A stretch of DNA of 32,000 bases from Candidatus Methanoperedens sp. (GCA_041494705.1 JBGQBI010000004.1:30001-62000); one strand, 5' to 3'; numbered from the stretch's first letter, positions 1 through 32,000 are shown. Translations and numbers: made by a program. The notes: a model not told the origin generated them from the sequence alone.

Positions 1-42
1 TTGAATGGATAACTGCAAGGATGAAATAATACTGCTGTTTTA

Positions 43-255
43 AAAGCGACACCTCGCTTTACCCGGTGTCCACGTAAACCGATACCCCGGTTTACGTGGT
101 GTTCAGGTATGCTTTGCATACCTGTCGTTTGATAAACCTTTCTTAAAGGTTTACGTATGGCAAAGCCATACGTGTTGTCTTTAATAAACTTTTCTAAAAG
201 TTTAGCGACACCTCGCTTTATGCGGTCTGGGGGTATGGCGCATACCCTATCGTTT
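43..255. repeat. Array of at least eight short hairpin/palindrome elements (5-12 bp stems, 2-6 nt loops) in three related families, including a 17-nt direct repeat agcgacacctcgcttta at 45-61 and 204-220
   Basis: Read directly. 43-60 aaagcga/cacc/tcgcttt. 70-99 ccacgtaaaccg/ataccc/cggtttacgtgg. 104-124 caggtatgc/ttt/gcatacctg. 133-153 taaaccttt/ctt/aaaggttta. 154-172 cgtatggc/aaa/gccatacg. 185-204 taaactttt/ct/aaaagttta. 204-217 agcga/cacc/tcgct. 231-247 gggtatg/gcg/cataccc. Each gtatg-type hairpin is followed by a tgtcgttt-like tail. Confidence 0.8.
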
Positions 256-413
256 ATTTTATATTCACATGCTCAATATAAGTATAACAACATTACTATC
301 ATAAAGTCTATATATAATAATTATCAATAAAGTTATAAACTTATAATGAGTATATTTGTAAAAAACAGCAAAAACGGGCAAGCTTCCGTATTAACCAGGT
401 CGAAGGATAAAAC

Positions 414-1202
414 ATGACAGTTCGGGTATATACCATAGCCTCAGGAAAAGGCGGAACCGGCAAAACCACCACGACTTTGAACCTTGGCACTGCTCTTGCA
501 ATGCTTGGTAAAAAAACGGTAATCATAGACGCTGACATAGGTATGGCAAATCTCGGGCTAATGCTCGGGCTTGAAAAAAACAAGGTAACGCTGCATGAAG
601 TATTAAGCGGCGAAGCGGAAATAAAAGATGCTACTTATTCCGGCCCTTCCGGTCTTCTGGTAGTGCCGAGCGGTTTGACTTTAAAAGGATTCCAGAAAGC
701 GAACCCTGACAGGTTAAAAAAGGTTGTTTCAAGCCTTACGGACGGAATGGATTATGTATTGATAGACGCTCCCGCAGGTATAAGCAAGGATGGTTTAATC
801 CCGCTTACCATTGCTGACAGGATTCTTCTTGTGGTCAATCCCGAACTTTCCTCGATGGCGGATGCCTTAAAGATAAAAACACTGGCTGAACTTCTTGGCA
901 AGTCTGTCGAAGGTGTAATCCTGAACCGCGCCGAGCTTGATAAAACTGAAATCAGCCGCAATAAGGTTAGCGAACTTTTAGGTCTGGGAGTCCTTGAAAT
1001 GATACCTGAGGATGTAAATGTCAGGCGTTCTGCAGCATTCAAGACGCCTGTTGTGGTGAGGAACCCCAAATCTCCGGCATCGATTGCCTTTAAAAGGCTT
1101 GCGGCAAAGATATCCGGTGAGACATTCACGGAATCGGGGGATAAAGGCAAAAAAGAAGGTTTTGTTGACCGCCTTACAAAGACAATCTTCGGAGGGAAAT
1201 AG
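414..1202 (+). CDS. MinD/ParA-family P-loop ATPase (archaeal MinD-like)
   Basis: Deviant Walker A SGKGGTGKTTTTLNLG near the N-terminus, a DADIGMANL switch region, and a length of 262 aa typical of MinD/ParA. It ends 8 nt before the next gene. Confidence 0.85.
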   Translation: MTVRVYTIASGKGGTGKTTTTLNLGTALAMLGKKTVIIDADIGMANLGLMLGLEKNKVTLHEVLSGEAEIKDATYSGPSGLLVVPSGLTLKGFQKANPDRLKKVVSSLTDGMDYVLIDAPAGISKDGLIPLTIADRILLVVNPELSSMADALKIKTLAELLGKSVEGVILNRAELDKTEISRNKVSELLGLGVLEMIPEDVNVRRSAAFKTPVVVRNPKSPASIAFKRLAAKISGETFTESGDKGKKEGFVDRLTKTIFGGK

Positions 1203-1210
1203 AAGATACT

Positions 1211-3499
1211 ATGAATGAACTACGCGAAAAAGTGCGCGGATTCATAGCTGAATTTGCAAACCCGGATGAAAAGGATATCCAGAAATTCATAAGCGATTTA
1301 GCTTTGCAAAACCCATCTCTTGATTCTGAAAATTTTAAGAAGAACCTGGCAAAGCTTGTTAAAAATGCAAAGGAACTGGCGGCTTATGAAAAGGAATATT
1401 CTTTATTGGATGCGAAATCGCCCGGGAATACGGAACTTGCAGAGGTTTTAAAAGAAGCAAGGACGGGGCAGGAAAACCTGGAAGATATTTCAGATGAATT
1501 GAAAACCGCAAAAAAAATCTTAAAATCGGGAGGCTCAGGGAAAACCAGGAAAAAACCAGCCGGAGAGGGCAAGGAAAAATCCACAACAGAAAAGGGCGGC
1601 GCGGTATTAACCGGACAAGAGAAAGAACCGCTAGAATTAGAAGAGCCTGCCGGGAAAATTGAGCCGGGTGAAGAGGGAGACAAAACTGTAAAAAAGAAGG
1701 GCAAAAGAAAAGAGATAAAACAGGAAGCAAAACCGGAAAAAGAGAGGCTGCCGGAAGAAGTGGAAAGCCTGATGCACCACCTTGATTCTGATGCGACAAA
1801 GGATATTATCAAAGAAAAGATGACACCGGAAAAGCATGCCGCTTTTGAACATCTTGAAGAAAAATTACTGTCAGATGTCGAAACCGGCATAAAGAAGCTG
1901 AAAGATGTCCCGTTTGAAAAATCGCATGAATCTATATTAGACCGGTTAAAATCCTATTTAACAAAAGAAGCGGAAGAAATAGAGGCATACCAGCAGTCGC
2001 TGCACGGTGAGCTTGTCACTTTTGAAGGCATGGAAGGATACAAGGAAATTGAACGTTACTGGGTGAATGAACCATATTCCTTTGTGGTAATCCTGTTCAA
2101 TCCTGAAAAAAATTCATATCTGTATTATGTGGCAGAGCCGAAACTCTCCGATTTCGAAGACCTGCTTCTCAGGGAAATCAAAGACCGGCTCAAGGACGTC
2201 CTTCTTTTTGAAGATGTAAAGACTGACGGGGATAAGGAAAAAATCCTGACGGACAAAGTCAGAAAGGTAATAAAAGATTATGCAATCGATATAACCCCTT
2301 TAACCCTTGAAAAAATACTGTATTATACGCGAAGGGACTTCATTAAATTCGGTAAGATTGACCCGCTTATGCATGACAACGGGATAGAAGATATTTCCGC
2401 TAACGGCTATGATATTCCGATTTACCTTTATCATAAGAAATACACCAATCTGCCCACAAACATATTTTTTACAGAAAGCGACCTGGATTCTTATGTGATA
2501 AGGCTTGCCCAGAGATGCGGTAAACATGTCTCGGTAGCGGAACCGATGGTGGATGCCACCATGCCGGACGGTTCCCGTATCCAGATGACACTCGGCACGG
2601 AAGTGACAACCCACGGAGCGACATTTACAATCAGGAAGTTCAGCGAAGTCCCGTTAACACCTGTTGACCTGATTAACTGGAATACGTTCTCGGCAGATGA
2701 AATGGCATACCTCTGGCTGTGTATCGAGAACAATAAGAGCCTGATTTTTGCAGGGGGCACGGCTTCTGGTAAGACATCATCTCTTAATGCGGTTTCCATG
2801 TTCATTCCCTGGCAGGCAAAAATAATCTCGCTTGAGGATACGCGGGAATTAAAACTGCCGCATCCGAACTGGATCCCGGGGATAACCAGGGACTCTTTCA
2901 CGGCTGACGGCAGGGGAAGTATTGATATGTACGACCTCCTCCGGGCAGCGCTTCGACAGAGACCTGAATACCTGCTGGTGGGCGAAGTCAGGGGCAAGGA
3001 AGCATTGACGCTCTTCCAGGCGATGAGCACCGGGCATACCACGTTTTCGACGATGCACGCGGATTCGGTATCGAGCGCCATACATCGTCTTGAGAATCCC
3101 CCAATCAGCGTGCCGAGGTCGATGATTCAGGCTCTTAATATAATAAGCATCCAGGCGCAAACCTTCGTGAAAGGAAAAAGAGCACGCCGCAATATGAAGC
3201 TGGTTGAGATTACAGATATAGACCCAACGACCAGGAACATAAGGACGAACGATATTTTTGCGTGGGATGCCCTGACAGATAAATTCCACAGGGTTGGGGA
3301 GTCAAAAGCGCTGAACGAAGTAATGATAAGACGCGGATGGAATATCGGGGATTTGAAAAGAGAGCTGAGCAACAGGCAGAAAATTCTTGAGTTCATGGTA
3401 AATAACAAAATATCCGATTTCAATGCGATCGCTACCATCATTCATGATTACCAGGTTACTCCTGATAAAGTTTTAAAGAAGTTGAACATCCCCGGATGA
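1211..3499 (+). CDS. FlaI/PilB-like type IV pilus/archaellum-family secretion ATPase with a ~280-aa K/E-rich N-terminal extension
   Basis: The core from residue ~283 (YWVNEPYSFVVI...YYVAEPKLS) matches the archaeal FlaI/TadA N-domain. Walker A is GGTASGKTSSLNA, Walker B is EYLLVGEVRG, and there is a TGHTTFSTMHA His-box. Residues 1-280 are low-complexity and Lys/Glu-rich. Its stop overlaps the next start (ATGA at 3496-3499). Confidence 0.85.
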   Translation: MNELREKVRGFIAEFANPDEKDIQKFISDLALQNPSLDSENFKKNLAKLVKNAKELAAYEKEYSLLDAKSPGNTELAEVLKEARTGQENLEDISDELKTAKKILKSGGSGKTRKKPAGEGKEKSTTEKGGAVLTGQEKEPLELEEPAGKIEPGEEGDKTVKKKGKRKEIKQEAKPEKERLPEEVESLMHHLDSDATKDIIKEKMTPEKHAAFEHLEEKLLSDVETGIKKLKDVPFEKSHESILDRLKSYLTKEAEEIEAYQQSLHGELVTFEGMEGYKEIERYWVNEPYSFVVILFNPEKNSYLYYVAEPKLSDFEDLLLREIKDRLKDVLLFEDVKTDGDKEKILTDKVRKVIKDYAIDITPLTLEKILYYTRRDFIKFGKIDPLMHDNGIEDISANGYDIPIYLYHKKYTNLPTNIFFTESDLDSYVIRLAQRCGKHVSVAEPMVDATMPDGSRIQMTLGTEVTTHGATFTIRKFSEVPLTPVDLINWNTFSADEMAYLWLCIENNKSLIFAGGTASGKTSSLNAVSMFIPWQAKIISLEDTRELKLPHPNWIPGITRDSFTADGRGSIDMYDLLRAALRQRPEYLLVGEVRGKEALTLFQAMSTGHTTFSTMHADSVSSAIHRLENPPISVPRSMIQALNIISIQAQTFVKGKRARRNMKLVEITDIDPTTRNIRTNDIFAWDALTDKFHRVGESKALNEVMIRRGWNIGDLKRELSNRQKILEFMVNNKISDFNAIATIIHDYQVTPDKVLKKLNIPG

Positions 3500-5454
3500 G
3501 CGCAATGGCAAGTAAAATCGAATTTTATTTCCGGAAATTAAAGACGCTGCCATTTGTCCTGCTCGGCAAAAGGATGAAAGAAAAGAAAGACCAGTTCAGG
3601 GACCTGCGAATGGCGATGAGACAGGCGCGCATCCCCATGTCGTATGAAATGTATATTTCAAACTCATTGTTCTATTCAGTGCTGGCAGGTATTGCCGGCG
3701 CGTTCCTGGGATTAATAACAACGTATATCCTGTTCACGTTTGTCAGGCTTCCGGAAAGGCTTACGCATCTTACTTTTTCGCCAAAGACGGCATGGCTTCT
3801 CCAGTACAGGAACATCGCGATTGCGATTTTCATAGTTGGTTTTCTTGCCATCCTTTTTAGCGGGATAACGTATGCACTGTTTCTTGCCTATCCCGGATTC
3901 AAGGCCGGGGAAAGGAAAGGTGCAATCGACAGGAACCTACCCTTTGCCGTCACCTTCATGTATGCGCTGAGCAGGGGAGGCATGAACGTTATTGAAATAT
4001 TACGTTCCTTGAGCAAAAGCACGGATACGTACGGCGAAGTGGCAAGGGAAGTGGACGTCGTTGTGAGGGATATGGATTATTTCGGAAACGATTTGAGAAC
4101 CGCGCTTCACAACATCTGTGAGATTACGCCGTCTGAGAATTTCAGGGATTTAATGTATAATCTGCTGACGGTCATAGACAGCGGCGGAAATATCTCCACA
4201 TACTTCCGTGATAAATCAGAGCAATATCTAAACAGGGCCAAGATTGACCAGAAAGGATTCCTTGAAACGCTTGGATTAATTGCAGAATCCTATGTCACGG
4301 CATTCGTGGCAGGACCCCTTTTTATTATAATTCTCGGCGTGATGATGTCGGTAATGGGTTCAGGCAGCCAGGTAATGATATATGCAATAATTTATGCGGT
4401 GATACCGATAGGTTCGTTGATGTTCGTGGTGATGGTTGATATTATTACGCCCGGGGCTACCGGAGAAGCGCCGCTTCTCCCCACTCAAAGTTTTGTCGGT
4501 GAAATTGTAGTGCCTGAAACGGATGAAAAGACCGTATTTTCCAAATTCGTCAAGTCAAGAAACTCTCTCAGGATAAGAGAGATGCTTCACGACCCCTTAA
4601 AACCGCTAAAAGAAAAGCCTCTGTACTCTTTAATAATAACAGGACCGATTGCTCTTATATTTATGTTAATCTCGGTTTTTAATGCGATGAAAGCGCCGGA
4701 TTTTGTGGATTATATAGACGACAGGATAGTTTTCACCGTCTATATCCTGGTTATCCCGCTTATGATTTTCCATGAATACAAAAAGCGAAGGGAAGATAGG
4801 ATTCAGTCGCAGATACCTGATTTCTTAAAAAAACTTGCCAGTACCAATGAAACCGGCATGACGCTTCGGGATTCCATCAAATTGATGACGCACTCGGATA
4901 TCGGCTTAAGCAAGGAGATTAAGAAAATCTGGAATGATATTGAATGGGGACTTGCGATAAATGAAGCGCTCATAAGGTTTGCCAACCGCGTTAGGACGCA
5001 TCTTGTATCACGCTCGGTCACTTTATTGACAAAAGCCAACGAGTCAAGCGGGGATATAGGCGAGGTGCTGAATGTCGCTGCAAGGGATGTTGCTGCGGAA
5101 CAGGAATTGAGGAACGAGCGCAGGACTAATATGTTTATTTACGTTGTGATTATTTACATATCGTTCCTTGTATTCGTGGGTATTATATATATAATTTCTA
5201 CGACGTTCCTTTCAGAAATGGTAAAGGCCGGGGAGAAAATGTCAACAAGCGGCGGCGGGGCAGTACCTCTCAGCCTCAGCCGGGAGAAATTGAATGTATA
5301 TAACCGCATTTTTTTCCATGGCGCCCTGATTCAGGGTTTTTGCTCGGGGCTGATTGCAGGAGTGATGGGAGAAGGCAATGCCCTATCGGGATTAAAGCAT
5401 TCCGTGATAATGATAACTATCGGTTATCTCCTGTTCACGATGTTTGTGCTTTAG
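3496..5454 (+). CDS. FlaJ/TadC/PilC-like polytopic membrane platform protein (two T2SS-F-like repeats)
   Basis: 652 aa with several long hydrophobic segments alternating with two soluble helical regions (NLPFAVTFMYALSRGGMN... and IPDFLKKLASTNETGMTLRDS...) typical of FlaJ/TadC duplication. It is translationally coupled to the upstream secretion ATPase. Confidence 0.8.
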   Translation: MSAMASKIEFYFRKLKTLPFVLLGKRMKEKKDQFRDLRMAMRQARIPMSYEMYISNSLFYSVLAGIAGAFLGLITTYILFTFVRLPERLTHLTFSPKTAWLLQYRNIAIAIFIVGFLAILFSGITYALFLAYPGFKAGERKGAIDRNLPFAVTFMYALSRGGMNVIEILRSLSKSTDTYGEVAREVDVVVRDMDYFGNDLRTALHNICEITPSENFRDLMYNLLTVIDSGGNISTYFRDKSEQYLNRAKIDQKGFLETLGLIAESYVTAFVAGPLFIIILGVMMSVMGSGSQVMIYAIIYAVIPIGSLMFVVMVDIITPGATGEAPLLPTQSFVGEIVVPETDEKTVFSKFVKSRNSLRIREMLHDPLKPLKEKPLYSLIITGPIALIFMLISVFNAMKAPDFVDYIDDRIVFTVYILVIPLMIFHEYKKRREDRIQSQIPDFLKKLASTNETGMTLRDSIKLMTHSDIGLSKEIKKIWNDIEWGLAINEALIRFANRVRTHLVSRSVTLLTKANESSGDIGEVLNVAARDVAAEQELRNERRTNMFIYVVIIYISFLVFVGIIYIISTTFLSEMVKAGEKMSTSGGGAVPLSLSREKLNVYNRIFFHGALIQGFCSGLIAGVMGEGNALSGLKHSVIMITIGYLLFTMFVL

Positions 5455-5496
5455 AAAGAGGTAAGAATAAGCCATTGGAATGCCCAGTCAGGTAAT

Positions 5497-7428
5497 ATGG
5501 GACCTTTTAAACTCGTTTCCGGTTTTGAACCGAAAGGAGACCAATCGAAAGCGATAGAGAAACTTGTTTTCGGTATAGAGCAGGGTATGAAGCACCAGAC
5601 CCTGCTCGGAGTGACAGGGTCAGGGAAAACATTCACGGTTGCGAATGTGATAAATAAAATCCAGAGACCAACCCTTGTCATTTCCCACAACAAGACCCTT
5701 GCAGCGCAGCTTTATTCCGAGTTCAGGGCTTTTTTTCCTGAAAATGCTGTTGAATATTTTGTGAGCTACTACGATTACTACCAGCCCGAGGCGTATATTC
5801 CGCAAACTGACACCTATATCGAGAAGGACGCATCAATCAACGAGGAGATAAACAGGATGCGCCTGTCTGCCACACGTTCTCTGCTTGAGCGCAGGGATGT
5901 TATTGTGGTGGCAAGCGTATCATGCATCTACGGAATCGGGTCACCGCAGGAATGGAAGGAAATGTCCATCTTGCTTAAGAAAGGCGAGAATATTGAGCGG
6001 CGGGTTTTACTTTCAAGATTTGTGGATATGCAGTATGAACGCAACGACCTTGATTTCAGCACCGGGAAATTCCGGGCGCGGGGAGACACAATCGAGGTAT
6101 TCCCGTCATATGCTTCAAACGGTATCAGGATAGAACTTTTCGGAGATGAAATCGATAAAATTTCCGAATTTGACGTCCTGACCGGAAAAACATTGAGGGA
6201 GAACGATGCAGTGGTGATATATCCGGCAAAACATTTCGTGATGCCGCAGGAAAAGATAGACGCTGCCATCGAGTCAATCGAAGCTGAACTCAGGGACAGG
6301 CTCCATGAGTTAAAATCCATGGGGAAAATTCTTGAAGCCGCCCGCCTTGAGCAGCGAACGAAATTCGATATCGAGATGATGCATGAAATCGGGTACTGCC
6401 AGGGAATAGAGAACTACAGCCGCCACATGGACGGCCGGAGGACCGGCGAGCCGCCGTACACGTTACTCGATTATTTCCCGAAAGATTATCTCATCGTTAT
6501 CGATGAATCGCATGTCACGCTCCCGCAGCTTCGGGGAATGCACGCCGGCGACCATGCAAGGAAAGAATCGCTTGTGGATTATGGTTTCAGGATGCCTTCG
6601 GCTTATGATAACCGCCCGCTGACTTTTAATGAGTTCAGTTCCAGGGTGAACCAGGTATTGTATGTATCCGCCACACCCGCTGATTATGAAATAGCAAATA
6701 GCGCGCAGGTCGTTGAACAGATTATCAGACCTACGGGACTTGTGGACCCGGAGATTGTGGTGAAACCAGTGCAGGGGCAGATAGACGATTTGATGGCAGA
6801 AATCCATGCAAAGACCGCGAAAAAATACAGGGTACTTGTCACTACGCTTACAAAAAGGATGGCAGAAGACCTGACAGAATACCTCCTGGGCGCAGGAATC
6901 AAGGCGAGGTACATGCATTCCGAGATAGAGACGCTTGAGCGCATTGAGATTATAAGGGGGCTTCGCCTTGGCGAGTTCGATGTGCTTGTGGGCATTAACC
7001 TCCTGCGCGAGGGGCTTGACCTGCCCGAGGTTGCGCTTGTGGCAATCCTTGATGCTGACAAAGAAGGCTTCCTGCGCTCTGACCGCTCGCTCTTGCAGAC
7101 AATAGGAAGAACTTCAAGGAATGTTGATGGGAAAGTTGTGATGTATGCAGACAGGATGACGGGTTCGATGCAGAGGGCGATAGATGAGACAAACCGCAGG
7201 CGGGAGAGGCAGATAGAGTATAATAAAGAGCATAATATCACCCCGCAGACCATCAGGAAGGCCGTGGAGCCGAGGGCGATAACTGAGGAAGCAGCGCCGT
7301 CAAAAGAGGAGATATTCAATTATATTGTGGAACTTGAAGCTGAAATGCACAGGGCAGCGAAGAACCTTGAGTTTGAGAAGGCGGCGGAGATAAGGGATAA
7401 GATAGGGAAGTTGAGGAAGGAGATGTGA
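5497..7428 (+). CDS. uvrB: Excinuclease ABC subunit B (UvrB)
   Basis: The N-terminus [17 protein letters not shown]...[12 protein letters not shown] is canonical UvrB. It also has helicase motifs (DESH, VSATP), a beta-hairpin region ([10 protein letters not shown]) and the C-terminal UVR domain ([13 protein letters not shown]). Confidence 0.97.
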
Positions 7429-7440
7429 GTTGGCAAGCGG

Positions 7441-7470
7441 CTTTTGTTGGTTTTTGTTATTTTTTTGTTA
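7441..7470 (+). terminator. Oligo-T tracts downstream of the uvrB stop (archaeal-type terminator candidate)
   Basis: The sequence cttttgttggtttttgttatttttttgtta lies just after the stop at 7428. Archaeal termination commonly uses T-runs. Confidence 0.4.
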
Positions 7471-7476
7471 CAAAAA

Positions 7477-7484
7477 TTTAAATA
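7477..7484 (+). promoter_or_regulatory. TATA-box candidate (tttaaata) preceded by an A-rich BRE-like caaaaa, for the ATPase cassette
   Basis: The tttaaata ends 25 nt upstream of the ATG at 7509, which is consistent with a leaderless or near-leaderless archaeal transcript. A second tttaaata at 7493-7500 is too close to the ATG. Confidence 0.4.
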
Positions 7485-7508
7485 GTATGTTCTTTAAATA
7501 ATGCTTCG

Positions 7509-8876
7509 ATGGTGAAAGCTTCTCTTAAAAAGGTTTTTATTAAGAATTTCAAAAGCCTTCGTGATTGTGAAATCGACATTGGGAAATTGAACGTTGTCGT
7601 GGGGGCTAACGCCTCCGGGAAATCAAATCTGGTGGAAGTGTTCAGGCTTTTGAAAAAGATTTATGTTGATAAAGACCCTTTTCCGTTTCTAGAGTGGTGG
7701 GGTTATGACAATGTAGTATGGCAAAGAAAAGAAGAACTGCCGATAATTATAGGGCTGCTTTTTGATATTGAAGGTTATGATGTCTATTTTGAGACAAACT
7801 TTACTGGAACGGCGGGAAAATTTCAGATTTTGCGAGAAGTATTGGATATTAGAAGATATGTTAAGTTTGAGAAAGAGGGCGAAAAGCTTGCCATTAAACA
7901 TGATGCAAATTTTATAGATATTATTATTAAAAATCTTCATCAATATGAATCAACGTATGATAAAACCACACTAAAAAAAGAGATGAGAAAATTAACAAAA
8001 GAGACGAAAATCGAAGTAGATTTTGAACAAAGATTATTCGAAAATGTGAATATTCGTGAAGTAGTTTATGGAATCGGCGAGGGTTGGCTCACTGAAAAAA
8101 AGACCAAAAATAGATACAGATTATCTCCTGTCTGGGATAGAATAAAAATTTCTAATGAAAAAATTATAATTTTATGTCCAACTTTCAATTACAAGGTGGA
8201 GGCTTATAGTGCAGAATTACCACTATATAAAATTTCAGTAGATACAATCCTCTCAACTCTCAACAAACTATTGATTTTGTATCCACTCAATATTCGTTCG
8301 ATGAAAAACCCCCAACCTTTTCGAAGAGAAGAAATTCTCAAAGAAGATGGAAGTAATCTCGCAAGCGTATATCACACCATTTACCTCAAAAAAGGTAAAA
8401 TCCCGGAAGAAATATACAATCCCCTTTCAATGGTTTTTCCAAAAATAGATGTGCGCCCGCATCTTACTGATGATGGCAGGGTCATGATAAAGTTCTTTGA
8501 GGATGGTCTTGAACTTTTACCACCCAACACTTCTGATGGTTTCTATAAAATTTTAACTGTACTTATAGCGATTTATTTAAAACCGCCCTTGCTCATAATC
8601 GATGAAATTGAGAATTCTCTTCATCCTTCCACGTTGGAGCTCATTTTAGATACCATCGGAATAGGTGACACGCAGGCAATAATCACCACGCATTCACCGG
8701 TTGTAGTCGATATGACAGAACTAAGTAATATTATTCTGGTCGAAAAAGAACACGGAGAATCTAAATTTAAACGTATAAAAGACCCCGAAAAAATAAAGGA
8801 CTTCCTGATAGAAAAGGGCATAACTTTTAGCGAGGGCTGGATTTACGGAGACCTATTTACCGAAAAACAAGCATGA
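7509..8876 (+). CDS. ABC-type (AAA_15/AAA_21, OLD/RecF-like) ATPase, first gene of a two-gene cassette
   Basis: The N-terminal IKNFKSLRD...VVGANASGKSNLVEVF is the Walker A region of SMC/RecF/OLD-like ABC ATPases. A ~300-aa K/E/I-rich insert follows. Then come the signature-like TSDGF, Walker B LLIIDEIENSLHP and H-loop ITTHSP. Confidence 0.8.
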   Translation: MVKASLKKVFIKNFKSLRDCEIDIGKLNVVVGANASGKSNLVEVFRLLKKIYVDKDPFPFLEWWGYDNVVWQRKEELPIIIGLLFDIEGYDVYFETNFTGTAGKFQILREVLDIRRYVKFEKEGEKLAIKHDANFIDIIIKNLHQYESTYDKTTLKKEMRKLTKETKIEVDFEQRLFENVNIREVVYGIGEGWLTEKKTKNRYRLSPVWDRIKISNEKIIILCPTFNYKVEAYSAELPLYKISVDTILSTLNKLLILYPLNIRSMKNPQPFRREEILKEDGSNLASVYHTIYLKKGKIPEEIYNPLSMVFPKIDVRPHLTDDGRVMIKFFEDGLELLPPNTSDGFYKILTVLIAIYLKPPLLIIDEIENSLHPSTLELILDTIGIGDTQAIITTHSPVVVDMTELSNIILVEKEHGESKFKRIKDPEKIKDFLIEKGITFSEGWIYGDLFTEKQA

Positions 8877-9370
8877 ACATTAAAATAATCTCCGAAGACG
8901 ATTACGGCGCCGAATTCTTAAAGAACGTAATCGCACAGCTTAAAACTAAAAAGCTGGTTGGAAACGTAACCGTAAAAGGCTCAAAGCCCATGCGCCCTTT
9001 ATGTAATTTCAAACTCGACAGGATTTTGAAGAGTTTCGATACCTCATGTGATAAGATAATAATCATGCTTGATTCTGACGGTCCTGAAAAAACTGAAAAC
9101 CGGCGCACAAATATTGAACGTCATGTGCCGGATGACTTGGAAACTCCAGTCGAAATTGTCCTGACAGATTATGAAATTGAAGAGTGGATATGTATCAGTA
9201 AAAATCTAAACTGGAAGAACTCAAAGCCTTCTGAAAAGCTAAAAATTGAATTTGGGTATGTAAAAAGCAGTCTTCCAAAGTACGCCAACGAATTGGATTT
9301 TGATGAACTTCAAAAGAAATGCAAATCCTTTAAGGCTTTTCTTGATGCTTTGATGCCATTGAAGAAATAA
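8873..9370 (+). CDS. Small acidic protein with a Toprim-like/DUF4276-like motif pattern, second gene of the cassette
   Basis: Its start overlaps the ATPase stop (ATGA at 8873-8876). The N-terminal strand IKIISEDDYGAEFLKNVI resembles the (V/I)EG-x-x-E-x-x-F start of DUF4276/RloB/Toprim proteins. A DxD-like IIIMLDSDG sits at residues 63-71 and a further acidic patch DYEIEEWI near residue 100. The fold assignment is inference. Confidence 0.6.
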   Translation: MNIKIISEDDYGAEFLKNVIAQLKTKKLVGNVTVKGSKPMRPLCNFKLDRILKSFDTSCDKIIIMLDSDGPEKTENRRTNIERHVPDDLETPVEIVLTDYEIEEWICISKNLNWKNSKPSEKLKIEFGYVKSSLPKYANELDFDELQKKCKSFKAFLDALMPLKK

Positions 9371-9384
9371 ACCAATTCCTCATC

Positions 9385-10185
9385 TCAAATCAACCCCTCA
9401 AGCACCCTCCTCCCTGCCCTGACATCCTCAATTGAAAACACTTCAAGATTATAGACACCATCAAAATCAAGCTCTTTGAGGACGGAAAAATCTATACCAC
9501 CTGTTCCCGGCGCCCCATGAAAGTCCCCCCAGTACTTCTCAGTCAGCATGCCGCCGTTATCGTGGACATGAACATGAACCACATATTCCTTGATTTCACG
9601 CGCAAAATCCCGCAGTTTCGACGCATCCCCTCCGCATGTCAGGTTTGCATGGCCTATATCGAATGTTGCTCTCATGTTCGGTGAGCCTATTTGCTCTATG
9701 GCATTTATGAGTTCAGATGCCAGGCAGCACAGGTTCTCCGGGTCTGTCCCTTCCTTGTTCTCAAGTCCGAGCATCACATTCCTATCTTCCGCAAACCGTG
9801 CAATCCGGGATAATCCTGATACCATACTGTCAAAAGACTTATTCCTGTCCATATCCATCCTGCCCGGGTGGATAACCACAACACTTGAACCAAGTTCCTC
9901 AGCCATCGTTATACTTTCCTTGAGGAGTCTTTCCTGGGTATCATTTAACCTCGCAGTATCAACAACCAGTTCATTAGGATAATTGGGAGCGTCGCTGAAA
10001 TATGGGGCATGGATAGATGTGGATAACTCGCATGTTGAAAGGAAATCCCGGATTTTTCCAACCCTGCTTTTTATTAGTTTTGTTCCTTCATATACACCGA
10101 GTTTTGGAATGTATAACTCAATTGATTCAACAACATGTTCCAATTCAGGAAAACTCCCTGCAAAAGATGATGCTCCGATTATCAT
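9385..10185 (-). CDS. Sugar phosphate isomerase/epimerase (xylose isomerase-like TIM barrel, AP endonuclease 2 family)
   Basis: Motifs VVIHPG, LGLEN, FDIGHAN and HVHVHDN match the metal ligands of this TIM-barrel family. The ORF runs to 10350, but the first 55 codons are AT-rich and Cys/Tyr/Ile-biased, so I prefer the Met at 10185 (MIIGASSF...). Confidence 0.75.
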   Translation of the reverse strand: MIIGASSFAGSFPELEHVVESIELYIPKLGVYEGTKLIKSRVGKIRDFLSTCELSTSIHAPYFSDAPNYPNELVVDTARLNDTQERLLKESITMAEELGSSVVVIHPGRMDMDRNKSFDSMVSGLSRIARFAEDRNVMLGLENKEGTDPENLCCLASELINAIEQIGSPNMRATFDIGHANLTCGGDASKLRDFAREIKEYVVHVHVHDNGGMLTEKYWGDFHGAPGTGGIDFSVLKELDFDGVYNLEVFSIEDVRAGRRVLEGLI

Positions 10186-10750
10186 TCCCTGTACGAGGCA
10201 ATATCTGTATATTATGATTTCGATGCGCAATTGCACTGTTTTTGTTATCGCAGCAAATTCTTGTGTATCCTTTGAAAGTTTGCAGGATATTATAGAATAA
10301 TTAAAATTGGACTCATAATAATCATAAAGGCAAGCGTTATATAATATCATGATTAATACTTTGATTTGCTATACGCTGGATACTATAGTAGGAGTTAAAA
10401 ACGTGAAACCCATATCAGGCTGCGCTGTCGGTAAAGGATTATTTGCTTCATTTGCCGGTTATGAGATGACCGATACACTGCCATTGCGCCTTGTGACCGA
10501 ATGTAAGCGAAAACTCACAAAGGATTGCAGTATTGATATTTGCCCGAGATTCAGAAGCGGGATATCGGGTTCGCACAGGATATCCTGGAGAAATGAAGGC
10601 GCTAAACTTTGATGATTTGATTTAAACACGAATATTGCGGTCATTTAGCCTGCCTTTTTTATCTACTGTTTTTATCAGGGAATCATCATCTTAAACAATA
10701 ATGATATTTTTTTATATAATCAGGATGTTTCTGGAACTGGAGCAATACTG

Positions 10751-11032
10751 ATGGCTACAAAACAGGGCATTCACAAATCCAGGGGAGGTCTCATAAGAGC
10801 ATTCGCTGTCGCAGAAAACGGAATAATCAAGGATATAACTATTTCAGGGGATTTTTTTATGTTCCCCGAAGAAGCGCTCTTCATAATACTGGAAAAATTA
10901 AAAGGTACGCCTGCAAACCATGCAGCCCTCCTGAAAAATATAGAAGAAATATATAAAAAGGAAAATATCCAATCCCCGGGAACGTCGCCTTCTGATTTTG
11001 CTGAATCCATAATGAAAGCTTTGGAGGGATAG
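10751..11032 (+). CDS. lplB: Lipoate-protein ligase C-terminal accessory domain as a stand-alone protein (LplB-like)
   Basis: It is 93 aa with GGLIRAFAVAENGIIKDITISGDFFMFPEE, characteristic of the LplA C-terminal domain. It lies 2 nt upstream of the catalytic-domain gene, the split arrangement known from Thermoplasma. Confidence 0.7.
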   Translation: MATKQGIHKSRGGLIRAFAVAENGIIKDITISGDFFMFPEEALFIILEKLKGTPANHAALLKNIEEIYKKENIQSPGTSPSDFAESIMKALEG

Positions 11033-11034
11033 GT

Positions 11035-11778
11035 ATGGAAGAATGGCGCTTCATTGACTTCGGACTGGTTGATATACGGGACATGATGGCAATGGATGAA
11101 GCCATATTGAAAGGGGATGGAGGGAACACTTTCTTTTTCTGGACGCCAAAAAAATCCATAATTCTTGGGTTTTTCCAGAAGGCGGATGTTGAATTAAACC
11201 TCGCCCGCTGCATGGATTATACCATCACCCGGCGAATAAGCGGAGGCGGGATAGCCTTCTCGGATGACAGGTGCAGGCAGATAAATTATGGCGTTGTCGG
11301 AACGATAGACAATGAATTGTTCCCCCTCGATATCATCGAATCCTATAAACAGATATGCGGCGTCCTCATTGACACACTTGTTCATTACGGCCTGAATGCG
11401 ACGTTTAGGCCCATTAATGATGTCGTTGTGGACAATAAAAAAATATCAGGTAACGCACAGACACGGTGGGAAGGAAAACTGCTCCAGAACGGCACCCTGC
11501 TCCTTGATTTTGATATTGAGGAGATGCTTCGGATATCCAACATCCCGGAGGAAAAATTTCTTGACAAGAAAATAGCATCCATCAGGGAAGGACTTACATG
11601 GCTTGACCGGGAACTCGGGGAAGAGCGCGATATGGAGGAAGTAAAGGGCATAATAAAACAAAAATTTGAAGACAGATTCCATATCGGGTTAAAACCCGGG
11701 ACTCTTAGCAAAAAAGAAAAGATGCTTACAAAGACACTCTTGCCGAAATATTACTCACATGAATGGACATACCGCTGA
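11035..11778 (+). CDS. lplA: Lipoate-protein ligase A catalytic domain (BPL/LplA/LipB family)
   Basis: It has RRISGGGIAFSD (the RRxSGGGAV-type motif) and KKISGNAQ containing the catalytic lysine. At 247 aa it lacks the C-terminal domain. Confidence 0.8.
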   Translation: MEEWRFIDFGLVDIRDMMAMDEAILKGDGGNTFFFWTPKKSIILGFFQKADVELNLARCMDYTITRRISGGGIAFSDDRCRQINYGVVGTIDNELFPLDIIESYKQICGVLIDTLVHYGLNATFRPINDVVVDNKKISGNAQTRWEGKLLQNGTLLLDFDIEEMLRISNIPEEKFLDKKIASIREGLTWLDRELGEERDMEEVKGIIKQKFEDRFHIGLKPGTLSKKEKMLTKTLLPKYYSHEWTYR

Positions 11779-12808
11779 TTATGATGTGATCGTGGCAGGC
11801 GCAGGTCCTGCCGGGTCGATAACCGCAAAAACGGTTGCAAATGAAGGATATCGGGTTCTTGTGCTTGAAAAAAATACAGCGTGCAGGTCGCCGTGTGCCG
11901 GTTATATCAGCCGTACAATCAATATAGATGTGCCCGGTGAGTCGGTTATCCAGTCAAAAATAACCAGGATGCGCACGTATTTTCCTGATTTATCCTTTCA
12001 TGATTTCCAGTTGAACGGGTTTGTGGTGGACAGGCCGTTATTTGATATGGAGCTTGCCAGGAAAGCCGTGGAATCGGGCGCGGAAATTAAATGGAATTCA
12101 CCACTTGTCGGGATGGGAGCGGAAGGTGTCAGATTCCGCGATAGCAAATCTTCCGGGAAAATAATCGTTGGCTCAGACGGTGTTTTTTCAAAAACAGCCG
12201 CGCTTTTAGGCTTAGGAAAACAGCGATTTGCAGCCTGCGCCCAGTATCACATGAAAGGAATACATACATTATCGCAAACATGTGAGATTTTTTTTGATGC
12301 ATTTTACGCGCCCGGAGGATATATCTGGGTATACCCAACAGGTGCGGACTCAGCGAAAGTGGGTCTTGGGATAACAAAAGGCAAAATCTCACCCCGCGAG
12401 CATCTTGATGCTTTTATCTCCAAATCCCATACTTCGGGACGGTTTTGTGGTGAAAAAATGGAATATATAACAGGCGCCCTGCCGGTAGGCGGGCTTCGTG
12501 AAAAACTCGTTTTTAATAACGTTCTTCTCGTAGGTGACAGCGCAGGAATGGCAGACCCCGTTACAGGCGCCGGTATCAACAATGCAATGCTGGCAGGCGA
12601 GATTGCAGGGAAAACAATAATCAAAGCGCTTGAAAAAGGCGATTTGGCAATCCTCCTGGAGTACGAAAAACAAATCAAAAAACTTCTTGGAAAACCGCTT
12701 GCAAGAGCGCTTGAAAAAAGAAAACAAATGGATGCCTGCTGCAATAACGAGCAATTACAGGAGCATCTGCCTGAATTGTGGGTGACTTTTAAGAAGTACT
12801 GGCTATGA
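11759..12808 (+). CDS. Geranylgeranyl reductase-family FAD-dependent oxidoreductase
   Basis: It has the Rossmann motif DVIVAGAGPAGS and a later GDSAGMADPVTGAGINNA motif typical of GGR/FixC-like flavoproteins. It overlaps lplA by 20 nt. Confidence 0.75.
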   Translation: MNGHTADYDVIVAGAGPAGSITAKTVANEGYRVLVLEKNTACRSPCAGYISRTINIDVPGESVIQSKITRMRTYFPDLSFHDFQLNGFVVDRPLFDMELARKAVESGAEIKWNSPLVGMGAEGVRFRDSKSSGKIIVGSDGVFSKTAALLGLGKQRFAACAQYHMKGIHTLSQTCEIFFDAFYAPGGYIWVYPTGADSAKVGLGITKGKISPREHLDAFISKSHTSGRFCGEKMEYITGALPVGGLREKLVFNNVLLVGDSAGMADPVTGAGINNAMLAGEIAGKTIIKALEKGDLAILLEYEKQIKKLLGKPLARALEKRKQMDACCNNEQLQEHLPELWVTFKKYWL

Positions 12809-13175
12809 GGATGGCGTTAATGCTGCCGTCCTGTCCAGGCCTGTTCGTCACGCGGGCGCTTCCAATCTCGGTTTTGATTATTGAGCCTTTTGTCACGATA
12901 TTTCGCCTGACATAGTGAATATTTGCCGGGTTTCCCGTGACGGTCTCGACCTTAACCTTCTTTGAGGTCTTTGTTTTCGGGTCTGTTACTATTGCGGTAT
13001 TATCCCTCAAGAGCCGGACTTTTTCCTGACCGCCAAGTGTTTTCACGGTCTTCCTTATGGTTTCCCCAAGATGGGTATTTGCGGTTTCCCCGCCGAGTTC
13101 GAATTTTCTCTTGCCTCTTGACTGAATCAGCCTTCCGCCTGTGTATTTGCGAATTGATCTTCCCTGGAATTTCAT
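12789..13175 (-). CDS. rps8e: 30S ribosomal protein S8e
   Basis: The protein aligns along its full length with archaeal S8e: QGRS-RK-TGG, KRKFELGGE, EKVRLLRDNTA-V-DPKT, NPAN-HYVRRNI-TKG, RPGQDG. A GAGGA Shine-Dalgarno lies upstream. Confidence 0.95.
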   Translation of the reverse strand: MKFQGRSIRKYTGGRLIQSRGKRKFELGGETANTHLGETIRKTVKTLGGQEKVRLLRDNTAIVTDPKTKTSKKVKVETVTGNPANIHYVRRNIVTKGSIIKTEIGSARVTNRPGQDGSINAILIASTS

Positions 13176-13322
13176 AATTATCCTCTTTGAACTTAAATTA
13201 TAGAATAATGATTTTCCTTCATAATGCAGTTATGTAATAAAAACCTTCCCTTAATCAAACCAGAGAAAGGCTTATTATGAATGGAATTCGACTGTTAATA
13301 AAGAATAAAAGGGCGTGAATAA

Positions 13323-13700
13323 GTGTTCAGGAGATTTTTGGAATCTTATATAAATGTTTGCAATAATATCGTAACGGAATCCGCTAATTCCGTTTTGATG
13401 TTTGAAGCAGGGGAGCAGGCCGCGCTTGATATTAAAACCTCAAAAATCGAAGATATCCATCCCGAATTTGAAAAAGAGGGGCTTACAACATCCATAGAAA
13501 TCACAGAAAAAAGGGTTATATTTCATGTTAAAGGATTATCTTTCAGAAATAATAAATGTGAATATTGCGATATTTTTAGAGGATTCTTCGGAGGACTGGC
13601 AAAAAAACATATTGACCCCAGGTTTTATTGCAAAAAAGGCGCAGAATGTGTGATTGAGGGAGGAGACCAGTGTATTTTTGTCGCGGAGCTGATAGAATGA
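13323..13700 (+). CDS. V4R-domain (4-vinyl reductase-like) small protein
   Basis: The C-terminal Cys/Gly pattern CEYCDIFRGFFGGL...CVIEGGDQCIFV resembles V4R domains. The start codon is GTG and the start is uncertain. Confidence 0.5.
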   Translation: MFRRFLESYINVCNNIVTESANSVLMFEAGEQAALDIKTSKIEDIHPEFEKEGLTTSIEITEKRVIFHVKGLSFRNNKCEYCDIFRGFFGGLAKKHIDPRFYCKKGAECVIEGGDQCIFVAELIE

Positions 13701-13787
13701 AAAAATTTGACACACGACCTTCAAGCCAGAATAGAATTTTTTGGAATTTTGGATAGGAATTAGGTTAATCTCTCTAAAAGGTGTCCA

Positions 13788-14396
13788 ATGCCAAAAGATT
13801 TGAAAGTAACCCTCAGCGACATAGAATATGAGATTCTTAAAAAGGTGAAAATAGTCGAGGGGGAAGATGGCGAGAAACTCAGGAACCTTTTAAGGCTGTA
13901 TGTTTCCACGATACCTGAATTAAAATCATCCGAATACGCTTTAAGAAGGGTTGAAAACAAGGACAAAATAGAAAAAATCTTAAGGGACGTCTGGGCTGCG
14001 TATGAAATCACGGATTACCCGACAGAAAAATGGAGTGAAGATAAAATCAACAAGTTACACAGCGACCTTGTTGAAATCAATGTTCTTGTTAAAACAGGTG
14101 AAAAACAGTATATACCTTCCAATAAATTCAGGAGCCTTTTCAAAATGCTGCTCCATGATATTACAAATGAATCCAGGGATATGGATGAATATTCTGCAGC
14201 ATGTATGGCTACAATCCAGTTATTGGCGGAGTTCGGCGCAGGAACCTTAAGCAAAGAAACAATAAGGGATGCGACGATTTTAATAAACGAAGGCTGGATG
14301 TTCGTTTACGCAACAGCCATGAAGAAGGCACGGGAGTTCATGAAAACCAAAAAAATGTTCCCGGAAGCGCAAATGCCTGTTCCTGAAGTATCATAG
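13788..14396 (+). CDS. Hypothetical protein (202 aa, helical, no recognised motif)
   Basis: A long ORF with coding-like composition. Only short competing antisense ORFs are present. Confidence 0.55.
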   Translation: MPKDLKVTLSDIEYEILKKVKIVEGEDGEKLRNLLRLYVSTIPELKSSEYALRRVENKDKIEKILRDVWAAYEITDYPTEKWSEDKINKLHSDLVEINVLVKTGEKQYIPSNKFRSLFKMLLHDITNESRDMDEYSAACMATIQLLAEFGAGTLSKETIRDATILINEGWMFVYATAMKKAREFMKTKKMFPEAQMPVPEVS

Positions 14397-14442
14397 GAAA
14401 TCCATAAACCTTTTTAACTATCACGTTTTCTAAATAACACAC

Positions 14443-15402
14443 ATGATTCTCGGCATCGACATCGGCGGCGCAAATACCAAAATAGCCTCGGAAGATGGCA
14501 AAATTGTAGAACTGCATTATATTCCCCTGTGGAAGAACACAAAACTTCCAGAAGTGCTTCTTGATATTGCATGCCGCCTGAAACCTGAAAAAGCGGGCGT
14601 CGTGATAACAGGTGAACTCGCGGACTGCTTTCCTGATAAGGAAGCCGGGCTTTCATCCATAATCGATGCTGTAAATAATGCTTTTTCCGATGCTTATTTC
14701 CTTGACAGCGACGGGATTTTCACAAAAGAAAAAAAACGAAGCATTGCAGCCGCCAACTGGATGGCATCGGCGCTCCTTGTGGGAAGTGAATATGAGGACT
14801 GCATATTCGTGGACATCGGGTCAACGACAGCGGATATAATCCCTATCAGCAATGGCATACCCCAGGCAGCCAGGACTGATTTTGAACGACTGAAAAACAG
14901 AGAGCTTGTTTATTCAGGGGTTTTGCGTACAAATATTGCAGCGCTCCTCAAAAGCGTAAATTTAAACGGAGCAGCATGTGGCATCTCGTCAGAACTCTTC
15001 GCGATAAGCGCTGATGTGTATATGGTTCTTGGATTGATTTCCACTGACCAGTATACCTGCGATACGCCAGACGGGGCGGGAAAAACGATAGTGGATGCAA
15101 AAAGAAGGCTTGCGCGCGTTGTTTGCGCCGACCTGACGGAGATAGGGGAGAGCGACCTTCTTTCGATAGCAAAGCAGGTTATGGAAAAGCAAGTCCGGGA
15201 TATAAAAGAAGCTTTGCTCATTGTCGCAAAAAGGCGGCGCATCAGCAAAGTCGTGGCATGCGGGCTGGGCGAATTCCTGGCTGAAAAAGCAGCGCAGGAG
15301 TGCGGCTTTGAGATAATACTTTTATCAGAAAAATATGGAGCGGAACTATCAAAAGTATTCCCCGCGCATGCAGTGGCGCGGCTGCTGGACAGGTATCGTT
15401 GA
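14443..15402 (+). CDS. ASKHA/hydantoinase-like protein of the H4MPT-linked C1 transfer pathway family (MfnF-like)
   Basis: The N-terminal ILGIDIGGANTK phosphate-1 motif and the later FVDIGSTTADIIP motif are typical of this methanogen-associated hydantoinase A-like family. The specific MfnF function is inference. Confidence 0.65.
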   Translation: MILGIDIGGANTKIASEDGKIVELHYIPLWKNTKLPEVLLDIACRLKPEKAGVVITGELADCFPDKEAGLSSIIDAVNNAFSDAYFLDSDGIFTKEKKRSIAAANWMASALLVGSEYEDCIFVDIGSTTADIIPISNGIPQAARTDFERLKNRELVYSGVLRTNIAALLKSVNLNGAACGISSELFAISADVYMVLGLISTDQYTCDTPDGAGKTIVDAKRRLARVVCADLTEIGESDLLSIAKQVMEKQVRDIKEALLIVAKRRRISKVVACGLGEFLAEKAAQECGFEIILLSEKYGAELSKVFPAHAVARLLDRYR

Positions 15403-15423
15403 AGCAATCAAAGCCAGCACCTG

Positions 15424-16119
15424 CTATTTTAAAAATTCCCGGATTTTATCAAGGTCATCCTTTTTCAATACGAATTCCTGGTTGAATCCGCCCAGCACTG
15501 AATAATCCGCATGAAAATCATTTGCATCAGACGGTGAATCAAAAACATATATCGTGGCATCATAGAATTGGGCAGATGTGTATTCCTGGCCGTTAATCAA
15601 AAATTTCTGGTTATCATCAGTCACAATTTTTGGTATTGTTGCCTCAAGGTAATAATAATCTATACCTCTGAGGTTCCAGTGCCTGTATTTGCTGGAATTA
15701 CCGACATCGCTTACCTTCAGGGCCAACCATGCATGCTGCCTCTGGTAGGAAATAATAATCTTTGGCGCCACGTGGTAATTGGTCCTAATGTAACTCCAGA
15801 AATATGTTGACATCCTTGAACAGTCAAGCTCATCCGCCTGGTAAAGATTGAACCATTTTTTATCATAAAAGGAAGAGAGGTTAAGAGCTATCTTGTCAAT
15901 CAGCAAATCACTTTGGTTTGTAATGCTTCCTGTCTGGTTTGTGCCGGGGACCGGATTATTTTCAGTTTGATTTACAGTCTGGTTGTTAATGCCTGAATTG
16001 TTTGTCATCCCGGGTCTTTCGGGTAAAGAGGCGCTCGTGCCGGATGGTGTAGTCCGGTTAGAATCTATGCACCCTGAAATAAATATAAAGAGAATTATCA
16101 GAATGAATTTTTTATCCAT
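15424..16119 (-). CDS. Secreted/lipobox protein with an Asn/Thr/Gln-rich linker and a possible transglutaminase-like Cys-His core
   Basis: The signal peptide MDKKFILIILFIFISGC has a lipobox-like Cys. The linker carries several N-x-S/T sequons. DCSRMSTYFW ... QHAWLALKV resembles the Cys and His motifs of transglutaminase-like proteases, but the match is weak. Confidence 0.55.
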   Translation of the reverse strand: MDKKFILIILFIFISGCIDSNRTTPSGTSASLPERPGMTNNSGINNQTVNQTENNPVPGTNQTGSITNQSDLLIDKIALNLSSFYDKKWFNLYQADELDCSRMSTYFWSYIRTNYHVAPKIIISYQRQHAWLALKVSDVGNSSKYRHWNLRGIDYYYLEATIPKIVTDDNQKFLINGQEYTSAQFYDATIYVFDSPSDANDFHADYSVLGGFNQEFVLKKDDLDKIREFLK

Positions 16120-16138
16120 TTTTGATTACTTCATTTCT

Positions 16139-16963
16139 CTATTGTTTCAGCCTCGGCAGGACTTTCCTTTTAACCCACCTTGCCAGCAATACTATTAATG
16201 CAATAAATACCACTATCGGCAGAATGTACCCTATGAAAACGATTAACCCGTTTACACTCCCGATAAATCCCGTTGCAGCCTCCCTGAGCGCGTCAGTTAT
16301 TCCCCATCCTTCGCCTGCTATTGGCGCCGGCTCCATGACATTTACTGTAATAGTGGACATTTCAACGCTCTGGTTCAGGTAGTTCATTCTTCCTGTAAGG
16401 CTCTCTATTTCCCCGCGCACCCGCTCAAGCTCACGCTCAACTTCAAGAACATCCTTAACTGTGGATGCATTTTTCAGAATTTCCTGGAACCTTACCTCCT
16501 GCTTTTTCAGGTTATCAAGGCGGGCGCCAACGTCTATGAATTCTTCTGTTACATCCTGACCGGAAATCTGCCTGGACTTTTCGGTTCCCAATGCTTCTAT
16601 TTGCGCGACAGTTGAGTAAAAATTCTTCTGGGGAACCCTTATAGTCATCTGGCCGTTTTTGCTCCCCCCTGAAGCGTCGGTTGATGAACCTGATATAAAA
16701 CCCTGGCTTTCCTCTACTATTTTCGCTATATCATTAAAAGCCTTTTCTGCGCTTTTTACCTCCAGTGTGAGGCTTGCGGTTGAGATAATCTTCCTATCGA
16801 TGACATTAACGGCATTTCCTGTTTGGCTTGTTGTCTGTTCCTTTAATGGATAGTCGAATGATTTTGAAGGTGCTAAATTATTCTGGGGTTCTTTGGAGCC
16901 CAGACAGCCCGCTGTTATTACAAGAAGTAAAACCGCAAATAATAGTAAGGTTTTATTTTTCAT
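16139..16963 (-). CDS. DUF4349-like secreted protein (lipobox, central coiled coil, C-terminal TM anchor)
   Basis: It has the signal/lipobox LLVITAGC. The pattern TASLTLEV...MTIRVPQKNF...DVTEEFIDVGARLDNLKKQE...ERELERVRGEIESL and the C-terminal hydrophobic segment match the DUF4349 architecture. Confidence 0.7.
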   Translation of the reverse strand: MKNKTLLLFAVLLLVITAGCLGSKEPQNNLAPSKSFDYPLKEQTTSQTGNAVNVIDRKIISTASLTLEVKSAEKAFNDIAKIVEESQGFISGSSTDASGGSKNGQMTIRVPQKNFYSTVAQIEALGTEKSRQISGQDVTEEFIDVGARLDNLKKQEVRFQEILKNASTVKDVLEVERELERVRGEIESLTGRMNYLNQSVEMSTITVNVMEPAPIAGEGWGITDALREAATGFIGSVNGLIVFIGYILPIVVFIALIVLLARWVKRKVLPRLKQ

Positions 16964-17054
16964 TATAATCTAATATAACCATGACAATATATAATGCTTA
17001 CTTCATCTTGAAAAAATCGAGATTAATATTCACATATCAGGGATGTACATTGCG

Positions 17055-18368
17055 CTAATCAGTTTTAATTCTTTTCTTTATTTCAGCCAGCGCAGCCGCG
17101 GGCTCTTTTTTCTCCCATGCGCGCCTTACCTTTTTATTATCCAGGAGCGAAGACAACTTTTTAAGCCGTTCATCAACCAGCTTCTTGAAATCAGGATTTA
17201 CGTCAGGCCTTATAAGCTCAGGCTCAATCTTCTTTTCCGCTTTCTCCACATGCAGCGTGCGTGAAACGTCAGGTCTTTTTCGCTCTTTTGTGGTCAGGCA
17301 GATTATCGCCTTTTTCCAGTCCTCTGCCCACGGTGTATCCATTATTTCAGTGTGTTTTGCTTTTGTCCTTTTTACCCCGATAGCTTTTACATGGCACGCT
17401 TTCTCGCATGCGCCGCAATAGGTGCAGAAATCCCGCACAACATCTATTTTCTTATCCGCCGGTATTATCCATGCTTTGGATGGGCAGACATTGAAACATC
17501 CATGGCAGCCAATTGGGTCGCAGCCTTTGAGTTTTGCATCAATGAGTGAAATCTCGCCCTCAAACGGTTTTGTAACCTCTGCGGCATCGTACGGACAGAC
17601 CGCCTCGCACCAGCCGCAGCGTGTGCATTTGTCATCATCCACTTTGATGCTTCCCACAAGCTTCGGAGCAATCTTTTTTATTTCCTCTGCATCAAAATCG
17701 CCCTTCACTTTTATCGCATCCTCAGGGCAGAATGGAACACAAATACCGCAGTAATCGCATTTTGTCTTATCAACGAGCAGGTCATCAAAAGGCATAAGGT
17801 CATCCGCCTTTGGTTTTTTCTCCACAAGTATAAACGCCGGGCAAAGCTCTGTGCAGGCGCCGCAAAGTGTGCATTTCTCCATATCCACGGTGATTTCACC
17901 CGTCTTACCTGCCTTAAACGGTGCCAGAATCTCCTTTCTTGGGAAAGTAAGCTCAACGCTGATAGCTTCTTCTGGACATGACTTTTTACATATCAGGCAG
18001 GGAAGGCATTTATCGTTAAAAACCACGCCTGAATCAAGATGCGGGAACTCCTGCAATTCAAGGATATCCTTATCGTTCACAGTCATCCTGATAGACTTAA
18101 CAGGGCAGAATGCCGCGCACATGCCGCAAAATGAACATTTTGTATGGTCGATGATAACAGGCGGCGCGTCCAATCCTGTGGCTATCTCGATTAAGGGTCC
18201 TGGCTCGATTGCCTTTTTCGGGCATATTTCGATGCATATACCGCAGCCGTTGCAGCGTTTATAGTCGTAATCAAGTAGCTTTTTTGACTTCCCGGTTTTC
18301 TGGGTGTACAGGAAATGCGTGCCTTTGACCTCGCTGTCCACGACAACTTCAAGTTTTTCTTCGCTCAC
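17055..18368 (-). CDS. Polyferredoxin with eight 4Fe-4S motifs and a basic non-ferredoxin C-terminal tail
   Basis: Eight CxxCxxCxxxC(P)-type motifs are present: CNGCGICIEICP, CSFCGMCAAFCP, CLPCLICKKSCP, CTLCGACTELCP, CDYCGICVPFCP, CTRCGWCEAVCP, CHGCFNVCP and CTYCGACEKAC. The gene starts 4 nt downstream of the hdrA stop. Confidence 0.9.
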   Translation of the reverse strand: MSEEKLEVVVDSEVKGTHFLYTQKTGKSKKLLDYDYKRCNGCGICIEICPKKAIEPGPLIEIATGLDAPPVIIDHTKCSFCGMCAAFCPVKSIRMTVNDKDILELQEFPHLDSGVVFNDKCLPCLICKKSCPEEAISVELTFPRKEILAPFKAGKTGEITVDMEKCTLCGACTELCPAFILVEKKPKADDLMPFDDLLVDKTKCDYCGICVPFCPEDAIKVKGDFDAEEIKKIAPKLVGSIKVDDDKCTRCGWCEAVCPYDAAEVTKPFEGEISLIDAKLKGCDPIGCHGCFNVCPSKAWIIPADKKIDVVRDFCTYCGACEKACHVKAIGVKRTKAKHTEIMDTPWAEDWKKAIICLTTKERKRPDVSRTLHVEKAEKKIEPELIRPDVNPDFKKLVDERLKKLSSLLDNKKVRRAWEKKEPAAALAEIKKRIKTD

Positions 18369-18372
18369 CCTA

Positions 18373-20712
18373 TCACCGCTTAAGCTCGTTACCGATTGGA
18401 CCGATATCCTTTAGCTGTCCGACAAAGTCCTTTACTATACCTGCAAACTTTTCCCCTTCGCTTGCGGCTATCCACTCAACCCTGAGACGGCGCTCATCAA
18501 AACCAAGGTCAACCAGTAATTTTGAAAGCACATTCATCCTCTGGGAAGCGCAGTAATTGCCAATCGTGTAATGGCATTCCCCGAACCTGCACCCTGCCAC
18601 AAGAACACCGTCCGCTCCCCTGCGCAGCGCTTCAAGCACAAAGGAAGGATTTACCCTGCCGACACACAGGACGCGGATGTTTCGCAGGTTCGTGGGATAC
18701 TGAAACCGCATGGAACCTGCAAGGTCAGCTGCGGCATAACTGCACCAGTGGCACAGGAAACCGATAACGAGCGGAAATTCATTTATCTCGCGTGTCGCTT
18801 CCTTGATTTGCGCCATAATCTGGTCATCCGTATAACTTCTAAGCTGTACTGCTCCGGAGGGACAAGCCGCGCTACACGAGCCACATCCTCTGCATGCCAC
18901 TTCATCGACAACAGCCTTTCCTTTTATTACCTTTATTCGTCCCAGTTCGCAAACGCTTTCGCAAATCCGGCACCCGTCGCAGAGCTCAGGTAGTACGTAA
19001 GCGCTCATTGGCTCAATCTCGATCTCACCCTTGTGCAGCAGACTCTCAGCTTTTGCAGCCGCAGCGCTTCCCTGTTCGATGGATACCTGAATTTCCTTGG
19101 GACCCCCGGCACATCCTGCGATAAAGACGCCTTTTGTGTGCGTATCGACTGGCCGCATCTTGGGATGTGCGCTCTGGAAGAAGCGGTCAGGACGCGTGGA
19201 GAGATTCAGCATCTTACCTATCGGTTCAGAATCCTTATTCGCCTCCATTCCGATTGCAAGCACTACAACGTCATATACTTCCTGGCATTTCTCGCCCGAA
19301 AGCGTATCCTCGTAATGGATTATTGTTCTGCCATCCGATTCCTCAACCTCTGCCACGCGCCCGCGTATGAATGATACGCCCATCTCCTGCGCGCGCTTAT
19401 AATATTCTTCGTACATCTCACCGCCCGCCCTTATATCGATGTAGTGAACCGTGACTTTTGCATCAGGATATTTTTCGGCTATCTTCATCGCATTCTTTAT
19501 CGAAGCCATGCAGCATACCTTCGAACAATAAGGGTTGCCCACCTGTTCATCTCTGGAGCCCACACACATGATGAATGCTGCGCTTTTTACGTCTTTTCCT
19601 GTAGACGGCGACACAGCCCTGCCGTGGGTGGGACCTGCCGCACTCAGCATCCGTTCAAGCTCAAGGTTGGTTATTACGTTTTTGTATCTCCCGTATCCGT
19701 ATTCTTCCTTTCGTTTGGCGTCAAACGGCTGGTAACCTGTTGCAACGATTATTGCCCCGGCATTGAACTCAAACTCCTCTGCCTTCTGGTTAAAATCAAC
19801 TGCCTCTGCCGGGCATGCAAGCCTGCACAGGTCGCAGCCCACGCAATGCTCATCGATACACGCAACAAGAGGCACAGCCTGCGCAAAAGGTATATATACG
19901 GATTTTCTTGCGCCTATGCCGTAATCGAACTGGTTTGGCACGTCGATGGGACATACGCGGGCACATATATCTATGCAGCCTTTGCATTTTTTCTCATCGA
20001 TATAGCGGGGTTTTTTGATTCCTGTTATCTTGAAATTTCCAGCCCTTCCTTCAATTTTTGTTATTTCAGAATAGGTGTAGAGAGTGATATTGGGATGGTT
20101 CTGCACATCAGACATCTTCGGGGCAAGAACGCAAAGCGAGCAATCATTTGTCGGGAAAACCTCGTTCATCAAAGCCATTTTCCCGCCTATTGTCGGTTCC
20201 TTTTCTACAAGGCGCACTTTTACTCCGATATTGGCAAGGGAAAGCGCCGCCTCTATCCCGGCTACACCTGCACCGATTACAAGAATATCCTTGTTTGCAG
20301 GCACGGTTTTCTTAGCCAGCGGGGAAAGCAGCGCAACTCTTGCCACGCCCATGGCTACGAGGTCTTTTGCCTTCTGCGTTGCCAAATTTCCCCTGCCGGA
20401 ATGCACCCAGGAACCCTGCTCGCGGATATTTACCATCTCAAAAAGATGGGGGTTGAGGCCTGCCTGCTCAAGCACGCGCCTGAACGTGACCTCATGGAGG
20501 CGCGGCGAGCACGCAGCTACAACGATGCGGTCAAGTTTGTACTCGGCTATGTCTTTCTTAACCTGTTCCTGCCCCGCATCGCCGCATGCAAAAGGTATGT
20601 CGCGCGCTACGGCAACATCTTTTAATTGCCCGGCGTGTTTCCTGACATCTTCAACATCTATAGTCCCTGCTATATTCGACCCGCAATGGCAGACGTATAC
20701 ACCTATTGGCAT
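18373..20712 (-). CDS. hdrA: Heterodisulfide reductase subunit A fused to an MvhD-like domain (HdrA2-type)
   Basis: The N-terminus GVYVCHCGSNIAG, the FAD motif VIGAGVAGIEAA and several ferredoxin CxxCxxCxxxCP motifs match HdrA. The C-terminal FLCHWCSYAAADLAG...RVLCVGRVNP...ADGVLVAGCRFGECHY is the MvhD signature. Confidence 0.92.
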   Translation of the reverse strand: MPIGVYVCHCGSNIAGTIDVEDVRKHAGQLKDVAVARDIPFACGDAGQEQVKKDIAEYKLDRIVVAACSPRLHEVTFRRVLEQAGLNPHLFEMVNIREQGSWVHSGRGNLATQKAKDLVAMGVARVALLSPLAKKTVPANKDILVIGAGVAGIEAALSLANIGVKVRLVEKEPTIGGKMALMNEVFPTNDCSLCVLAPKMSDVQNHPNITLYTYSEITKIEGRAGNFKITGIKKPRYIDEKKCKGCIDICARVCPIDVPNQFDYGIGARKSVYIPFAQAVPLVACIDEHCVGCDLCRLACPAEAVDFNQKAEEFEFNAGAIIVATGYQPFDAKRKEEYGYGRYKNVITNLELERMLSAAGPTHGRAVSPSTGKDVKSAAFIMCVGSRDEQVGNPYCSKVCCMASIKNAMKIAEKYPDAKVTVHYIDIRAGGEMYEEYYKRAQEMGVSFIRGRVAEVEESDGRTIIHYEDTLSGEKCQEVYDVVVLAIGMEANKDSEPIGKMLNLSTRPDRFFQSAHPKMRPVDTHTKGVFIAGCAGGPKEIQVSIEQGSAAAAKAESLLHKGEIEIEPMSAYVLPELCDGCRICESVCELGRIKVIKGKAVVDEVACRGCGSCSAACPSGAVQLRSYTDDQIMAQIKEATREINEFPLVIGFLCHWCSYAAADLAGSMRFQYPTNLRNIRVLCVGRVNPSFVLEALRRGADGVLVAGCRFGECHYTIGNYCASQRMNVLSKLLVDLGFDERRLRVEWIAASEGEKFAGIVKDFVGQLKDIGPIGNELKR

Positions 20713-20808
20713 TGGCTCTCCAGATTCTTAATGATTATTAATGATATATATGCTTTTTGTTCAGATGAATTCTTTATGTTATCAGGGTTATTCATTCTTT
20801 CGGACTTG

Positions 20809-23145
20809 TTATAAAACCCCCCTGAAATAATGGCCGGTTGTATATTCCCCGGAGCAGCCTTTTTCTATCTTCTTTCCGGCAATACAGTAATCTATCGCTT
20901 CCCTGTATGCCCTCGTTATTTCTCCGGTCTTATCTTTATCATAGGTTTTTGCTTCAATCCGAAGACAGCCAACACCCGCTTTTACGATATCGGGCACATA
21001 TTCAAGCATGCAAAGCTCGCGGGAATTCATCACATAAGTGCGGTTTTGCGTGTCTGTTTTGACGGGGAATGAAAAGCCTTTTTCATCTTTTAATAAAAAG
21101 TCAGAATCCCTGCCGCTTGAAAAAAGACCGCTCACAAGACCGTGCTCGGAAACCATTAAAGGGAAAAACCCATGCACGATGCACTCAGTCTGACCGAAAG
21201 ACGTCAGGTTTTTTATTTTCTTCAGGGTAAGTTCCGGCGATAATGTTACCCTCTTGCTGTAATTCAAGAGGTAATCCATTGTCAACCTGTTGAAAACATT
21301 GAAAGGATAATCGATAACTATTGGCTTATTCGTTTCCTGTTTACGAAGATAGTATAAAACCCCTAAATTTGAAACAAGGTAACCGTCGGGGTCAGGATTA
21401 TCAAGATACTTGACTTCTTTGGCTATCCGTGGTGTACTTATAAAAACGCTTGTTCCCTTTTCCCTTCCATATTCGATGGCATAGCTGTAATCCTCTTTTT
21501 CAAGCGTTTTCCCAAATGTTTCCCCGCCTATATAAACAACATCGGCGCCACTATCAACAGCAGCCTCAAGACATTCGATAGAGCCTGTATTAACACTGAG
21601 AATAGGTTTAAATTCAAGCTCTCTTTTTTCAATAGCGATTACAGGTTTGTTACACTGGCGTTTCCATTTGTTTGCGCGTATTTTCTCAAGATGCAAAATC
21701 GCATCCCTACGAATCGAATTAAGTAGAGAGACCGGGATGAAAATGTTATCATCAATGTCAAATGTAATTTCCTGCGCTTCATAAAAAGTGCTCCCAAGCT
21801 TCATTAATTGTTCAGCAACAGATTGCCTGGAAATTGGCTTTTTTTCTGCCCCGCTTACGATTCCTCCATGAACAGCAATTTCATTTTCTCCATCGTTGAG
21901 ACGAAGTTCTAGGAGCTCCCCAATTCTTGCTTTTATTGCTATTTTTATCGGGATTTTTTTGATATTTCCTGTCTCAAGCGCAGCCATAAGCCCGCTGTCA
22001 TATGTCTTGAAAACGGCATCGCCTTTTACGACATCGCCATCAAAGGGTATCCTGACCGTATAACCGGGGTTTGCTGCCGTGACCATTCGATTTTCGATAA
22101 ATATTTTCCTGGCAATAACCCCGGCTTCCCCTATGCCGATGCCGTCCCCTGTTCTCAGAGGAGCTTTAAGCTTTATCGATACAAGTTTTTCCAAAGGCTC
22201 ATAATCAACTACAGTGCCAAGCTCTGTACCGATATTATACGGGTATTTGCGGCTCATTAATTCGCTTCCGGGATTCCCAAAAAAATAACCGGTTGTAAAC
22301 CCACGATTGAACAATTGCAGCAATGTATGCTTTTCGTCCTCTGTTACCCGAAAATCCGACGGGGATTCAAAATACCGGTCGATAAGTTCCCGGTAAACCC
22401 GCACAACGCCTGCCACGTATTCATGCCGCTTCATCCGTCCTTCGATCTTGAATGAGTCAATGCCAGAATCTATAAGCGCGCCGATATGTTCACTCATATT
22501 GAGGTCTTTCGGGCTGAGGAGATAACCTTCAATTCCGTTCATCCTGTACCTTTTCCGGCACGGCTGGGCGCAGTATCCGCGATTCCCGCTTCTTCCTCCT
22601 ATCATACTGCTCAAAAGGCATTGGCCTGAATATGAAAAACACAGGGCGCCGTGTATAAAAGTTTCAACCTCTATGCCGGTCCGGGATTTTATCCTGCGGA
22701 TTTCGTCAAGAGTGAGTTCACGCGCCAGCACCACGCGCTTTACTCCCATTTCCTGAAGAAACTTTACGCCCTCCATGTTATGAATTGTCATCTGGGTGCT
22801 GGCATGGACAGGAAGTTCAGGGAGCTGTTCCCGCAGCAGCCGCAGTATGCCGATGTCCTGCACTATCACGGCATCCGCACCACAATTGCAGAGGATTTGC
22901 AGGTAATCGCAGGCTTCTTCAAGCTCGGAATCCTTGACGAGCGTGTTCACGGTTACATAAGCCTTAACGCCTCGGACATGCGCATAATCGATAGCCCATT
23001 CAAGTTCATCGCGGTTGAAGTTGGAAGCATATTGCCGTGCGCTGAAAACTTTTCCACCGAAATACACAGCATCGGCTCCATTTTCGATGGCTGCGATGAG
23101 AGCTTCCTTGCTGCCGACCGGTGCAAGAAGTTCGGGGATGTGCAC
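20809..23145 (-). CDS. Tandem peptidase U32-family protein (two U32 modules; the second is degenerate)
   Basis: The N-terminal PELLAPVGS...AIENGADAVYFGG and the U32 signature ETFIHGALCFSYSGQCLLS define the first module. The second module starts near ILSVNTGSIECLEAAVDSGADVVYIGG but has ECIVHGFFPLMVSEHGLVS, with the Cys residues lost. The start codon is GTG. Confidence 0.85.
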   Translation of the reverse strand: MHIPELLAPVGSKEALIAAIENGADAVYFGGKVFSARQYASNFNRDELEWAIDYAHVRGVKAYVTVNTLVKDSELEEACDYLQILCNCGADAVIVQDIGILRLLREQLPELPVHASTQMTIHNMEGVKFLQEMGVKRVVLARELTLDEIRRIKSRTGIEVETFIHGALCFSYSGQCLLSSMIGGRSGNRGYCAQPCRKRYRMNGIEGYLLSPKDLNMSEHIGALIDSGIDSFKIEGRMKRHEYVAGVVRVYRELIDRYFESPSDFRVTEDEKHTLLQLFNRGFTTGYFFGNPGSELMSRKYPYNIGTELGTVVDYEPLEKLVSIKLKAPLRTGDGIGIGEAGVIARKIFIENRMVTAANPGYTVRIPFDGDVVKGDAVFKTYDSGLMAALETGNIKKIPIKIAIKARIGELLELRLNDGENEIAVHGGIVSGAEKKPISRQSVAEQLMKLGSTFYEAQEITFDIDDNIFIPVSLLNSIRRDAILHLEKIRANKWKRQCNKPVIAIEKRELEFKPILSVNTGSIECLEAAVDSGADVVYIGGETFGKTLEKEDYSYAIEYGREKGTSVFISTPRIAKEVKYLDNPDPDGYLVSNLGVLYYLRKQETNKPIVIDYPFNVFNRLTMDYLLNYSKRVTLSPELTLKKIKNLTSFGQTECIVHGFFPLMVSEHGLVSGLFSSGRDSDFLLKDEKGFSFPVKTDTQNRTYVMNSRELCMLEYVPDIVKAGVGCLRIEAKTYDKDKTGEITRAYREAIDYCIAGKKIEKGCSGEYTTGHYFRGVL

Positions 23146-23177
23146 GAGGGATTATATAATGGGCAGGGTTTAAAAAG
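23105..23177. repeat. Copy A of a ~74-bp direct repeat: the U32 gene's first ~14 codons plus its upstream promoter-like sequence
   Basis: It aligns with 24199-24272 with about five substitutions and one 1-nt indel: tccttgctgccgacYggtgcaagaagttcggggatgtgcaYgagggattata-aatggg..gggtttaaaaag. Confidence 0.9.
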
Positions 23178-23434
23178 ATAGTTGTAATAGCAAGTGTATT
23201 ATCCCGAAATTTTTTTTCTTAATAAAATAGGTTTTTTATAATCATAACCTTTTTATAGTAATGTTGCTTACAAATAATCAGGGCAATTTCCCGGGGAAGT
23301 ATCGAGCATTTATTGATGGCACATGAAATGTTAGACTACAAAAGTGCCCTCAAAACGTAATGCAGGTTACTGCTCATGGGCATTGCACGGGATAAAAAGC
23401 ACAAGTGTGGAAACGGGAACATCCATGAGGAGGA

Positions 23435-24052
23435 ATGAATATGGAACAATTAGATAGGGCGATCAGCATTCTGAAAAATCCGCTGACCGAATTGACAAAG
23501 GTAAAGTCTGAAGAGATAAGCAAAAACGATATAATACAGCAGTACATAGCAATCCTTGCCCTGATACCTGCGATAGCCTATATTATTGGTATGGGCATTA
23601 TTGGAGCCAGTGCAGGATTGGGTGGAAGCTTTAAGTATCCGATTGGAACTGCTGTGACTGGCGGTATATTGATGTACATACTGAGTATTGTAGACGTGTA
23701 CGTAATAGGCATCGTGATTAATGCCCTTGCCCCGAGTTTTGCCTCGAAGCAGGATGAGAATCAGGCAATGAAGCTTGCGGCATACTCAGCTACAGCCGGG
23801 CTGGTTGGAGGAATATTCTACATCATACCGGTACTTAGCGTCATTGTTTTACTGTTTGCACTTTACGGGTTGTACATTCTCTATCTTGGCATTCCAGTGC
23901 TCATGGAAACGCCTAAGGAACAGGCATTGGGCTATACAATCGTGGTTATAATTGTAACATTGGTGGTTTATTTGGTCGTCGGAGCAATAACAGCACAGGT
24001 AATGTGGTCGATGAGTCCGGTTCCAGGTATGATGGAGATTCCTTACAGATAA
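23435..24052 (+). CDS. Yip1-domain family integral membrane protein
   Basis: It is 205 aa with a soluble N-terminus followed by five hydrophobic segments and the pattern QQYIAILALIPAIAYIIG typical of Yip1/DUF1282-like proteins. GAGGAGG lies upstream of the ATG. Confidence 0.65.
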   Translation: MNMEQLDRAISILKNPLTELTKVKSEEISKNDIIQQYIAILALIPAIAYIIGMGIIGASAGLGGSFKYPIGTAVTGGILMYILSIVDVYVIGIVINALAPSFASKQDENQAMKLAAYSATAGLVGGIFYIIPVLSVIVLLFALYGLYILYLGIPVLMETPKEQALGYTIVVIIVTLVVYLVVGAITAQVMWSMSPVPGMMEIPYR

Positions 24053-24100
24053 TGATGAAGCGAATATAAAACCGAACAGAGTAAGCACCTAAACAATTCG

Positions 24101-24138
24101 TCCCTTTTCTTTTTTGGGGACAAACTTTTTTTTCCCCA
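24101..24138 (+). terminator. T-tract plus short hairpin downstream of the yip1-like gene
   Basis: The sequence is tcccttttcttttttgggga caaactttttttt cccca. It has T-runs and a 5-bp tgggg/cccca stem. Confidence 0.35.
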
Positions 24139-24179
24139 GGAAAATCATTGCAGAGAAATTGCAGATTATTAGGGCCTCT

Positions 24180-24239
24180 TCAAGTTCTGAATAGTGCCTC
24201 CTTGCTGCCGACTGGTGCAAGAAGTTCGGGGATGTGCAT
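24180..24239 (-). pseudogene. Remnant 5-prime fragment of a U32 peptidase-family gene (19 codons then a stop)
   Basis: The reverse complement reads ATG CAC ATC CCC GAA CTT CTT GCA CCA GTC GGC AGC AAG GAG GCA CTA TTC AGA ACT TGA, giving MHIPELLAPVGSKEALFRT*. The first 15-16 residues are identical to the intact U32 gene at 23145. Confidence 0.8.
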
Positions 24240-24272
24240 GAGGGATTATAATAATGGGTGGGGTTTAAAAAG
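24199..24272. repeat. Copy B of the ~74-bp direct repeat (see 23105-23177)
   Basis: Direct alignment to copy A. It includes the promoter-like ctttttaaa (minus-strand sense) and an ATG where copy A has GTG. Confidence 0.9.
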
Positions 24273-24411
24273 GTACTTGCGGTTCCAAAGTGCACTGGAA
24301 AATTATAAGTCCCTTTGATACAAATCATTAAAGAATAGGGGGTAATCACATGGAAAACTTTGAGCAACATAACCAAGAAGGGTATATTCACGAAACTGAG
24401 GAGGGGTTAAA

Positions 24412-25173
24412 ATGCTTTTAGGGTTGGAGAATAAAGTCGCTCTGGTAACGGGTGGAGGTTCCGGGATAGGCAGGGCTTGCGCGCTGGCATTTGCCAGGGA
24501 AGGGGCAAAGGTAGTCGTAGCAGATGTTCAGGTGAGAGGCGGAGAGGAAACGGTGCAGATGATAAAGGAGGCAGGCGGTGAATCTATCTTCGTGAAGACA
24601 GACGTATCAAAGACTGCCGATGTCGAGGCTTTGGTCAAAAGGGCTGTCGATACCTACGGCAGGCTGGACTGTGCAATCAACAATGCCGGCATCGAGGGAA
24701 TTATAGCTCAAACGGCAGATGGCACTGAGGAGAACTGGAACCGTGTCATCAATATCAACCTCAAAGGCGTATGGCTGTGCATGAAGTACGAGATTCCCGA
24801 AATGCAAAAGCAGGGCGGCGGGGCTATCGTTAATATGGCATCCGTGGCAGGGCTTGTGGGTTTCCAGGGAATGCCCGCTTACTGTGCATCCAAGGGCGGC
24901 ATAATACAGCTTACAAAAGTTGCGGCGCTTGAGTATGCAAAGGCTGGTATCCGTGTCAATGCCGTCTGTCCTGGCGTAATCCGCACCCCCATGGTAGAAC
25001 GGGTCACGGGCGGCAATCCTGAGGCTGAAGCGCAGTTTACGGCGATGGAGCCGGTAGGAAGGATGGGCACGCCTGAGGAGATTGCTGAGTCTGTGGTGTG
25101 GCTGTGCTCGGATGCCGCTTCATTTGTCACAGGTCATCCCATGGTTGTGGACGGCGGCCTGGTCGCGCAATAG
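24412..25173 (+). CDS. Short-chain dehydrogenase/reductase (SDR, FabG/glucose dehydrogenase-like)
   Basis: It has the TGGGSGIGRA cofactor motif, NNAG, catalytic YCASKGG (YxxxK) and PGVIRTPM. GAGGAGG Shine-Dalgarno lies upstream. Confidence 0.9.
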   Translation: MLLGLENKVALVTGGGSGIGRACALAFAREGAKVVVADVQVRGGEETVQMIKEAGGESIFVKTDVSKTADVEALVKRAVDTYGRLDCAINNAGIEGIIAQTADGTEENWNRVININLKGVWLCMKYEIPEMQKQGGGAIVNMASVAGLVGFQGMPAYCASKGGIIQLTKVAALEYAKAGIRVNAVCPGVIRTPMVERVTGGNPEAEAQFTAMEPVGRMGTPEEIAESVVWLCSDAASFVTGHPMVVDGGLVAQ

Positions 25174-25179
25174 CTGGTT

Positions 25180-26436
25180 TTATTTCTTCCCCTTCGCCCC
25201 GTTCAACTTAAACAATTCAGCCACCGTATCCAGGAACCGCTCATCATCATGCTCCGCCGCATTCCTGAGAATCTTCGTAGGCTCGGCAAGTATCTGGTTG
25301 GCAAAAGAATGCGTCATGTCATCCAGCACTTCTCTCTCGATATCCCCGATGGTATGACGCGCTTTGAGTTTATTTACAGCTTCCTCGCGCTCCTTCTCCC
25401 GTATTTGTTCAACCATTGAATAAAGAGCCGAGATAATATTATCCGCCTGCTGCCGCTTGTACTGCTTCTTGAGCAGCGCAAGTTCCTCTTCGATAATCAG
25501 CTCAACCTTTTTGGCTTCCTCCTTTCGTTTCTCAAGGTTTGCCTCGCTGATGCTTCTTAAGCTGTCGATATTATACAGGCTGACACCCTGGATATCCCCT
25601 ACACTGCTCTCGATATTTCGCGGGTTCCCTATATCGATAAGCATTATGCCATTTTCCCGTTTTTTAATTAAGCGGGACATTATTTCATGCGTTAAAACAA
25701 AGTGGGGGGCTTTGGTGGCGCTTATTACCACATCCGATTTCGGGATGTATTGTTCCATCGAATCATACTTCACAGCCTTGCCCTCTAATTCGCAGGCTAA
25801 AGCCTCGGCTTTATCAAAAGTCCTGTTCGCAACGTAAATTACCTTGATATTCTTATTCGCAAGCGCCCTTGCCACAAGCGTGCCCATCTCGCCCGCCCCT
25901 ATTACCATAACGGTTTTTCCATCCAGCCCGCCAAGCTCTTCCTCCGCAAGTTCCACCGCGGCAGAACCGATGGATACCGACCCTTTATTGATACCGGTTT
26001 CACTCCTTACGCGTTTTCCTACCTGTATTGCCTTGTTAAAAGCCGTATCCAGTGTTTTTCCGACAGCTCCGGCTTTTTTTGCCATAAGGAATAATTCTTT
26101 GACCTGTCCGAGAATCTGGTCTTCGCCTACTATCATGGATTCCAGGCCGCAGGTCAGGCGCAGCAGATGGCGGAGAGTCTCCTCATGGTCAAGAAAATCA
26201 ATAATCCGTGATGAGACTTTCATGTGTTTTGCGAATTCAAAAAGCACCTTGCTTCCTTTTGGCGAAACCACATACACTTCAACACGGTTGCACGTTTTCA
26301 GGACAGCGCATTCTTCAACGAGTTCATGAGATTTAAGACGGACTAAAAGCTGGTCTATACCGCCGTGCCAGGCACCTTCCATCTCATCAATGGTCGCCTT
26401 GGTATGCGTGATTAGCATGCTTGATATTTCAGTCAT
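25180..26436 (-). CDS. hemA: Glutamyl-tRNA reductase
   Basis: It has the catalytic-Cys motif LKTCNRVEVY, GEDQILGQVK, SVSIGSAAVELA and the NADPH motif VIGAGEMG. Confidence 0.95.
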   Translation of the reverse strand: MTEISSMLITHTKATIDEMEGAWHGGIDQLLVRLKSHELVEECAVLKTCNRVEVYVVSPKGSKVLFEFAKHMKVSSRIIDFLDHEETLRHLLRLTCGLESMIVGEDQILGQVKELFLMAKKAGAVGKTLDTAFNKAIQVGKRVRSETGINKGSVSIGSAAVELAEEELGGLDGKTVMVIGAGEMGTLVARALANKNIKVIYVANRTFDKAEALACELEGKAVKYDSMEQYIPKSDVVISATKAPHFVLTHEIMSRLIKKRENGIMLIDIGNPRNIESSVGDIQGVSLYNIDSLRSISEANLEKRKEEAKKVELIIEEELALLKKQYKRQQADNIISALYSMVEQIREKEREEAVNKLKARHTIGDIEREVLDDMTHSFANQILAEPTKILRNAAEHDDERFLDTVAELFKLNGAKGKK

Positions 26437-27076
26437 TAATGTTCCGGTCTATATGTTTTAAAGCTAACATATATGCTTTGTCATAAGATTCGCCAAGAGC
26501 CGTCCAAACTTCATTATCATTGATTATACTCCATAAAATCTTTTTCCGCTTTTTCTGGTCTTCCACTCGTGTTTTAAGTAATTCGCGAATCTCGTTCTGA
26601 AGCCTTGACATCTCTGCAAATCCGGGTGTTATGACCTCTTCTATCCTTTCACGTATATACTTTGAAAGCGCAGGGCTCTGTCCGAGAGTCGATATCCCGA
26701 TTACAATATCGCCCCGCTTTATTACGGATGGGACAATGACATCCCCCAGGCCGTCCACACGGTCAATAAGTATCCCTCTTTCACCTGCAAATCCTGCTAT
26801 CTTTTCATTCAATGCGGCATCGTTTGTAGCAGGAATCACAATAAATGCATTTTTAAGATATTCGGCTATTCCCGTTTCAGAAAGGTCAGCCTTTATCAGG
26901 TTTATTTTTCCTTTTTCGCAAAGCTCTTCCAGGCGGGGTGTGAACTCCCTGCTCACAACAATTACGTGTGCATGCTCGCAAAAAAGCACTGCTTTTCGCT
27001 CTCCAACATCGCCGCCTCCGAAAATTACCACTTCTTTTCCACTCAAATCAAGCATCAGGGGTAAAAAATCTTTCAT
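26429..27076 (-). CDS. sirC: Precorrin-2 dehydrogenase / sirohydrochlorin ferrochelatase (siroheme synthase N-terminal domain type)
   Basis: It has VVIFGGGDVGERKA (the GGGxVAxRK motif) and is 215 aa. It overlaps hemA by 8 nt and the upstream gene by 4 nt. Confidence 0.8.
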   Translation of the reverse strand: MKDFLPLMLDLSGKEVVIFGGGDVGERKAVLFCEHAHVIVVSREFTPRLEELCEKGKINLIKADLSETGIAEYLKNAFIVIPATNDAALNEKIAGFAGERGILIDRVDGLGDVIVPSVIKRGDIVIGISTLGQSPALSKYIRERIEEVITPGFAEMSRLQNEIRELLKTRVEDQKKRKKILWSIINDNEVWTALGESYDKAYMLALKHIDRNIND

Positions 27077-27531
27077 AGCCTTACACCGGTTTTCTTAAAT
27101 TCCCGTTCACTGAAAAGAATGCTGTAATCCTTAATGCCTGTAGCAATGGATATTTCCCTGGCGATTTTTTCGCATTCATCGCGCGAATAGGCATGTATCA
27201 TGGTAAAAAGGTTGTATCTCCAGTCAGGAAAGCGCGGGCGTTCATAACAATGGGTCACTTCAGGAAAACCAGCCATAATAGCTCCGACCGTTTCCACTTT
27301 CTCATCCGGGACATTCCATGTGCACATGGCATTTGCGGTTATCCCGATAGCCCGGTGACCGATAGATGCGCCAAAACGCCGTATGACCCCGTCTTTTAAA
27401 AGGTTATCCAGCCTTCTCAAAACCTCCTCTTCGGGGAGCGCCAGTTCTCTGGCTATTTGTTTGAACGGTTCGGATACTATTGGTATCCCGTCTTGCGTTG
27501 ACTTTAATAATTTTTTATCAATTTCGTCCAT
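27073..27531 (-). CDS. Siroheme decarboxylase subunit (AhbA/AhbB, NirD/H/L-like, AsnC/Lrp fold)
   Basis: The pattern IDKKLL...QDGIPIVSEPF..IA.EL...EEEVL.RL..L...GVIRRFGA..., then EVTHCYERP and YNLFTMIH, is characteristic of Ahb/NirDL proteins. It sits in an operon with sirC and hemA. Confidence 0.8.
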   Translation of the reverse strand: MDEIDKKLLKSTQDGIPIVSEPFKQIARELALPEEEVLRRLDNLLKDGVIRRFGASIGHRAIGITANAMCTWNVPDEKVETVGAIMAGFPEVTHCYERPRFPDWRYNLFTMIHAYSRDECEKIAREISIATGIKDYSILFSEREFKKTGVRL

Positions 27532-27590
27532 GTTAGCCGATAAATTTATTTAACCAATGTGCATATTATTACTTAATAAGTTCGGTAAGG

Positions 27591-27620
27591 ATAGGAATAA
27601 ACGATATTAGATATTCCTAT
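27591..27620. promoter_or_regulatory. 9-bp inverted repeat (ataggaata / tattcctat, 12-nt spacer) in the divergent intergenic region
   Basis: Read directly. It lies between the ahb-sirC-hemA operon start (27531, minus strand) and the membrane protein gene (27633, plus strand). An operator role is speculative. Confidence 0.25.
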
Positions 27621-27632
27621 AAATAAATTAAT

Positions 27633-27989
27633 ATGATATACCTCAAAAACGCCCTGGAAATGATTGATGAAGTAGTAGTTATCCCTTTGGCCATAATTAC
27701 TTTCTTTTTATTAATATACATAGTCGTATATCTTTATAAAAAAGACACTGATGTAATAAGATCCAGGATTTTTTTGAAATATGACGAGTTTAAAAAAGCA
27801 TTTTTATTGCTGGCTGTTTTTGCTTTTATCTTGGTCTTACACGTATCATTGATTTTTGTTCCGCATTTCTATTCATTCGAGGATTCTCCTTTAATCGAGG
27901 ATTTCCAGAGGTTTTTCGGATTGATTCTGGTTCTGGTAATGATAACTTTTGTGTATATAATTTTTAGAAATATACGAAACGGCAAATAG
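27633..27989 (+). CDS. Small hypothetical membrane protein (about three TM segments)
   Basis: A 118-aa ORF with three clear hydrophobic stretches. The region is AT-rich. Confidence 0.5.
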   Translation: MIYLKNALEMIDEVVVIPLAIITFFLLIYIVVYLYKKDTDVIRSRIFLKYDEFKKAFLLLAVFAFILVLHVSLIFVPHFYSFEDSPLIEDFQRFFGLILVLVMITFVYIIFRNIRNGK

Positions 27990-28018
27990 ATGTATTCCTT
28001 TCGCAACTTTTTAATAGA

Positions 28019-28177
28019 TTATCTTTTCAAATTGATATTGACAGTTTTCCAGTCGCTTCCGACGCCATGAAGCGCTTCAATAGAACCTTTGACCATTCCG
28101 AACAGGATTTTCTTTACAAAGCCGTTCATCGGGATATTCTTCCCGTCCACTTCTAAAACAATATCTGTATCATCCAT
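28019..28177 (-). CDS. Unlisted 52-aa small ORF (MDDTDIVLEVDGKNIPMNGFVKKILFGMVKGSIEALHGVGSDWKTVNINLKR)
   Basis: I translated this by hand from the minus strand. The ATG is preceded by gaggt with a 6-nt spacer. The composition is balanced and protein-like, and the ORF fills an otherwise empty 260-bp gap. Confidence 0.4.
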   Translation of the reverse strand: MDDTDIVLEVDGKNIPMNGFVKKILFGMVKGSIEALHGVGSDWKTVNINLKR

Positions 28178-28252
28178 ACAAGAACCTCGTCTCAATATAG
28201 GCTAAATGCCCATAATAGTTTTACTGTTTGTTCAATTATTTTAGAAGATTTT

Positions 28253-28966
28253 ATGTCTATAAAAATTATTGAAGGATTCATGCAGGAAAATAAAATCAGA
28301 ATCCTTGATATGCAAAAAGAGGATAGACCGCGCGAAAGACTCGTAAAGAAAGGACCTGCATCATTGAGCGATTCGGAACTCCTGGCAATCATCCTGAGGA
28401 CTGGCTCAAGAAAGGAGAATGTGTTAAACCTGTCCCACAGGATATTAAACCAGTATAATTTCAAACAACTATCCCGGATTAACCTTACCCAGTTGATGAA
28501 AGTGCACGGCATAAAAGAAGGTAAGGCAGCGCAGATTTCAGCCTGTTTTGAGATTGCGCGAAGGCTTGAATCCTGCACTGAAGAGATAAAACCAAAAATC
28601 AACTCGCCTGAAGACGTTTACAGGCTGATATACCCGAGATTGCGTGAAGAGAAAAAAGAAATGTTCATCGAACTCTGTCTTGACACCAAGAACCAGGTGA
28701 TAAAGGAGGAAACTATCTCAATCGGTTCCCTGAATGCCAATGTCGTACACCCAAGAGAGGTGTTTAAGATGGCGCTTGCCGAATCGGCCGCCCATATCAT
28801 CGTGGCTCATAATCATCCCTCAGGCGACCCAACACCAAGCAGGGAAGATATTGAAATAACCAAAAAATTAGTGGAAACCGGAAGCATAATGGGAATAACT
28901 GTCCTTGACCATGTAATTATCGGTGATGGGAGGCATTTTAGCATGAAAGAGGCAGGGCACATCTGA
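28253..28966 (+). CDS. radC: RadC-like JAB/MPN-domain protein
   Basis: It has RPRERL..KG...LSDSELLAIILRTG at the N-terminus and the JAMM-like HNHPSGDPTPSREDIEITKKL. An alternative start is Met10 (28280). Confidence 0.9.
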   Translation: MSIKIIEGFMQENKIRILDMQKEDRPRERLVKKGPASLSDSELLAIILRTGSRKENVLNLSHRILNQYNFKQLSRINLTQLMKVHGIKEGKAAQISACFEIARRLESCTEEIKPKINSPEDVYRLIYPRLREEKKEMFIELCLDTKNQVIKEETISIGSLNANVVHPREVFKMALAESAAHIIVAHNHPSGDPTPSREDIEITKKLVETGSIMGITVLDHVIIGDGRHFSMKEAGHI

Positions 28967-28980
28967 TTTTGGGAGTTGTC

Positions 28981-29601
28981 ATGTCTTATTCTGCGCTCAT
29001 CCTTGCGGGGGGAAGAGGAAGCCGGCTGGGGTATCGGGAAAAAGCCCTCATGGATATTAATGGCAAACCTCTTCTGTCTTTTGTTATCGAAAGCCTCGAA
29101 AAAGTGGTCGATAACATTATCATTTCTGTTCGTGATAAGGCACAGGGCGAATTGCTGGAATCCCGCTTCCCGGGATTTGCTTTTGCATACGATATGCATA
29201 AAAACACAGGACCGCTTGCCGGCATACTTTCAGGGCTTCTGGCATGTAGGGATGAATTCTGCTTTATTGCGGCCTGCGATATGCCTTTTATAAATGATAA
29301 AGTAGTTAAGACGCTTTTTCTGAAAAGTGAATTTCACGATGCTGCAATCCCGCGATGGGATGATGGTTTTCTTGAACCGTTGCATGCTGTTTACAGGTGC
29401 AAACCTATGATACATGAGACAAAAAAAGCAATCGAACGCGGTGAAACCATTATTCTTGCTCCCGTTTTTAAATTAAAAGTCAATTATGTGGATATCAATG
29501 AAATTAAGAAAGTTGACCCTGAATTAAAAACGTTTATGAATATCAATACACCTGAAGATATGCAGAAGATAATCAAAAATGCAAAATTCAAATCATTTTA
29601 A
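28981..29601 (+). CDS. mobA: Molybdenum cofactor guanylyltransferase
   Basis: It has ALILAGGRGSRLG, then EKALMDINGKPLL, then ACDMPF. The track ORF starts at a TTG (28969), but the ATG at 28981 has gggag 5 nt upstream. Confidence 0.88.
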   Translation: MSYSALILAGGRGSRLGYREKALMDINGKPLLSFVIESLEKVVDNIIISVRDKAQGELLESRFPGFAFAYDMHKNTGPLAGILSGLLACRDEFCFIAACDMPFINDKVVKTLFLKSEFHDAAIPRWDDGFLEPLHAVYRCKPMIHETKKAIERGETIILAPVFKLKVNYVDINEIKKVDPELKTFMNINTPEDMQKIIKNAKFKSF

Positions 29602-30346
29602 TATGTATACTAAAAAATATCATGCACTGGAGCTAACCGGCGACGAAACCCATGAAAAAAATTATGTAGTGGCTGTGGAAGATACGATTGAGCTGTTTGT
29701 AAACAATGTCCAAATTGCAGCAATATTAGCTACCCCTGAAATGCAAAAGGAGCTTGCTTATGGTTATCTTATCTGTGAGGGGATTGTGAAAGCTCCGGAT
29801 GATATTCAGGGCATCCGTATCGAGGGGAAAACAATACATATCGAGGTAGAACCCACCGAACATCTTGAATTGTGGCGTGAATTGCGCTCCTCCGGATGCG
29901 TGGGTGTCAGATGGGAAGAAAACGAATCGGTATCGGTAAACTCAGATACGATTTTCAGCCCGGAGACTATTAAAAAAAGCCTTGTGTTCCTTGAATCGGA
30001 AGTATATACCAGGACGCGCGGTACGCATGCAGCATGCCTTGTAAATACAGGGGGTGAATGCGTGGCAAAAGCGATAGACGTTGGAAGGCATAATGCCTTT
30101 GATAAGGTTGTAGGGCGCGCCTATCTTGAGGGAATTGATGTAAGCAAGCATTTCATTTTATCTACGGGGCGACAATCAGCCGGCATGGTATTGAAAGCCG
30201 CCCGCGCCGGAATTCCTCTTGTAGCAACGAAAACCGCGCCGCTTAACACCGGCATTGATGCCGCCCAAAGGACAAGGGTCTGCCTTGTTTGTTTTGTGTC
30301 GCATGATAAAATGTCTGTCTTTGCGCATCCTGAGAGGCTCAAGTGA
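29579..30346 (+). CDS. fdhD: Formate dehydrogenase accessory sulfurtransferase FdhD
   Basis: It has RSSGCVGV, GTHAACL and GRHNAFDKVVG, followed by a STGRQSAGMVLKAARAGIPLV tail. An alternative start at 29603 would remove the 23-nt overlap with mobA. Confidence 0.88.
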   Translation: MQNSNHFNMYTKKYHALELTGDETHEKNYVVAVEDTIELFVNNVQIAAILATPEMQKELAYGYLICEGIVKAPDDIQGIRIEGKTIHIEVEPTEHLELWRELRSSGCVGVRWEENESVSVNSDTIFSPETIKKSLVFLESEVYTRTRGTHAACLVNTGGECVAKAIDVGRHNAFDKVVGRAYLEGIDVSKHFILSTGRQSAGMVLKAARAGIPLVATKTAPLNTGIDAAQRTRVCLVCFVSHDKMSVFAHPERLK

Positions 30347-30837
30347 TTCCTGTCATTTGTATTGTGGGGAAAAGCAAAAGCGAAAAAACGAAATTGATGG
30401 AAGTATTGATAAAAGAACTGAAGAACCTCGGTCTTCGAGTCGGCGCTATAAAATATCATAAACATGGCGATTTTGATATGGATATCGAAGGTAAGGATAG
30501 CTGGAAATATGCAAAAGCAGGTGCAGATGCGGTCGCTATTTCCTCATCGGTGAAGTTTGCATTTATCAAAAAGGCTGAAAAAGGAATGGAAATTGATGAA
30601 ATTTGTGATAAATATTTCCCTGATATCGATATTGTGCTTGCCGATGGTTTCACATTATCCGATAAGCCCCGCATCATTGTTGCGGATAGTGATGAGGAGG
30701 TTTCTATTTTCAAAAGGGGCTGCCCTGTGATAGCGGTTGCGGGTAAATCAGGGCTTCATGATATAGAACCAATAATGAATAAAATAATTGAGTTTTTGAA
30801 AAACCACAGAGAACGCAGAGGACACAGAGAAAAATAA
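30343..30837 (+). CDS. mobB: Molybdopterin-guanine dinucleotide biosynthesis adapter MobB
   Basis: It has the P-loop-like VICIVGKSKSEKT, IKYHKHGDFDMDIEGKDSWKY and ADIVLADGF. Its last ~12 codons (KNHRERRGHREK) lie inside a repeat element. Confidence 0.88.
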   Translation: MIPVICIVGKSKSEKTKLMEVLIKELKNLGLRVGAIKYHKHGDFDMDIEGKDSWKYAKAGADAVAISSSVKFAFIKKAEKGMEIDEICDKYFPDIDIVLADGFTLSDKPRIIVADSDEEVSIFKRGCPVIAVAGKSGLHDIEPIMNKIIEFLKNHRERRGHREK

Positions 30838-31042
30838 CAACGCTCTGTGCTCTGGTATGAAAAAGTGTAAAAACCACAAAGCTGAACACAGATGGCACGG
30901 ATTCGACGGATTCCCACGGATTTTTTATCCGTGCCAATCCGTACCATCAGCGTAAATCCGTGTTCTACGCCAACCATTGTTTAGGCTTTTTCATGTTCAT
31001 TTGTGAACCGCGTTCATAGCTGACTCTGTGTCCTCCGTGGTT
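30802..31042. mobile_element. MITE/REP-like palindromic element with imperfect terminal inverted repeats and an internal acggatt/aatccgt palindrome
   Basis: The left end aaccacagagaacgcagaggacacagag (30802-30829) pairs with the right end ctctgtgtcctccgtggtt (31024-31042), whose reverse complement is aaccacggaggacacagag. Internally there are three direct (c/g)acggatt copies at 30896-30922 and three inverted atccgt copies at 30927-30962, centred on the hairpin cacggat/ttttt/atccgtg. Confidence 0.55.
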
Positions 31043-31125
31043 AATTATCTGACTGGGATTGATAATCCAGAATAAAATAATATGAAATCAACTTATCTAT
31101 TCAATAGCGGGATAAGAAATATTTG

Positions 31126-31785
31126 CTAATATTCATTTATCGTATGGTTACGCCGTTTCATTGGAACGTAGATTACGCCGTCCTCGCCGTCTATTTTAGA
31201 AGCAATGCCATTGCCTTCGCAGTAGGCGACATATGCGGAAAGTATGGCATCCAGTTCGTCATCAAACAAAAGCCTGTCACTCGTAATTGCATCCAGCCCA
31301 TCTATAAAACCTGAAAGTGCATCCTGTATTACCTTTCTGCCTTCCTTTGATTTTTTCTTCTCATCTATGCCAATATTCAGAATTTTCCTGGCTGCATAGG
31401 GGTAAACTTCTATTACCCTGGCATCGAGTTCGGCTTCAGCCCATTTCTTAAGTTCAATCCCCTTATCCACCCATCTGCTTACCCATTGCGCGCCAGAGGG
31501 ATAGCACGGGATTCCATGTTTGCGAAGCCGCCTTTCGCATTCCCTCATTGTCCCGTGCTCAGGTCTTGAAAGAGGCGCATCTATGCCGATAATCCTTGAA
31601 CTTGAATTTTCAGATAAACCGGTTAAGTAATCGCGGATTTTCTTATCGTCTGATATCGTATGCTCAGGTAGAGCTTCTATCCGGGGTTTTCCATTTTTTT
31701 CAATAAGGTAAGCAAGACCCGTACTTTTTCGGAGCATGCTGGTCCCAAGGTCAACGCCTATGAATACTGTTCTTTTATTGCTCAT
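31126..31785 (-). CDS. DUF429-family protein (predicted RNase H-fold nuclease)
   Basis: It has the N-terminal FIGVDLGTS...TGLAYL and IIGIDAPLS motifs, and later DELDAILSAYVAY, as in DUF429 proteins. Confidence 0.65.
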   Translation of the reverse strand: MSNKRTVFIGVDLGTSMLRKSTGLAYLIEKNGKPRIEALPEHTISDDKKIRDYLTGLSENSSSRIIGIDAPLSRPEHGTMRECERRLRKHGIPCYPSGAQWVSRWVDKGIELKKWAEAELDARVIEVYPYAARKILNIGIDEKKKSKEGRKVIQDALSGFIDGLDAITSDRLLFDDELDAILSAYVAYCEGNGIASKIDGEDGVIYVPMKRRNHTINEY

Positions 31786-31812
31786 TCCTGACCCTTCTAA
31801 AACAGAATTTAT

Positions 31813-32000
31813 TTACCTGATGTTAAACTTCACTCCAATCTTAAACAGCCTCCTTGTAGGCAAATTCATGACCTCACACCCCGTTTTCTCAGAAATCTCC
31901 CCCAGAATCTCCTGCATTCTCTCCTCATTCTCAGCCGAAAGCGTGAACCAGATATTGTAATTAGCAGGTCTCAAATAATTATGCGAAACCTCATCATATT
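31813..32000 (-). CDS. Partial (C-terminal 61 codons) second siroheme decarboxylase-like AhbA/B paralogue; continues beyond the window
   Basis: My hand translation of the minus strand gives ...[61 protein letters not shown]. The VSHNY-R...YN-WFTL...LP....FKI pattern is the Ahb/NirDL C-terminal half. The stop is at 31813-31815. Confidence 0.65.

Follow-up and report, generated by a model that had tools for sequence, protein, structure and literature searches.

Two overlapping genes that lie between uvrB and a convergent isomerase-like gene in the window (the whole stretch of 32,000 nucleotides of Candidatus Methanoperedens sp. DNA that was analyzed) probably encode an autonomous, constitutively transcribed conflict system, with an ABC ATPase (g1) as sensor and a Toprim-like nuclease (g2) as effector. 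On account of the invariant motifs of g2 and its placement in a Toprim-like group, the pair is, with a similar degree of confidence, a distant archaea-specific relative of HEC-01, of Mad3-Mad4 (MADS3-4) from the methylation-associated defense system (MADS), of AbiL, and of PARIS. Its signatures are more in line with an immune sensor-effector than with a repair factor, and a role against viruses is suggested by the hypervariable, recombining insert of g1, the decay of gene copies, the patchy distribution, and the non-native GC.

A Self-Contained Two-Gene Unit

The stretch at 7467-9370 is a self-contained unit consisting of a promoter and two overlapping genes (Table 1). The open reading frames, TATA box, ATGA overlap, and 14-nt spacer described in the first-pass annotation all hold at their original coordinates when read from the sequence. 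Oligo-T termination is known from archaea, and the T-rich tracts behind the uvrB stop codon are likely to form such a terminator, splitting uvrB from the cassette. Because the first TTTAAATA box lies 25-32 nt ahead of the g1 ATG, it suggests a transcription start that would leave the g1-g2 mRNA leaderless or near-leaderless. The promoter of ~42 nt is near-invariant across 22/22 Methanoperedens-type loci compared, irrespective of the upstream gene. At these loci, similarity between contexts drops sharply immediately upstream of the promoter block; on the right, it ends at the g2 stop codon, which marks the edge of the conserved unit. The 4-nt overlap between g1 and g2 is the commonest arrangement (29/47 loci). 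The convergent downstream gene is AP_endonuc_2/xylose-isomerase-like, and neither tRNAs nor Rfam families were detected when the window was scanned.

The shift to AT-rich DNA after uvrB, noted at first pass as ending near the convergent gene, is the GC minimum of the window. The unit has a GC of 0.356, whereas the window averages 0.441, and it is the lowest among all same-length stretches of the 32 kb (minimum elsewhere, 0.384). Its edges are sharp: GC falls from 0.455 to 0.350 at the left border and rises from 0.325 to 0.490 at the right. Nor does the cassette behave as a core feature of native composition among its relatives: its GC is lower than that of the flanks in 46 of 47 loci, and in practically all relatives its composition departs from the native one. 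The low GC could be due in part to the Lys/Asn/Ile/Glu-rich composition of the encoded proteins.

Table 1. Coordinates of the features of the cassette and its borders, counted from the first nucleotide of the window.
Feature	Position	Strand	Remarks
uvrB stop codon	7426-7428		Read from sequence
T-rich tracts downstream of uvrB stop	7441..7468	+	T4, T5, and T7 runs; read from sequence
Promoter block of the cassette	7467..7508	+	BRE-like ACAAAAA (purine-rich), TATA box, second copy
TATA box TTTAAATA	7477-7484; second copy at 7493-7500	+	Read from sequence
g1	7509..8876	+	455 aa; ABC ATPase, AAA_21/AAA_15 type
g1 Walker A/P-loop GANASGKS, aa 32-39	7602..7625	+	G32, N34, A35, S36, G37, K38 invariant in 63 homologues
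g1 hypervariable insert, aa ~125-250	7881..8258	+	Low identity among alleles
g1 ABC signature-like S342-D343-G344	8532..8540	+	D343, G344 invariant in 63 homologues
g1 Walker B LLIIDEIE, aa 361-368	8589..8612	+	Catalytic E366; D365, E366, E368 invariant in 63 homologues
g1 H-loop TTHSP, aa 393-397	8685..8699	+	T393, T394, H395, S396, P397 invariant in 63 homologues
g1 conserved C-terminal tail, aa 396-455	8694..8873	+	Co-varies with g2
ATGA, g1 stop/g2 start overlap	8873..8876	+	Translational coupling
g2	8873..9370	+	165 aa; mini Toprim-like, DUF4276/RloB branch
g2 E8-D9, C-terminal end of strand b1	8894..8899	+	Toprim catalytic-Glu position; invariant in 68 homologues
g2 D67-S-D69 (DxD), end of strand b3	9071..9079	+	Invariant in 68 homologues
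g2 acidic patch Y100-EIEEWIC-107, after strand b4	9170..9193	+	E101, E103, E104, W105, C107 invariant in 68 homologues
14-nt spacer	9371..9384	none	g2 stop to stop of convergent gene

The ATPase and Its Hypervariable Insert

g1 passes the Pfam gathering thresholds of both AAA_21 (PF13304; 1.2e-26, 94.9 bits, GA 27) and AAA_15 (PF13175; 9.4e-18, 65.4 bits, GA 32.1). In the defense libraries, its top matches were HEC-01A (2.7e-36, PADLOC), AriA (1.5e-27, PADLOC), AbiLi (1.1e-26), and mad3. The NCBIfam cutoffs for MADS3 (3.2e-26, 92.5 bits; cutoff 420) and PtuA (34.9; cutoff 500) were not reached, and matches to the Old and GajA models were weak. Public records frequently label g1 'RecF'; the RecF model (TIGR00611) scored 31.8 bits against a cutoff of 172, with a match confined to the N-terminal 42 residues, and g1 thus does not group with this housekeeping ABC clade. 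The Walker A, SDG, Walker B, and H-loop motifs recognized at first pass are invariant or near-invariant among 63 homologues, and dN/dS values of 0.06-0.10 indicate purifying selection on the core regions. A Foldseek search of the g1 model against the PDB returned 107 matches at E<=1e-3, led by retron/Septu PtuA, Rad50, SMC heads, and AriA (all prob 1.0), with TM-scores of only 0.3-0.4 and low confidence at the C-terminus of the model. The predicted fold is therefore that of an ABC/SMC-type head, and g1 is presumed to be the sensor or regulator of the pair.

The ~300-aa insert reported at first pass corresponds to the whole stretch from Walker A to the signature; the variable insert proper occupies just aa ~125-250. 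Among 22 Methanoperedens alleles, mean pairwise identity is 0.12-0.43 in the insert vs 0.8-0.94 in the core. Nucleotide identity to near-conspecific loci is ~0.93 and drops to 0.45-0.65 solely in the insert, where dS is saturated (1.9-2.8, vs ~0.35 in the flanks). The insert allele of the window is common only to locus L039 (0.75); those of L016 and L017 differ (0.32-0.33). The same hypervariable-insert pattern occurs in g1 of Thermococcus, an independent lineage. The insert alleles are thus old and have been shuffled between species by recombination. In the AF2 model, the insert is folded (pLDDT ~80-95), and its sequence, when scanned separately against Pfam, gave no real domain. The insert is presumed to be a specificity or trigger-recognition domain.

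The C-terminal tail of g1 shows a different pattern. Its identity tracks that of g2 across loci (Spearman rho 0.80), whereas the N-terminal core (0.09) and the insert (-0.05) do not. The tail has a pLDDT <50 in the monomer model although it is highly conserved, and it is a candidate g2-binding surface.

The Small Partner Protein

The sole Pfam match of g2 is DUF4276 (PF14103; E 5.7e-5; profile positions 9-107 of 192), and its 23.9 bits fall short of the gathering score, 30.2. Further matches were weak, namely HEC-01B (E 0.006, 14.6 bits), mad4 (0.012), and MADS4 (0.0027; 17.8 against an equivalog cutoff of 160), so that g2 stays below every curated threshold. The relatives of g2 extend these matches. 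Within the close family, DUF4276 is matched by 42/68 members (best 3e-6) and RloB by 7/68; among distant relatives, DUF4276 is matched by 22/95 (best 1.4e-7). The wider family also matches mad4, HEC-01B (up to 7e-7), AbiLii, ATPase-Toprim_I-B, and HEC-04, with mad4 being the model matched by most members (28/95). Homology of g2 to DUF4276 is thus supported by its family's profile matches despite the sub-threshold score, and g2 can be placed in the Toprim-like group of DUF4276/RloB/Mad4/HEC-01B as one of its divergent members. Both DUF4276 and RloB belong to the Toprim superfamily (PMC12065111).

In g2, residues E8, D9, D67, D69, E101, E103, E104, and W105 are invariant in 68 homologues. Across 95 distant representatives, E8-D9 is at least 90% conserved, and D67 and E103 are invariant. 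The AF2 model (pLDDT 92.4) has a b1-a1-b2-a2-b3-a3-b4 core, with b1 at aa 2-7 and b3 at aa 61-67; the invariant Glu thus follows b1 and the invariant DxD lies at the end of b3, as required of the Toprim superfamily. The acidic patch after b4 is a candidate second metal site. The best structure match in BFVD was a phage RloB-like protein (prob 1.00, TMq 0.58, E 2.4e-3), and weak matches to the Toprim domains of DnaG and twinkle were found as well. Against the PDB, Foldseek of the g2 model gave generic alpha/beta matches, none at E<=1e-3 and with no Toprim protein near the top, and the g2 family profile matched no PDB sequence. The dN/dS of g2 is ~0.2. The protein is presumed to act as a metal-dependent nuclease effector.

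Pfam, the defense libraries, and the fold match thus bear out the initial family calls (AAA_21/AAA_15 for g1, DUF4276/RloB-like for g2), and none of the profile searches placed the 165-aa protein in a non-nuclease family. The description of the pair as an OLD-like module needs to be narrowed. Its core, an ATPase with a Toprim-like partner, stands; g2, however, is nearer to DUF4276/RloB than to OLD proper. No DUF4435 or AriB match was found for g2 or its family, and no Toprim_Old Pfam match for g2. An hhalign comparison of the g2 family with P2 Old was null (prob 0.2), but with a single sequence as template the result is uninformative.

Distribution, Neighbors, and Evolution

The g1-g2 family was found, always as a pair, at 56 loci, all of them archaeal, among 185,579 species genomes, and as 226 clusters among 1.84 billion proteins. 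In every sufficiently sequenced locus, across several archaeal phyla, g1 lies ahead of g2. Members also occur in cultured Thermococcales and Methanocaldococcus, and one distant representative comes from the archaeon Infirmifilum. In all contexts examined (8 contexts; 56 genome loci), the neighbors of the pair are unrelated housekeeping genes. The loci examined show no defense-island context, and searches for carriage by viruses, plasmids, or phages found the pair on chromosomes only. These features, together with long residence at one locus, are less typical of defense genes and were counted against the conflict-system reading. Also counted against it were the sub-threshold scores of g2, the PDB searches that gave no Toprim structure, the null comparison with P2 Old, and the inactivity of HEC-01 when first assayed.

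Within Methanoperedens, the cassette is a long-resident locus, present at the same site in many species, often after uvrB. The possibility of a recently acquired island was rejected, since near-conspecific genomes share the locus with ~93% nucleotide identity on both sides. A metagenome scan with uvrB returned mostly ~60% identical bacterial uvrB genes and two relevant loci: L074, which carries the cassette, and L073, a Methanoperedens-like uvrB locus without it. At a locus otherwise ~93% identical, g2 alleles have been exchanged. Disrupted copies were found at 6 of ~27 Methanoperedens-type loci, with g2 affected in five and g1 in one; in the g2 of L039, the DxD region (D67-D69) is deleted.

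The neighborhood in Methanoperedens raises the question of a DNA-repair accessory, in which an SMC/Rad50/RecF-like ATPase with a small Toprim nuclease would assist either UvrB, in nucleotide excision repair, or Mre11-Rad50. In the window and in 13 species representatives of Methanoperedens, the gene immediately preceding the pair on its strand is uvrB, and Mre11-Rad50-NurA adjoins the pair in one Methanoperedens genome; both were counted against the conflict-system reading. The frequent 'RecF' label, the Rad50 and SMC heads among the structural neighbors of g1, and the sensing of aberrant DNA structures by P2 OLD, itself an abortive tRNase, would also agree with repair. However, the uvrB linkage is missing at ~11 other Methanoperedens-type loci and at every Thermococcus, Nitrosopumilus, Thermoplasmata, or other locus. 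The uvrB/Mre11-Rad50 linkage was therefore dropped as a family-wide functional clue, as it is confined to some Methanoperedens and the neighbors elsewhere are unrelated. T-rich tracts and a separate, invariant promoter stand between uvrB and g1, the RecF score falls far below its cutoff, and L073 carries uvrB without the cassette. Moreover, an insert that is hypervariable and recombines, the exchange of partner alleles, the decay of six copies, and a persistently non-native GC would not be expected of a repair factor. A repair function is accordingly judged distinctly improbable.

The decay pattern bears on a second alternative, a selfish addiction module of toxin-antitoxin type that would have no antiviral role and in which the ATPase would restrain a Toprim toxin and loss would be harmful. 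Five inactivations of g2 against one of g1 are what would be expected if g2 were the toxic partner. The compact, translationally coupled two-gene unit with its own promoter and low GC, the stability of the locus amid housekeeping genes without mobile-element context, and the Pfam description of AAA_21 as 'putative AbiEii toxin, Type IV TA system' would all suit such a module. Nevertheless, addiction leaves unexplained why the putative antitoxin or regulator should carry a hypervariable, surface-like insert with old alleles in two lineages, and no plasmid or virus carriage was found in the searches made. Addiction is unlikely on this evidence, and it overlaps an abortive-infection reading more than it excludes one.

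A housekeeping role in RNA processing or at the ribosome, with an RNase M5-like Toprim enzyme and an ABC-ATPase partner, is more improbable still and can be given hardly any weight. RNase M5 does belong to the Toprim fold (PMC12065111), and the Thermococcus neighbors of the pair are TruD, PTH2, and AspRS. Yet the distribution is patchy, genomic contexts vary between lineages, and neither six decayed copies nor a hypervariable insert is in keeping with such a role.

Proposed Mechanism

For the preferred reading, an ABC-ATPase sensor with a Toprim-like nuclease, the following sequence of events can be envisaged. g1 and g2 would be made from one leaderless, translationally coupled mRNA and would form a complex in which the ATPase keeps the small nuclease inactive, probably by way of the conserved tail at its C-terminus. 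A trigger derived from a virus or mobile element would be recognized by the folded hypervariable insert, and an ATP-dependent rearrangement would then release or activate g2. The putative metal site of g2 (E8/D9, D67/D69, E101-E104) would cut nucleic acid and halt the infected cell; by analogy with AriB, P2 OLD, and Septu, the likeliest target would be tRNA. Complex formation, trigger sensing, cleavage by g2 and the choice of its substrate, and a role against viruses are all inferred here.

A bolder version is possible, if somewhat doubtful. In this version, the pair would be an archaea-specific minimal innate-immune module at fixed chromosomal loci, with specificity residing in the polymorphic insert of the ABC ATPase. 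Balancing (frequency-dependent) selection would preserve ancient alleles of the insert, which would be shuffled between species through homologous recombination across the ATPase core, independently in Methanoperedens and Thermococcus, and the effector, possibly a tRNase, would be the smallest Toprim-type nuclease known (~160 aa). If this is true, the locus would be an archaeal analog of polymorphic immune-receptor loci and not a mobile defense island.

Significance

Little has been charted of how archaea resist viruses by means other than CRISPR and restriction-modification, and Methanoperedens (ANME-2d), an uncultured and globally important methane oxidizer, co-exists with viruses and large extrachromosomal elements. 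As the clade of the window pair falls below Pfam, NCBIfam, and PADLOC thresholds, current defense catalogs probably miss it. The pair would be a very small sensor-effector, whose sensor offers a delimited, specificity-like domain of ~125 aa and a natural allelic series; these would help to clarify how triggers are recognized by ABC-ATPase sensors of the OLD/PARIS/Septu class. The pair also shows that a defense-like module can stay at one locus over long periods under an invariant promoter of its own, with no need for a mobile island. Since the family has members in cultured Thermococcales and Methanocaldococcus, and some of these hosts are genetically tractable, the hypothesis is directly testable.

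Comparison with Known Systems

The OLD family shares the logic of an ABC ATPase joined to a Toprim domain, and g1 has Walker A, Walker B, and H-loop segments in common with P2 Old. Unlike the window pair, however, OLD proteins (P2 Old and classes 1-3; Gabija GajA) are single fused polypeptides, and profile comparison picked up no similarity between g2 and the Toprim domain of P2 Old. In Septu and retron PtuA-PtuB, a sensor is likewise combined with a small nuclease, and among solved structures, g1 comes closest to PtuA chains (E ~2e-8), but the PtuB effector is an HNH nuclease and not Toprim-like.

Like the window pair, PARIS ('class 4 OLD') has its sensor ATPase, AriA, and a Toprim effector encoded by separate genes. 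AriA has a conserved core but poorly conserved trigger-sensing surfaces, and it co-evolves with AriB; the hypervariable insert of g1 and the co-variation of its tail with g2 run parallel to this. By contrast, AriB is a DUF4435 Toprim tRNase of ~300 aa, so that g2 is about half its size, and PARIS is often found on phage satellites, whereas the searches found the window pair on chromosomes only. AbiL resembles the pair in combining an AAA_21 ATPase (AbiLi) with a RloB-like protein (AbiLii), and some g2 relatives match RloB/AbiLii. RloA/RloB pairs are linked to type I R-M systems, whereas the window pair has no R-M context. In addition, g2 is nearer to DUF4276 than to RloB, and the hosts are archaeal.

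In MADS, Mad3 is an AAA_15/21 ATPase and Mad4 a DUF4276 protein, and the combination of AAA15/21 with DUF4276 corresponds to MADS3-4 (PMC11464382). The window pair, however, stands alone, with no methyltransferase or other mad gene in the flanks of any locus. HEC-01 (PADLOC 'Hma-embedded candidate 01'), among catalogued systems the nearest to the window pair, was described as an ABC ATPase and TOPRIM pair that was inactive in a first defense test (10.1101/2024.01.29.577857); one HEC-01, a cold-seep representative, protected E. coli (PMC12881386). The window pair is built in the same way, from two genes in the same order. HEC-01B was reported to be TOPRIM-like and to have a metal site of the OLD type, and the g2 family matches several HEC-01B models. 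Unlike HEC-01, the pair is embedded in neither Hma nor another defense locus but among housekeeping genes, its clade was found in archaea only, and g2 itself reaches HEC-01B only weakly. Because ATPase and DUF4276 architectures are already catalogued as HEC-01 and MADS3-4, the proposal in the first-pass annotation of an undescribed variant is best limited to the archaeal clade of the window pair, which lies outside the reach of current models.

A two-gene unit with its own promoter

The cassette consists of an ABC ATPase gene (g1) and a gene for a small Toprim-like partner (g2). The first-pass annotation placed both reading frames and their ATGA stop/start overlap exactly where they were found, and the box that it assigned to the cassette proved to be one of two identical TTTAAATA boxes, 16 nt apart, both of which are kept in most Methanoperedens loci. 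The second could serve as an alternative TATA box or as a regulator-binding site. The AT-rich shift that had also been claimed is real and beyond chance expectation: the unit (7467-9370) has a GC content of 0.356 versus a window mean of 0.441, both edges are sharp, and it is lower in GC than any other stretch of the same length in the 32 kb (0.384 or more elsewhere).

Features of the cassette and its flanks
Feature	Position	Strand	Remark
uvrB	5497..7428		upstream of g1; stop codon 7426-7428
T-rich tracts	7441-7468		downstream of uvrB stop
TTTAAATA box, two copies	7477-7484 and 7493-7500		read from sequence
g1	7509..8876	+	ORF, 455 aa
ATGA overlap of g1 and g2	8873-8876		
g2	8873..9370	+	ORF, 165 aa
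Spacer			14 nt, from g2 stop to convergent isomerase-like stop
Convergent xylose-isomerase-like TIM-barrel gene	9385..10350	-	Pfam AP_endonuc_2

In all Methanoperedens-type loci, the ~42 nt 5' of the g1 ATG (ACAAAAATTTAAATAGTATGTTCTTTAAATAATGCT...) hardly vary, regardless of the upstream gene. Loci of different contexts cease to resemble each other just 5' of this block and, at the other end, precisely at the g2 stop codon; promoter, g1 and g2 are thus predicted to form one autonomous transcription unit, with a leaderless mRNA that would begin near position 7507.

Elsewhere in the window, the lowest-GC 500-nt bin lies at 27501-28000 (0.286), with further low-GC bins at 13001-14000 and 10001-11000 (0.37-0.39), and scans for tRNA and Rfam families found none in the whole of the 32 kb. 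At its longest, the ORF of the convergent gene measures 321 aa versus 266-277 aa called in orthologues of relatives; its start is probably an internal Met near ...GMIIGASSF..., and the first ~50 codons are likely noncoding. Type IV pilus/archaellum-like assembly genes lie directly 5' of uvrB (3496-5454 and upstream), namely a PilB3/T2SSE ATPase, a T2SSF membrane protein and a ParA/MinD-like gene, an ordinary housekeeping context.

The ATPase

The initial assignment of g1 to the ABC ATPases is borne out by matches to AAA_21 (1.2e-26) and AAA_15 (9.4e-18) and by Walker A, signature-like SDG, Walker B and H-loop motifs that are invariant in 63 homologues. In defence libraries it matches HEC-01A (2.7e-36) and AriA (1.5e-27) best, followed by PDC-M07A, AbiLi and mad3, and the structures nearest to its AlphaFold model (pLDDT 79) are retron/Septu PtuA, Rad50/SMC heads and AriA. 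The RecF model scores only 31.8 bits on g1 (cutoff, 172). Six homologues (P0287, P0300, P0308, P0326, P0334 and P0338) carry the database names "recombinase RecF" or "DNA replication and repair protein RecF"; given this low score, the names are probably misannotations that could lead reconstructions of repair pathways in ANME archaea astray.

The Toprim-like partner

The sole Pfam match of g2 is DUF4276 (E 5.7e-5), which at 23.9 bits falls short of the gathering score of 30.2; weak matches to HEC-01B, mad4 and MADS4 accompany it. Among close relatives, 42/68 match DUF4276 and 7/68 match RloB; 95 distant representatives matched mad4 (28), HEC-01B models (about 30), DUF4276 (22), RloB (8) and, in few cases, AbiLii, ATPase-Toprim_I-B or HEC-04. 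DUF4276 and RloB belong to the Toprim superfamily (PMC12065111), and MADS3-4 pairs AAA15/21 with DUF4276 (PMC11464382).

The confidently predicted structure of g2 (pLDDT 92.4) comprises a b1-a1-b2-a2-b3-a3-b4 core and, after it, five helices. Invariant residues lie after b1 (E8/D9), at the end of b3 (D67-x-D69) and after b4 (E101/E103/E104/W105), so that, on the model, the motif order proposed earlier corresponds to the Toprim arrangement. Direct support from structure comparison is weak: Foldseek returned no significant PDB match for the model, the g2 profile found nothing among PDB sequences, and hhalign against P2 Old was null. The best match in a viral-structure library was an RloB-like protein (prob 1.00, TMq 0.58).

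Distribution and genomic context

A 2.07-Mb Methanoperedens contig with the same gene order as the window encodes a protein identical (100%) to g1. More than 100 g2 homologues (48-92% identity) were found, and nearly all named ones are from Candidatus Methanoperedens; an exhaustive search of 1.84 billion representatives with the g2 profile yielded only 226 clusters, almost all of 155-175 aa. Scanning 185,579 GTDB species genomes with two peptide motifs recovered 56 loci, all archaeal. About 27 are of Methanoperedens type, and the remainder belong to Thermococcus, Nitrosopumilus, Thermoplasmata, Bathyarchaeota, Altarchaeum, Helarchaeota, Archaeoglobaceae and Desulfurococcales. Among the carriers are cultured archaea, including Thermococcus thioreducens, T. 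zilligii, T. sp. AM4, Pyrococcus kukulkanii and Methanocaldococcus bathoardescens. No relative was found in the virus, phage and plasmid records searched. Wherever enough sequence is available, a g1 homologue lies directly 5' of g2, most commonly with a 4-nt overlap (29/47), and cassette GC is below that of the flanks in 46/47 loci, by up to 0.22. One thaumarchaeal chromosome, recorded as "Nitrosopumilus sp." (OZ252243.1), carries two divergent copies about 1.2 Mb apart (L059 and L064). In several records under the Nitrosopumilus label, the flanks are 50-63% GC, unusually high for the genus, and these labels may be loose.

In the window and 13 species representatives of Methanoperedens, uvrB lies directly 5' of the pair, an adjacency best read as inherited synteny. 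About 11 other Methanoperedens-type loci have different upstream genes. In Methanoperedens "RBG 1" (L001/L024:1-6380), the pair stands divergently beside an Mre11-Rad50 (1174 aa)-NurA operon, the sole locus of this kind. A Methanoperedens-like uvrB locus (L073) has no cassette downstream. The junction tolerates insertions, as shown by an uncultured genome of Methanoperedens type in which uvrB and the cassette are separated by an opposite-strand ORF of 336 aa that has no Pfam match (L035:4224-5234, minus strand). Loci of other lineages have unrelated housekeeping genes as neighbours (TruD, PTH2 and AspRS, for example); among 112 neighbour proteins there were only two transposases and no restriction-modification, defence or repair genes. 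The pair was rejected as an island, the locus being a resident one. It was also rejected as a repair operon, since the uvrB and Mre11-Rad50-NurA contexts are limited to part of Methanoperedens and the pair has its own promoter.

A hypervariable, recombining insert

Between near-conspecific genomes (uvrB 95-97% identical), the whole uvrB-pair-isomerase locus shows about 0.90-0.97 nucleotide identity, dropping to 0.45-0.65 only at window ~7750-8350; L030 and L031 show a second drop within g2. Across 22 Methanoperedens alleles, identity is 0.8-0.94 in the ATPase core versus 0.12-0.43 at aa ~125-250 (the insert). The window's insert allele is common to L039 (0.75), a locus of a different species and context, and is not shared with L016/L017 (0.32-0.33). 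Synonymous divergence reaches 1.9-2.8 in the insert and 1.5 in the swapped g2 of L031, as compared with ~0.35 in the flanks. The cores are under purifying selection, with dN/dS of 0.06-0.10 (g1) and ~0.2 (g2). Saturating insert divergence, conserved cores and allele sharing together argue for old alleles moved by recombination and against rapid evolution in place. Thermococcus independently shows the same pattern (core 0.80-0.95, insert 0.18-0.29, flanking PTH2 and TruD 0.82-0.83).

Co-variation with g2 is strong for the g1 tail, aa 396-455 (Spearman 0.80, descriptive only, as the pairs are not phylogenetically independent), and absent for the N-core (0.09) and the insert (-0.05), which indicates separate linkage blocks. 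This points to the C-terminal tail as a candidate g2-binding surface.

Gene decay and proposed function

Six of the ~27 Methanoperedens-type copies are disrupted (g2 in five, g1 in one), although MAG assembly errors are possible. In enrichment-culture genomes, apparent frameshifts affect g1 of Ca. M. nitroreducens Mnv1 (L028) and g2 of Methanoperedens sp. BLZ2 (L049); four MAGs (L032, L035, L039 and L040) have premature g2 stops or a deletion removing the DxD region. The premature stop of L032 is TAG, and pyrrolysine read-through was considered.

Most likely, the pair is a conflict system of the ABC-ATPase/Toprim-like class that stands alone and combines a sensor with an effector. This reading rests on domain homology, strict gene coupling, the autonomous promoter, patchy distribution, persistently non-native composition, dispensable genes, and a folded hypervariable domain with ancient shuffled alleles. 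Roles in DNA repair or RNA processing are less well supported; lineage-specific context, hypervariability and gene decay contradict both. A pure addiction module, also less well supported, overlaps abortive infection more than it excludes it.

For the conflict system, a mechanism can be inferred by analogy. As in PARIS, the ATPase would restrain the nuclease and detect a viral trigger; the effector may then cut tRNA, as do P2 OLD, an abortive tRNase, and AriB. AriA itself combines a conserved core with variable trigger-facing surfaces, and it co-evolves with AriB (PMC11464382).

Comparison with known systems

HEC-01, MADS3-4 (Mad3-Mad4) and AbiL share the architecture of the pair, and its workings have been likened here to those of PARIS and OLD. 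By their curated criteria, the pair would be placed outside all five. Its g2 scores below the DUF4276 gathering threshold; the pair is below the MADS equivalog cutoffs, and the other mad genes are absent. The PARIS effector contains a DUF4435 domain, which g2 lacks, and OLD fuses the ATPase and Toprim modules that are separate here. HEC-01, the nearest catalogued candidate, was negative in one study (10.1101/2024.01.29.577857), and one representative was positive in another (PMC12881386); unlike HEC-01, the present pair has no defence locus around it. The most fitting description is an archaea-specific, miniaturised version of the known ATPase/Toprim architecture. While this architecture itself will not surprise a specialist, three features are new and directly testable: the archaeal restriction of the pair, its persistence over long periods at one locus, under an invariant promoter of its own, and a cleanly bounded polymorphic insert found in two orders.
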